Part shown: piece by piece, positions 1-54,566 of the stretch
Numbering within the stretch: position 1 is the stretch's first letter
Layout: each line of letters begins with the position of its first letter
Source: a virus
Taxonomy: Duplodnaviria > Caudoviricetes
Virus record (IMG/VR): IMGVR_UViG_3300021368_000438
Location: 1-54,566 of that record
Direction: 5' to 3' (one strand)
DNA: 54,566 nucleotides
Position numbers and translations under genes: made by a program
Notes under the pieces: model-generated
What the model was told of the DNA's origin: nothing
Databases searched by the model: none
The model's input: only the letters and a program-made list of their open reading frames with translations

Positions 1-12
1 TGTTGTTCACTG

Positions 13-636
13 TTAGGCTTCTTTAAGCCAAGTGTATATTTGTTTTGTTTTGTCTGTTCGATCATCTAGCCCGTGGTATCCACCATTGACACGCTTGGTA
101 ATTTTCTTGATGACCTCGTCGTTGACACCTTCGTCTGCAATCTTAAACAAATTGTTTTTATTGAAGAACCAAAGGGCTGTCTCGAAAGCATATTCCTCTT
201 CGACCAGGCTAGGATCAGTCAAGACGTCTGGCACACCCATGTCTGACGCAAAGGATTTGTAATTTGCCTTGCCCGTAATTTGCAAGAAACCTCTGCCCAC
301 AAAATTTTGGGCGTCTTGAACAGAAAAATTTCCGAGTGACTTGCGAAGGTAAACCTTGCCAGCAATTTTTGCTGGTTGTCTGTGATACTTCTTGGCTTCT
401 TCTTCAGTTTTAAAACGTGACGGCCACGTTCGCATAAGTGCTTCCCAACTGTAGTTGAGGTTCTCTCGACAGATTGTAAACTTTTCACTCTCGTGCGACG
501 ACTGACCGAGAAGATGCGCCCCTCGTTCGGGCGACAGCTCATAGTGTTTAGCGATTGCTCTCGCCGTGTTTGGCCCAAAAGCACCATCAGCCCCAACGCC
601 GACTTTCTCTTGGAGTTTTCGCATTGCGTTACTCAT
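13..636 (-). CDS. Endolysin, glycoside hydrolase family 19 (chitinase/lysozyme-like), with short N-terminal PG-binding-like segment
   Basis: HES motif (QSSHES), ENLNYS, GRGFLQITGKANY and TKRVNGGYHGLDDR match GH19 phage lysins; LQEKVGVGADGAFGPNT resembles a PG-binding motif. Start at 636 (MSNAM) preferred over 663. Confidence 0.9.
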   Translation of the reverse strand: MSNAMRKLQEKVGVGADGAFGPNTARAIAKHYELSPERGAHLLGQSSHESEKFTICRENLNYSWEALMRTWPSRFKTEEEAKKYHRQPAKIAGKVYLRKSLGNFSVQDAQNFVGRGFLQITGKANYKSFASDMGVPDVLTDPSLVEEEYAFETALWFFNKNNLFKIADEGVNDEVIKKITKRVNGGYHGLDDRTDKTKQIYTWLKEA

Positions 637-824
637 TAAATTTCCCTTCCAAATTGTACGCATCGATAGGCCATGAGCGTACTTTCCACATATGTATTCA
701 AAATGATTTCTATCCCGTGTCGTTTAGTAACTTCCTCGCAGGCTTCGCGTGTAGGAAACACTGGACTTCCAGCAGCAAAGCATGTGTCTGGCCCACATAA
801 AATGAAGACCGCGACCCAGATCAT
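636..824 (-). CDS. Small secreted/lipoprotein-like protein in lysis cassette (possible o-spanin)
   Basis: Hydrophobic N-terminus followed by Cys; four Cys; stop/start coupled to neighbours. Confidence 0.45.
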   Translation of the reverse strand: MIWVAVFILCGPDTCFAAGSPVFPTREACEEVTKRHGIEIILNTYVESTLMAYRCVQFGREI

Positions 825-1099
825 TACTCAGTCTCGTCTGGCGGTGGCTTATTTCCGCAAAGACGCTCGTAAACCATGTCGTTTGTGTACGCTTCAGCCC
901 ATTTATTTTCTGTAAAAGTACAAAATTCCCATAAATCATGGACGTCTGCGTTAAGATATTCGATGTTCTCTGCCTGCGCCGAAACGGTTTCTTGCAAGTG
1001 CTCGATGTCATGCACCAATCCGCTGATGTACCAGACGAGTGCCACCAACTGAACAGCCATAGCAAAGACAAGAGCGACGGGTATCTTTAGATCAGCCAT
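824..1099 (-). CDS. Membrane-anchored coiled-coil protein (possible i-spanin)
   Basis: Start MADLKIP overlaps the holin stop; N-terminal TM helix then heptad-like segment. Confidence 0.5.
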   Translation of the reverse strand: MADLKIPVALVFAMAVQLVALVWYISGLVHDIEHLQETVSAQAENIEYLNADVHDLWEFCTFTENKWAEAYTNDMVYERLCGNKPPPDETE

Positions 1100-1482
1100 C
1101 ACTTTTTGCCCATGAATTGTTTTGTGCCTTTTAAACCTATGGCTGCTAGGCAGACGACATAAACTAGATAAGTATACCACTCTGGCAACTCAGCCAGACG
1201 AGCAAAACCATTCTTAACTGTTTCTTCCATGCCAGGGATAAAGCAGAGACACACGGGCGCTAACACCAAAATTGTTACGACCTCGTCTTTCCAAGAATTA
1301 TGAGTTCCTTGAGCCATTATCTTTTCCCAATCTGCTGTCGAAGTTTCTTTTGACAACAGTATTTTGGCTTTGGCTTCAGCTTCTGTAAGTTTTAATTTGG
1401 CGTTAGCTGCTTGCGCTTGGGTTTTGGCATTGAGCCAGCCTCCAGCCAGTTCAGCTACTGGGCCAATTAGTGCTTGTAACAT
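1099..1482 (-). CDS. Holin-like membrane protein (3TM/GTA-holin-like)
   Basis: SWKDE motif followed by TM segments and LPEWY; basic C-terminus; upstream of endolysin. Confidence 0.7.
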   Translation of the reverse strand: MLQALIGPVAELAGGWLNAKTQAQAANAKLKLTEAEAKAKILLSKETSTADWEKIMAQGTHNSWKDEVVTILVLAPVCLCFIPGMEETVKNGFARLAELPEWYTYLVYVVCLAAIGLKGTKQFMGKK

Positions 1483-1829
1483 TACTCACCCTCCATTTTT
1501 ATGGTTGCTTTTTTAGATTCTGACTTTGCTGAGTAGGCGTTAAATCCCATGAAAGCTGCGACCACACCTGATGCAGCAATGACGTAAACGCTTGCTATGT
1601 CTGTGATTAGACTTGCGGCTTTATCGAAGCCGAGCACCGAGGCCAGTAGGATTATAAAAGGGTAGATCAACATGCCAGCTAGGGCGAACCCTGTAAACCG
1701 CCGCTCTGCATTGCGCTTTAAGTCACGATCAACCATCTCCAGACGACGATCTTCGAGCGCAAGTTTATTCCACTCGTTAGGTTCTATTACGCCGTTGCCA
1801 TTCTCGTCTGCTTTTTCAAACTCTGTCAT
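1482..1829 (-). CDS. EF-hand-containing two-TM membrane protein
   Basis: DENGNGVIEPNE is a canonical EF-hand loop; two hydrophobic helices; GGAG RBS upstream. Confidence 0.7.
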   Translation of the reverse strand: MTEFEKADENGNGVIEPNEWNKLALEDRRLEMVDRDLKRNAERRFTGFALAGMLIYPFIILLASVLGFDKAASLITDIASVYVIAASGVVAAFMGFNAYSAKSESKKATIKMEGE

Positions 1830-1838
1830 TCGCTACTC

Positions 1839-4800
1839 CTATTTGAAAGCATTCTTAAACTGGTTACTGAATCCATTGCTGCCGCCGCTTTTCTTTTCGC
1901 CAGCTATCTTGTCAGTAATTCCTTCTCGCGCTGCTCTAATGCCACCGACGACAGGGATGCGTGTTGCAAGTTCACGAGCGGCTGATCTTTCTTTAGCGTT
2001 GCTCTCAGGGGTTGAACCCATCACCGCATCTTTTGCACCAGCACCCATCGTGATCACTGAGTTACCAAGTCCGTATGTCGGGCCAAGGATGGTAGACCAG
2101 ATGCGCTGCTGCCCGTAAGCGCCGTTGTCTAGCTGACTGGCAGACGAGTGAAGGACATCTGCAATCAAACCGAAACCGCCCATTTGCATGAGACCTTCCA
2201 TGTACCAGCCCAAAAAGTTCTGCTCGTTGCCGTGAACTTTTTCGTCGTAACCCATAAATTTAGCAGCGTTACGCACTCGAACCTCTGCTGACTTTTCGTC
2301 TTCGCCACCACGCATCTGAACAATATCCTTGATTGCCAGAGCGCCCATGCCAGAAGCTGGGCCAAGTGACATGAAGTATAGAAGTGGTTTAAAGTTACCG
2401 TGTCTGTAGGCTTCAGTTAAGACGCTGCCTGCCATTCGCTGCATCATCAGTGGGAAAGATTTAAGCTGGAACAACAGAGCGCCTGTGGGTGTCTGCGCCC
2501 AGAGAGGCACGTCGTTTGCATTAGGTTGGAAGACACTTTGGTTAGCAAAGTTTAACACGCCAATGCGTAAGTTTTTGTCGCTGTCTAGCAGTGACCTGTC
2601 AGACAAAGACACATCGCCTTTGCGCTGACCTTTTGCGTAGTCTTGCATTCCGAACATACTAAGCTGTCGGTACGCCATCTTGTATTGGCGAGACTGATTT
2701 TCGACAGCGACAGACGGGTTGTAATGTTTCGCTGTCTTAGCCTGATACATCTTGAACGCTTCGTATCCAACAGCGCCTGCCATTTTCCTGTTCATGTCCG
2801 TCCAAGGTGTCAACATTGTAGCGTTGAAGAAGGCGTTAGACATTTTACTATCAACACCGCCATACATGTGGATCATGCGGTCGTGGACAATGTTTTCCAT
2901 CGCCACACCGATTTCTTTCATTGCTCTCGCATAATCAGGATCGGAAGCCAGATTGTACTGTGCTTTTGCCCAAGACGAGAACGATGAAGACCTAATGATT
3001 GGGAGAACCAGATCGCCAAGTGATGTTAGGGTTGTAAAGCCAAGCAAGGTAACGTTGTTTATTGATCGCAACGTTCGGCTTGTACTTAACATAACTCGTC
3101 CGTTTGCAGCGCCTCCATTGATTGGCTGCTTACGAGAGACACGCATAGCGTTTTCGATAAAGCCATGAGCATCTTTTGTAATTGGAGTAGCTTCGCCCTT
3201 AAAGTCAGACAACGCACCCATGATCGCGTCAGCTCTGCGCTGGTATGTCTTTGGTATTTCTCCGTTAACTCGTGGCGCAATCTTGTCTAGCATATCACGA
3301 GCCGCTGGTGCGCCAGCAGGCGAGTTAAACACGTCTACCAATGTGTTTACAAACTCCTCTGCCTTCATAGGTTTTGTAGAGAATGGCATGATCGTTTGTT
3401 CTTTTAGATCGACTTCTTCTACGCCGTCTCCGTCAAGCACTCTAAAGTTTTTGACATACTCTTTATTAGTAGAAAGCAGTTTAGCTATGCCTCTTCTGCC
3501 GCCTTCGGCTGCTGTCATGTAGTCACTTACGCCGTGAGAGTTTAGGCCAAACTTTTCTACGTGCAGAAGTCGTCTCGAAGTAGACTCGAAGTATTTAACA
3601 AGCATGGTTTCAAGATCGTTCTCTAAGAACTTATCCATCAAAGCCATAATCTCTGGATGTTTCTCCAGTTCGATCATTCTACTGTAGTCGATAGATGAAG
3701 CTGCTGGCGATGTTGATGAGCCACGGAAACTACCAGTCATTACGCCGTCATCATTATCTAGACCAGACAATGTTTCGGTAATCCCGTCTACAAACTCGTC
3801 TGCTTCTGATTGCGAAACGACCTTACCAGCCGCAGTTTTTTCTTTGAAGAAATATGCTCGCATTGCGTCACGAAATTCAGCTTCGTTTTCTCGTATTTTT
3901 TCTGGAATCCAAACTTGCGGAACATAGTCACGACGATACCCGACAAACATACCAGCATCACGCATACTTTGATGCTCGTCGTTAAACTGCTGACGAATTT
4001 GCGTGGCAACATTGTACTCGTCTGTTGATAAAGCTTTGCCTGCTCGGCTATCTAAGCCAAAGCGTAGTGCCTTCATAATCTTTGCATGTGACTTCGGTTG
4101 CTTTGCCTCGCCCATGCCAGTGAGTACTTGGCTTTTCTTAAACCAATTTGTTGCCGCACCGCCAGCGTCTGGCAAACGCTTCATTGCGTGGTACATCGGC
4201 ATAAACTTTTTAGCGAATGTTTGGTTTTGGTCTGGGAAATGTTTCTTGTACCAGCCACCAAGCCAGTTCATCCCCATACGCTCCATGTTTGTGGATTGTG
4301 CGCTTAGAAAACCTAATGGGCTAAGTTTAGCTACAGCTTTTTCTTCGCGTGGGTTGAGTATGCGTTGCCGCATGATTGACCCCATCGCATCAACAAGGTC
4401 AGGCTCTGCACCGTTTGCTTCTAAGTTGTCTAGAAACTGAGTAGCCATAGCTGGGTCGGCTTTATCTATGTTGCCTTTGACCATCTCTGTTGTCATGACA
4501 CCGTTAAACCCTTTAGTGGCTGCTGGGTTTTCTCTGTAGTACATACGAGCGTCATCGTTATCGAAGTGTTTTGCTTCGATATGCTTGGCTTGCTCTGGGT
4601 TAAACAATACGAATGCGTCGTAAACTTTAGCAGCTCCAAGACGAGCACCTTCTTCGCTCATGTCACCGAACATTTCCCTATCTGAAAGGGTATTCATGTG
4701 GCTTGTCTTCATGCTGTCGTAGCCCATCTCTTCGAGCATAGCGTTCAGTGTCGATTTTGCTTGAAGACGAGAGCCGCCATTTGCTTCTTCGATAATGCCA

Positions 4801-7800
4801 GCAAGGAACTTATAGGCTTGGTCTCCATTTAAGTTCTCGCTTGGCGCTGCGCCCAGACGTTTTGCTAATACTTCTTCTTCAAACAGACCGTTGTCTACCA
4901 TGCGACGGAAGACAGCCTGCATGAATGGGCCGCCAAGGTAATGATTAGTACCGAGAGAGAAGTCTGCTGTGTTCAGCATTCGAGTGTAAAGAGGCATGAC
5001 CAACGGATCGGCAATGATCCCGTTTTGCACAAGCATATCGTCAATGCTTTGCTCTATCTCAAGAAGGTCATCAAGCTCTTCTCTAATGCTTTCTTTTGTT
5101 TTAACTAGAGCATTTCTTTCAAAGTTAATTAGGTCTTTGCTTTCGTCATCAAGGTCGGCAAAGTTAATGCCGTTAAGCATACCGTCTCGTTGCGCGTCAT
5201 TTGCTTCTAGGTTGTCAGATGCAACGGCATACTCTCGTCGCCGCTTAGAAATCTCTGAACGTACTTGTCCCAGCTCGTCGGCTGACTGCATAAGTTCTTC
5301 TTTAACTTCGTCTGACAGGTTTGATCTGCTGATCATCGATGTCATTGCGCCGATGGTGGGTCGTCTGGCATAGACGGCATCCAATGTTTCAGCTTCGGGA
5401 GATATGTAAATGCCAGGGCCGAAAGCTCCACTACCGTCAGACATAACGACGTCTGGGTTAGCGTCTCGGTCAAACGCTTTGCCGTTTGGAGTTGCATGGT
5501 AGTAAGTTATCGGGCCGTTCTCGTCTTCGCTGAATTTACCGCCGCCTGTATACTTTTTAATTGCAGCCATACGGGCAGGGGTAGACTGGCGAAGAACATC
5601 GTTTGCAAATTGGTGTGCATATGTCGGAGATACCGCACGTCCTCGTCTGCCCAGTGTAGCGAGTGGCCCTTTTGGCGGTGTCTCGAACATGTCACCGTAG
5701 AACATAAGCTGACGGAACTGCTGCTTAATATCTTTACGGCCAATAAGACCGTTGACGATGTAGGCAACAAACTCTCTGGCTCTATCTATCGCTGTATGGA
5801 AAGAGTTCTTTAGGCTTAGAGAAGAGAGGTCTCCGCTGTTGAGGGCTTCGAGAATGTCCCCCCGTGCAACACGTTCGCCCATGTATTTTGCGAGACTTTC
5901 CGCGAACCATTCTTCGGCAAGGATGAGTTCCATCTGTGCCTCGCTTGTGTCGGGATATTTGTTTGCATAATCATTGTTAATCCTTGATTTAAGTTTGTCG
6001 TCTGCGCTGCGATAAAGCTGCACAACTGCGTCCATCTCTGCTTCTGGCAACATGCCTGCACGGACAACTGTGTGAGCAACTTCGTGAATGACATCGAACG
6101 GATTAGAGTTACCTTTAGTCAGACCAATAGCCAGACGGCGTGTGTCTGCTCGAAACTTCTTGAACTGCTCGCCGCGAAAATCCATTGCAGCGTTTTTAAT
6201 GCCAGTCGGATCAACGCCTGCAAGGCGAGCCATGTCTGTCGCTGACATAATGTTAGTGTCGTCTAGTACGTCTCGCGTTGCCTTACCCATTAGGTTAATC
6301 ATGCGGTAAGCCATTGTGCGCTGGGTGTAATTTACCACTGGATCACGGTGCGTCAGATATGACAGGATGTTTCGTACATTGAATGGTGCGTTTGGTGGTA
6401 TCCCTGCTGTGGTTGGTACACCACCGCTTGCCGCAACTTCCGTTTTAATACGCTCGCGCAAGTAAACGTTTTCCAAAATTTTTGGCATTTTTTGGGCAGC
6501 GTTATTATTTTTTGTAAACTTACGGCGTTGTATTCTGCGTGTGTTATTCCAAAGAAGAATGTCTACAAGATCGCTATCTCCATCTCGGATTGCATCTCTG
6601 AACATTTGCAGCAGTTCTGGTTCTCTCAGACGAGCTATGTCTTCTGGAATTGGAACTGTTTTAATTAAACCTTGCTCGTAGTTAAGGTTGTCCTTCTCGA
6701 ACATCATAAAGGCAATTTGCTCTTCTCTTGCAGAACTGTCGGCAGTAATAAATTCTCTCTCTAATTCTGCTAAAGACTTACCTCGTAATGAAGCAGTAAA
6801 CGGATCGTCACCCCTACCTGTTTTCTTAGCCAGACCTTTCTCTTTACCAGTGCGGATTGCTTCTGCTTTTTTTCGAGCGTCTGACTTTTCTACTTTGGTT
6901 TTATTGATAGCTCTTTTAGTGGGTTTTACGCGGCCAATAGTTGTCCAGCTTTGAGGCTTGGACGGCATTTCGTTGTACTCTGCTGATCTAAAAGCATGTT
7001 TAAGTACACGCTGCATTGTTTGCAAAGCATACTCAGTAGTCGTGTATTCTATGTTTACGTCTTTACTTGGTGGTTTTGTTGTTGGCGTAAAGTTCTTATG
7101 ACCGTTCGTCCATAAATCTATAAGGGCAGGGGCAACCTTTGTTGGGTCTGCAATTACAGATGTAATGCCTTCTTGTTGAGCGCGAACAAGGGCATCGTCA
7201 GCTTTACCTTCCTCGATAAACGGCTTGCCAGACATTATTTCATTCATGTCAGCCAGACGACCACTAAGGATGTCGGAGTACCGCTTGAACGGCATCAATA
7301 CTTTGCCAGTAAAATACGGCTTAACACCGTATACATCTTTGGGAGAACGTGGCCCGACATTTGCCAGACCAGCGGCCATTATGTTTCGCAACTCTATAAA
7401 TGCGTTGATGACTGCTTCGTCACTGGCGTCAGAGCCAGAGTAACGAGCAATGGCATCGTGTATTGCGTCTTCTGCAATTGTTAACTTAGCGGCATAGCCT
7501 GCGTAGGTTCTGCCTCCAAGAGTTGTTGGGTCTGCAAAGTCACCAAGTTTGCGTTGGTGCATTTCAAAGTCTGGTAGGATTTTAGAGAACTGACCTTCGA
7601 TTGCTGGGTCAATCTTCTTGTTATTAAAGTATCTGTCGAAAACACCTTTGATGTATCTTTGTATCTTCTGCCAGTATGACTTGTCTTCAAACAAGCCAGC
7701 GGATCGTTTCTCTAACGCCCAGCTTACAAAGTTGTCTGAGAAGATGCGCTTTGCCGCTCCAGATTTTTTCGGGTTGTATTCTTTTAGGCTTCGAAGAAGT

Positions 7801-10800
7801 GTCGTATCGCCAGATACAATCTCTTTCTTGAGAGCGCCCCAGAACTTAACACGATCTTCTGGTGTTAAAATGTTTTCGTATGACCATTCTGCTATGCTGC
7901 TTAGTAAATCAGCGTGAGCTGCCTTACCTTGCTCTGCCTTTGGAACAGATATTTCGTTGGTTGCTGGATTGTATTTAAATGCAGCTCCTTCACCGCCAAC
8001 CATGATGGGCGCACGAGATGGATCACCGCCTAAGTTCTCGATAAGCTTTGCGGCTGCCGCACCTTCTTCTGGCGCAACCTTGTTGAGTATTGTTTCGATT
8101 TCGGAGGCTGCACTAATTCTGTCTGTAGTGTTTTTGACGTAGCCACTAGGGATAGAATCCCTCAGTATTAAGTGCATCTGTTCAAGGTCACTGATGAGAA
8201 CAGCCATGTCGTTCTCTGTAGTGGGTAGTGGTGAGCTTTCTGTCTTGTTTATGAACGAGATTACTTGAGCAACGGTAAGGCTCTTACGCTCGCTTGTAGG
8301 CTTGCTAGAACGCCTGTCTAATGCCATTGTCTGAGGTTCTGACAGCTTGCCTATGTCTAGCTCTAGCTTGGATATGCCGTTCTCAGATGCTGGGAAGCCC
8401 AGACCTGTAGCATTGCCACTCATAAAGACACCACCTAGACCTTGGTCTTCGCTAAACTTTGTGAATGTTTCAGAGTTATCCCACGCCCTTTGAAGAGCTT
8501 CTTTTGTTTCACTTAAAGGTCGTTGAAAAGTCTGGATATAATGGACATCAAAGTTCTCTATGCCTTCAGCGCCAGCAAGCTGCTCTACTGTGTAGTTGTT
8601 TCTGGCTTGAGCAGGCGACATTACCCGAATGATGCGCTCGGTTGTAAGGTCTTTTTGTGCTTTTTGTCTGATGATCGGAACACGACTGCCAAATCGAGGG
8701 TCTATGAGGGCAGACGTTGGAACGTTTGGAACGTCGTCTCTCATTTGAGCAGAAGCGTCGAAGCCTTCGCTTAAAGTTTCGTTTACTTTTGTAGGCTTGC
8801 TTTCAACCTTAGTTACTTTGTCTTTAATTAATGGTGTTTTGTCTGTCTTAATAACAACGTCGCCACGTTTCACCATAATGGTTTCATGGCTGTCGTATAT
8901 ACGATTGGTTATACCGTCTGCATAAACTGTTGTGCCAGCTTGCACAGATTTTACGCCACTTAATGTATTAACCTGTGTTGATCTGTTAGCAATAAATGGG
9001 ACAATAGTGGGTAGAAAGTCATCTTCGGTCATTGGCAACTGCTTGCTGTCTTTTATAGTGCCAACAACTTTTGTACCTTTTGCGTTCCGTCTAGCGTTTG
9101 ATTGTGCTTGAGTGAGGGCAGCCACCTCATCCATCATTCTTTCGCTCATAAAGAAATCTTCGCCACTTTCGAGAAGTGATTTATGTTCGGTACGATCTAA
9201 GTCTGCTTTATTTAAACGAGCACCTTTGCGTAGCATTGCCATAATACGCCCGTTATTGTTGCGACCAGCGCCCTCGAACTGAGCAGCTCGTTCTATTTGT
9301 GCGCCTGTGCCAAGACGTTTTGTCTGGGACGCATACGCTTGTGGGTCAAGCCGCATTTTAGATGTGGCTTGTCTGATGTTTACGCGGCGTCCGTCAATTT
9401 TAATTGTAGGTATATCTTCTGGCCTTGCTTCTGCCATGATTTTACCCATTTTTATTTCTCTCAAAGTAGCCAGACGGATTGCATCTTCTTTTGTAAACTC
9501 GTTGGGTTCTGTTACATCGCTATCTGCGAGAAGTTTTTTTGCATAATCAATAATTTCTGGGCTTTCAGCTTTTACTCTAGAGTCTCCTGATAAAAGTCTT
9601 TTTGCATAATTACGAAGTTCTGCATTCTGAGCGTCAGTTGTATTAACTTCTAGAATTTTCTTAGCGTAATCACGAATGTTTGCTTTTTGAACATCTGTTG
9701 GATTGAACGCAGCTATAATGTCGTCTTCAATTTGGCGCATTCTTGCTTGATCAGCCAAGTCCTCGTTGATGCTATCGTTGAGCGCATCGTATCTTCGGAG
9801 GACGTCGTCTGTATCAAACTCAATGTCTGCTGTGTCTAGTTTTTCTTCTAGCAATCCGCGCACTTCTGCTTGGTCTACATCTTCACCGATTTCGGTAACG
9901 TATCGACCAATCAAATCTTCCATACGAGAAGCGTCTGGGTTTACTTTTCCTTTGTTCGCTTTGACTGCTGCTTTTATTTCTTTTGTGCCAATAGTATTCT
10001 CAGGGCTTGGGGTTACGTCATCAAGCGTAATACCAGCATCCATCATTATTTTATGAGCTTTAGCAGATGCCTTGCTGTTTGCGTTTTTAAACTGAACAAA
10101 AGGCTTGTCTGGCGTAGCGTCTTCCAGCGTTTCAGAGAACCTTGCCATAATCGAGGGGTCTTTATTTGCGATTGCCTCGATTGTTTTTGCAAGTTCATTC
10201 ATTGCATTGTTAGCTGGAGCTTCGGTTGTTTTTTCTGGCGCTTTTCCACCAACAGCTTTTGCAAGCGCAGCTCCGTCTTTCTCAATCTGCTGATTAAGGT
10301 CATAAGCTTCTTTAGCTGCTTTGATTTGCGGTTTGCCTACGTTGCCTTTTTCGTTCGGTTCGACAAGCTCAAGGATTTCTTGTCCGTAGCCTTTTTCTTC
10401 GATCTCTTTTTTTGCAGCGTTTGTGTACTTAGAAGTATCAACTGCTGGCTTTGCTTCGGGTTCGGGCGCTGGTTCGTCTACTTTAACTGCTGGCGTTTCG
10501 TCTGGCGCATCTACCTTTGTTGTCTCAGGCTGTGCCTTTGATACCGCCTTTTCAGCTTCGGCTGCTTGCTTTGCTTTTCCAAACTTAATGATTGCTTGGT
10601 TTTGGTTAAACTTTTTGCCAGTAGTTGGATCGGGAATAGTGCTTTTTATTTTACCATTAGCGTCTGTTTCCAGCTTTAGCTCACCGCTATCGATCCATCC
10701 CTGTACATTGTCTGCTGTGTAATCTGTTTTTTCCAAACCTTTATTGATGCTCGCCTTCTGAGCGTCGGAAAGTTTAACAGGTTTAGTTGGTTCAGATGCT

Positions 10801-11729
10801 GGCTCTGGTTCTGTCGTTACAGTTTTGGTTGTTGTCTCGCTACCTGTTGCTTCATCAACTTCCTTTGTTGTTGTCTCAGTTGTTTTGCTAGGCTCTGCAC
10901 CAGTCGCTTCTGCTACCGCTGCGTCTGCTTGCACCTGTGCATTCTCTAAAGCTGCTGCATCAGCAGCTTGTCTGGCACTAAGGTTTGCTGCTTCTTCTGC
11001 TGCAATCTCCGCACCTTCCGCTGCACCCTTACGTGCGCCAATAACAGATGTCGGCACAGACAAAAGACTACCAATGCCTGCACCCATACCAATGCCAAGA
11101 CCAACTGATTTTGCAAAGCGTTCTTTATCAAACTCGTCTTGCAAGCCAATGTCTTGCTTATAAGATTGTTCGGAAAGATTAACGATACCTTCTTGTACGC
11201 CAGAAATACCGCCTTCAATTACCGCACCGCTACGAATACCTGTTGCAACACCGCGTGCCACAGGGGCTGACTTGCCAGCTTGTCTGGCGAGGTTAGCTGC
11301 CTGCGCTGCTTTCTTGTACGGGCCGATAACTGGAATAAGGTTTAGAGGATCAGCCAGTACGGAAACGGCGATGTCTTTTGCTGCACCCCAGCCTCGACCG
11401 CCTTCTTGATAGAAGAAAGGAAGCTGATCCCAGACTTGTGACAGACGAGCATTTCGAGATTTTTCTTCTTCGCTTGTGCCGCCGCCTTCGTATATTCTGC
11501 CTACTGCGCCAGCAGTGTTTAGCTGCGCCCAGTTTTCGTCTGAGTAGAATTTATCTATCAGCTCGTCGTCTGGTAAGTTTCCATAGCGACCTCTCAAGTC
11601 AGCTAAAAACTCAGGATTTTGTAGAATTGTTTTACTATCGTAGTCTGCTGCGTAGCCCATTGTCGGGCCAGTTTCTTCTTTTTCGAATAGACTATCTACA
11701 GTAAGGTTCTTAAAACTATCTCTTGCCAT
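1839..11729 (-). CDS. Giant internal virion/ejection protein (3296 aa), polyvalent type with zincin HExxH and ART-like domains
   Basis: Long ORF at the end of the ejection-protein block; IHEVAH...EEWFAE; YYHAT...FGPGIY...PLY; helical C-terminal region typical of podovirus ejection proteins. Confidence 0.8.
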   Translation of the reverse strand: MARDSFKNLTVDSLFEKEETGPTMGYAADYDSKTILQNPEFLADLRGRYGNLPDDELIDKFYSDENWAQLNTAGAVGRIYEGGGTSEEEKSRNARLSQVWDQLPFFYQEGGRGWGAAKDIAVSVLADPLNLIPVIGPYKKAAQAANLARQAGKSAPVARGVATGIRSGAVIEGGISGVQEGIVNLSEQSYKQDIGLQDEFDKERFAKSVGLGIGMGAGIGSLLSVPTSVIGARKGAAEGAEIAAEEAANLSARQAADAAALENAQVQADAAVAEATGAEPSKTTETTTKEVDEATGSETTTKTVTTEPEPASEPTKPVKLSDAQKASINKGLEKTDYTADNVQGWIDSGELKLETDANGKIKSTIPDPTTGKKFNQNQAIIKFGKAKQAAEAEKAVSKAQPETTKVDAPDETPAVKVDEPAPEPEAKPAVDTSKYTNAAKKEIEEKGYGQEILELVEPNEKGNVGKPQIKAAKEAYDLNQQIEKDGAALAKAVGGKAPEKTTEAPANNAMNELAKTIEAIANKDPSIMARFSETLEDATPDKPFVQFKNANSKASAKAHKIMMDAGITLDDVTPSPENTIGTKEIKAAVKANKGKVNPDASRMEDLIGRYVTEIGEDVDQAEVRGLLEEKLDTADIEFDTDDVLRRYDALNDSINEDLADQARMRQIEDDIIAAFNPTDVQKANIRDYAKKILEVNTTDAQNAELRNYAKRLLSGDSRVKAESPEIIDYAKKLLADSDVTEPNEFTKEDAIRLATLREIKMGKIMAEARPEDIPTIKIDGRRVNIRQATSKMRLDPQAYASQTKRLGTGAQIERAAQFEGAGRNNNGRIMAMLRKGARLNKADLDRTEHKSLLESGEDFFMSERMMDEVAALTQAQSNARRNAKGTKVVGTIKDSKQLPMTEDDFLPTIVPFIANRSTQVNTLSGVKSVQAGTTVYADGITNRIYDSHETIMVKRGDVVIKTDKTPLIKDKVTKVESKPTKVNETLSEGFDASAQMRDDVPNVPTSALIDPRFGSRVPIIRQKAQKDLTTERIIRVMSPAQARNNYTVEQLAGAEGIENFDVHYIQTFQRPLSETKEALQRAWDNSETFTKFSEDQGLGGVFMSGNATGLGFPASENGISKLELDIGKLSEPQTMALDRRSSKPTSERKSLTVAQVISFINKTESSPLPTTENDMAVLISDLEQMHLILRDSIPSGYVKNTTDRISAASEIETILNKVAPEEGAAAAKLIENLGGDPSRAPIMVGGEGAAFKYNPATNEISVPKAEQGKAAHADLLSSIAEWSYENILTPEDRVKFWGALKKEIVSGDTTLLRSLKEYNPKKSGAAKRIFSDNFVSWALEKRSAGLFEDKSYWQKIQRYIKGVFDRYFNNKKIDPAIEGQFSKILPDFEMHQRKLGDFADPTTLGGRTYAGYAAKLTIAEDAIHDAIARYSGSDASDEAVINAFIELRNIMAAGLANVGPRSPKDVYGVKPYFTGKVLMPFKRYSDILSGRLADMNEIMSGKPFIEEGKADDALVRAQQEGITSVIADPTKVAPALIDLWTNGHKNFTPTTKPPSKDVNIEYTTTEYALQTMQRVLKHAFRSAEYNEMPSKPQSWTTIGRVKPTKRAINKTKVEKSDARKKAEAIRTGKEKGLAKKTGRGDDPFTASLRGKSLAELEREFITADSSAREEQIAFMMFEKDNLNYEQGLIKTVPIPEDIARLREPELLQMFRDAIRDGDSDLVDILLWNNTRRIQRRKFTKNNNAAQKMPKILENVYLRERIKTEVAASGGVPTTAGIPPNAPFNVRNILSYLTHRDPVVNYTQRTMAYRMINLMGKATRDVLDDTNIMSATDMARLAGVDPTGIKNAAMDFRGEQFKKFRADTRRLAIGLTKGNSNPFDVIHEVAHTVVRAGMLPEAEMDAVVQLYRSADDKLKSRINNDYANKYPDTSEAQMELILAEEWFAESLAKYMGERVARGDILEALNSGDLSSLSLKNSFHTAIDRAREFVAYIVNGLIGRKDIKQQFRQLMFYGDMFETPPKGPLATLGRRGRAVSPTYAHQFANDVLRQSTPARMAAIKKYTGGGKFSEDENGPITYYHATPNGKAFDRDANPDVVMSDGSGAFGPGIYISPEAETLDAVYARRPTIGAMTSMISRSNLSDEVKEELMQSADELGQVRSEISKRRREYAVASDNLEANDAQRDGMLNGINFADLDDESKDLINFERNALVKTKESIREELDDLLEIEQSIDDMLVQNGIIADPLVMPLYTRMLNTADFSLGTNHYLGGPFMQAVFRRMVDNGLFEEEVLAKRLGAAPSENLNGDQAYKFLAGIIEEANGGSRLQAKSTLNAMLEEMGYDSMKTSHMNTLSDREMFGDMSEEGARLGAAKVYDAFVLFNPEQAKHIEAKHFDNDDARMYYRENPAATKGFNGVMTTEMVKGNIDKADPAMATQFLDNLEANGAEPDLVDAMGSIMRQRILNPREEKAVAKLSPLGFLSAQSTNMERMGMNWLGGWYKKHFPDQNQTFAKKFMPMYHAMKRLPDAGGAATNWFKKSQVLTGMGEAKQPKSHAKIMKALRFGLDSRAGKALSTDEYNVATQIRQQFNDEHQSMRDAGMFVGYRRDYVPQVWIPEKIRENEAEFRDAMRAYFFKEKTAAGKVVSQSEADEFVDGITETLSGLDNDDGVMTGSFRGSSTSPAASSIDYSRMIELEKHPEIMALMDKFLENDLETMLVKYFESTSRRLLHVEKFGLNSHGVSDYMTAAEGGRRGIAKLLSTNKEYVKNFRVLDGDGVEEVDLKEQTIMPFSTKPMKAEEFVNTLVDVFNSPAGAPAARDMLDKIAPRVNGEIPKTYQRRADAIMGALSDFKGEATPITKDAHGFIENAMRVSRKQPINGGAANGRVMLSTSRTLRSINNVTLLGFTTLTSLGDLVLPIIRSSSFSSWAKAQYNLASDPDYARAMKEIGVAMENIVHDRMIHMYGGVDSKMSNAFFNATMLTPWTDMNRKMAGAVGYEAFKMYQAKTAKHYNPSVAVENQSRQYKMAYRQLSMFGMQDYAKGQRKGDVSLSDRSLLDSDKNLRIGVLNFANQSVFQPNANDVPLWAQTPTGALLFQLKSFPLMMQRMAGSVLTEAYRHGNFKPLLYFMSLGPASGMGALAIKDIVQMRGGEDEKSAEVRVRNAAKFMGYDEKVHGNEQNFLGWYMEGLMQMGGFGLIADVLHSSASQLDNGAYGQQRIWSTILGPTYGLGNSVITMGAGAKDAVMGSTPESNAKERSAARELATRIPVVGGIRAAREGITDKIAGEKKSGGSNGFSNQFKNAFK

Positions 11730-11736
11730 TGTCGGT

Positions 11737-11790
11737 ACTCCAGTTTCCGAATGTGCTCAGAATACTGGAGTGACGCGATACAGTCGTCCT
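11737..11790 (-). promoter_or_regulatory. Putative late promoter (AGGACGAC-N18-TATTCT) overlapping an RBS-sequestering hairpin
   Basis: Motif 11783-11790, -10 at 11759-11764; inverted repeat ACTCCAGT/ACTGGAGT (11737-11744 / 11764-11771) covers the GGAG RBS. Confidence 0.7.
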
Positions 11791-13979
11791 TAGTTCAGTG
11801 TTTGACGGTAAGCTTCAAGATTTTCTAAAACTTCTTTAAGAGCGTTTGCTCTACCCACAGACTTTCTATTACCTTCTAACTCAGAGATTTGTGTTTTTAA
11901 CAACTCAATTGTTTTACCGATAGTTGCAGGGTCTTGCAATAAAGACAACATGGTTTGCCTTGATTGATTTATTTGGTCTTTTCTTTTCCCTGTTGCCTCT
12001 TGTTTATTAAAGGCAATTCGATCTTCAATTGTTGAGAAAGGACTTGTTACACCGCTACCCTTTCCAAGCTCATCAAGTATTACTTCTGCGATAAATTCTG
12101 AATTATCATCTGGTGAAGTAGGAATGCTTATCGTGTTCGATGTGGTGTCAGTCGTCGTGTTGGTAGTCGTCGTATTGTTAGCAGCTTTTTCTTCTTCTAG
12201 TTGTTTTTGATAAATTTTAAGCTCTCTATCAAGACGCTCTGTTATACCGTCAAGTCCGTTAGGAAGATCATCAATTTTCTGTTGATTCCACGGAGTTGTT
12301 GGGTCAAGCCAGATGTATTCGCTGTCTCCACTTACTGTGCCAATAGATGTTTTTCTATCTTGCGCTGTTACCTTGTTAAAATGCAAAACCTCTGCTTTAA
12401 ATCTTTCTTGAAGTTTTCTTATAGCTGCAATTTTTTCTTCAGTTGATTTATCAGAAGAATATATACCATCAGTAAGTCTAATGGTTTGGTTTCTTATCTC
12501 TTTCATGTCACTTGTTCGTGAATTATAATATGTGTCAAAAGTTTGCGGCTCGCGTACACCGTTTGCCGCAGTAGATAAATCTATCTGTTGCGTTTTGTAC
12601 TCGTCAAAAGTCATCTGACCAGCATCTGTTAAGGCTTTAGTTAGGATATTTTTCTTTTCAATAAAACTTAAATCTTTGCCAGCAATTTCTCTTGCCACGC
12701 TTCCAATAACGGCAAGTGCATTATCATCGATATGAAAAAGATTACCCATATCTTTTGCTGCTCTCAGAAGTTCGCCATCGTTTTTAAATGTACCGTCTGT
12801 TGAATTATAAACACCTTCTATACGCGCCGATGCGGCTTCTCTTAATTTTTCTGGAAGATTCAAATTAGTAATATCTTGCTTCGCTCGCTTACCTTGGTAC
12901 TGGTCTTCTTGTTTCTCTTGAAGTTGAGTTACCAGACCATCAAAGACACTGTCTACATAGCCATCACCTAAAAGCGCTTGCTCTGTTTCTGTTAATCTTG
13001 TGTTTAGTATTTTATTAATAGCTGTTTTAGCTGCTTCAGAGTTTCCTAGTCTATTTATAATGGCAAGAACTTCACTTTGGTTATCGGCCAACAAAGTATT
13101 AGCTTTAGTTCTTGTCTCTTGTGTTCTTGTTTCAGCAACACCGCTTTGAATTTTATCAAATGTTGCCTTCATTCCGTCTAATTCAACGCCTACCCATTCA
13201 TTATAAAGGTCATTTCCTTGATACAACTCATCGAGACGAGCTTTCGCATCTTCAAAAGTAACGCCATACGTTTGTGCGTATTGCTCTAAATCTTTTATAG
13301 CTTCTCTTCCGATTGCCTGTACTTTTTCTTGTCTTGTTGTGTTGTACTCGTCTTTAGCACTGTCCAAAAGCTGAGTTGCTACGTTTTGTGGTAGGTTGAA
13401 CATGCTTGCAAAGTCTTTAGCGTTTGCATCGTTAGGATCAGATAAACTGTTTATGTAGGCTTGAGCTTGCGGCGTCATTTCGAGCACCTTTGCTTGAACA
13501 GCTTTTGCTCTATTTGGCTCAGACAAAATGTTTGTAAGGTCTAGATCAAAAGGCATAGTGCCGCCAAACATGTTCTTTATGTTTGTTGCTGCACCAGCAT
13601 AATCATACTCGTCTCGACCCCCTGGCACGGTGCTAATTTGAGACATATTTAAAAGTTCGTTTTGTATAAAAGGTTCAAGACGTTTTATAAAATCAAGTTT
13701 CTGGATGTCTTCTTGGTTTTGTCTAGCTCTTGCTTCTTGCTGTCTTTTCGCTTCGTTTGTTGCCACAATTCGTCTGAGCGCCTCATCGTTACCGACGCCG
13801 CCTGCCAAGTAGTTACGCCCACCAGAAACCTGATCTCGAAACGATTGAAAATCTGCCATCGTAGCGTATGGATTATTTCGCTTAAACTCTTCAAATAGTT
13901 TCATGACCTCTAATCGTTTGTTACGATTGTAGTCATTTCGATCATTGTAGCCTTGCGAGATTGCTGCGAAGTTTACCAT
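11790..13979 (-). CDS. Internal virion/ejection protein (729 aa)
   Basis: Helical, charged protein located between tail genes and the giant virion protein. Confidence 0.6.
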   Translation of the reverse strand: MVNFAAISQGYNDRNDYNRNKRLEVMKLFEEFKRNNPYATMADFQSFRDQVSGGRNYLAGGVGNDEALRRIVATNEAKRQQEARARQNQEDIQKLDFIKRLEPFIQNELLNMSQISTVPGGRDEYDYAGAATNIKNMFGGTMPFDLDLTNILSEPNRAKAVQAKVLEMTPQAQAYINSLSDPNDANAKDFASMFNLPQNVATQLLDSAKDEYNTTRQEKVQAIGREAIKDLEQYAQTYGVTFEDAKARLDELYQGNDLYNEWVGVELDGMKATFDKIQSGVAETRTQETRTKANTLLADNQSEVLAIINRLGNSEAAKTAINKILNTRLTETEQALLGDGYVDSVFDGLVTQLQEKQEDQYQGKRAKQDITNLNLPEKLREAASARIEGVYNSTDGTFKNDGELLRAAKDMGNLFHIDDNALAVIGSVAREIAGKDLSFIEKKNILTKALTDAGQMTFDEYKTQQIDLSTAANGVREPQTFDTYYNSRTSDMKEIRNQTIRLTDGIYSSDKSTEEKIAAIRKLQERFKAEVLHFNKVTAQDRKTSIGTVSGDSEYIWLDPTTPWNQQKIDDLPNGLDGITERLDRELKIYQKQLEEEKAANNTTTTNTTTDTTSNTISIPTSPDDNSEFIAEVILDELGKGSGVTSPFSTIEDRIAFNKQEATGKRKDQINQSRQTMLSLLQDPATIGKTIELLKTQISELEGNRKSVGRANALKEVLENLEAYRQTLN

Positions 13980-13989
13980 TGTTTATACC

Positions 13990-15819
13990 TCAACTGCTTG
14001 CTGGTCGTGAGCTTGAAAATAAACTCTTAGACCAATGATCTGATGGGAAGTAGTTACCTTCGCCATATAGATTGTTTAAGAAATAATCGTTGCCGCCATC
14101 TAACATGAAATCGTTAAGAGAGCTGCCGAAACCAGCCGCAGCATTCGCAGCATTGGTCGCCGCAGTGTTGTACGCGCTTGTTGCCCCAGTAAGTAGGTTA
14201 CTTCCGATTGACTGAGCGTTGGAGAAATAGCCAGACGGATCGAACTGTAGTTTGTATGGGTTGTACACAGCACTGGTTAAGTTCATGCCAGCATTTGTTG
14301 CCGATGAACTTGGTCTTGCGTAGTTAGCCAAGCCAGTGCCGATGTTAATGTTGTCGTAAATGCTTGAACCGATACCACGGAAGTCTCGGTTGCCTGATGC
14401 CGATCTTATGTCAAAGTCAATGTTTGCTGTGCCAGTAGGCATGTAACCCATAGCAGCATTGGCGCTACCGATGTTATCATCAAAGATAGCACTATTGATT
14501 GCTATTGGTGCGCGGTAGCTATTCGCAGACGCTATTGATCTGTCGTATGCGCCAGACGGTACTGCGCGGTAAAAGTCTAGTGCAGCGTTAGCTGACGGCG
14601 CTATTGGTAGCTTCATCATGTCTGCAATTCCAGCGCCGCCGATAGATGCTTCTTCGCCAAGTATAGCGCCACGGTTTCTAAGTATCTGGTTGATGTCTGC
14701 TGAACGAACACCCTGACGGCCAGTAATGTATTTAACTGCGTCGTCGTATGCCCTGCCTCTAGCGGCGTCATATTCTGCGGCTAGTCTGGAGGCTATATCA
14801 CCTCGTCTGGCAGTTGCCTGGTCAGAGATTTCCATACCTCTGTTTATTAAGTCAGCTTCATTAATACTTGCTACACGTTCCGCTGCTCGATCAACGTCCG
14901 ATATGTTTTGTTGAGTTCGTCTATCAAGCTCGTTTTGAAAGTCAGCTTCTGTAATAACCTCGACATCTGGTATGTCTTGCAGACCTCTTTGTGTTTCACG
15001 TAAGCCGCCACGCAAAGCATCTATCGCGCTCATGATATTGCCGCGTTGAGCGACAATGTCTTCGCGTTCCCGTGCGGCAATGTCTTGAGCATCTGCAAAG
15101 ATGCCAAGCCCGAACTCACGTTCTTTCTGACGAGTTTCTTGGGCAGCTAGAAAGTTCTGGTAGTCTCTTTCACTTTCAAAGCCAGCAGTAGCTTTAGCTT
15201 CCGCAAGCATGTCTAGGGCTTCACGGCGTTCTTGTGCGCTAATGTTTTGATTGCGGAGCATTTGCTCCAATTCAAAAGCTCTTTCTGCTTGCGCTGTACG
15301 TTGAGCGTCTTGGAATGTTTCCATACGGAATTGCTGTTCCGCTTGAGCAATAGCCTTTCTAGATAAATACTCTCTACGCTCTTCGTCTCGTTCACCACGA
15401 GCAATAGCCTGCGCTTCTTCCATTTCCGCAATGGCACGTTCTCGTTCGGCTGCACTAATCTCTTGGTTTCTTAGAAGTTGGCTTAGTCTAAACTCGGTCA
15501 GACGAGCAGCAGCTTTGTCTTCTCTAATCTGTCTTTCAACGTCGGCTAGTCGTTCGGCCTTTAATTGGTCTTTGTATTCTTGTAAGTTGGCTTCACTAAA
15601 GTCACGCTCGTTTTGTTTTATCGAACGATTGAACGCTTCCATTGCCCGTTGGTATTCTTGCTCCTCGCGTTTAAGGCCAAGCTCTTGTAGTGCAAGCTCA
15701 TACTGTTTGAGCTGCATTTCGTATTGTTGTCTTTGAGCTTCTCTCTGTTGAGCCAACGCTCGTTTTTCACGAGAGTTGGATTGCAGCATCCCTATCCCAG
15801 CGAGTATTGTTGAAAACAT
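13990..15819 (-). CDS. Internal virion/ejection protein (609 aa), coiled-coil rich
   Basis: N-terminal MFSTILAGIGML followed by Q/E/R-rich coiled coil; synteny. Confidence 0.6.
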   Translation of the reverse strand: MFSTILAGIGMLQSNSREKRALAQQREAQRQQYEMQLKQYELALQELGLKREEQEYQRAMEAFNRSIKQNERDFSEANLQEYKDQLKAERLADVERQIREDKAAARLTEFRLSQLLRNQEISAAERERAIAEMEEAQAIARGERDEERREYLSRKAIAQAEQQFRMETFQDAQRTAQAERAFELEQMLRNQNISAQERREALDMLAEAKATAGFESERDYQNFLAAQETRQKEREFGLGIFADAQDIAAREREDIVAQRGNIMSAIDALRGGLRETQRGLQDIPDVEVITEADFQNELDRRTQQNISDVDRAAERVASINEADLINRGMEISDQATARRGDIASRLAAEYDAARGRAYDDAVKYITGRQGVRSADINQILRNRGAILGEEASIGGAGIADMMKLPIAPSANAALDFYRAVPSGAYDRSIASANSYRAPIAINSAIFDDNIGSANAAMGYMPTGTANIDFDIRSASGNRDFRGIGSSIYDNINIGTGLANYARPSSSATNAGMNLTSAVYNPYKLQFDPSGYFSNAQSIGSNLLTGATSAYNTAATNAANAAAGFGSSLNDFMLDGGNDYFLNNLYGEGNYFPSDHWSKSLFSSSRPASS

Positions 15820-18525
15820 TTATGCTGCCCCTGTGTTCTGCAAGAATGAAGAGAAGAGAGGATTTTCTTCTTCTTCCTCCTCGTCGTCAAAAGTATAAAA
15901 TCCAGCTTCCTCGTCTGGCTCAAATAAAGCATACTCATTGAAGCCTATGTCTGCACCTTCGGCAGCTAATCTTTGCTGAACCGCACGTTCGTCTGCCTCT
16001 ACCAATCCAAGACGCCGTGCAAGTTCTTTGCTTAGAGCCTTACGTTCGTCATCTGCTTGTGTCGCTTTGTACAGATCAATGTCTTCTGAAAGGGTATCGA
16101 TTAATCCTTGGTATTCTTCATAGTTAGAACGCCCGTAATCTGACGCTAACAAGTTTTCTAACATTTCACTCGCTTCAGTTTCGTACTGATCTCGTCTGTC
16201 ATACAGGTCGTCTAGCCGTTGGTTTACAGATTTTCTTGAAGTTGCCAGCTCAGACAACAGATCAGAAGCCCTGCCACCACTGTAGGCAGAAAGGTCTACA
16301 CCAGCAGCAGAAAGGTCGTCGAGCATTTGGTCGAAGGCTGCCTCATCATATAGCTCTGTGGTGTCTAGGTCTCTTACCGCCGCCCCTAAATCGCCAGATA
16401 TGGCGTCTAGCTCTGCGCCTCGCGCAGCAACAGCAGAGTCCAGTGCTGCTTGAGCGTCGATGTAGTCTTGGATAGCGGTTGCATCCATACCCTCTGCGCC
16501 AAAGTTATAAGGCAGTAATGATGTAAATTCGCTGATGTCTCTCTGACCGCTTGTAATCTGGTCTTGTATTGCATCAAGAGCTGCTTTGCTAAATCGATTA
16601 GCACTGCCTGCGCCACGCTCAACATTTGCAGCCATGCGAGCAAAGTCTTCTTCTGCCTGTGATATTCTGGCAAGTTCGTCTGCCCTGTCTTGGAACAGTT
16701 GGTCAACTTCGCCTTCAAGTATTCCTAAATCTTCAAGAGGAAATCTAAATGCGTCAGACGTACCGAGCAAACTGTCGAAGCGAGAAGCGTCTAGCTGGCT
16801 TGCATCTATGCGGCGACGTAGGTTTTCCATTTCTTCTAGGTCTGCAATGGTTAGTCCGTTGTCTAGTATCGCTCTTAGTTCGTCTTCTTGTGTCCCAAGC
16901 TGCGTTGCAAACTGGTTTATTCGAGCCTCTTCTTCTGCACGTTTTGTAAGAAGATCATTTAATGTTCCTTGCACACCGCTTACATCTGCGCTGATACTGC
17001 CAAGAGGACTACTAAATTGATTGGCTTCTCGCTGTAGTTTGTTAAGTTCTCTTTGCAAGTTTTCGATTTGTGACAGGTTACTAATATCAAGATCGCCAGC
17101 GGTTAAACCAAAATCATAAATTCTATTATCGATGTTGCGTTGTGCGTCTGAAATTCTTTGGTTTTCTGCTGCTTGTTGAGCTATGAGGTCGTTTATCATA
17201 GCTTCGGCGGCATTTAATTCTGCAAGCTGACCACTAAAATTAAACCCAAGGTCGCTGCTAAAACGACCAGCACCTTTTTGCGCTGCGTCTATTTGAGCTT
17301 TAATATTTGCCAAGTCACTACTTGAGATGCTGGCTGTATCGAGACCTAAAGCATCGATGGTATCGTATAAGTTATTTCCATACGTTCTTATTCGATTTTG
17401 CTCTGCGGTGTAAGCATCGCCTATTCCAGACAATGTTGGGGTAAGATCGCCAAGTAAATCCGTCACATCATCAAGCGCGCCTGTTTGACTTGCTAATGCA
17501 TCGTCAATCGTTCTAGTTGTTTGGTTTAAATCTTTAATAGTTTCGTAAGCATTTTTGGCTGCGTTATATCCTCTGTAATCATATGTGCCGTCTGCGTTTA
17601 CAAAGTCAGTTAATGCAAAACTTGCATCATCTAATGCATTATAAAGCTCGTTCGAAGTATTTGTTAGATTACTTACTGCTGTGTCTCGATCAGTTTTTAA
17701 CGTGTCTAAAGTGTCTACAAGACCGCCGTATGTATCAACTATATTGCCAAAGTCATTTGGATTATTTAGCGCAAAGAGAGCTTTTTCTTCATCTGTAAAG
17801 TCGAAGTCAGTAGATAAGTCGGGAGCTGCACTTAGTGATGTATTGCTTAACGCATCATAGGTACTACTGATGTCATCGTAGTAGGTTTCATAAATATTTT
17901 CATTAGCAGCCGTGGTTGGGTCATCGTACAAACTATAAATATCTGCACCGCCGATAGCGCTTGAAAAGTCATCTACGCCAGAAAGCGCATTAGAGAAAGT
18001 TTGATTAAAATCATCGACAGAGGTGTTGTACGTCTGCGCTTCTGCAATTAGACGGTCTAGCTCTGCCTTTTTGGCAGCGTCTTCTGCTGCTGCGTCAGCG
18101 CCTGCTGTGCTATTGCTTACAGAAGAAGGGCTGTCATCTCCACCACCATCATTGTCTGATGTTGTTGGTTTAGCGCTTCCTGGCCAAGTGCCTTCAGCAA
18201 TTTGTCTTTGTATATTTCGTTCAGTTCGCTCTGCGTATGTGTCTAATGTGTCTTGGCTGGCATTCGAATTAAAACCAAATCCAGTGCTCAAATCAGTTAT
18301 CGCATTTTGAAAATGATCTGAAAATGAGCTTGGGTTATTTACATAAGTACCGCTAAACGTATTACCAAATACTGAGTCATAAGCTGGGATACCTTCTTGC
18401 GTGATGCGGCCAGAGCCGCCCAGCATTTTTAGTATCTTAGCTTCTCGTGGCGTAATGTAGGATAGTTGATGCGGTTGCCTGTTAATCATCTTCCGCTTTG
18501 GAGCGGTTTTCATTGTTCCCATCAT
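15820..18525 (-). CDS. Internal virion/ejection protein (901 aa), acidic coiled coil
   Basis: N-terminal LSYITPREAKILKMLGGSG..T..GIPAY motif, recalled as recurrent in podovirus ejection proteins; very acidic C-terminus. Confidence 0.6.
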   Translation of the reverse strand: MMGTMKTAPKRKMINRQPHQLSYITPREAKILKMLGGSGRITQEGIPAYDSVFGNTFSGTYVNNPSSFSDHFQNAITDLSTGFGFNSNASQDTLDTYAERTERNIQRQIAEGTWPGSAKPTTSDNDGGGDDSPSSVSNSTAGADAAAEDAAKKAELDRLIAEAQTYNTSVDDFNQTFSNALSGVDDFSSAIGGADIYSLYDDPTTAANENIYETYYDDISSTYDALSNTSLSAAPDLSTDFDFTDEEKALFALNNPNDFGNIVDTYGGLVDTLDTLKTDRDTAVSNLTNTSNELYNALDDASFALTDFVNADGTYDYRGYNAAKNAYETIKDLNQTTRTIDDALASQTGALDDVTDLLGDLTPTLSGIGDAYTAEQNRIRTYGNNLYDTIDALGLDTASISSSDLANIKAQIDAAQKGAGRFSSDLGFNFSGQLAELNAAEAMINDLIAQQAAENQRISDAQRNIDNRIYDFGLTAGDLDISNLSQIENLQRELNKLQREANQFSSPLGSISADVSGVQGTLNDLLTKRAEEEARINQFATQLGTQEDELRAILDNGLTIADLEEMENLRRRIDASQLDASRFDSLLGTSDAFRFPLEDLGILEGEVDQLFQDRADELARISQAEEDFARMAANVERGAGSANRFSKAALDAIQDQITSGQRDISEFTSLLPYNFGAEGMDATAIQDYIDAQAALDSAVAARGAELDAISGDLGAAVRDLDTTELYDEAAFDQMLDDLSAAGVDLSAYSGGRASDLLSELATSRKSVNQRLDDLYDRRDQYETEASEMLENLLASDYGRSNYEEYQGLIDTLSEDIDLYKATQADDERKALSKELARRLGLVEADERAVQQRLAAEGADIGFNEYALFEPDEEAGFYTFDDEEEEEENPLFSSFLQNTGAA

Positions 18526-18534
18526 TGTACTCTC

Positions 18535-20112
18535 CTACGATCCGAGGATGTTATAACTAAATACAACCTCTAAATTTGCGCCCGAACTGTTGTTTGTAAC
18601 GATAAAGCCAATGTCACGAGCGACTGAGGTACAGTCGATTTCTAAATACTGAGCGTTGTTTAGAATGTTTGTCGTGCCAGAAGCTGATGCGTTGTAAGTA
18701 TTACTGTTGGCTATCGCTGTCGTTCCAGACATCGGTTGAATTGTACATGTTCCACCTGTGGTTGCCGCGTAAACGCCCGTGATTTGTATCTTTTGACCAA
18801 AGACTTTCTTTATCACAAAGTTTGCATTCGATGGGCTGGAAACTTTTAGATACATACAGTCTGATGAAAGAACAGTCGGTAGCTGTGTCGATGGTAGTTT
18901 GCCAGAGCTATCAAGAGTTGCGACACCGTTTGCCGCACCTTTCTGGGTTAGGGATATTTTTGTACTTAGATCAAGATCGCCGTATTCTAACGACGTCCCT
19001 GTAGAGTTAACTCGTACATACTGACTTGCGTTAGATGTTGTGAATGTTGGTAATGTGCTTTCTGTAGACGTTCGTATCCATTGAGTGCCGTCATAAAATT
19101 TAAGGACGTCTACCGCTGCTGACGTGTCGTGCCAAAGATCACCTGTTGATGGGCTGCTTGGAGACGACCCTGAGACAGTTAAATTTGCTTTGCCAGACAA
19201 GCCTGCTGCCAGACCAGACACTTTTGCCTGGGCAATAGCGTTGTCTGCAATGCCGATCTTAGCAAAGTTTATCAAACCAGTCGTTGCAGTAACATACTCA
19301 GATTCAAGCATAAGCCCCGTAACGGCTGTTGTCGCAGTGTTCTCAACCAATATGATAGTTATTAGGTTGCCAGACGGTACGGCTGAGTTAAAATTTACGC
19401 TGTTACTTGCAGGGTTTGTTGTGTAGTCAAATGAACCACCGTCGCGCTGAAGTATTCCGTTCTTGTAAACTTGTAAAACGCTTTCATCCGTATGAACAAA
19501 AGGAAAAGCAGCCTGACTTGAAGTGGTAAGGGTGTCAGTTCTGGTAAAACCAGTAATAGCGTTTGATCTTACTTTGTATATTGATACTGTTGTGTTCGCA
19601 TTCACATAAGGTGTGGTGTTAAATGTAACCGCGCCAACCCCACCTGTGCCTGCGGTTGGGCTAGAAACGTAATCGTTAGAACCGCCTGCTCTTTTGAGCA
19701 CACCGTCAACATAAACGACAAGCTCATCAGTAGACTCGTGAGCGTAATCAAATACAGTTTGACCAGAGGTTACAGTGTAGTCTGTCCGAGCATGGAAAAT
19801 AGGTGCGCCGATTGTACCAGCCGTTACGCCAGAAGCTCCGCGAATGTCTGCGTTTGAAGCTATTGTAATCCAGCCAGAGGTTGTGTCGCCGTATGTTCCA
19901 ACCCGATACTGCAACCCAGCATCGCTGTCTCTACGAAATTCTACTGGCCCAATCCAGTTTCCAGCCGTGTCAAAAATAGTGGCAAGTAATTCGCCAACTG
20001 TCTTTTCTCCCAACTCTGCGGAGTTTAAATAACGGACAACACTTTCAAATTCGGTGTTAATGTTTCCGCTACTACCATAGTTTTGGGGGTATTGTTGCCG
20101 TAACCTTGCCAT
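18535..20112 (-). CDS. Tail fibre/tail structural protein (525 aa)
   Basis: Repeated beta modules (VYVDGVL, VYKNGIL), PSSPSTGDLWHD and GAANGVATLDSSGK tail-fibre motifs. Confidence 0.7.
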   Translation of the reverse strand: MARLRQQYPQNYGSSGNINTEFESVVRYLNSAELGEKTVGELLATIFDTAGNWIGPVEFRRDSDAGLQYRVGTYGDTTSGWITIASNADIRGASGVTAGTIGAPIFHARTDYTVTSGQTVFDYAHESTDELVVYVDGVLKRAGGSNDYVSSPTAGTGGVGAVTFNTTPYVNANTTVSIYKVRSNAITGFTRTDTLTTSSQAAFPFVHTDESVLQVYKNGILQRDGGSFDYTTNPASNSVNFNSAVPSGNLITIILVENTATTAVTGLMLESEYVTATTGLINFAKIGIADNAIAQAKVSGLAAGLSGKANLTVSGSSPSSPSTGDLWHDTSAAVDVLKFYDGTQWIRTSTESTLPTFTTSNASQYVRVNSTGTSLEYGDLDLSTKISLTQKGAANGVATLDSSGKLPSTQLPTVLSSDCMYLKVSSPSNANFVIKKVFGQKIQITGVYAATTGGTCTIQPMSGTTAIANSNTYNASASGTTNILNNAQYLEIDCTSVARDIGFIVTNNSSGANLEVVFSYNILGS

Positions 20113-20118
20113 CTTTTT

Positions 20119-21612
20119 TTATCCTTTCACCAGCACTGCGAAGCCGATAACCCTGAGAAGCCCTTCGCCGCTGTCAATTTTGAAGGTGTATTGAGCGGCC
20201 TTGTAACGATGACTCCATTTGCGTTCATACTGTTTACTTAATGCCACGCCGACGAAGTGATTGTCGTCCTTGGTATCATCGACTTCAAAGACCAAAGAGC
20301 CTAGTTGATTGCCGTTTAGGTCTTGGGCATCCATTGTGACCATACCCTTTCCAGCAGCTTGTAATATTATTGAGTGAGTTTCTTTGGTTCTGCTTAAACT
20401 TCCGTGCCAGAGGAGAGGCGTTGTAAAAGAAACTGTTGGGTTAAAACCATCAACGCTTTCTATTTTGTTTACGTTGTAAACGCCGCCGTTCGTGCCGAAT
20501 ACTAAGTCGCCAGCAAGGAAAGAACCGCATCGAGAATTAATAAAGCTGCCTGTACTAAATTTAGGGGCAGGGGCTTCTCCTTCTGGGTTGAGGGTAAGGG
20601 TAAGTCTTTTGCACGTATCTCCTTGCGGAAAGAAAATGTGATACTGCGCCTCATCCTGATCGAAGACTGCTGATATTTCCTGTGAGTTTGCAACACTGTT
20701 AAAGAGTTTTCGATACAAAAGGTCTACTTTGTCAGACAAGCTGAAGCTGTACACCAAGATACCGTTTTCTTCAGAACGTTTGATCGAGTGAATGCCAGAG
20801 CGAGAGCAAAAGATTAAATCTGTCCCAGCGTTTACAATTGTGTTGTGGCTGGCGCAGCCGATGTTGATAAATGTGTCGTCGTCTAACTGCCAGTTGTCTA
20901 TATTTGTATCGATCTTGTAAATGATTGCTCGGTCAGCGGTAAATAATACTAGCCTGTTCTGCTCGAAAGACCCTAAAGCTGTAATTTCGTCAGCAGTACC
21001 AAGAAGGTTTGCAATATCGATGCGGCCAGCGCGTAAAACATTTTGGCTATCTGTAGGCTCGTCGTCTGGAAATATGTCGTCGTTGTTTACTCGACTTAGA
21101 TGTACCGTTGTGCCAGAATTTGAAACGCCAGCAACTGCCATGCGGCTTTGTACTGAAGTTACAAAAGCTGGAAGTAGGGTGTTTAGAGCGTCGGATTGAT
21201 TACGTGCAAATGATGCGCCGTCATAAAAGTAAACAGGGCGACCTTTGCTTGCAAGCTGAACTCTATTGTTAAAGATGGTAGATGTAATAACAGACCCAAG
21301 AGGGTGTACTTCATCTAGGTAGTGATCTGCGTCTGATTTAAAATTCATTGACGCACCTGTTTCTTCTGCCCAGACAACGCCATTTGATTTGTAGTGGATT
21401 AGATGTGTAACTTTAGCTGCTGAGTTTCTTAAAGATACGGATGGGTCTCTAACAATCTGACCGCGCCAATCACAATAAGCGTTGTCGATTGAGACCAGAT
21501 GCTGTTCTTTCCCTGTATCTAAAGACGTAATATCCCGACTGCTGTCGAGACCTTGAAAGTTCTCATAAGAAAACGTTTCGGTTTTTACGCCAGATGAAGA
21601 ATAGGTGCTCAT
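20119..21612 (-). CDS. Tail nozzle / DNA stabilisation protein (P22 gp10 or T7 tubular B-like)
   Basis: Beta-rich, about 500 aa; FQGL at N-terminus; IGCASHNTIV motif; follows adaptor gene. Confidence 0.65.
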   Translation of the reverse strand: MSTYSSSGVKTETFSYENFQGLDSSRDITSLDTGKEQHLVSIDNAYCDWRGQIVRDPSVSLRNSAAKVTHLIHYKSNGVVWAEETGASMNFKSDADHYLDEVHPLGSVITSTIFNNRVQLASKGRPVYFYDGASFARNQSDALNTLLPAFVTSVQSRMAVAGVSNSGTTVHLSRVNNDDIFPDDEPTDSQNVLRAGRIDIANLLGTADEITALGSFEQNRLVLFTADRAIIYKIDTNIDNWQLDDDTFINIGCASHNTIVNAGTDLIFCSRSGIHSIKRSEENGILVYSFSLSDKVDLLYRKLFNSVANSQEISAVFDQDEAQYHIFFPQGDTCKRLTLTLNPEGEAPAPKFSTGSFINSRCGSFLAGDLVFGTNGGVYNVNKIESVDGFNPTVSFTTPLLWHGSLSRTKETHSIILQAAGKGMVTMDAQDLNGNQLGSLVFEVDDTKDDNHFVGVALSKQYERKWSHRYKAAQYTFKIDSGEGLLRVIGFAVLVKG

Positions 21613-22223
21613 GTAGATGTTGTTCCATTAATGACAGACGTGTTTACGCCAGTAGAATTTGCTGGGTTTGTGCCGTCATCCACCACTCTCATCTGAATAG
21701 GTGTGTTGCCGTTAAGCGCTCTCCACAACTGTTGATTCAAAGTTCTAAAGTAGCTTGGCATATATATCTCAGCTTTGCTGCTGCCTTGCTGCAATGAATA
21801 ATGCGCCAATAAGCCAGCAACTATGATCTGATCGTCAACGTCTCGTGTCTCTTCGACTGAGCGATAGTACTCAATAATGTCGGGAGACGTGGAGACTGTA
21901 CCAGATGCACTGGTGTAAGTTGTTCTTGGCGCATAAGCATGTTGTCTGACATCGTCGATGACCATGTTAGCAAACTCAAGAAACATAAGAAGGACATCAC
22001 CATCTACCGTCGTGGCATTAAAGTCTCCGAAACGACGAAGCGCCTGCATTGATAAAGTACGCAACGGAGAGTTACCGTTTGTTATGTGGGGGTTCGTCTG
22101 ACTGTCTGGGCGTTGTGTTAATGTTTGGCTGCTTGTTGTGTGGGTTGCCCCAGACATCAACACGCCACCCATAGTGTGCGTTTCTCCCGTGTACAAACTG
22201 CCGTCTGGTAGATAGTAAGCCAT
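21609..22223 (-). CDS. Head-tail adaptor (tubular A-like) with His/Thr-rich N-terminal appendage
   Basis: QALRRFG and IVAGLLAHY helices; position between capsid and nozzle genes. Confidence 0.55.
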   Translation of the reverse strand: MAYYLPDGSLYTGETHTMGGVLMSGATHTTSSQTLTQRPDSQTNPHITNGNSPLRTLSMQALRRFGDFNATTVDGDVLLMFLEFANMVIDDVRQHAYAPRTTYTSASGTVSTSPDIIEYYRSVEETRDVDDQIIVAGLLAHYSLQQGSSKAEIYMPSYFRTLNQQLWRALNGNTPIQMRVVDDGTNPANSTGVNTSVINGTTST

Positions 22224-22226
22224 TGG

Positions 22227-22529
22227 TTATGCCTTCCGTACAATACGTGCGTTCATGCAAAAGTGATGTTGTTCAAATCTTTCGACGTCAGATGCTTCGA
22301 CCTTGTATTCAAGGCGACCGCTTGTGAAGTTTCTGATCGGATTAATGCCAGCGACGGGAAACATCGAAGGCTCTTTTTCTCTACTTTCAAACCAAACAAA
22401 GTCGTCTGACTTCTTTGCTGGCTCTTGTTCCCATGCTTCGTTTACGTCTGGTGTGCTAGGGTCGTCTGACTTAAATGCACCTGTCTTAGTTCTGGCGCGT
22501 TTTCTTGTGGGGGCTTTTTTCTCAGCCAT
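22227..22529 (-). CDS. Conserved hypothetical virion-associated protein
   Basis: RARTKTGAFKSDDPSTPDVNEAW motif; GGAG RBS. Confidence 0.6.
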   Translation of the reverse strand: MAEKKAPTRKRARTKTGAFKSDDPSTPDVNEAWEQEPAKKSDDFVWFESREKEPSMFPVAGINPIRNFTSGRLEYKVEASDVERFEQHHFCMNARIVRKA

Positions 22530-22540
22530 TGATTATCTCC

Positions 22541-22571
22541 AAAAGGTTAAAGGGGCGCAGTACGCCCCTTC
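22541..22571 (-). terminator. Rho-independent terminator after major capsid gene
   Basis: AAGGGGCG-TACTG-CGCCCCTT followed by TAACCTTTT on the minus strand. Confidence 0.7.
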
Positions 22572-22603
22572 ATTATCGTTTATTAGGACAAGATAGTCGT
22601 CCT
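22572..22603 (-). promoter_or_regulatory. Putative late promoter AGGACGAC-N18-GATAAT
   Basis: Motif 22596-22603, -10 at 22572-22577. Confidence 0.7.
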
Positions 22604-23793
22604 TATGATCTGGAGTTCCAGCCTTTAACATATGCGTGAACTTTGTCTTGCAAGAGTTCTAAACCACACTCGGTTAGATACTCGTGCTTGACGCTGTCAG
22701 CATCAGGTGACTGACGATTTTCCAATAGTTGTGTGTCACGACCTTCTAGGTAGCGATATGACAAGTATGGGAAGTCTACGATCACCATTGCGTTCTTCAT
22801 ATGATCAAGCTGACGGAACTGCGGATGCAGATGAACCATTAAATCACCAGCGAACGTGGTGTATTTAATTAAGTTCACCCCGTAACTGCCTTCAACTGAA
22901 GTTGGCTGCCACCGATCTTTACCCATTTGCTGTAGCTGGTTAGCAACTGTTTCACCTACGAAAGCAATCTTTTGGTTGCTTCCATATTTAAACACAGTTG
23001 ACATTAACAGACTGTCAAAACCTTCTTCAGACATTTTACCAGCAGATGCGCCACCATAGGAAGCGTAATCAGTAGTGATGTCCACAACGTTAGTTAAGGA
23101 GTTGACAAGACCGCCAGTGTAGCGTGTAGGTGCGCTAGATGAGCCGTTTGCTTCATGCTTGTTCCCAAAAAACATTGCTCGCTCGATGTCGGACATATGT
23201 AATTTAAGAGCTTTAGTCATGCTCTCATCCATCTTGTCCCCAGTACGCAAGTAAGTTGAACTTAACGTATTTGAGACTTGGAAGGCTGTACGAAAAATTT
23301 GTGTGTAGTTCGATACAACGCTTGCGTCGAATGAGATTGCTGTTGGTGATGATGCACCTTCAGCCGCTGCATAACCAGACACAAAAAGCTTTGCGTTGTC
23401 GGCAATCTGGTGAGTCGTGCCGCCAATATTACGAGTTACAGTCAGCGTTGTTGCTGTTGTATCCGCAGTTGCCTGCATGACTTCGCCAGTTGTCTGGTTG
23501 ATGATAATAGAACCACTGATTGCAAACTTGTTGTCGTCGCCTGCATCGATAGTGATTGATGTGGTTGATGTAGAGGCTACTGCTCCGTTAACCGTTAAAA
23601 CACGGTCAGGAAGTTCGTCTCTAAAGTTTTTGTACTCTGGATCGTCTGTACTCTCAGACGAACCCATAGACAACAATGCGTTAAGAGGCGCATTGCCGTT
23701 TGGTTCTAACAGGGTGAAAAGCTCCCTGTAGTTCTTTGGACGGAAATCAGATGAGAACTCGCCTGATCCGCGCATACCTTGAATTGCAGCCAT
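22603..23793 (-). CDS. Major capsid protein (HK97 fold, DUF5309/SU10-like)
   Basis: NYTQIF, HMSDIERAMFFG, TGG and YLTECGLE motifs; strong AGGAG RBS; followed by terminator. Confidence 0.9.
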   Translation of the reverse strand: MAAIQGMRGSGEFSSDFRPKNYRELFTLLEPNGNAPLNALLSMGSSESTDDPEYKNFRDELPDRVLTVNGAVASTSTTSITIDAGDDNKFAISGSIIINQTTGEVMQATADTTATTLTVTRNIGGTTHQIADNAKLFVSGYAAAEGASSPTAISFDASVVSNYTQIFRTAFQVSNTLSSTYLRTGDKMDESMTKALKLHMSDIERAMFFGNKHEANGSSSAPTRYTGGLVNSLTNVVDITTDYASYGGASAGKMSEEGFDSLLMSTVFKYGSNQKIAFVGETVANQLQQMGKDRWQPTSVEGSYGVNLIKYTTFAGDLMVHLHPQFRQLDHMKNAMVIVDFPYLSYRYLEGRDTQLLENRQSPDADSVKHEYLTECGLELLQDKVHAYVKGWNSRS

Positions 23794-23881
23794 GATAAAA
23801 ACTCCTTTGGCTTGGTGTTGCGATAAATTTTCTCAGGTGAGCGTTACGGAAATACCATCGTGTTGCTCGATAAGTCGATCT

Positions 23882-23943
23882 GGCCGTAGCGAGAACGTGT
23901 GACTCAAAGGCAGAATAGTAACGAGATGACTACAAGTCGTCCT
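23882..23943 (-). promoter_or_regulatory. Putative late promoter AGGACGAC-N18-TATTCT plus leader motif CGCTACGGCC
   Basis: Motif 23936-23943, -10 at 23912-23917, leader motif 23882-23891. Confidence 0.7.
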
Positions 23944-23949
23944 TTTAGA

Positions 23950-24150
23950 TTATTTTTTCTTCCAACTTATACGTTTACTGCTCGTTTTTTTACGGGCGTT
24001 GCTATTGCACTGCGCTTTAGTTGGGCGACAGGCTGGGTAAGACTTACGTTTTTCGCCCTTCTTACGACCGCATGGCTTGCCTGTCTTACAGTCAATCCAT
24101 CCTTTGCCTTTGTTTCGGCCAAACCATTTCTTTAGACTGTCGCTTGCCAT
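23950..24150 (-). CDS. Small basic Cys-containing protein (66 aa)
   Basis: SLKKWF...KPCGR...YPACRP; start coupled (TAATG) to the upstream stop. Confidence 0.75.
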   Translation of the reverse strand: MASDSLKKWFGRNKGKGWIDCKTGKPCGRKKGEKRKSYPACRPTKAQCNSNARKKTSSKRISWKKK

Positions 24151-24314
24151 TACTTTTTCTTTTTAGATTTATTGCCCCAGTTCTTTGCGCCAACCTTGCG
24201 GCACTTAACTAGAGCGCCAGATGCGTATGCTGACGGCCAGACTTTGTACCTTGCCTTTACTTTACTGTAGCAAGCATCTTTTTTAGCTGTTTTCTTTTTC
24301 TTTTTTGCAGCCAT
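24150..24314 (-). CDS. Small basic protein (54 aa), MAAKKKKKTAKKDACYSKVKARYKVWPSAYASGALVKCRKVGAKNWGNKSKKKK
   Basis: Hand-translated, below the ORF track cutoff; TAATG coupling at both ends; WPSAYASG motif. Confidence 0.8.
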   Translation of the reverse strand: MAAKKKKKTAKKDACYSKVKARYKVWPSAYASGALVKCRKVGAKNWGNKSKKKK

Positions 24315-24400
24315 TACTTCATTGCACAAGGACAGGTCGGGTGTTTCATGTTACCCGACCGTGTCTTCTTGGCGACCTTTCGTGTCATGGGGGACTTCAT
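24314..24400 (-). CDS. Basic micro-protein (28 aa), MKSPMTRKVAKKTRSGNMKHPTCPCAMK
   Basis: Hand-translated; stop overlaps next start (TAATG); start lies 1 nt after the previous stop. Confidence 0.6.
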   Translation of the reverse strand: MKSPMTRKVAKKTRSGNMKHPTCPCAMK

Positions 24401-24401
24401 T

Positions 24402-24467
24402 TTATTTTTTCTTTTTCTTTTTAAGAAAAGCTGGCTTTTTTTTGACTGACTTTTTCATTCCACGCAT
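24402..24467 (-). CDS. Basic micro-protein (21 aa), MRGMKKSVKKKPAFLKKKKKK
   Basis: Hand-translated; overlaps the 3' end of the upstream gene in another frame; AGGGA upstream. Confidence 0.5.
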   Translation of the reverse strand: MRGMKKSVKKKPAFLKKKKKK

Positions 24468-24972
24468 TGAAAACATCCCTTCTGTTATTGATGTATGCCA
24501 TGTCCTCTTTCGAAAACGATTTATAGTATCCAGTCTTGCGAAGCTTGTTCGATGCCCTCACAAGATGCTCCAATGATTGCACAAGAATAAGTGCGTAGTC
24601 GTCCTCTACGATGCCTTCAAACGCTGGTGTCATTGCATTTTCTTCACTGTCTGGATGGAAGCCCATAAGCCAAATACCAAAGTGATTTTTGTTTTGATCT
24701 TCCAGCCAATCGTTAAACTCGTCTGGCGTCATTTGCTCGTAATCGAGCCAAGCAACGATGTGGACGAGCTTGTCTGTAGGGTCGGAGGCAGCTTTAATTT
24801 CTACCACTGGGTCAAGGCTAAAGACCAAATGAAGTAGTACGTTGTTTTTAGCCCATGCTTCTTTTGCAAAAGGGCAGGCTGGAAGACCCCCGAAAATTTC
24901 GAGTGGTGCTTCTATAGCTTCTTCAGACCATTTAAGTATTTCTTGAACAAGGTCTTTATATTCCATCAACAC
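24421..24972 (-). CDS. DUF1415-like protein
   Basis: CPFA motif and FHPD motif; acidic. Confidence 0.6.
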   Translation of the reverse strand: MLMEYKDLVQEILKWSEEAIEAPLEIFGGLPACPFAKEAWAKNNVLLHLVFSLDPVVEIKAASDPTDKLVHIVAWLDYEQMTPDEFNDWLEDQNKNHFGIWLMGFHPDSEENAMTPAFEGIVEDDYALILVQSLEHLVRASNKLRKTGYYKSFSKEDMAYINNRRDVFNAWNEKVSQKKASFS

Positions 24973-25241
24973 TTCCAGCGTCTACGCGCAGCGCAGATGC
25001 GTTTTTTAGGTGTTTTACTGCATGAGATATTGTGCATTTTCATCTGACCAGCAGAACGAGAGCAGTAAGATGACTTACGTTTACCACCGCCTGGTTGGGG
25101 TGCTTTAAGTTTAGAGCCGCAAGCTTTATTGTATTTAGCCCTGCCTTTAGCTGTTAGACCAGCGCCTTGTGATGCTGGTTTCTTTTCTCCCTTTTTTACT
25201 GAGAGGGAAACATTGCAACGCTTTTTCTTCTTTGCAGCCAT
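24966..25241 (-). CDS. Small basic Cys-rich protein (91 aa)
   Basis: GAGLTAKGRAKYN...GSKLKAP...RKSSYCSRS...ARRRWKC; AAGGA RBS. Confidence 0.8.
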   Translation of the reverse strand: MAAKKKKRCNVSLSVKKGEKKPASQGAGLTAKGRAKYNKACGSKLKAPQPGGGKRKSSYCSRSAGQMKMHNISCSKTPKKRICAARRRWKC

Positions 25242-25253
25242 ATATCTTTCCTT

Positions 25254-25280
25254 AAAAAAATGCTCCCCCGAAGGGGAGCT
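25254..25280 (-). terminator. Rho-independent terminator after scaffold gene
   Basis: GCTCCCC-TTCG-GGGGAGC then ATTTTTTT on the minus strand. Confidence 0.85.
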
Positions 25281-25294
25281 AGTTGGGAGCAGAA

Positions 25295-26308
25295 CTATGA
25301 AAGCCCCTTGTTTGCCATAGCCTTAGAGGCAAATTCATCAAAGCGAGAGGGTTGAGGCGTCTCTCCTACTGGCCCTGATGTTGGTGTCGAGCCGAAAGAA
25401 CCTGTCATTGCCTGTCGTCTTTTGGCAATATTCATAATTCTTTCCATCTCAGGACTGTTAAGATTGTTTTTAAAGTCAGTCATAACTCTAAGCGTTAGAC
25501 TTGGATTGATAAAATCTTCCATTGTGTAACCGCGCTCCGCAGCAAATGCCATAAATGGCTCTGCTTGTTCGTCTGGAATGTTAAGGTGTTGCTGAACACG
25601 GTCTACGTTTGTTGCGATTGTTTTTTGAATGGCATCTACTTGAGCGTTCTCGGATTGTTGAACGCCAGCTTTTGCTGCATCTGCTACCCCTTGAGACTGA
25701 GCAAGTACCGCTTGAAGAAGCTGCTGTGTTTGGCCTAGTTGCTTTTGCATTGCTGCCATTGTCTGGCCTTGTCCAGTAGCGCCTGCCATCATTTCTTTGT
25801 ACAGAGGAGGAAGTGTAGCGGCGTTGTCTTTCTCCCATTTCGCCATTGCTGCATCCATATCTTCGGGTGGAGGAGCGTCTCCAGACTTTTCTCCTTTTGT
25901 ATTTCCCAATGTCGGATTGGATGATTGCCCTTTAATTAGAGCGTCTAGCTTATCTGCTACTTGTTTGCTCGATGCGTTGGGGTTCGCCTTCATTAACTTT
26001 TCAGCCAGATTGAAGATTGGCGACATCTGCATATGCTTGTGGTTGAGGGCAGCATAGCGATCCATCGTCGAGCTTATTTGTTTTGCGCTGAGTTGTTTGC
26101 CGTTAATATCATACGTGATAGCTTCAGCATCCATCTTGTCAGCTTCAGTATCAGGACTTCCCTTTGCGGAGGCTTTATCCTCGGCTGAGTCCTTTGCTTC
26201 TGGTGCAGGCGCGGCTTGTTGCGGCACTTGCGGTTGTACGCCCATTTGTTGAGACGCAATCTTATCGATTGCTGCTGCTGCTTGTTGGGGGTCTTGAGGT
26301 TTTGCCAT
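25295..26308 (-). CDS. Capsid scaffolding protein
   Basis: Low-complexity N-terminus, YDINGKQ motif, coiled coil, upstream of MCP; AAGGAG RBS. Confidence 0.75.
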   Translation of the reverse strand: MAKPQDPQQAAAAIDKIASQQMGVQPQVPQQAAPAPEAKDSAEDKASAKGSPDTEADKMDAEAITYDINGKQLSAKQISSTMDRYAALNHKHMQMSPIFNLAEKLMKANPNASSKQVADKLDALIKGQSSNPTLGNTKGEKSGDAPPPEDMDAAMAKWEKDNAATLPPLYKEMMAGATGQGQTMAAMQKQLGQTQQLLQAVLAQSQGVADAAKAGVQQSENAQVDAIQKTIATNVDRVQQHLNIPDEQAEPFMAFAAERGYTMEDFINPSLTLRVMTDFKNNLNSPEMERIMNIAKRRQAMTGSFGSTPTSGPVGETPQPSRFDEFASKAMANKGLS

Positions 26309-26326
26309 AATAACTCCTTATACCTC

Positions 26327-26391
26327 GGCCATAGCGGAGGCGGCTTGTGTGTGATGTCATTATGGCTGAGTTTATGTAGGGTTGTCGTCCT
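26327..26391 (-). promoter_or_regulatory. Putative late promoter AGGACGAC-N19-CATAAT plus leader motif CGCTATGGCC
   Basis: Motif 26384-26391, -10 at 26359-26364, leader motif 26327-26336. Confidence 0.7.
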
Positions 26392-26632
26392 TCTGACCGA
26401 GCGCAATTTCACTTTCAATCTTTGATCTCAGACGAGCTGGTATGTCGAGCAAAGCTTTTGCCGCAAAGATGCTGCCCCTGCGAAAATTAATCTCGTCTAG
26501 CGTCATGCTTGGGTTTTCTGCAATAGCCATAGCAGATGAGACAATCTCATCTTCCATAACTCTACGAATAACAATCCAACCCTTCGACTTAACAAGGGTC
26601 TCGATTGCAGCCAGTTCTGCTTTTGGGGTCAC
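26372..26632 (-). CDS. Small head-assembly-region protein (86 aa)
   Basis: SKGW..I and FRRG motifs typical of the small gene before a podovirus scaffold; GTGA coupling. Confidence 0.6.
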   Translation of the reverse strand: MTPKAELAAIETLVKSKGWIVIRRVMEDEIVSSAMAIAENPSMTLDEINFRRGSIFAAKALLDIPARLRSKIESEIALGQKDDNPT

Positions 26633-26748
26633 TTCTTGCGGCTACTCTTAGCTTTGCCAGCCATTACTGCGCCGTGTCCTTTTTTACCAGACGACGTTTT
26701 GTGCGGTATGCTGCCCATGTACGGCTTAAAGTTTGGTTGCTTACCCAT
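26629..26748 (-). CDS. Basic micro-protein (39 aa), MGKQPNFKPYMGSIPHKTSSGKKGHGAVMAGKAKSSRKK
   Basis: Hand-translated; AAGGAGG RBS; stop overlaps next GTG. Confidence 0.75.
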   Translation of the reverse strand: MGKQPNFKPYMGSIPHKTSSGKKGHGAVMAGKAKSSRKK

Positions 26749-26773
26749 ATGTTCCTCCTTTAATTGCACTGCA

Positions 26774-26805
26774 AGGATACACTATTATTTTTCTACTATC
26801 GTCCT
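26774..26805 (-). promoter_or_regulatory. Putative late promoter AGGACGAT-N18-TATCCT
   Basis: Motif 26798-26805, -10 at 26774-26779. Confidence 0.6.
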
Positions 26806-27032
26806 TCTATAAGACGATCTATTTTTGCGTCTAATGCGTCCAGACGATCCATGAGCCTAGACATGTCGTGATTGACTTCTGCCTTTGTAACGTACTCTTT
26901 TGCCATTTCCTCACGGGTACGGTTCAATAATATCTGCAAACGCTTTTGCTCCTCAATATAGCTACGCACTGTCCAGACAAGTAGACCAAGAGCGGCGGTT
27001 AAAACGCTGCTCCATATGATCTCCACTTGCAT
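26796..27032 (-). CDS. Single-TM coiled-coil protein (78 aa)
   Basis: N-terminal TM; REEMAKEYVTK...LDAKIDRL. Confidence 0.65.
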   Translation of the reverse strand: MQVEIIWSSVLTAALGLLVWTVRSYIEEQKRLQILLNRTREEMAKEYVTKAEVNHDMSRLMDRLDALDAKIDRLIEGR

Positions 27033-27532
27033 TAGCTTGGCTTTGTCGGCCAGTCGTCATCTTCTAGATACGGCCAGTTAGAGTGCGTTGGTAAATCTCT
27101 CAGGGCGGTGCGGTAAGCTGTTTGCTCGGAGGTCATAGTTCTGTCTGACACAGCCCACCAGTCTGTTTCCTTTAAGCGTTCGCTTCGCTCTCTACGCATT
27201 TTGTCTGACCATGCAGCGTCTGTTTCTGCTTGGTAAGCTGCCTCTTGTTCTTCTTTAGTGCCTAACTCGTCATCATCGGCAAACATATCTACTAAATGCC
27301 ACGCTTCAAGCCACTGCCCATTACTGTCTTGTACTGCACCATTTCTTTCAGCCCTTTTAAATCTAGGAATATCTGATGGCGGTGGAGGCGGTTGATTTAA
27401 AATTGGGTCTACATTTAAATCATCGTAAACAAATTCACCCCAAACCTTTGGAAACGACTTGCCAGCATTTGCCGCTAGTAACTGGCTTTTCGTTTTTATT
27501 TCGCCTGTTGTTCTATCTCTATATCGATCCAT
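27032..27532 (-). CDS. Tail fibre assembly chaperone
   Basis: C-terminal R..R...L.ETDW.....YRTALRDLP....WPTKP motif. Confidence 0.85.
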   Translation of the reverse strand: MDRYRDRTTGEIKTKSQLLAANAGKSFPKVWGEFVYDDLNVDPILNQPPPPPSDIPRFKRAERNGAVQDSNGQWLEAWHLVDMFADDDELGTKEEQEAAYQAETDAAWSDKMRRERSERLKETDWWAVSDRTMTSEQTAYRTALRDLPTHSNWPYLEDDDWPTKPS

Positions 27533-27552
27533 CAGTTTACACTCCTTGCAAC

Positions 27553-29526
27553 TTAACTTGAGATTGCATAATAAATATATGTTTTCCCAGAGACTGATAA
27601 TTTGTTATCGTAATTATTCACGGTAAACCCACTACTGTAAGGGTCTATATAATCATAAACATCGGCAGAACCTGTGGAGTCTAAACGAAATCCTGTCGTA
27701 TTTCCTGAGACAATTCCTGTCCCCCCACCAAATGTCCAATAACTACTATTATTATCTAGCTCTTTAATTAAGACGAATTTTGCAGCGTTTGAGAAACCGC
27801 AATCTACGTTTACGCTGCTATTGTTTCCTGTATATCGGCCCATCTTGGTAATGCCACTTACTTCTCCAAACAAATACGCTACATACTCTCGTCCAGAAAA
27901 ACCTGTCTCTCCAGACCCCCCAACTGAAAAATGTGTTGCAGTTGGCGCTGTGTCATTCCATGAAACATCTCTATCGTAAGGGCCATAATCGGTGTCCAGA
28001 AAAAGCACGTAGTCTTCTGGGGCTGTTAAGTCCATGCTTTTGTGATAGATAGAAGGGTTCGATGAATGTGTTGTGCTTTTCACGAGCATCATGGCAGGGG
28101 CTGACCCTAGATTATGCGGAATTTGTTGAGCAGAACCTGTGCCGCTATAGGTCACAATATCGAAGGCATGTCTCCACCTTTTCCACATAAAAGTAGCGTA
28201 AGGATTTCCGAGAGTATTTGATAAGCCATCATGGTTATCCCAACGAATTGTAGGTGATCCATCTACTAAACCGCCTGTCCCATCGATGTTAAACCTTCTT
28301 CTACCAAATAGCCTTGTATATAATCTTGTATTAGAACCACTTGTTGATTTGGTAATAAACATATCTGGCGCAAACCCTGCGGTTACAGTTTGCGTGTAAT
28401 AGTTTGTATAAGTGTCATTATCTACTTCGAAGAATTGGTCTGAAGATGTAAGCGTTGACTCGCCACCTGATCTAATTGCTATGTAGTTAAAAGTGCTGCC
28501 ATTTACGTTCCAATGTATTGTGCTACTACCAGAACCAACTACCTTAAAACCTCTACCTGTAGGCACAACATATTGGTGTTCAATTGATGTCCCTGCATTA
28601 AATGCCAAGTCGCGTGTCTTTGTTGTGGGGCAATCATGGAAACCTATAGCATCGGCAATCATATTAATGTTTGAAGTAGAGTTCTGATTTTTAACTAATA
28701 AAAATGATGGATGCTATCCGAGATCATCTTCTACATCAGACGTACTTCCAGTGTATGATCCACATGCAATTTTACCAGTGCCATCATTATCTAAGCCATT
28801 TGGGTCATTTGCAAAACACCATATAATATAATCTTTATTAGTACCGTTAACATAAGCATGATCGTTTAGCGTAACGTGCGTGTCATTAACGCTAATCATG
28901 TTTGTCATTGTAATTGGGGCTTGGACATTTGGGTTTGTCTGCATTCTGTAGACTGTATTGGCTGCAAGGTCTTTATGCCAAAACATAGCATTCATACCTT
29001 CTATATCATTTTTGATAAAAATAGCACCTACTTCACAGCCTAAACCATGTGCAATTTTTCTTCCAGTTGTTCCATCCCCTGCATAAACTTGTTCTGAATA
29101 AAATCGACCAGACGTTCTAAGCACAACATCTAAATATCTATTATATGTACTGTTTTGCTGCCAAGCTGAAGTATAGCTATGCCCATTAGTTCCAAAAGTC
29201 ATATAGTTGCCAGAGTAGTACTTGCTTCCGTAAGAACCTGTAAAATCAAAGCGTACTGTAGTGCCTGGTATACTGCTACTGCGAGGCCAAAAAGCTTCAT
29301 TTCTAAGCACATTGTAATCAGTTGACCCAAATGCCCAACCTTTTGCATATGCTCTAGAAAGTACTGCGCCTGTATTGTTAACGGTATCTATGCCTGTTGT
29401 GAAAGTCCTATTAGCGTATGTACCGTTTCTGACAAATTGAGTAAATGTTTGGTCGAGAGGAGCTATCTCATGGGCATCTTCTCCAGCCCCTGCCGCACCC
29501 ATTAACATTTTTTTTAAGTTAACCAT
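27553..29526 (-). pseudogene. Tail-associated beta-repeat protein interrupted by one in-frame TAG (ORFs 28714-29526 and 27553-28662 in the same frame)
   Basis: 17 sense codons (HPSFLLVKNQNSTSNIN) link the TAG at 28714-28716 to the downstream ATG; the repeat motif YTG...G(W/F).P.F.L.K spans the stop. Confidence 0.75.
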
Positions 29527-29535
29527 ACTCTATTC

Positions 29536-32500
29536 CTATGCGGCTGCGTCTACTGCAAGTGCGCCATACCAAGTCGTGCCACCGTCTCTAGTTTGGAAAA
29601 CGTAGATGTCTGTCTCGCCACTTGCAGGAGCGTCTGGGGCAGTTCCCCCTGCAAACTTCACTGTTTGATTGGTTGTAAAATCTACTGTGCCACCGTTTCC
29701 AGTTAGTTCGAGGATAAAACCTACTAAATAGCCTGATATTGCACCACTAAATGTAAAAGTCGTATTGCCTGTCATAGTTAGGCTGAACATACCGCCAGAA
29801 GTTACATTACATGTTGGCGTTGTTCCTGATAAGGCATCATAATCTTCGTTTAAAGCACTATTTGTTAAAAACACACCTGATGTGCCAATACTCATTTCTT
29901 GACCACCACCAGCAACAAACACCATACCATTATTGTTAAACTGAAAGTATGTATCGGTATCACCTTCGTGATACATTCTGTTTGCCATATAAATATTATC
30001 GGCTGTAACGTTACCGTCTACATCCAGATTGCCGTACATGTTAACAGCGCCATTACCAGCCACTTTAAACCGTGGATAGTAGGCACTGTTATAATAGATG
30101 GATACGCCAAACAAGGTTTCGCTGCTGCTAGTGTCGCTATCCCCTAAAACAAGATACTGAGTCATAGTACCTTGTAGGTTTTTCATTACGCTTGCATTAT
30201 CGTGCTGATACGTGAAGCCACGCCCATCTGCATAATCTTGCCCTAGTTCAAGATAGTTATCATTACTAATGTCACCTACTTGTAAGGCATGATCTTCTAC
30301 CGCTACATGCGTAAAAAAAGTGGTGTAATTACTATCAATTTGTGCTCTTTCCGCACCGCCAACAAACATTTCTATAGTACCGTTCGTTTTGTTGCCTTGG
30401 ATAGCTGGCCTGTTAGTACCACCGCCCCAACCAATATAAACATCATTAGCAAAATCTATTGTGCCATTAAAAGTTAAATTACCTGTGGCTGTATCGTCTG
30501 CATCACTTCGTAAATAACTAGAGCCTTGCACACCATCTAATGTATCAGCATCTAGGCCAGAGCCAGAGCCATCTGTTAAACTTGTCCAAACAGTTTCGTA
30601 ATTGCTTGTAGACCCTTTGGCATACATCAAGTTATTGTTGCTTGTATCAACAAATACTTTGCCTTTTTCTCCAGAAGTATTGCTAAACTTTACACTAGGC
30701 CAAAATGAAGCATGATTGCGTATGACTTCTAACTGTTCACCCCACTCATCAGACTTAGCAATTATAGCAGGGTCAGTGCCAGTAGCTACAGTTATAGTTC
30801 CTGATGCACTGTCAGCAGCATCACTGCGGAGGAAGCTGCTTGCATGAAGGCTGTCTACTGTGTCTGCATTAATGTTTAACGCATCGATGTCTGATTTCGT
30901 CTGATCGGCTGTAGCGTTAGCTTCGATTGCATTTAGCTTCGTATGATCTGCATCTGTGAAGACATTGCTATCGGTTGCACTTTCTACTAACGCCCTGATT
31001 TCAGCCGCTGTTTGGTCGGCAGTAGCTCCACTTTCAATTCCATTGAGCTTCGTATGGTCTGCGTCTGTAAATACGTTACTGTCGGTTGCGCTTTCTACGA
31101 GAGTTCTTATTTCTGCGGCTGTCTGATCGGCGGTAGCGTTAGCTTCAATACCGTCTAGCTTTGCACCGTCTACCGAAAGGTCTCGACCATCGACCGTCTG
31201 TGTGCCTGAGAATGTAAGGTTGCCTGTTAGCTGACCGCCCGTAAGGGCGAGGAAGCCAGACCCTGCCGTTACGCCACCCTCCCAAGCAGAACCAGTCCAG
31301 ACTTTTAGGATGTTGCTGGTTGTGTTGTAGAATAAGTCGCCTTCGTCATTGTTGCTTGTAGGGTCGCTTGAGCCAATGCGGTACTTGTCTGCAAAGTCGT
31401 TAACAGAATTTATATTTGTTGCTACTGTGTTTACGTTGGCTATTGAACCGCTAACAGTATTAACGTTTGTGATAGAACCGCCAACGTTGTTTACATTTGA
31501 TATTGACCCAGCAACCACACTTAAATTGTTGCTCGATGCAGTAATGGTGTTACCCATCGCGTTGCCGTGAGCTGTACAGTAATATCTTAACGAAGACGGC
31601 GCATCAGACGGCACTGCAAATGTCACGGTAGCGCCAGACGACCCTGCTGTACCGCTAGACGTTACGCCTGATGTGTACGCATTGCCTGATCCATCTTTAA
31701 ACGCCAACGGATGGCCGCTGTTTGAGCTGTCGGATAAGTCGAACACATAAGTATTTCCGCGCACTAACGCCAGCGTTGGGTTGTTCACACCGTCGATGAC
31801 AAATACGTTTTGACCACTAACGTTTGCCACGGTGATAGTGTACGTTGTGCTACCTGTTAAAACACTAGCTAATGAGTTAATGTTACTGATATTCGTCGCA
31901 TTTGTGTTGACGTTACTAATGTCTGTAGCGACTGTTGATATTTTAGATGACCCACTGCTTAAATCAGTACCCACTGTATTTACGTTGGCAATTGATCCGC
32001 TGACAGTGTTTAGAGCTGACACGTTGGCTGTTGTCGCCATTGTGTTAAGGTCTGAAACAAAGTCTGATGTGGCGAGCTGGTTCAAATCAGCAACGATGTC
32101 ATTGGTCGCCAAAAGGTTTATGTCAGCTACAATATCAGTTGTAGCAAGCGTGTTAAGATCACTGACGATGTCTGTCGTTGCCAAGGTGTTTAAGTCTGCA
32201 ACGATGTCTGAAGTTGCTAATAGGTTTATGTCGTTAATGACGTCTGTGACTGCAACCTGATTAAGGTCGCTTACAAAGTCAGACGTAATAAGACTTGCTT
32301 TACCAGCAACTGCTGTAATGTCAGACGAGATGCCAGCCAAGGTATTCATGTTGGTGACGTTGGTTGATGTGCCTAAGACATTCATATCGTTTACGACGTC
32401 TGCCGTTCCGAGTGTGTTCATGTCTGATATAACGTCTGCCACTGCAAGAGTGTTCATATCTGCAATGACGTCTGTCGTTGCGAGGAGTGCCATGTCTGCC

Positions 32501-33249
32501 AATACATCGGTTGCAGCCAGAGCTGTGACAGATGAGCTTACGCCTGCGACTGTCGATACGTTTGATGAAATGCCTGATACAGTCTGGATATGACTAATGT
32601 TGCCCGAAACGGCTGTTACGTCGGGATGTGTTGCCCAGTATTTTGCAGAATAGTTTGTGCCGTCTACCGTGCCGCCTGTCTTGGTTGCCCACTCTTTGGC
32701 TGCGCCACCTGTTGATGAATTGGTTACGCCTGTGCCTCCGATTGCCCACGCTTTGGAAGAGTAGTCAGTTGAGGAAACTATTCCGTCTGTTTTGATCGCC
32801 CAGTCTTTTGCTTCTGATACGTCTACTATCTTGTCTGTGTTTGAAGATGCGATGACCGCCGCTTCGTCTGCGAATGTTGTGCCGCTTGTCAGGCCGTGGA
32901 CAATGTAAACGTCCTTGTTTGTCAGAGTAAGGAGGTCGAAGTTGTTGTAGGTCGTTGAAGAGTTAAATGCGCCAGTGATTTTGAAGAATGTTGTAACGTC
33001 TGTCCAGCTTGTATTGGAGTTAGCAAATTGACCGACGCGCACTTGGATTTTGTCTGTGGTCGTGTCAAATCTAAACTGGAAGTTGTCTGAGCGGAAGACG
33101 CCAGTGCTTGTGTCAAACATGTCGTCTAGCAAGTCGCTAAGTTGACGGTTGCCTATCTCTGCCGCCTCTAGGTAAGTGTCGAGTACGTGCTCTCCAGTCT
33201 TTGCGGATACAAAGCGGAGCTGTTCGCCTGTTGGTGCTGTAATTGCCAT
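29536..33249 (-). CDS. Long tail fibre protein (1237 aa)
   Basis: YSAKYWA repeats, 10- and 12-aa coiled repeats, DGSGSGLDADTLDG and FLRSDA motifs, C-terminal T.DGGTTWYG domain. Confidence 0.9.
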   Translation of the reverse strand: MAITAPTGEQLRFVSAKTGEHVLDTYLEAAEIGNRQLSDLLDDMFDTSTGVFRSDNFQFRFDTTTDKIQVRVGQFANSNTSWTDVTTFFKITGAFNSSTTYNNFDLLTLTNKDVYIVHGLTSGTTFADEAAVIASSNTDKIVDVSEAKDWAIKTDGIVSSTDYSSKAWAIGGTGVTNSSTGGAAKEWATKTGGTVDGTNYSAKYWATHPDVTAVSGNISHIQTVSGISSNVSTVAGVSSSVTALAATDVLADMALLATTDVIADMNTLAVADVISDMNTLGTADVVNDMNVLGTSTNVTNMNTLAGISSDITAVAGKASLITSDFVSDLNQVAVTDVINDINLLATSDIVADLNTLATTDIVSDLNTLATTDIVADINLLATNDIVADLNQLATSDFVSDLNTMATTANVSALNTVSGSIANVNTVGTDLSSGSSKISTVATDISNVNTNATNISNINSLASVLTGSTTYTITVANVSGQNVFVIDGVNNPTLALVRGNTYVFDLSDSSNSGHPLAFKDGSGNAYTSGVTSSGTAGSSGATVTFAVPSDAPSSLRYYCTAHGNAMGNTITASSNNLSVVAGSISNVNNVGGSITNVNTVSGSIANVNTVATNINSVNDFADKYRIGSSDPTSNNDEGDLFYNTTSNILKVWTGSAWEGGVTAGSGFLALTGGQLTGNLTFSGTQTVDGRDLSVDGAKLDGIEANATADQTAAEIRTLVESATDSNVFTDADHTKLNGIESGATADQTAAEIRALVESATDSNVFTDADHTKLNAIEANATADQTKSDIDALNINADTVDSLHASSFLRSDAADSASGTITVATGTDPAIIAKSDEWGEQLEVIRNHASFWPSVKFSNTSGEKGKVFVDTSNNNLMYAKGSTSNYETVWTSLTDGSGSGLDADTLDGVQGSSYLRSDADDTATGNLTFNGTIDFANDVYIGWGGGTNRPAIQGNKTNGTIEMFVGGAERAQIDSNYTTFFTHVAVEDHALQVGDISNDNYLELGQDYADGRGFTYQHDNASVMKNLQGTMTQYLVLGDSDTSSSETLFGVSIYYNSAYYPRFKVAGNGAVNMYGNLDVDGNVTADNIYMANRMYHEGDTDTYFQFNNNGMVFVAGGGQEMSIGTSGVFLTNSALNEDYDALSGTTPTCNVTSGGMFSLTMTGNTTFTFSGAISGYLVGFILELTGNGGTVDFTTNQTVKFAGGTAPDAPASGETDIYVFQTRDGGTTWYGALAVDAAA
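30890..31165 (-). repeat. Tandem ~37-aa (111-bp) repeats in tail fibre
   Basis: IEANATADQTAAEIR(T/A)LVESATDSNVFTDADHTKLN repeated about 2.5 times; coordinates approximate. Confidence 0.85.
32040..32530 (-). repeat. 12-aa (36-bp) repeats in tail fibre
   Basis: ATTDIVADLNTL-type units repeated more than ten times; coordinates approximate. Confidence 0.85.
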
Positions 33250-33524
33250 TAGTCGTAATACCCCATGTCTTTCATCAACTTGATTAGTTTCGATTTAGTA
33301 AGAGCGTACTTATCGGCGTCTGCTGGTTTGGATTCTGCTTCCAGCAGTTCTTTGACTTGTGCTTGTAAGCTAAGTGATTGAACCTCTAGCTTTTCGATAC
33401 GCTCTTCAAGCGCTTTGATTAGTGCGCCTGATCTCTCCTCCAATACGTCTGATGCGGCTTCAACATATGCTCCGACCGTTGCGTCAACTCTGTCTCTTAG
33501 TGCGTCTCTCTGTACTACGCTCAT
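33249..33524 (-). CDS. Hypothetical coiled-coil protein (91 aa)
   Basis: Coupled to portal stop and tail fibre start; AGGAG RBS. Confidence 0.7.
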   Translation of the reverse strand: MSVVQRDALRDRVDATVGAYVEAASDVLEERSGALIKALEERIEKLEVQSLSLQAQVKELLEAESKPADADKYALTKSKLIKLMKDMGYYD

Positions 33525-35458
33525 CGCTGTGCTCCTTGTCGCATTGGCACAAGGTTGCCCTTCTGCACTTCATTCTGAATGTCGTCTTGTGGTTTTACAG
33601 ATGCGCCACGCATCTTTTCCATTAAGGCTAACTGCTGCGATGGGCTTGGCCCATTGGCTTGTAATTCCTGTTGTGAGATGCGAAAGCGGTCGAGGTCTGT
33701 AATACCCATTGCACGAATGGCTTCTTCGGCAATCTTGCCAGCGTTGTACTCCATGTTAAGACCAGTTTTCTGCATGATCTGGAGCATGTTCATCCATGTC
33801 TCTGCATTTCTGGTAGGTTCGAGAGGAAGTGTTCCGTCTATGACGAGGTAGTCGATGTCGCCCTGTAGGTCTTTGGCTACTTCGTAATCGAGGTATCCAT
33901 CTTCGACGATGGACGAAAGTTGCGTTGGCATATTGTCCTGATCGATCTTAATCGATCCTTCGAGCGAGAGGCTGTCCTGTATGTTCGCCGTCATCATTCT
34001 GACCATTGGCCGTATTGTGGTCGCAGACATGATTCTGGATATGACTCCGAGGCGCTGAGAGCCTAGCTGAGTGAGCCTTTGAATCTCTGTTGCAGTTCTT
34101 ATCCCGTCACTGGTTGGCATACCCTGCTGGGCATCTGAGGCGGCTGAGACACGCTGCTTGAAATCAGCCATTGCTGCGATGTCATTGAAGTGTCCTCGTG
34201 TGACGTCTGGCACTTGCGCGATGAAGACACCGTCCCCTGGCTTTGTTCCAGGCAATGTTCGGACAACGCCCCACGGGTTTCTGTCGATAAGGTCAGGTAC
34301 AGAGACTTGGGTGGGGTCTACGAAGATCAAATTGTTGAGGGCTGCCGACACGTTGTCGATGCGTGATCGGAGCAAGTAGGTTGCGATGTCGTGCATCGGA
34401 AGCAAGAGATCGTAGAGGGATTGACCGTATGTCTTGTGAGTGTCTTGGTAAAGACCGCCGATTGCGACAGGGAACTGCTGACCGTATGGGTTTAGCTGGA
34501 AGCGGATGACGACGTTCTCATCAAGGATTGTAATGACAAAGAAGACCTGTTCGATAGAAGGAACGCCAATTTCGTGGCCTGCCATTCGAACCCAAGTCTC
34601 GTCTACAATGCGAGCATCGCCCAGTGTGAAGTAGGCGTGGTCACTGCGCTCGCGCTGGTGAGGTTGAGCTGGATCGATTGAAAGGCCACGCCCCTCTTCT
34701 TTGTGCCAATGGTGAGCATTCCAAGCGTTTCTGGGAGGAGACAATTTATGTCGAAGCGCAGGGAACATCTTTAGCTTTGGATAAAGGCCAGAGTAGAGGA
34801 GCGTGTTGTATGAGCAATAATCGGAGAAGACTATGTACTGCATATTGTCCCAGTCACCCCAGTTGACACGGGGGTCTGGAAAAACTCTTCGAGGATCAAA
34901 GTTAATGATGTGGTTTTGATTGCTTTTTGCGTCCCACACTACTTTTGTAGGCGCAAATCCGTAGCGGATGCTGTCCAGCAGCATCTGCGCCAGACGAGCT
35001 TCGCCTGCTGTACGGCGCATTTGTTGGTGTAAGACACGTTCGAGGATCATTGCAGACTGGCGTGACTTTCTGTTGAGACCTTCGAGCTGGAACATCGGGT
35101 TGCGGCCAGAGAGGGCTGCCATCATGTAGGTGAGGACAGTGTCTGCTATGGCGCGAGTGTCAGCTATAACTGCTTTTTCGCGGTAGGTTGTGGCGTCTGG
35201 GGGAACATAAACGTCGTGAGCGCGGTCTGCTTCTTTCCAGTGGTCGTAACGTTTTGATATTTTATAATATGACATATCGACCATAGACTTGACGTAGTCT
35301 ACGATTTTACGCTCTTGTTCTTCGTCCAAGAGGTGAGAGATGTCTTCATAGTTCGTAAGTTGATCCGCAAATTGCGATAAATCTACGACGACCCCTTCGT
35401 TAGGGCCAGACATGTATTCCGATTGTCTGTAAGACTGTTGTGTTCCAGAGTTTGCCAT
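33521..35458 (-). CDS. Portal (head-tail connector) protein
   Basis: 645 aa directly after terL; RYGFAP, DPRRVFPDP and RTATEI motifs of P22-like portals. Confidence 0.85.
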   Translation of the reverse strand: MANSGTQQSYRQSEYMSGPNEGVVVDLSQFADQLTNYEDISHLLDEEQERKIVDYVKSMVDMSYYKISKRYDHWKEADRAHDVYVPPDATTYREKAVIADTRAIADTVLTYMMAALSGRNPMFQLEGLNRKSRQSAMILERVLHQQMRRTAGEARLAQMLLDSIRYGFAPTKVVWDAKSNQNHIINFDPRRVFPDPRVNWGDWDNMQYIVFSDYCSYNTLLYSGLYPKLKMFPALRHKLSPPRNAWNAHHWHKEEGRGLSIDPAQPHQRERSDHAYFTLGDARIVDETWVRMAGHEIGVPSIEQVFFVITILDENVVIRFQLNPYGQQFPVAIGGLYQDTHKTYGQSLYDLLLPMHDIATYLLRSRIDNVSAALNNLIFVDPTQVSVPDLIDRNPWGVVRTLPGTKPGDGVFIAQVPDVTRGHFNDIAAMADFKQRVSAASDAQQGMPTSDGIRTATEIQRLTQLGSQRLGVISRIMSATTIRPMVRMMTANIQDSLSLEGSIKIDQDNMPTQLSSIVEDGYLDYEVAKDLQGDIDYLVIDGTLPLEPTRNAETWMNMLQIMQKTGLNMEYNAGKIAEEAIRAMGITDLDRFRISQQELQANGPSPSQQLALMEKMRGASVKPQDDIQNEVQKGNLVPMRQGAQR

Positions 35459-35464
35459 ACGTTA

Positions 35465-35496
35465 GTTGTACCTTCATTTAAAATAGTCGTCGTCCT
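35465..35496 (-). promoter_or_regulatory. Putative late promoter AGGACGAC-N18-TACAAC
   Basis: Motif 35489-35496, -10 at 35465-35470; the portal ATG lies at the expected +1. Confidence 0.55.
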
Positions 35497-37123
35497 ATAT
35501 AGCTCCCCATCCAGCCCATTTAGCTTTTGCTTTTGTGATTTGCGCTGATAAGGACTTGCCGAACGACTGATCGATGTCTTTGACGTTGTTAAGAGATTGC
35601 GATGCGTCACCGTGCAGAGCGAAATCTTCGGGGGATACTGACGTGCGAGAGAGGATGTCTATCGCCATTGTTGCTGCGTCTACTTGGTCGTCGTGGTTGC
35701 CGTTGGGGAATGAGACGCTTTCGTCGATGAAGGCGTCGAGCCATTCGGCTTCTTCGGGGAGGTAAACACGACCACCTTGGATGAGGGGGAGGATAGAGTT
35801 TACACGGGCGACCTTGTCTGTGTTGACCTTGTAGGGAATGACAGACATGCCTGACTGGCGCTTGAGTTCTTGGATGAGGGACTGACCAGAGGCTTTGTCT
35901 TCGATGTACATTGCGCGAAGGCCACGACCGCGCCAGCGGTTGTTGAGTTGGATCAGGCGTTGCTTGAGTTCGGGGAAGTCGTACTTGCCTCGAAGGATGG
36001 AGACAATGTAGATGTCACCGTTTCTGTCGAGACCAGCGACGACGGCGACTGAGTAGTCAGCGGTTTCTGTTTTCTTGAAGGCTGTGTCGCAAGCAATGAC
36101 GAGTGTCTGGAAATTTTCTGGCGAAAGATCGGCTGGATATTTCTGCCACCACTCTGTGCGGATGATGTTACCGCCAAGGATGTAGGGTGTTTGCTGGTAG
36201 AGGGATGCGAACTCTCTGGGGTTGAGGCGTTCGCGGCGCTTGAGGTCGTCTAGTGAGAAACGTTCTGGCCAGAGGGCTGCCTCCTCTTCGAGGTAGATGC
36301 CGCGCTTGCTTGGGTTGTCTGGGAGCTGTCCAGCCTCAACGTACATCGGGTGGTCTTTGGGGAGATGACGGCGATTTGTTTTTGTTTTGGCTTTTACTGT
36401 TTTGATTGCTGGGAAGTTGATGTGCTTCCAACGTCCTTCCGACCAGTCTTCTGTTTCTTGGAGACGGCCAGCTAAGTCGTCTGGATGCCAGCGTGTGAGA
36501 ATTACGATTTGTTTGGGGGGTGTGCCGTTTTGCTGGGGCTGGAGACGGGTGGCGAGGGCAGATGTGTAGTAGTTCCATGTACGATTGCGCTGGGTCATGC
36601 TCTCAGCGTCTTCGCGTGACTTGATGGGGTCGTCTACGAGGAGAAGGTTTGCTGGACGACCAGAGGTCGTGCCGCCCACACCGACAGCGAAGTATGCGCC
36701 ACCGTGTTCGGTGCGCCATACTTCTGCGGATCGGCTGTCTTTTGAGAGACCGAAGTCGGGGAAGGCTTGGTTGACGGACTTTTCTTCTACGACTGTACGA
36801 ACTTGGCGACCGAAGTCGATTGAGAGCTGGGAGTTGTAGGAACAGGACATCACAAAGCGCGTCGGGTCTCGCGCCATGAAGTAGGAAGGGAACAGAACTG
36901 TGCCGAACGTGGATTTTGCGTGGCGTGGCGGCATGGTTATGAGAATATTGTTCGTGCCGAGCGTCCCTTTTTCTAGTTGGTCGAGGGCGTCGATAAGTTC
37001 GAGCTGGAAATCTGCAAGTTTCCAGTCTGGATAGTTTAATTTTACGAAACCAAGGAACGTATCTTGGGCGTCTCGCAGTTTAAGGAGGTATTTTGCGGCC
37101 TCGCGCTGTGATGTCGTAGCCAT
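35495..37123 (-). CDS. terL: Terminase large subunit
   Basis: PPRHAKS Walker A, LLVDDPIK Walker B, TRWH, DTA...ADYS, IEDKASG and FPNGNHDDQVDA nuclease motifs. Confidence 0.95.
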   Translation of the reverse strand: MATTSQREAAKYLLKLRDAQDTFLGFVKLNYPDWKLADFQLELIDALDQLEKGTLGTNNILITMPPRHAKSTFGTVLFPSYFMARDPTRFVMSCSYNSQLSIDFGRQVRTVVEEKSVNQAFPDFGLSKDSRSAEVWRTEHGGAYFAVGVGGTTSGRPANLLLVDDPIKSREDAESMTQRNRTWNYYTSALATRLQPQQNGTPPKQIVILTRWHPDDLAGRLQETEDWSEGRWKHINFPAIKTVKAKTKTNRRHLPKDHPMYVEAGQLPDNPSKRGIYLEEEAALWPERFSLDDLKRRERLNPREFASLYQQTPYILGGNIIRTEWWQKYPADLSPENFQTLVIACDTAFKKTETADYSVAVVAGLDRNGDIYIVSILRGKYDFPELKQRLIQLNNRWRGRGLRAMYIEDKASGQSLIQELKRQSGMSVIPYKVNTDKVARVNSILPLIQGGRVYLPEEAEWLDAFIDESVSFPNGNHDDQVDAATMAIDILSRTSVSPEDFALHGDASQSLNNVKDIDQSFGKSLSAQITKAKAKWAGWGAI

Positions 37124-37344
37124 TAGTTGCTGCGACGGCGCATTTGGCGTGCCATTTCTATGTCAAAGGCCGCTGTGGGGGACAATACTGTCTTGGACAT
37201 GATGCCTGCGAGGTGATCGCGTACCGCAGCAGCCTTTTTGTGGTCTGGTACGGAGCTTAAATCTAGCTCAGACATGGCTTTTCCAAACTCATAGAGCGAA
37301 ATACGGGAGGGAATGGCCTCTGCTTGCTTATTGACTATCTTCAT
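37123..37344 (-). CDS. Hypothetical protein (73 aa)
   Basis: GAGG RBS; coupled to terL start. Confidence 0.6.
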   Translation of the reverse strand: MKIVNKQAEAIPSRISLYEFGKAMSELDLSSVPDHKKAAAVRDHLAGIMSKTVLSPTAAFDIEMARQMRRRSN

Positions 37345-37654
37345 CTGTGATTACCTCTGCATCTATTGCATCAATTCCAGCGGCTATGCGTTCTAGTTCT
37401 TCGCGTGACATGTCGATGACGTTCTTGTCAGACGTTTCAAGATGAACGCTGGAAGATTTTAGGTCGGGTACAACCTTATTAAGGAGAGCGGAGAAGACAC
37501 GGGCTTGTGTCGGATTCCAATCTACTGTGCCAAGGATAACTTCGTTGGCTATGCTTACGTGCTCTTGCATGAGGCCAGCGATTTGGCCTCTGATGTGAGC
37601 GGTTTGTGCAGGGGATAAAGTGTGCGCCTTTGCGAGCGCCATAGTTTTTGCCAT
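37328..37654 (-). CDS. terS: Probable terminase small subunit
   Basis: LLNKVVPDL and MSREELERI motifs, upstream of terL. An in-frame TTG at 37789 would add a CPVC...CSLEC extension. Confidence 0.6.
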   Translation of the reverse strand: MAKTMALAKAHTLSPAQTAHIRGQIAGLMQEHVSIANEVILGTVDWNPTQARVFSALLNKVVPDLKSSSVHLETSDKNVIDMSREELERIAAGIDAIDAEVITDEDSQ

Positions 37655-37683
37655 TTTTTTCAAGCTCGGTAATTTTTTTCTAC

Positions 37684-37716
37684 ATTCTAGCGAACAAACA
37701 TTGCTTCCGTCGTCCT
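37684..37716 (-). promoter_or_regulatory. Putative late promoter AGGACGAC-N19-TAGAAT
   Basis: Motif 37709-37716, -10 at 37684-37689, about 30 nt upstream of the terS ATG. Confidence 0.7.
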
Positions 37717-37945
37717 TGGGTCTCCATGCGTAGAACCTTGCTTTGCAGACGGGACATGTTGCGTTGGGATTTCTTTTCTGACGTTTCAATTTTTGCTCCG
37801 ATTACTCGTGTGGGTGGAGAGTGGCGACCGCGACGTGATCGGCGGGGGCGACCCTCCCCCCCCTCGCGCAGAGGCGCTTTCCGAAGGAACTTTAGATAGT
37901 GCCGATTTTTTCGGTTTTCTTTCAACATGCATAGGAGACACACGC

Positions 37946-38305
37946 ATGCCATTCGCAACAAACGCCCCATCCATCAAGGACATGATCGCAGCCCTAGACG
38001 CAGGCACAGCTACACACGACGAGGTCGCCAAAGTCGCGGCTGATCGCCTAGCCCGTGAGGGCAAAGGCGACGCATGGTACGCACGATACGCAGCCCTCGC
38101 AGCGCGTTGCGCCGCAGGCGAAACCGCGACCGTCGAGGAGATGTTCCCCACGAAAGCGCCCAAGGCTGCCGCGCCTGCGAAAGCCGCGCCTGTGGGCGAC
38201 ACGAGCTGGAAGTCAGCGACCGAAGCCTTGCTCGCGGTAGCGCCTAGCGCGTCACCAGCGCAAGTCGCAGCGTTCGTAAGCAAGCTCATTCGCGCAGCAT
38301 CATAA
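37946..38305 (+). CDS. Ala-rich hypothetical protein, first gene of the rightward arm (119 aa)
   Basis: AGGAG RBS before ATG at 37946; followed by strong terminator. Confidence 0.7.
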   Translation: MPFATNAPSIKDMIAALDAGTATHDEVAKVAADRLAREGKGDAWYARYAALAARCAAGETATVEEMFPTKAPKAAAPAKAAPVGDTSWKSATEALLAVAPSASPAQVAAFVSKLIRAAS

Positions 38306-38314
38306 GCGCACGTA

Positions 38315-38349
38315 AGACCCAGCGCCTTCGGGCGTTGGGTTTTTTTTTG
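38315..38349 (+). terminator. Rho-independent terminator
   Basis: ACCCAGCGCC-TTCG-GGCGTTGGGT followed by a T9 tract. Confidence 0.9.
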
Positions 38350-38606
38350 TGTTTTTTGTGGGAGAACAGCCATGAATTTACGTCAACTACTGCACAAACT
38401 ACTGCACATCACCGCTACCACGTTGTTTTTACACGATAAAAACACCCCTGTAAGGGATGCGGTCATGGATTTTGGTGCAAAACGTTTCGATTTCATCCGC
38501 TCACGGCTCTCCACAATGACCTCACAAACTACTCGTCCAAACATTTCAACAACTTACCAGACGACGCATTTTTGTGTCGTCCCTGAGATACAGGAGGAAA
38601 ACTCGC

Positions 38607-38822
38607 ATGGCTTCAGCTCATGTCAGACGACGTCGTCTACGTCGCAACTCGATCATCTCTCACGTCTTCGACGTCACGATGGCAACCTTCGGAACAGCGT
38701 TCATTGCGCTGCTCATAACGTGGCTCATGATCAACTGGATCACTGGCTGCGGCGAGGTAACTCGCACCATCGACGGCAAAATCATACAGGGCGAATGCGT
38801 CCTCGTACCGTGGAGGAGCTAA
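38607..38822 (+). CDS. Small membrane protein (71 aa)
   Basis: AGGAGG RBS; Arg-rich N-terminus, TM helix, GCGE...GEC. Confidence 0.7.
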   Translation: MASAHVRRRRLRRNSIISHVFDVTMATFGTAFIALLITWLMINWITGCGEVTRTIDGKIIQGECVLVPWRS

Positions 38823-38824
38823 TC

Positions 38825-38986
38825 ATGGACGATTTGCTCATCTACTTCACGAAACTGCAACTGCTCGATCCCGACTTTGACGGGGAGCAGCCAGACGAGA
38901 TCAGCGATCTCGAAGCCAAGCACATCGGCAGCGATGACGGTGTGAAACTACCACTTCAAACCCTAGCGGAGGATAAGCGCATATGA
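38825..38986 (+). CDS. Small acidic protein (53 aa)
   Basis: GGAGG RBS; 3' part of the 204-aa track ORF. Confidence 0.55.
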   Translation: MDDLLIYFTKLQLLDPDFDGEQPDEISDLEAKHIGSDDGVKLPLQTLAEDKRI

Positions 38987-39201
38987 AGCAAGTAAATGTG
39001 TATCGCAATAACGACGACAGCTTTCACGTTGAAGTCACAGACTGCCCAACCGTAGCCGATTGGGTCGATAACGACGCCAAGGTCAAACTCGTAGACGAAA
39101 TCAACGATCTCCCATGTGAAAGGTCGGCTGACCTTCTCGCACAGTACTTCTGCGTCAAGCACGGTCTGACTGGTTACACATCACAAACCCACAAATTGTG
39201 A
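38983..39201 (+). CDS. Hypothetical protein (72 aa)
   Basis: GGAGG RBS; ATGA coupling. Confidence 0.65.
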   Translation: MKQVNVYRNNDDSFHVEVTDCPTVADWVDNDAKVKLVDEINDLPCERSADLLAQYFCVKHGLTGYTSQTHKL

Positions 39202-39262
39202 GCATCTGGGTCAGCCCCGTGTGGGCTGACTACACATGCAACACAACAGAGAGGAGTAACGC

Positions 39263-40066
39263 ATGACAATACCATCAAAAGTAATCTCGAAAGAAAACCG
39301 CGAAGCATTAGCGAAAGCATTGGCAACCATCGCAATGAAAGACCAGTTTGCTGTAATACGAAGCCACCTCATCAAGGCCAGCGATGCAGTCTTACCACTT
39401 TACGACCAAGTTATGGACGAACTCGAAGGCGCATCGCCAATGATACGCCAGTTTGTTTCTTGCGGTACAGCAGACGACATAGACTTGTCCGAGGATTATC
39501 GATACCCATTAAAATCGGTGAAGGACAAGATCGTATATGAATACAACTCCAAGGCTTGGGTTGATGAAGTATTAGACAACAGCGACGTCAACTATCCGAC
39601 GTCTTGTTTCGACCTTCCAGATGATAGCGAGAACAGACCCGACTGGTTAGAAGACATACTCGAAGAAACAAGAAACAAAGTCGTTTGCACATACGACCCG
39701 TTCCGTTTCTGGTCACTCAATTATCTGGAAATGTTAAGCAACAGATATGTTAAAGGGAGATACAATAACTCGATCTCGTTAACCAAGACACAATGCAGCA
39801 TGATACGTGGGGCAATCGAAGAACTTGCCAAGGCGAACATTCACTCAAGCTGGCTTCAAACAGCGTACAATAAACTAGCCAATGAGATTGAGGAGAACAT
39901 CACCGAAGCGCGCACTACGAGGAATCTCGTAGAGGCATGGCCTGAGTGTGAGCCTCTGCTCGAATACTTGTACCCAACTGGCTCTTCCTCAAGCGTTGAG
40001 ACACCGCTCGGCAACATCGTCTTGCGTCACGTCCAAGCATTACCGTCACCACAGGAGGCAGCGTAA
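39263..40066 (+). CDS. Hypothetical protein, possibly Nmad5-like
   Basis: C-terminal TTRNLVEAWPE resembles the Nmad5 T.K.L...WPE motif; GAGGAG RBS. Confidence 0.5.
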   Translation: MTIPSKVISKENREALAKALATIAMKDQFAVIRSHLIKASDAVLPLYDQVMDELEGASPMIRQFVSCGTADDIDLSEDYRYPLKSVKDKIVYEYNSKAWVDEVLDNSDVNYPTSCFDLPDDSENRPDWLEDILEETRNKVVCTYDPFRFWSLNYLEMLSNRYVKGRYNNSISLTKTQCSMIRGAIEELAKANIHSSWLQTAYNKLANEIEENITEARTTRNLVEAWPECEPLLEYLYPTGSSSSVETPLGNIVLRHVQALPSPQEAA

Positions 40067-40392
40067 TGGCAATAATCACAAACAACCCGACCGCATATGA
40101 CGAACAATCATGGCTCATAGCAGTATGGTCTGCGCTCAATCATTGGCGCTCTCTCGCGCTCGAAGAGGGCGACCCAACCGACGAGAAAGATTGGGACGAA
40201 GTGTGCTCAAGCATGGCGTGGATCACCGAAGAACTCGGCTACAAAATAGACGAGGACGGCGACTACGTCCGAAATCTCGACCATGAACGGAGAGAACCGT
40301 CGATAAGCGATGAACTGCGGAGGGACGAGGAGGATTGGTGTCAAGCATGTGAGGACGGTACTTGCCCAGAACTCGCAGAGGAGGCAACGTAA
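40066..40392 (+). CDS. Highly acidic hypothetical protein (108 aa)
   Basis: AGGAGG RBS; D/E-rich; C-terminal CxxC. Confidence 0.65.
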   Translation: MAIITNNPTAYDEQSWLIAVWSALNHWRSLALEEGDPTDEKDWDEVCSSMAWITEELGYKIDEDGDYVRNLDHERREPSISDELRRDEEDWCQACEDGTCPELAEEAT

Positions 40393-40730
40393 TGGGGTTC
40401 TTTTCATGGCACACAACTGACACAGACGAACCAATCTGGAACGTCCACACGGGTAAAAACAAGACGGTCTACATGATCGACAACAAGGGCAACTCGTGGA
40501 AGGAGGAAGAGTACGACGGCTACGGTGAGTTCGGTGGCAAAGACTACTTCGAACTGCTCGCAGAGATGAACGGTCTAGAGAGCTGTCGTTCTCAGGGTAT
40601 TGCGCTCGTCCATCACGAACCACCCAAGCCGTACTTCGCTCCCAATTTTGTGACATCACCAAAAACTAGATGGCGTTACGCGATACCAAGAGACCATGCA
40701 GAGCAAGGGTTTTTTGATGTGGACGAATAA
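40392..40730 (+). CDS. Conserved phage hypothetical protein (112 aa)
   Basis: MGFFSW...YDGYGEFGGKDY; TAATG coupling. Confidence 0.7.
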   Translation: MGFFSWHTTDTDEPIWNVHTGKNKTVYMIDNKGNSWKEEEYDGYGEFGGKDYFELLAEMNGLESCRSQGIALVHHEPPKPYFAPNFVTSPKTRWRYAIPRDHAEQGFFDVDE

Positions 40731-40776
40731 TATTTCAATATCGTCCATGATGACAGCCAGAAAGGAGGCGCATCGT

Positions 40777-40878
40777 ATGACTAAGAAGCGAGGCAGGCCA
40801 GCAACTAAGCGGCAGCCACACACCATCTTTCGTATCGGACACATTCAGCTTGTCTGGATGCGTAAGCCCAAGAACTAG
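40777..40878 (+). CDS. Small basic protein with AT-hook-like KRGRP (33 aa)
   Basis: AAGGAGG RBS; MTKKRGRPA. Confidence 0.5.
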   Translation: MTKKRGRPATKRQPHTIFRIGHIQLVWMRKPKN

Positions 40879-40925
40879 GGAGGAAACAGACACGTAATGG
40901 TTTCCCGAATAGCACGGCTCACGAG

Positions 40926-40961
40926 ACGCCGTCGCCTTAACAAGCGGCGGCGTTTTTCTTT
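40926..40961 (+). terminator. Probable terminator
   Basis: ACGCCGTCGC...GCGGCGGCGT followed by TTTTCTTT. Confidence 0.6.
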
Positions 40962-41079
40962 GCGGCGTACCAAGCCGTTTTCACACTCACGCAAATTCAG
41001 ACTTGACAGTCCTGTATCTGTAAGAGTACCCACAGTGTGTATCCGAGGATATACACCCAACACCCAATAGGAGACAAAT

Positions 41080-43032
41080 ATGGATGTTGATAAACTACGA
41101 CTAGCACTAACCGAAGACACCTCAAGCGCAATGCGTAAGGCACTGCGTCCACTTGCTCAAGATGTCCTTGAGAGATGTCTTCATACAGACCAGATCGAGT
41201 TGGCGTTCAATGCCTCACCAATCGTTGGCGATGGCTCAGATCAGTTGAAGGTTTCACCTACGCACTCTGGTCTTGTGATGTCGCTCGACATGACGTCGCT
41301 TGCACACATTGCAAGCTCGTATGAGTATAGTAGAGAGAAAGCAGAATCCGTTTGCGATCACATGCTCGACGCTATCCGTAAGCCACAGAGGCACGGATAC
41401 ACAACAGCTTCGTCCAAGAGCAAGACAGGGTTTATATTCGGTCGCTATCGCGATTGGAACGATGACGTTCTTCCTCTGCTACAAAAAGCAGCCAGAGAAA
41501 AGACGGGCATCTTCTCTTCCGATGCCAAGCTACCGAAGTGGCCTGCGGAAACCGCCAACGAGAACTTGTGCATCCTGTGGATGATCGAAGAAGCAGTTGG
41601 CAAATTGCCAGTGAGCTACGGCCTTTTCAAGCATGCGATTACTTCCATGCACTCGATGAATGAGACGCAAAGTAACGTCTTTGAGGCAGCCTTCATCATC
41701 TTCGAAGACGAGAGCGTCGAGAATAACTGGCGTGAGATCATAGAGAATCTCCCTATTGAGCGCAGACAAAAGCTGAGAGATGTTCGTGATCGTATGGTGG
41801 ATCACTACAGTGACGCCGATGAAGAGCTGCCCACGGCAAAGCCTTCGGATGGTAGCATTGTCTTGCCAGAGGACACGACGATTGTTGACGCTGTGCTCTC
41901 GACCCAAGGCTTACCATCAATCAAGCGGATGGTTGATGCCATTAACACCGCCACAGCCAAGGTGACAAAGCTTGAGAGTGAGTTGGACATGACACGCAGA
42001 ATGGCGAGTCAGGCAGCCACAGCCGTGTCTACCGTTGCTACGACCGAGGCGACTGGCGACATACCCGAAGGCTCTGTCGAGACGGTGAACGCCGCTGATC
42101 TGTTCGGTATCACAGGAGCAGCCAGAGATATGTTCAACTTCGATGTGCCGAAGTGGAAGTGGAACGGTGTTCATCCCCACGTACCGCAAGTCGATCCCGA
42201 TTACATCTTTCGAGCAGAAGAACTGTTGCGTGTCTTGTTCGCCATCATGACGAACCAACGTGCGTACTTGTTCGGTCACTCTGGTACAGGCAAGACGACG
42301 CTCGTCGAGCAAGTCTGTGCGCTACTGCTGTGGCCGTGCATGAGGGTCAACTTCGACAGCGAGATTACTCGTATGGACTTGATCGGTCGTGACACACTGA
42401 ACGTGAAGGACGGTGCAAGCGTATCGACATTCATCGACGGCATCCTACCACAGGCAATGTCTGGGCCATATGTGTTGCTATGCGACGAGATGGACAGCGT
42501 CAGACCAGACGTCGCCTATGTGATGCAACGTGCTCTCGAAGGCAACGGCCTGTTGTTGACAGAGGATGGTGGTCGCCTTGTGAAACCGCATCCAATGTTC
42601 CGCATGTTTGCCACGGGTAACACCCAAGGCCAAGGTGATGAGCATGGTATGTACCCATCGTGTCGGCCTCAGTCTCTTGCGCTGCTCGACCGTTTCACTG
42701 TGTGGTCTGAAGTCGATTACCTTGATGCGAACCAACGCAGCAAGTTGGTCAAGAAGAAAGTCCCGACGCTCGACCCCGAACACCACAAGATGGTGTGCCA
42801 GTATGTGACCGAGCATCTGGCTGCGTTCAAGTCTGCCAAGATACTGCAACCGATGTCACCTCGTGGCATGATTGCACTGGCGCAAGCAGTCGCAATCTTC
42901 GCAAGCATTACGACAGGCAAGGAGACCGAGAAAGCAATCAAGCGTGGCTTCGGCACAGTGGTTCTTGATCGTGCCTCATCCTCAGACAAAGCGGTTATCT
43001 CAGGTATCGTAGATCGTGTGGTGGCATCATGA
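41080..43032 (+). CDS. CobS-like MoxR-family AAA+ ATPase with long N-terminal extension
   Basis: VDPDYIF, GHSGTGKT, RVNFDSEITRMDLIG, DEMD, FRMFATGNT, LDRF and SPRG motifs. Confidence 0.9.
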   Translation: MDVDKLRLALTEDTSSAMRKALRPLAQDVLERCLHTDQIELAFNASPIVGDGSDQLKVSPTHSGLVMSLDMTSLAHIASSYEYSREKAESVCDHMLDAIRKPQRHGYTTASSKSKTGFIFGRYRDWNDDVLPLLQKAAREKTGIFSSDAKLPKWPAETANENLCILWMIEEAVGKLPVSYGLFKHAITSMHSMNETQSNVFEAAFIIFEDESVENNWREIIENLPIERRQKLRDVRDRMVDHYSDADEELPTAKPSDGSIVLPEDTTIVDAVLSTQGLPSIKRMVDAINTATAKVTKLESELDMTRRMASQAATAVSTVATTEATGDIPEGSVETVNAADLFGITGAARDMFNFDVPKWKWNGVHPHVPQVDPDYIFRAEELLRVLFAIMTNQRAYLFGHSGTGKTTLVEQVCALLLWPCMRVNFDSEITRMDLIGRDTLNVKDGASVSTFIDGILPQAMSGPYVLLCDEMDSVRPDVAYVMQRALEGNGLLLTEDGGRLVKPHPMFRMFATGNTQGQGDEHGMYPSCRPQSLALLDRFTVWSEVDYLDANQRSKLVKKKVPTLDPEHHKMVCQYVTEHLAAFKSAKILQPMSPRGMIALAQAVAIFASITTGKETEKAIKRGFGTVVLDRASSSDKAVISGIVDRVVAS

Positions 43033-44948
43033 AGTCACAAACATTCGAACATGAGATGACGCAGACAAGTTCTGTGTTCGGTCGTAAGTCTAGCCTTAAC
43101 GTTGTGTTCAAGGGTGATGGTGCAGCAACGGATGGCGATAACGTTTATCTGCCGTCCATTGCACATGATCAGGAAGTGGACGCTGAGACACAGATGGTCA
43201 TGCGTGGCTACGTGGATCACGAAGCTGGTCACAACAGACACAGCGACATGCCGCTGATCTTGAAGAAGTATGAGCAGTGGCACGAAGAGAACAAGCCTGT
43301 ACTCAAGGGCTTGCACAATGCCATCGAAGACATGTGGCTGGAGAAACGGGTCATGCGTGAGTACGGTGGCTCGGAGAAGAACCTGTCTGCCGTTGCCAGT
43401 AAGTGTAACAACTCGTTCGTCGAGCAGAACAAAGACAATCCACTCACTCAGTCATGGGCAGCGGTCGGGCCGTTGGCTGTGACGTGGGAAGGTCGCCGCA
43501 ATTACGAGGGTATCGAGGGCGTTGACGAGTGTCTCGATCTCATACCAGACGACTTGCGTAAGCGTGTCGAAGAGTGGGTCTCTCGCATCGATGACTGCAA
43601 GAACACCGCAGACTGCATCGATCTGGCAACCGAAATCTACACCAATGAAATCGAGCCAACGATGAAGAAGTCGCCCAAGCCAGACAAGGAGGGCGACATC
43701 AGAAAACGTACAGTGCCAGGGGAGGACGGAGAAGAGACCCAAGACGAGAGCTTTGGTGAGGGTGATGATCCAGACACAACCGAGGGGCAGCCGACATCAG
43801 GCGACGAGGAGACTGATGAGGGCGACGGCGAAGGCACTACAGGTGGTGACACCGAGGGCGAGGAGCAAGAGGGCGAAGGTTCGTCTGAGGGCGGTACTCA
43901 GGAAGAGGTAGACGAGGTGACGCCTTGGACTACTGATCTCAAGGGTGGTCTCGATGAGGCGCTCAAGGCAGCAGGGCTGACCGAGCATGACGGCAAGAAG
44001 TACAGACCTTACACCACACAATACGACATGGTGCATCACCGCAAGTTGGATCAGAGCATACCAGCCAACAGGAAGCTGAACGAAGGCAGCACCTCTATCT
44101 ACAAGGCTGACCAACGGAAGCTTGGTGACACGGTGCTCGTGATGATGCGTAAGTTGTCTCGTGCATTCATGGCAAAGCAAGATCGATACTGGGAGGGCGG
44201 TCGTGAGTACGGTCGCTTGGACAGTCGCAGACTTGTCGCCGCTGTGAATGGTGCAGCCAATGTGTTCAAGACCAGAGACGAAGCGCAAGACATAGACACC
44301 GCAGTCATGATCATGGTGGACATGTCGGGCAGCATGGACAACGGTAGGATTATTGTTGCACGTCAGGTTGCGATTGCTCTTTGCAACTGCCTTGACCGCA
44401 CGACGATAGCCTACGAGTTGCTCGGCTTTAGTACGGACGAATACGCCATTAAGTATGAGGAGAAAAACGAGGCTTGTCATGGTAAGTTCAGCCGTATCTC
44501 TCCGCTGAGACATTACATCTTCAAGTCTTTCGAAGAACCGCTGCGTGATGCGACAGGTGCGATTGGCACAATGGCAAAGCACAGGATGCATCACAACGTG
44601 GATGGCGAGAGTGTGTTGTTTGGTCACGAGCGATTGAAGAAGCGGCCAGAGAGTAGACGCATCATGCTCGTGTTGTCTGACGGTTATCCAGAGTTTGATG
44701 GCAGTGGCGCTGAGCATCGTAAGTCTCACCTCGCTGACGTGGTTGCTCACGTACAGAAGGAAGGCACTGAGCTGATCGGCATCGGCATTCAGTCGAGTGC
44801 AGTCGAGCAATTCTATGATCGCTACACGGTGGTGAAAAATTTGAGTGATCTTTCGAAGGGTGCGCTTGACCAACTGGCGAGGCTGTTGATCGACGACAAG
44901 TTCGATGTAACGAGCGACAGCTTGATCAAGGCACGGAAACTTGGGTGA
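43029..44948 (+). CDS. CobT-like VWA protein with N-terminal HExxH domain and acidic linker
   Basis: RGYVDHEAGH, NAIED, GRLDSRRL, VDMSGSM MIDAS, NVDGES, VLSDGYP and GIGI motifs. Confidence 0.9.
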   Translation: MKSQTFEHEMTQTSSVFGRKSSLNVVFKGDGAATDGDNVYLPSIAHDQEVDAETQMVMRGYVDHEAGHNRHSDMPLILKKYEQWHEENKPVLKGLHNAIEDMWLEKRVMREYGGSEKNLSAVASKCNNSFVEQNKDNPLTQSWAAVGPLAVTWEGRRNYEGIEGVDECLDLIPDDLRKRVEEWVSRIDDCKNTADCIDLATEIYTNEIEPTMKKSPKPDKEGDIRKRTVPGEDGEETQDESFGEGDDPDTTEGQPTSGDEETDEGDGEGTTGGDTEGEEQEGEGSSEGGTQEEVDEVTPWTTDLKGGLDEALKAAGLTEHDGKKYRPYTTQYDMVHHRKLDQSIPANRKLNEGSTSIYKADQRKLGDTVLVMMRKLSRAFMAKQDRYWEGGREYGRLDSRRLVAAVNGAANVFKTRDEAQDIDTAVMIMVDMSGSMDNGRIIVARQVAIALCNCLDRTTIAYELLGFSTDEYAIKYEEKNEACHGKFSRISPLRHYIFKSFEEPLRDATGAIGTMAKHRMHHNVDGESVLFGHERLKKRPESRRIMLVLSDGYPEFDGSGAEHRKSHLADVVAHVQKEGTELIGIGIQSSAVEQFYDRYTVVKNLSDLSKGALDQLARLLIDDKFDVTSDSLIKARKLG

Positions 44949-45120
44949 TCGCAAGAAATATACGGTGCGTATGTCTTGGATGCGTTTGCATCCCAGACGT
45001 GCGTGGCAGATGCGCTTCTGGTTGCGCGTCGGCAAACAAGTCAAGGCCAAGGGTGTACCGCACAAGGACTTGGTCAAAGTCAAATCAATCATAAAGGAAG
45101 TAGAGCATGGGTATCGCTGA
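44941..45120 (+). CDS. Small basic hypothetical protein (59 aa, TTG start)
   Basis: Hand-translated MGDRKKYTVRMSWMRLHPRRAWQMRFWLRVGK...; fills the gap between operon genes. Confidence 0.45.
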   Translation: MGDRKKYTVRMSWMRLHPRRAWQMRFWLRVGKQVKAKGVPHKDLVKVKSIIKEVEHGYR

Positions 45121-45406
45121 GAAGATAAGTGTGCCGACACAGAAAGAAGAATGGTGGGCATGGCACAAGGAGAACCCTCACGTCTGGAGGTTGTTCGAGA
45201 AGTTCACATTCGAAGCCATAAAGGCAGGCCATGAGCAGCTTAGTGCATGGCTGATCGTTAATCAAATCAGGTGGGAGACCACCGTGAAGACGACGGGCGA
45301 GTTTAAAATCAAGAACGATTACATCGCATATTACGCTCGTCTGTTTATGGCAGTTCACCCTCAGTACGAGGGATTTTTCAAAACGAAGAGGATGAAAGAT
45401 GAGTAA
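45107..45406 (+). CDS. Conserved phage hypothetical protein (99 aa)
   Basis: HKENPHV...IRWET...FKIKNDYIAYYARLFM. Confidence 0.75.
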   Translation: MGIAEKISVPTQKEEWWAWHKENPHVWRLFEKFTFEAIKAGHEQLSAWLIVNQIRWETTVKTTGEFKIKNDYIAYYARLFMAVHPQYEGFFKTKRMKDE

Positions 45407-45692
45407 TGCAGCAGACAAAATAGCCAAGCTACGCATGGCAGAGATGGGTGTTGGTTGGGAAGAAAAGCAACAGCCAGATGTGGGTGAGGTGCAGCCGATA
45501 GTGGATGCGCTCACGAAGAAAGACAACCTGACCGAAGAGTTGATCGGAAGCACGGCAGACGATGTGCGTGATGCCTTCGAGCAAGCAGCGATTGGGCGTG
45601 GCTTCAAGCTACGAAACACGTTCAGCTCGGACGACCTCAGACAGATGGTCGTCTGGCTGATGCGTATGCACTTCGTGAAGGGAGAAGAGTGA
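45399..45692 (+). CDS. Hypothetical protein (97 aa)
   Basis: Overlapping start/stop with neighbours; GAGG RBS. Confidence 0.65.
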   Translation: MSNAADKIAKLRMAEMGVGWEEKQQPDVGEVQPIVDALTKKDNLTEELIGSTADDVRDAFEQAAIGRGFKLRNTFSSDDLRQMVVWLMRMHFVKGEE

Positions 45693-46192
45693 TGAATGAC
45701 AAAACTTTATACCTAATACGTGGGCTTACAGGAAGCGGTAAGACTACGTTGGCAGAGTTACTTGAGGAAGCTTACTCGAACGGAGACAGTGTAGCTGTTT
45801 TGGTGAGCGCAGACGATTACTTCATTAACATGCGCGGAGAATACAACTTCGATGCTAGTAGGCTCAAGAACGCACACGCCTACTGTCAAACGATGGTTCG
45901 TAGATACCTTAAACACGGGATCAAAGACGAAGAGTTTGGTGAGCCAATTAGTCTGACTGCGGTGATTGTTCACAACACATTCTCAACCAACTGGGAGATG
46001 CAATCCTACAAAGACATGGCGAAAGAGTTTGGTTGGTCGGTGTTTGTGATCGAGTGCCAGAATGATTTCGGTACGACGCATGACGTGCCAGACGAGGTGC
46101 GTGAGAGAATGTCGGAGAGATGGGAGAAGAATGACCAGACGTTCACGGACTGGATGGGTAAGCACATTCACAGGGAGCAAGCCAATGACTGA
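45689..46192 (+). CDS. P-loop kinase (AAA_33 / polynucleotide-kinase-like)
   Basis: IRGLTGSGKTT, SADDYF, AH..CQ, VHNTF and HDVP motifs. Confidence 0.85.
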   Translation: MMNDKTLYLIRGLTGSGKTTLAELLEEAYSNGDSVAVLVSADDYFINMRGEYNFDASRLKNAHAYCQTMVRRYLKHGIKDEEFGEPISLTAVIVHNTFSTNWEMQSYKDMAKEFGWSVFVIECQNDFGTTHDVPDEVRERMSERWEKNDQTFTDWMGKHIHREQAND

Positions 46193-46424
46193 GACGTGTA
46201 ACGACTGCGGCGACAGTGTCGCATGGGGCAGCGGCAAGTTTGTGAACCGCTTGCCTGCTGACGACGGTTGGATTTGTGCCGAGTGCATGGACGGAGTTTA
46301 CGACTGTGACAGGTGTATGAAGCCAATCGGTTTTGATGAGGACATATGGCTGGCGAACAAGGAGCTACGCCTTTGTGAGGATTGTGCAACAGACGACGAG
46401 AAGGAGGAAGCAGAGGATGAATGA
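46185..46424 (+). CDS. Zn-finger protein (four CxxC)
   Basis: CNDC, CAEC, CDRC, CEDC; GGAG RBS. Confidence 0.7.
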   Translation: MTETCNDCGDSVAWGSGKFVNRLPADDGWICAECMDGVYDCDRCMKPIGFDEDIWLANKELRLCEDCATDDEKEEAEDE

Positions 46425-46752
46425 GCAATGGATACATGACTACCTAAAGGAGATGGCACGAAGAGGCGATCAATATGCTGAGAGACTAATGCAATCGATC
46501 ATAGACGACGACCGTAGCGGAGTTCAGACGAGCGTCTACCACCACGTTGACTTGTGCCGAGAGTTCAAAACTGACGTTCATAAAACCATCCCTCTCGTGA
46601 GTAAGAAATTCTACGACCAACTGATTGGAATCATGACGACGTTGGATGTGTCTCAATTCAAAAGCCAAAAAGATTACGCCGAAACGGTCGAGGAGATCGG
46701 TCGGGAAATGTGGGAGCGCATAATGGACGAGGAGTACTTTGAAAATGAATAA
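46417..46752 (+). CDS. Hypothetical protein
   Basis: Start MNEQW after AGGAGG. Confidence 0.6.
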   Translation: MNEQWIHDYLKEMARRGDQYAERLMQSIIDDDRSGVQTSVYHHVDLCREFKTDVHKTIPLVSKKFYDQLIGIMTTLDVSQFKSQKDYAETVEEIGREMWERIMDEEYFENE

Positions 46753-46876
46753 ACTTACAAGCGCAAAGCTAGAAAAGATACTGGACGAAGCATTCGTCAA
46801 GGTAATGGGCAAGCCTCCCTTGAAAGGGGAGGCGCTCAAGAAATTTTTAATTCGTGTAAACAAGGAAGACAAATGA
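46745..46876 (+). CDS. Small hypothetical protein (43 aa)
   Basis: Hand-translated MNKLTSAKLEKILDEAFVKVMGK...; GAGGAG RBS. Confidence 0.55.
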   Translation: MNKLTSAKLEKILDEAFVKVMGKPPLKGEALKKFLIRVNKEDK

Positions 46877-47325
46877 TGGACGTATTCGAGAATAAGATTT
46901 GGACACTCTTCAACGCTCTTGAGAAGGAGCAGAAGCTGAGTATTGTGGAGAGACTATGCAGTTCACTTGTAGAGGAAGGCGTGAGGGAAGGATTGCCAAA
47001 GAAGAAAGCCAAGGGTAGCCACCGATGGAAGTCGGCGTACTGGATGAAGAGCCTTGAGAGCTATGACCCGAAGGGGAAAGGCACTGACTGTATCGTTGGG
47101 CATTACTTTCGTGACATAAAGGAACAGCTTGGGAAGGGTGAAGAGTTTGTGGTCGGGACGAGGGCGCAACCGAAATTTTACTTTTTGTGTGCCAGAAAAG
47201 ACGGCGAGACCGCAAGCGTGACCGATGGAAACAACAAGATACATGACATTGAGGACGCAGAAGTACTACATTTTGCCGAGAATTTTAAGGAGCTGCGCGA
47301 TATTTTGAAGGCTCGATCAAAATAG
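46873..47325 (+). CDS. Hypothetical protein (150 aa)
   Basis: AAGGA RBS; ATGA coupling. Confidence 0.65.
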   Translation: MMDVFENKIWTLFNALEKEQKLSIVERLCSSLVEEGVREGLPKKKAKGSHRWKSAYWMKSLESYDPKGKGTDCIVGHYFRDIKEQLGKGEEFVVGTRAQPKFYFLCARKDGETASVTDGNNKIHDIEDAEVLHFAENFKELRDILKARSK

Positions 47326-47329
47326 TGTA

Positions 47330-47358
47330 TTGACAGGGATACACTAAACGCCTATCTC
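47330..47358 (+). promoter_or_regulatory. sigma70-like promoter TTGACA-N17-TATCTC with GGATACAC half-site in the spacer
   Basis: Direct reading; GGAGG RBS and ATG at 47395 downstream. Confidence 0.55.
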
Positions 47359-47394
47359 TAGGGTGTATTTAGATGAATACAGAGAGGAGGTAAA

Positions 47395-47685
47395 ATGGAT
47401 AACCGTACCCGTATTAAAACTGCTTATAATGAGTACAATGGCTGGCGCAAAGAAAATTTTCTTTGCTACATATCTTTTAAGTGGTGGACAAAAAAATACT
47501 GCTGCGGATCGACCGTAGGTGCTATTGCTACAGCTAAACTTTCAAAGTTTAGATTCAAATCTAGATGCAAAAAAACCAACTCGAAAATTGTCAATGACTT
47601 GGCGTCTGTGAGTTGGGCATCGCAATTCAAAATTCAGTACTGTCATACCGCCCCACCCAAAAGTTTAATTTGCTTACTGTTTTAA
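47395..47685 (+). CDS. Possible AT-rich ORF (96 aa) over a palindrome-rich region
   Basis: Strong AGGAGG RBS but atypical composition. Confidence 0.3.
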   Translation: MDNRTRIKTAYNEYNGWRKENFLCYISFKWWTKKYCCGSTVGAIATAKLSKFRFKSRCKKTNSKIVNDLASVSWASQFKIQYCHTAPPKSLICLLF

Positions 47686-47867
47686 ACTTTATGAGGACAC
47701 AATGACAGAACGAGAACGAAAACTCCCTATCGGTGAACGATCATGCGGATGCATGAGTACACCGTCTACAAATTTTTCAGAACGTAAAGGAGATTCGCGT
47801 CTTGGGTTGACCATAGGTTCTCGTGACGCAAACGTAATGAACAATTTGTTATACGGAGAACAAAATT

Positions 47868-48311
47868 ATGACGAGTCAGTTAGATCGCATTGAAGCGAAA
47901 CTTGACCATATTTTAATGCAACTTAATACACAGACGACAACACCGATGCCGAACAAAATAGCGTTAATTGAAGAAGCTCTTTCAAATGATGCTGGACACC
48001 TGTTCCAAAACTGGACGGTCAAACAGCATTGTGTTTTGCAAATGATACTGAGGGGCGCAAGCAATGAAGACATTGCCAAGCGGATGAAGGTCACGGTGAA
48101 CACAGCCAAGGTGCATGTGCGTACATTGTTTAGGAAGCTAGACGTGAACACACGCGCCGAGTGTGTGAGTAAGTGTTTGATTGCATTTCGGGAAGTGAGT
48201 GACGATCAGTATATGTTGATGACGAGAGGTCTGCCCAAGGATTGGGACGAAACATACTCTGAGCCTGACCCTCACGATTTATTAATTCACGGAGCAACTA
48301 ATGCCGCTTAA
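47868..48311 (+). CDS. LuxR/GerE-type HTH transcriptional regulator
   Basis: TVKQHCVLQMILRGASNEDIAKRMKVTVNTAKVHVRTLFRKLDV. Confidence 0.9.
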   Translation: MTSQLDRIEAKLDHILMQLNTQTTTPMPNKIALIEEALSNDAGHLFQNWTVKQHCVLQMILRGASNEDIAKRMKVTVNTAKVHVRTLFRKLDVNTRAECVSKCLIAFREVSDDQYMLMTRGLPKDWDETYSEPDPHDLLIHGATNAA

Positions 48312-49590
48312 ACTAAAACTACGGAATGGTGTGTGGCAAGCCGTTGGGACTGTTGTCTGTAAGGACGGTCGCAAGGTGTTTGTGCGTAAGAGCACAGGCC
48401 ACACGTTCCACGAGAAGACGTGGGCAACTAAGAAGTTGTCTGACATTCTCTTGGAGACCGTGCAAAGTGAAGCAAAACGGGAAGATACCACCACCAAGGT
48501 GGTGTCTGACTGCATCCGTCTGTTCTTGAAAAGGCCAGATGGTGTGGGGAAGACTGATGAGATGACGCTTGATCGGTTTGAACGTGTGTTCGGACGTAAG
48601 GAATTGAGCAAGTTGACCAGTCTTGAGGTGAATGATTACCTGACAGGAAAGGGAAACAAAGCCAGTAGTGTGCGTCGGGAGATGTCAACAATCTCTGCGT
48701 GTTTCGGATACGCACGACGCATGGGGATGGATGTGCCAGACATTACGTTGGTCAAGCCAAGTGAAGGAGACGGACGATGTCGATGGTTGGATGTAGATCA
48801 GCGTGACCAGTTGATCGATGCCATGCCAGACGTGAACAGTCGTGACGTGCTGAAGTTCTTGTTCTTTACTGGGGCGAGGTTGGGGGAGTGCTTTAACTTG
48901 AGACGAGAAGATGTCTTGAGTGGTGAGGTGTTGCTGCGAACTCGCAAAGGTAAGGCCAAGAAGTTGAGGACAAGGCGTGTGCCGCTTCATGCTGAGATCA
49001 AAGCGATGGTTGAGGCGAGGGCGGTAGCTACGAACAATTTCGTCTTCAAGTACAACAAGCGTAATACGCGCAGAGGTTCGTCTTCCTACAGTTTGGAGCG
49101 TTGGGAGCGTGATGGTTTCTATGACTACTTCAACGTTGCCAAGGACAAGATTGGGCTAGACGATTTTGTTCCGCATGATTGTCGGCACACGTTTGCCTCG
49201 CATTTGGTGCAAGCTGGCGCAAGCTTGAAGGCGGTGGCTGAGTTGTTGGGACATACAAGTCTGGCGATGGTCATGCGTTACGCGCATCTTGCGCCTTCAC
49301 ACTTGGATGACACCGTAAGTTTGTTGGGTGTCAAAGAGGTGTCTGATTGCACAAATACTACACACGAAGAAGGGGTGGTGCTGCCTGAGAGAATTGAACT
49401 CTCGGCCTCTTCCTTACCAAGGAAGCGCTCTACCACTGAGCTAAGGCAGCTTAATCAAACAATAATTTCAGACGGCATTGATTCTCCGAATGCTAATATA
49501 GACGTAAGCAACGCCGTTGACAGTGAAAAATGCGATGCCCTTACCAAGGGTAAAAGCACACACCCAAAGAGCTATAAGCCAGATAAGTAG
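48301..49590 (+). CDS. int: Tyrosine integrase
   Basis: TGARLGE, HDCRHTFASHL, LLGH and RYAH catalytic motifs. Confidence 0.95.
   Translation: MPLKLKLRNGVWQAVGTVVCKDGRKVFVRKSTGHTFHEKTWATKKLSDILLETVQSEAKREDTTTKVVSDCIRLFLKRPDGVGKTDEMTLDRFERVFGRKELSKLTSLEVNDYLTGKGNKASSVRREMSTISACFGYARRMGMDVPDITLVKPSEGDGRCRWLDVDQRDQLIDAMPDVNSRDVLKFLFFTGARLGECFNLRREDVLSGEVLLRTRKGKAKKLRTRRVPLHAEIKAMVEARAVATNNFVFKYNKRNTRRGSSSYSLERWERDGFYDYFNVAKDKIGLDDFVPHDCRHTFASHLVQAGASLKAVAELLGHTSLAMVMRYAHLAPSHLDDTVSLLGVKEVSDCTNTTHEEGVVLPERIELSASSLPRKRSTTELRQLNQTIISDGIDSPNANIDVSNAVDSEKCDALTKGKSTHPKSYKPDK
49376..49450 (-). tRNA. tRNA-Thr(GGT), complete with CCA; probable attP core
   Basis: GCTGCCT TA GCTC AGTGGTA GAGC G CTTCC TTGGTAA GGAAG AGGCC GAGAG TTCAATT CTCTC AGGCAGC A CCA; all stems pair. 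Confidence 0.97.
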
Positions 49591-49797
49591 TAAGTATTTG
49601 AAGCCTTTAGGGTTATTGTCAAGTATGGCAACTGACAACTTGAGGTGCATGAAATCGTGTGTAATTGCACACTACACTACCGAATGCAGGCATATGGATA
49701 TATACAGTCATAGACAATAATAAACTTGATAACACACGAAAGGTGTGCAAGATATAAGTTTATTCTGCATGACATTTGTCAACAGGGAAACAAGATT

Positions 49798-49962
49798 ATG
49801 AATACACTCGAAGAATTTTACGAGCAGATCGAGTCAACGATTACTGAAAATTTCGATAAGCAAAGCGAAGACATACAAAACAAATCATCGGATGCAGTAG
49901 TAGAGTTATTAACGATAATAGATAAGCAGCGCAGTAAGGCGAGAGGGAATTTACATGACTGA
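49798..49962 (+). CDS. Small acidic hypothetical protein (54 aa)
   Basis: MNTLEEFY start after AGGGA. Confidence 0.5.
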   Translation: MNTLEEFYEQIESTITENFDKQSEDIQNKSSDAVVELLTIIDKQRSKARGNLHD

Positions 49963-50257
49963 AAAAAAAGAGGCAGAGAAGCCGCAAGCTGTTGAAGTGG
50001 GTAAGTTATTCGCCATTTTGCAAGCTGGAAACTTAATGAATGTTGAGATTGAGTTTAACGGAAACTTAACGGGGGCAGACACTGCCGCTACTGTTTTGTC
50101 TCGTCTGAGTTATTCTCTGCACGACGTTCAGTGGTCAACAAGAAATGTCATGAGGGTTGCAAATAGAGATGCACAGACTAAAGCCGATGGAAATAAAGAC
50201 GGGGATACTGATGATTCGTCTGCTGAGCCAGAACCCACAGGAGATGACGCAGCGTAG
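49955..50257 (+). CDS. Hypothetical protein (100 aa)
   Basis: GAGGGA RBS; overlaps previous stop. Confidence 0.6.
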   Translation: MTEKKEAEKPQAVEVGKLFAILQAGNLMNVEIEFNGNLTGADTAATVLSRLSYSLHDVQWSTRNVMRVANRDAQTKADGNKDGDTDDSSAEPEPTGDDAA

Positions 50258-50414
50258 ACTTTCGGATGACTTGGGTGTCAGTCAATCTTGTGTTAGCGAA
50301 TACATCCGAAAACTAAAACATGTAGGCGTGGTCGGGAAAGACGGAAGTAAGTGGATACTCGGACGTAACTACAGAAAATATTTAAAACATTGGGGCATAG
50401 AAGAGCAGGGTTAA
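50169..50414 (+). CDS. Winged-HTH DNA-binding protein
   Basis: MTQRRLSDDLGVSQSCVSEYIRKLKHVGVV; start uncertain (50157-50187). Confidence 0.75.
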   Translation: MHRLKPMEIKTGILMIRLLSQNPQEMTQRRLSDDLGVSQSCVSEYIRKLKHVGVVGKDGSKWILGRNYRKYLKHWGIEEQG

Positions 50415-50431
50415 TCACCCTGCTTTTTTTT
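50404..50431. terminator. Terminator at the convergence of the two arms
   Basis: AGCAGGG-TTAATCA-CCCTGCT followed by a T tract. Confidence 0.8.
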
Positions 50432-50530
50432 CGCCATTCTCTTTGCGATCTTTCCGTCTCTCGTCATGATGACAAGCTTGCCGTTGTCGTCGTAGACAAT
50501 GTACTTGTTGTTACGTTGAATGAGTAACAC
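50411..50530 (-). CDS. Small hypothetical protein (39 aa, GTG start)
   Basis: Hand-translated MLLIQRNNKYIVYDDNGKLVIMTRDGKIAKRMAKKKQGD. Confidence 0.5.
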   Translation of the reverse strand: MLLIQRNNKYIVYDDNGKLVIMTRDGKIAKRMAKKKQGD

Positions 50531-50531
50531 A

Positions 50532-51014
50532 TCACCAACGCCCCTGATGCTGTCCCCAAAGATAGAAGAAGAGGAAGAGTAGGCCACCGCTGACAGCGAA
50601 TATAATACTGCCGATTATGAAGTTGATTATGGCGTCCATCTGTTGCTGCTTCTTGTACAACTCGTCTGATCGTCGCTTGCGTATCATTGCCTCAGTGGCG
50701 ACCAGTTCATTCCATCCGCTTCTGCCGTAATGCCAAGTGATCAGTTCGCGGAGTTCCTCCCTCATGGCTTCCATCTTTTTCTTCTGGGCAAAAATTTCTA
50801 ACGCCGTCTCCTCGTCTGATCCCTTAAAAGTTTTCTTCCACCAGGGAGGGTTCGTCACCTCGCGCTTCTCAATGTTAGAGAAGTCGCTGATTGCTTTGCC
50901 CCATTGCCCCAGTTGTGACGCGCAATCGGTGAGATCGCGGCCTGCCGAGACGGTTGCCTTGATCGCCTTAAATGCACCTGTCGCCAAACCAACACAAGAA
51001 ATTGGGTCAATCAT
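50532..51014 (-). CDS. Conserved phage membrane protein (160 aa)
   Basis: MIDPIS N-terminus, C-terminal TM helix; GAGG RBS. Confidence 0.75.
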   Translation of the reverse strand: MIDPISCVGLATGAFKAIKATVSAGRDLTDCASQLGQWGKAISDFSNIEKREVTNPPWWKKTFKGSDEETALEIFAQKKKMEAMREELRELITWHYGRSGWNELVATEAMIRKRRSDELYKKQQQMDAIINFIIGSIIFAVSGGLLFLFFYLWGQHQGRW

Positions 51015-51032
51015 TTCTACCTCGTCTGATCG

Positions 51033-51353
51033 TCACCCGTCAGGGTGTAAGATCATCTCCTCATCCTCTAACGTTTCTAGGATGAACCGCTGCTTTAGAA
51101 GTTCGATCCCTGCGATTGTTGCGTGAACGTCGTCGTGACAGCCAGAAGTAGTGAACGAGCCAGTAGAGTTGCCTGATGATGATAGGTAACAGACAGCGAA
51201 AGACTTTATGTCGCCGTCTCTTGCAGACTTGAGTAAGTTCTCAGCCGCTTGAATAACTTCTTCTTTATCGTACACATCAGTACCTATTATCCGAGCTGCA
51301 ACTTTGTCATCAGGGTTTTCATTTATCTGCACTATCCGTAGGTTTGCTGTCAT
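51033..51353 (-). CDS. Hypothetical protein
   Basis: Likely start MTANL after GAGGAGG. Confidence 0.6.
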   Translation of the reverse strand: MTANLRIVQINENPDDKVAARIIGTDVYDKEEVIQAAENLLKSARDGDIKSFAVCYLSSSGNSTGSFTTSGCHDDVHATIAGIELLKQRFILETLEDEEMILHPDG

Positions 51354-51738
51354 CTGGTTCGTCCTCCTCGACGTATCCTTCACACCTTAGATAATAGCGA
51401 TAGAAGAATAGGAGGTCGTCCAGTCTGAGCAGACATAATGACTGACCAGTAGGCATTCTGTTCTTACGGTTAATGACGATAGGGATGTCTGGGCTTTTTG
51501 TCTTGTCGATGTTTTTTTCTGCTTGGCGCATTGCGTCGTGGAAGTTCAGACGTTCGACACGCTTGGCTTCGATGAACAGGTTGGGTACGCCCATTAGGTC
51601 AGCGCCGCCAGACAATACTCCAATCGCGCCGCCGCCAGATAGCGGCGCACGTAACGCAGTGGTAAGGCCAGTAAGGGAGTTGATGTACGCAGCGAGTTCG
51701 CGTTCGTAGTTGTCGCCTTTAGTTTTTTGCTTACTCAT
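51319..51738 (-). CDS. Holliday-junction resolvase-like PD-(D/E)xK nuclease
   Basis: KG..YERE, R.PLSG, ADL and IEAKR motifs; real start MSKQKTKG. Confidence 0.85.
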   Translation of the reverse strand: MSKQKTKGDNYERELAAYINSLTGLTTALRAPLSGGGAIGVLSGGADLMGVPNLFIEAKRVERLNFHDAMRQAEKNIDKTKSPDIPIVINRKNRMPTGQSLCLLRLDDLLFFYRYYLRCEGYVEEDEPDDSKPTDSADK

Positions 51739-52024
51739 CTGAGTAGCCTCTCGCCTTACGGCAAGACGTGCAATAAAACCACATGCGAGGACGGCTTTCG
51801 TCTGAGCCACAATCAAGACACGGGCGTTGCCAAAAAGTAACGTTAGATTTTCGTCTGACTTGATACTTAGCGCCGTCGAAATCCTGTAGTCCTTCACGTA
51901 CCAGTATGCGCTTTAGTGTATCGACGCAGCATCCGAGACGTTTAGCCATAGCTGGATAGGTCTCGTCTTCGTGAACGTCACGAAGCCAAGCTATATCGTC
52001 TTCGCTTAGTTTGATGCGGCTCAT
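51731..52024 (-). CDS. HTH plus Zn-ribbon regulator
   Basis: TYPAMAKRLGCCVDTLKR HTH; CLDC...CTSC; start could be 52033. Confidence 0.75.
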   Translation of the reverse strand: MSRIKLSEDDIAWLRDVHEDETYPAMAKRLGCCVDTLKRILVREGLQDFDGAKYQVRRKSNVTFWQRPCLDCGSDESRPRMWFYCTSCRKARGYSDE

Positions 52025-52276
52025 AATTTTCATTTAAGCAGCCATCAAAAAGGTGTCAACAATAAACTTTAGGTGTTGACTTATCGGTCACGAACCAGTA
52101 CAACGCAAGAGCGTTTGAGCGATTGATGTTGTTTCGGCAAGAGCCGAAAACAACAGAGAGAACGAAAACACTTAAGCGATTATTAGGCGTTGTACTGTTT
52201 TGAATACCGCAGAAGAAAACAGAAAAAAATATCCAAAAATTGCAGAATGGGTTGACGAAGTTCGGGTGTATTTTCC

Positions 52277-52307
52277 GAAAGCGAAAGTGAAGGCTATTCG
52301 CCTTCAC
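52277..52307 (-). terminator. Hairpin/terminator after primase-helicase
   Basis: GTGAAGGC/GCCTTCAC stem immediately after the stop, then TTTCGCTTTC on the minus strand. Confidence 0.55.
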
Positions 52308-52308
52308 G

Positions 52309-54219
52309 CTAATCCAACTCAAGCCACTCCCGAAGCTGACGATTAGGTCGCTGTAGTATTCGACTGATCTCTTCTATGTCTTTTCCTTCGAGCGCCATAC
52401 TCTTGGCTCTCTGCTTTGTAGACTGTGAGCTGACCACGCAACGCTCGTCTGTTCGATTGTTCTGAGCGAAGCCAATCCATTGCACACGATCATGTGCTTC
52501 TGACCACTCTCGCACCTTGCCATAGCGCACTTCCATCACCATATATAAAGAGAAGTCTGGTGCTAACTTTGCACTCAAAGAAGGCCAGACGGGACGCTCG
52601 TAACTATCGTCGTGGATCGCAGCATTTTGACGTGCAGTATCCTCGTCTTGATAAACTTGCGTGACCCTTATCTGAGTTTCCAAAACAGTTAACTGATTGG
52701 TGCTACCAGCTTCACGACCAACCCCACTATCACTTGGCTTGTTTGAGTGGTGAACAAGGATCACAGCGTAGCCTGCATTACGCAAACGCACGGCAAGTTG
52801 GTTCACCTTTGCCCACTCGTCTGCCGAGTTTTCCATTAAGCCTGGGTAAGCTGTTCGAAGTGTATCGACGACGACGACGTCTGGCTTAACTGAATCAACC
52901 CATCCCTGTAACTCGACCAGACCTTCCTTCGTGCGGAGGTTCATTTCATGGTTGTCTACGAACGGCGTCCAGATTTGTAGCCTATCGTGAGCATCACCAT
53001 GTACCTGACGCATCTCAAGCAGACGACGTGCTATTGTAGACATGCCCATCTCGAAGTCGAGGTAGAGAACCTTGGATGGTTTCATGATCTCAAACGGCCC
53101 GAAATATTTCTTGCCTGCCGCCAGTGCAGCCATTGCGTTCTGTACGAACATCGACTTACCGTGACCAGAGTAACCGTAGACTTGAGTGATTGATGCTGGA
53201 GGCAGCCAAGGTTCGATAAGGTATTGTCTTGCCGAGCTTTTTTCTATCATCTCTTCTGCGTCAGACATCATGATTAGCTTCCGAGCACGGCCTTCCCCGT
53301 TCAGTTCTCGCTGCTCTTCCTCGATTTTTTTCTTGTGAATATACTCGCCGTCGTCTGAGAATCTTTCTGGATGATTACGCTTTTCGCTCTGCTCCATGCT
53401 TCGACAGGTTGCCTCAAACTCAGCCTCTGGAAGCTGCTCTTCGAAGAACTCATTCATGAAAGCGTAGCCACGAACACGCAACTCTGGGCCGAAATTTCCT
53501 TCCATAATTTGTTCGCTGATGTACTTCATCACGCGCTCGTTACGTCCGTTCCCAACACCAGTAGGTATCTTTAATGTGTTCGGATATGTCTCTCGCACGT
53601 ACTTAGCTGTGCGATCCCATTCACTAATAAACTCGTCAGGGTTACGTGCAACCACGTCACTTAAATCGAGATCAGAAAACGAGAACCCTTCGCCTTCAGA
53701 CTTAATCTTTGGCGACCAGTCTTGCCAGACAGGGAACTCATCGGGATCAAGATCGAACCCCTGTGGAATGTCCCAACTGTAGTTGTTTGATGGAGGGCAG
53801 AGAGCGTATGATCCATCCCCCCGAAAGTCTAGTCCGTTTATGCGAGGCCAGTCTGCACCACGGCTGTTTACGCCTGCCCTTGGGCCACGACGAACACCGT
53901 CTTTTGGATGCTGAAAGTACAGGTGATGACCGCGTTTTGTCTTGACTCTAAACGTGCTCTTCATGCCAGCGTCGAACGCTGCGTGAAGGGCTTCCTCATT
54001 ATCACAATCGACGACAACCACGCCCGACAAAGTGCCAGTGATTAACGCAATCGGATCGTCTGGGAAATCTGACCACCACTGCTCCACTTCCTCATAGGTC
54101 GGCAGGGTGTCCTGATACTGTTTCCATTTTATTCTTGGTCGCTTGGTGTCGGGCTTGCATGGTATGATTGACCACCCAAGATCAAGCAGTTCAAGAGCTG
54201 CCTCCATGTTTGTCTTCAT
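52309..54219 (-). CDS. Bifunctional Prim-Pol (AEP) primase fused to RepA/AAA_25 helicase
   Basis: VVVDCD, GHHLYF, DFRGDGSYALCPPS, GRNE, GYSGHGKS, VVVDT and VHH motifs; start MKTN after GGAG. Confidence 0.92.
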   Translation of the reverse strand: MKTNMEAALELLDLGWSIIPCKPDTKRPRIKWKQYQDTLPTYEEVEQWWSDFPDDPIALITGTLSGVVVVDCDNEEALHAAFDAGMKSTFRVKTKRGHHLYFQHPKDGVRRGPRAGVNSRGADWPRINGLDFRGDGSYALCPPSNNYSWDIPQGFDLDPDEFPVWQDWSPKIKSEGEGFSFSDLDLSDVVARNPDEFISEWDRTAKYVRETYPNTLKIPTGVGNGRNERVMKYISEQIMEGNFGPELRVRGYAFMNEFFEEQLPEAEFEATCRSMEQSEKRNHPERFSDDGEYIHKKKIEEEQRELNGEGRARKLIMMSDAEEMIEKSSARQYLIEPWLPPASITQVYGYSGHGKSMFVQNAMAALAAGKKYFGPFEIMKPSKVLYLDFEMGMSTIARRLLEMRQVHGDAHDRLQIWTPFVDNHEMNLRTKEGLVELQGWVDSVKPDVVVVDTLRTAYPGLMENSADEWAKVNQLAVRLRNAGYAVILVHHSNKPSDSGVGREAGSTNQLTVLETQIRVTQVYQDEDTARQNAAIHDDSYERPVWPSLSAKLAPDFSLYMVMEVRYGKVREWSEAHDRVQWIGFAQNNRTDERCVVSSQSTKQRAKSMALEGKDIEEISRILQRPNRQLREWLELD

Positions 54220-54412
54220 TGATTGTCTCCTCAAAATATTGGTCTAGCTCGATCTCTGGATGAGCTGTTTTAATTTTCTCTAGTACAGTTGTGCGAATAT
54301 GACCTCTTCGTATCCACGCATATGGCGCTGTCCTCACCACGCCCACTGCATTCGCAACTGCGGCTGCTCCACCCAAATCATGAACCAGCCGACTGATATT
54401 TAAGTTCTTCAT
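54191..54412 (-). CDS. Cro-like HTH repressor (73 aa)
   Basis: LGGAAAVANAVGV..TAPYAWIRRG; AAGGA RBS. Confidence 0.8.
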   Translation of the reverse strand: MKNLNISRLVHDLGGAAAVANAVGVVRTAPYAWIRRGHIRTTVLEKIKTAHPEIELDQYFEETINEDKHGGSS

Positions 54413-54506
54413 ATTTTTTTCCTTGCAATGGTGTACCTTCTAGGATACATACAAAAGGTGTCAACTGTAGTCAATGTGTTTGTCTACAAGGAATGAAGGA
54501 GACAAT

Positions 54507-54566
54507 ATGAAATTCAAACCAAGTAACACGGGCGCGTTGATGAGCGACGGCCCAAGCAAGACAATG
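54507..54566 (+). CDS. 5' fragment of a divergently transcribed gene
   Basis: AAGGAG RBS then MKFKPSNTGALMS..., truncated by the window edge. Confidence 0.55.
   Translation, partial: MKFKPSNTGALMSDGPSKTM

What the first reader, a model, noticed from the sequence alone, without database searches (positions are those of the whole stretch)
48301..49590. Integrase ORF reads through a complete antisense tRNA-Thr: attP inside int
Seen: the catalytic Tyr is at about 49279; the frame stays open across the whole tRNA (49376-49450) and ends at 49590, with phage genes on both sides. Established: Myxococcus phage Mx8 has attP within int, so integration replaces the C-terminus and lowers activity; SSV1 int is split by its tRNA att. 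Inference: integration into host tRNA-Thr(GGT) would swap the last ~45-70 aa for host-encoded sequence, leave two full tRNAs, and place int antisense to a tRNA transcript, forming a recombination-coupled switch.
Basis: partly seen in the sequence, partly recalled or inferred. Interest (0 to 1): 0.8.

Follow-up and report, generated by a model that had tools for sequence, protein, structure and literature searches.

The report
Integrase gene spans tRNA and attP
In this marine phage the integrase gene runs on through a working threonine tRNA gene on the opposite strand and through the short site where the phage probably joins the host chromosome, so integration would split the host tRNA, leave the phage tRNA as its replacement and change the last few residues of the integrase.

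Summary
The int ORF is 48301-49590 (429 aa), with Tyr327 at 49279. It reads through a complete antisense tRNA-Thr(GGT) at 49376-49450, and phage genes lie on both sides.

The window is a CRP-810-type phage. In 20 of 20 relatives that carry this tRNA, a second copy of the anticodon stem-loop lies 12-87 nt beyond it. In the window this is CCCTTACCAAGGG at 49538-49550, codons 413-417. It fits the 13-bp attP core that PCR confirmed for CRP-810. It occurs in 31 of 33 sampled host tRNA-Thr genes and in 0 of 20 phage tRNAs, whose stems carry compensatory changes.

The most likely mechanism is therefore "tRNA-dependent lysogeny": integration splits the host tRNA and the phage tRNA replaces it. Int would lose only its last 12 aa, not 45-70, and one intact tRNA would remain, not two.

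The tail appears to be translated. All 10 long-tail sequences form one exclusive clade (support 0.97), tail substitutions show third-codon-position excess (p=0.0006), and only 2.4% of shuffles stay open. AlphaFold2 predicts the tail to be disordered, and its function is unknown.

No prophage junction was found for this lineage. This is a new variant of known kinds (Mx8-like attP inside int combined with Fionnbharth-like tRNA replacement).

The parts
47868..48311 (+). LuxR-type HTH regulator gene that overlaps the int start by 11 nt (context only)
   Evidence: ORF. It is 46% identical to the region of CRP-810 gp13 (annotated LuxR family) by tblastn. CRP-810 has the same luxR-int-tRNA order.
48301..49590 (+). 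Tyrosine integrase ORF of 429 aa, long-tail form
   Evidence: R193, K216, H292, R295, H318 and Y327 are invariant in 25 aligned homologues.
48301..48465 (+). N-terminal domain (aa 1-55): three strands plus a helix, like an arm-type DNA-binding domain
   Evidence: The AlphaFold2 model gives E4-8, E11-19, E25-35 and H36-55, with pLDDT 77-89 for the five 10-residue blocks. No Pfam hit was found. The resemblance to an arm-binding fold is recalled and was not tested by fold search.
48784..49299 (+). Catalytic domain (aa 162-333); Tyr327 codon at 49279-49281
   Evidence: Pfam PF00589, 94.3 bits. Sequence.
49309..49353 (.). Candidate P-arm Int-binding sites: three GGTGTC within 35 bp, and the repeat GTGTCTGATTGCACA
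   Evidence: 3 of the 29 GGTGTC sites in the 54.6-kb window lie at 49309-49343; direct repeat D2, 49339-53 against 49657-71 (87%). The function is inferred.
49376..49450 (-). Complete phage tRNA-Thr(GGT) with anticodon stem CTTCC/GGAAG; proposed replacement for the split host tRNA
   Evidence: Across 15 phage copies, 13 of 23 pairs show compensatory changes and none is broken.
49451..49537 (+). 87-nt spacer that codes aa 384-413 of the tail
   Evidence: Window against L003: differences by codon position are 7/7/17 and dN/dS is 0.14.
49495..49523 (-). Weak sigma-70-like promoter match upstream of the phage tRNA
   Evidence: CTGTCA-17-TATATT, 9 of 12. Two sites were found against 1.1 expected, so this is not significant.
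49538..49550 (.). Proposed attP common core, CCCTTACCAAGGG. It is the antisense copy of the host tRNA-Thr anticodon stem-loop and touches codons 413-417 (ALTKG)
   Evidence: The 13-mer is in 31 of 33 sampled host tRNA-Thr(GGT) genes. It fits the CRP-810 core described in the paper.
49551..49590 (+). Post-core coding end KSTHPKSYKPDK plus stop; this part would be lost from Int on integration
   Evidence: simulated junctions; motif THPxxYxPDK shared with L003 and L004-6.
49554..49574 (.). Stretch 71% like the antisense 5' half (D-arm) of the tRNA; a likely decayed half-tRNA
   Evidence: family D1, next to D3 (CCTTACCAAGG at 49412 and 49539).
49657..49671 (.). Candidate P'-arm repeat GTGTGTAATTGCACA
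   Evidence: D2, I2 and I4. The function is inferred.

Best explanation
The window is the free (attP) form of a CRP-810-type marine phage. Its tyrosine integrase has a tail of about 96 aa, probably translated and predicted to be disordered. The coding sequence of this tail overlaps the whole left side of attP. The crossover core is most likely the 13-bp copy of the tRNA-Thr(GGT) anticodon stem-loop at 49538-49550, inside codons 413-417. It is probably not the complete tRNA 87 nt upstream. Integration would cut the host tRNA-Thr(GGT) in its anticodon loop without rebuilding it. The complete phage tRNA has an anticodon stem with compensatory changes that remove the core sequence. After integration it would sit about 90 nt behind the host tRNA's 5' half and promoter and take over the host tRNA's function. 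This is tRNA-dependent lysogeny. The same event would replace the last 12 aa of Int (KSTHPKSYKPDK) with about 4 host-coded aa (VLYH or VLYP), because the host D-arm read antisense gives an in-frame TGA. Shown here: the anatomy, its conservation, the tRNA covariation, the signs of tail coding, and the host core sequence. Shown by others for a relative: integration at a 13-bp core in tRNA-Thr. Inferred: that the window phage uses this core, that its tRNA complements the host loss, and that the tail swap has any effect.
For: [quoted passage not shown] (2) I examined 80 sequences (window, CRP-810 and 78 IMG/VR loci). Twenty carry an antisense full tRNA-Thr(GGT) after int. All 20 have a second TTACCAA site 12-87 nt beyond the tRNA. 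Nineteen of the 20 read CCCTTACCAA and 13 of the 20 have the exact 13-mer. (3) I took the 33 best tRNA-Thr(GGT) matches from a sample of 401 alphaproteobacterial genomes. Thirty-one carry the 13-mer, against 0 of 20 phage tRNAs (Fisher p=1e-12). No host tRNA is identical to the phage tRNA; the best is 69 of 75. (4) The phage tRNAs evolve as real tRNAs: in 15 copies, 13 of 23 pairs have compensatory changes and none is broken. (5) Simulated integration at the core with 7 of 7 host loci gives no tRNA at the far junction and only the phage tRNA at the int-side junction. The resulting Int is 421 aa and ends DALTKGVLY(P/H). (6) The tail appears to be coding. All 10 long-tail loci form one exclusive clade with support 0.971. 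Spacer plus post-core differences in three independent pairs are 34/27/60 by codon position (p=0.00056). The window-L003 spacer has dN/dS 0.14, against 0.11 for the body. A strain variant in run X5 keeps the frame open, and its 3 tail changes are 2 synonymous and 1 D-to-N. (7) Close relatives in the same Int family have classical half-tRNA attP sites that end at the anticodon loop (L008, L011, L014, L031, L033). So the family crosses over at that loop. (8) Protein P0075 ends ...LTKDALYH, while its relative P0069 continues ...LTKDDVTHPKDTKPP. This is the ending predicted for an integrated form.
Against: No prophage junction of this lineage was found. The junction pattern gave 0 hits in IMG/VR and one unrelated contig in JGI metagenomes. 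The scan of bacterial genomes found no close prophage. In all 4 of the 4 sequencing runs laid, a contig crosses the core in the phage form and none has a loose end there. The phage tRNA still shares 11 bp (CCTTACCAAGG) with host tRNAs. One sampled genome (L183) has exactly the phage-type stem CTTCC/GGAAG, so crossover in the tRNA is not excluded. In L003, the nearest relative for which DNA was held, the second site keeps only 10 bp of the core. I did not see Fig. 5A of the CRP-810 paper, so the identity of its 13 bp with this element is my inference. Group 2 long-tail phages show no codon periodicity in the spacer (6/6/6, 2/5/4, 5/3/5). The linker shows none either (14/10/14). Several tail 'motifs' (LTK, THP from GCACAC, GTTGACA) are also conserved as DNA in relatives where they are non-coding. 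The tail has pLDDT below 50 and no known function.
Confidence: 0.65

Rival explanations
1. The complete phage tRNA is itself attP. Crossover happens in its anticodon loop, two full hybrid tRNAs result, and the last 45-70 aa of Int are replaced by host-coded sequence.
For: The tRNA shares an 11-bp identity (CCTTACCAAGG) with host tRNA-Thr, and one sampled genome has the same CTTCC/GGAAG stem. Full-length homology would rebuild both tRNAs. Candidate arm repeats flank the tRNA as well as the second site.
Against: The CRP-810 core is reported outside the phage tRNA. The second site is present in 20 of 20 relatives. None of the 20 phage tRNAs has the host 13-mer and none of 401 sampled genomes holds an identical tRNA. 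With the common host stem, a hybrid would carry a C-A mismatch in the anticodon stem (sequence reasoning). The model gives the conserved second site no role.
Confidence: 0.13
2. The tail is a run-on reading frame with no protein function. What is conserved is attP DNA (core, arm sites and tRNA). The working integrase is the first 340 aa or so, as in CRP-810.
For: CRP-810 and 12 other relatives stop 6-30 nt before the tRNA, and CRP-810 integrates. The tail is predicted to be disordered. The LTK, THP and GTTGACA motifs are conserved as DNA where non-coding. The linker and the group 2 spacers show no periodicity. A search with the tail alone finds only 4 close homologues.
Against: The frame is kept open for 88-106 codons past the Tyr in all 10 members of one clade, whose bodies are down to about 40% identical. 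The chance per lineage is about 0.024 times one third. Third-position excess has p=0.00056. Indels are in whole codons. Nineteen of the 120 best database homologues are long forms.
Confidence: 0.15
3. The phage tRNA serves translation or counter-defence during lytic growth and has nothing to do with integration. Its position next to int is an accident of capture.
For: Many phages carry tRNA-Thr genes (one search lists dozens of phage records). The Hatfull paper itself raises counter-defence as a possible selective force.
Against: The tRNA has the same isotype and anticodon as the attB tRNA. It always sits between int and the core in 20 of 20 loci, in the orientation that puts it behind the host promoter. 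Relatives with half-tRNA attP sites carry no full tRNA there.
Confidence: 0.05

Closest known systems
tRNA-dependent lysogeny of mycobacteriophage Fionnbharth and other actinobacteriophages (Guerrero-Bustamante and Hatfull 2024, PMC10865867; abstract and sections 5 and 11 read)
   Same: A tyrosine Int with an arm-type N-domain. attB lies in a host tRNA. The common core is only about 10-13 bp, so the tRNA is not rebuilt. [quoted passage not shown] Close relatives with a long half-tRNA core use the same attB: Boilgate against Fionnbharth there, L031 and L033 against L024-27 here.
   Different: The host is a marine alphaproteobacterium and the tRNA is Thr(GGT). The replacement tRNA lies inside attP between int and the core, and in this clade inside the int ORF on the opposite strand. 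The need for the tRNA was not tested here. Whether mycobacteriophage tRNAs also avoid the core sequence was not examined.
Roseobacter phage CRP-810 integration module (Zhang et al. 2024, PMC11288001; section 9 read in full, other passages by term search)
   Same: Same phage family: 25 of 58 ORFs are shared and the major capsid protein is 84% identical. Same order luxR-int-antisense tRNA-Thr(GGT)-13-bp element. Int is 50.7% identical.
   Different: CRP-810 int stops 8 nt before the tRNA, and its core lies 21 nt beyond the tRNA rather than 87 nt. In the text searched for these terms, the paper does not use the terms 'tRNA-dependent' or 'complement' and does not cite Hatfull. The passages read do not mention int overlap.
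Myxococcus phage Mx8 IntP/IntX (Tojo 1996 and Magrini 1999, seen only as cited in review PMC6070905 and in PMC4383910)
   Same: attP lies within the int coding sequence. Integration creates a new 3' end of int and hence an Int with a different C-terminus.
   Different: The numbers of residues exchanged in Mx8 are recalled, not seen. Here only 12 aa would be exchanged. Here a complete functional tRNA gene is also embedded in the ORF and the host tRNA is not rebuilt. There is no evidence yet that the two Int forms differ in activity.
Fusellovirus SSV1 integrase (cited in PMC4383910 as an integrase that extends across attP)
   Same: The int ORF contains the att site that matches a tRNA gene.
   Different: As recalled, SSV integration splits int into two parts and so disrupts it. 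Here the catalytic body stays whole.
Integration-dependent immunity of mycobacteriophages (mentioned in PMC10865867 discussion)
   Same: Integration restructures a phage gene that spans attP and changes its product's C-terminus.
   Different: There the gene is the repressor. Here it is int.

Membership tests
Tyrosine recombinase / phage integrase (PF00589) | Catalytic R-K-H-R-H/W-Y set and a domain match above the curated cut-off | tested here: met
   94.3 bits against a cut-off of 27.1. R193, K216, H292, R295, H318 and Y327 are invariant in 25 sequences.
Heterobivalent (lambda-like) integrase | [quoted passage not shown] | tested here: inconclusive
   The model shows three strands plus a helix at aa 4-55. 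There is a GGTGTC cluster and a 15-nt repeat on both sides of the core. No Pfam hit was found and there is no binding test.
tRNA-dependent lysogeny | attB overlaps a host tRNA gene | tested here: inconclusive
   This is shown by PCR for the relative CRP-810. For the window it is only inferred, from the 13-mer that is identical to the anticodon stem-loop of 31 of 33 sampled host tRNA-Thr genes.
tRNA-dependent lysogeny | The common core is too short to rebuild the tRNA at either junction | tested here: met
   In 7 of 7 simulated integrations, ARAGORN finds no tRNA at the far junction and only the phage tRNA at the int-side junction. The flanks of the core are not tRNA-like apart from a decayed stretch 71% similar.
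tRNA-dependent lysogeny | [quoted passage not shown] | tested here: met
   tRNA-Thr(GGT). The cloverleaf is kept by covariation across 15 phage copies.
tRNA-dependent lysogeny | The phage tRNA is required for viable lysogens | not testable with these tools
   This needs a phage tRNA knockout.
Mx8-type 'attP within int' | The crossover site lies inside the int coding sequence, so integration changes the 3' end | tested here: inconclusive
   The proposed core touches codons 413-417 and the simulated Int changes from 429 to 421 aa. The crossover point itself is inferred.
Mx8-type 'attP within int' | The two Int forms differ in activity or specificity | not testable with these tools
   This needs recombination assays.
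CRP-810-type phage family | Shared core genes and synteny with CRP-810 | tested here: met
   25 of 58 ORFs of 100 aa or more hit CRP-810. The major capsid protein is 84% identical and the primase-polymerase 68%. The luxR-int-tRNA order is the same.

The most novel reading that the evidence does not exclude
The integrase tail acts as a built-in sensor of integration state. The free phage makes Int with the conserved C-terminal HPKxYxPDK end. Recombination at the core inside codons 413-417 cuts this end off and substitutes four host tRNA-coded residues. The prophage Int would then differ in activity, direction or stability, as in Mx8. This would be coupled in one 215-bp stretch to a protein-coding sequence that shares 75 bases with a functional antisense tRNA gene, and that tRNA has been recoded to escape its own integrase.
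Probability: 0.25. Interest if true: 0.75.

Novelty: new variant of a known kind. Interest (0 to 1): 0.6.

Why it matters
CRP-810-type phages are reported to be globally distributed in the ocean (abstract of PMC11288001). If the reading holds, three things follow. First, tRNA-dependent lysogeny extends from actinobacteriophages to abundant marine phages of Alphaproteobacteria. Second, one Int family would show a full series of attP designs: 3'-half, 5'-half, and mini-core plus whole tRNA. Such a series bears on the question, left open by Hatfull's group, of how the system evolves. Third, it would be a rare case in which a protein-coding frame under selection shares 75 bases with a functional tRNA gene on the other strand. 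The contrast of 0 of 20 against 31 of 33 suggests that replacement tRNAs are selected to lack the integrase's own target. That can be tested directly and is useful when building integration vectors.

Tried and rejected
No integrated form was found by any route.
- A single-protein scan of IMG/VR found no relative. The alignment-based scan worked.
- The scan of bacterial genomes gave only distant integrases (30% or less) plus one 653-bp fragment. So no close prophage was found among the species representatives.
- The junction pattern for the window-type int-side junction gave 0 hits in IMG/VR. It gave one hit in JGI metagenomes, L194, a high-GC contig with a lone tRNA-Thr 5' half and no related int. 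That hit is uninformative.
- A second junction pattern, for the short-spacer clade, gave one IMG/VR hit, L196. It has a different integrase followed by core plus 5' half, and cannot be assigned to this family.
- Laying contigs of 4 runs showed the phage form across the core in 4 of 4 runs and no loose end there. Breaks inside the tRNA come from other organisms' tRNAs, where depth reaches 2000. No integrated form was seen, which is not evidence against integration.

Other steps that led nowhere:
- The search with the tail alone found only the 4 closest homologues.
- The promoter scan gave 2 sites against 1.1 expected, so no claim is made.
- The attP of the long-tail, tRNA-less group L004-6 could not be found by eye.
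- The first tree script got no answer and was rerun with mafft and FastTree.
- I considered that P0075 proves integration and rejected that. Its contig could not be fetched, so a second tRNA copy in a free phage is not excluded.
- Supplementary files and figures of PMC11288001 were not seen. Fig. 5A, Fig. S4 and the tables may show the exact 13 bp and the prophage junctions.
Full report
**What is there.**
The window is an IMG/VR virus record of 54,566 bp, linear and about 95% complete, with 46.8% G+C. It is a CRP-810-type phage. Of its 58 ORFs of 100 aa or more, 25 have tblastn hits in the first 50 kb of Roseobacter phage CRP-810. The major capsid protein is 84% identical and the primase-polymerase 68%.

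The ORF 48301-49590 codes 429 aa. It is a tyrosine integrase. Pfam PF00589 matches aa 162-333 with E=9.6e-27. R193, K216, H292, R295, H318 and Y327 are invariant in 25 homologues.

ARAGORN finds a single tRNA in the window, tRNA-Thr(GGT) at 49376-49450 on the minus strand. The int frame reads straight through it at codons 359-384 and ends 140 nt later. Homologues of CRP-810 genes lie on both sides, and in run X5 a contig spans the whole stretch, so this is the free phage form.

**Is the read-through more than chance?**
Only one of the three frames across the antisense tRNA is open. Only 2.36% of 20,000 shuffles of the other 55 tail codons stay open.

I surveyed 80 sequences: the window, CRP-810 and 78 IMG/VR loci. 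Twenty carry a complete antisense tRNA-Thr(GGT) 83-97 nt after the Tyr codon.
- In 7 of them the int frame reads through it: the window, L003, L009, L013, L029, L032 and L047.
- In 13, CRP-810 included, int stops 6-30 nt before it.
- Three more loci (L004-6) have a tail of the same length but no tRNA.

In a FastTree tree of the integrase bodies, all 10 long-tail sequences form one clade that holds nothing else, with local support 0.971. Bodies within that clade are down to about 40% identical. Among the 120 best database homologues, 19 are long forms of 404-449 aa.

I compared tail codons outside the tRNA and core in three independent pairs. Differences by codon position are 34/27/60 (chi-square p=0.00056). 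For the window against L003, the spacer gives 7/7/17 with dN/dS 0.14 and the post-core gives 2/2/4 with dN/dS 0.11. The body gives 0.11. A strain variant seen in run X5 keeps the frame open. Its three tail changes are two synonymous and one D407N.

Some results point the other way.
- The 15-codon linker shows no periodicity (14/10/14).
- The spacers of the L009/L029/L032 group show none either.
- AlphaFold2 gives pLDDT below 50 for residues 330-429.
- A search with the tail alone finds only the four closest homologues.

I conclude that the tail is translated and weakly to moderately constrained, at least in the window's subgroup. Its function is unknown.

**Where is the crossover?**
[quoted passage not shown] It also reports PCR of attL and attR. 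I did not see its Fig. 5A.

In every one of the 20 loci with the tRNA, a second copy of the anticodon loop (TTACCAA on the int strand) lies 12-87 nt beyond the tRNA. Nineteen of the 20 read CCCTTACCAA and 13 of the 20 have the exact 13-mer CCCTTACCAAGGG. In the window it is at 49538-49550 and codes ALTKG at codons 413-417.

I searched a sample of 401 alphaproteobacterial genomes with the phage tRNA. Of these, 367 had a match. None was identical, and the best was 69 of 75 bases. Of the 33 tRNA-Thr(GGT) genes in the 30 best loci and one other locus, 31 contain the 13-mer in their anticodon stem-loop.

None of the 20 phage tRNAs contains it (Fisher p=1e-12). Their anticodon stems read CTTCC, CATCC, CGTCC, CTCGC, CTGCT, CCTCA, ATTCC and so on, and are always paired.

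Across 15 phage tRNAs, 13 of 23 predicted pairs show compensatory double changes and none is broken. These are therefore functional tRNAs that lack the host target sequence.

Close relatives in the same Int family have classical attP sites.
- Some hold a 3' half of tRNA-Thr ending at the anticodon loop, in either orientation: L008, L011, L014, L031 and L033.
- Some hold a 3' half of tRNA-Ser: L028 and L055.
- Some hold a 5' half of tRNA-Ser or tRNA-Gly: L046 and L060.

So the family recombines at the anticodon loop.

**Consequences.**
I simulated recombination at the 13-mer with seven host loci. In 7 of 7:
- the host site has one tRNA-Thr;
- the int-side junction has only the phage tRNA;
- the far junction has no tRNA;
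- Int becomes 421 aa and ends DALTKGVLY(P/H). The host D-arm read antisense gives an in-frame TGA.

So 12 aa (KSTHPKSYKPDK) are exchanged for four. After integration the phage tRNA would lie about 90 nt behind the host tRNA's 5' half, in the same direction, and hence behind the host promoter. That last step is inferred. The window's own promoter-like match for the tRNA is not significant.

This is the arrangement that Guerrero-Bustamante and Hatfull named tRNA-dependent lysogeny (PMC10865867). It has a core of about 10 bp, no rebuilt tRNA and a phage tRNA of the same isotype. They showed that the phage tRNA is required in Fionnbharth. In the CRP-810 paper, a term search found neither 'tRNA-dependent' nor 'complement' nor 'Hatfull'.

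One database protein, P0075, ends ...LTKDALYH, while its relative P0069 continues ...LTKDDVTHPKDTKPP. That is the ending predicted for an integrated form.

**The rest of attP.**
Three of the window's 29 GGTGTC sites lie within 49309-49343. A 15-nt repeat occurs at 49339-53 and again at 49657-71. These are candidate arm sites and the assignment is inferred.

A GCACA(C/A) motif 5-10 nt right of the core, and GTTGACA to its left, recur in relatives whether or not they are coding. So parts of the tail's apparent protein conservation (LTK, THP) are DNA-level.

The post-core stretch 49554-49574 is 71% like the tRNA's antisense D-arm. This suggests that the second site is a decayed half-tRNA attP, left behind once a whole tRNA was acquired. 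Hatfull's discussion proposes that route.

**What was not found.**
No prophage junction of this lineage turned up in IMG/VR, JGI metagenomes, bacterial species representatives or four sequencing runs. Crossover in the tRNA itself therefore remains possible. The tRNA shares 11 bp with host tRNAs, one sampled genome has the phage-type stem, and L003's second site keeps only 10 bp of the core.

**Verdict.**
attP does overlap int and integration would rewrite its end, as in Mx8 (review PMC6070905, passages; PMC4383910, passage). But the whole tRNA is most likely a replacement gene rather than the att site, the swap is about 12 aa, and only one intact tRNA would remain. This is a new variant that combines two known kinds.

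Noticed in passing
L008, L011, L014, L028, L031, L033, L046, L055, L060 (regions just after int): One integrase family shows at least four attP designs. These are a 3' half of tRNA-Thr in either orientation, a 3' half of tRNA-Ser(GCT), a 5' half of tRNA-Ser or tRNA-Gly(GCC), and a mini-core plus whole tRNA. All end at the anticodon loop.
   Followed up: partly
L004, L005, L006 (int tails): The long-tail integrases that are sister to the window's group keep the spacer motif and the end THPxxYxPDK. They have neither the tRNA nor the LTK core. Their attP and target are unknown.
   Followed up: partly
L007:937-1300: The closest relative of CRP-810 int has no tRNA and no 13-bp element after int. 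It looks like a deletion of the attP middle.
   Followed up: no
P0065, P0058, P0107 (C-termini): Other family members also read through att DNA. P0065 reads through a classical antisense 3' half plus core (...DGIRTHDLSLTKG...). P0058 reads through a whole antisense tRNA-Thr. P0107 reads through another tRNA-like stretch and then GLTK.
   Followed up: no
window 47868-48311: A LuxR-type HTH gene overlaps the int start by 11 nt, as in CRP-810. This suggests translational coupling of the regulator and int.
   Followed up: no
G059, G360, G045, G233, G362: Several alphaproteobacterial genomes carry two tandem tRNA-Thr(GGT) copies separated by gaps of about 30-120 nt. This is a possible source for capture of a whole tRNA next to an att half-site.
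   Followed up: no
L194:993-1045 and L196:5801-5850: There are lone antisense 5' halves of tRNA-Thr that begin at the anticodon loop. One is in a high-GC metagenome contig. The other follows an unrelated integrase in an IMG/VR contig. These are junctions or 5'-half attP sites of other elements at the same loop.
   Followed up: partly
window 49299-49342: An imperfect inverted repeat, ACACTTGGATGACACC / GGTGTCAAAGAGGTGT, lies at the end of the catalytic-domain coding region and overlaps the GGTGTC cluster.
   Followed up: no
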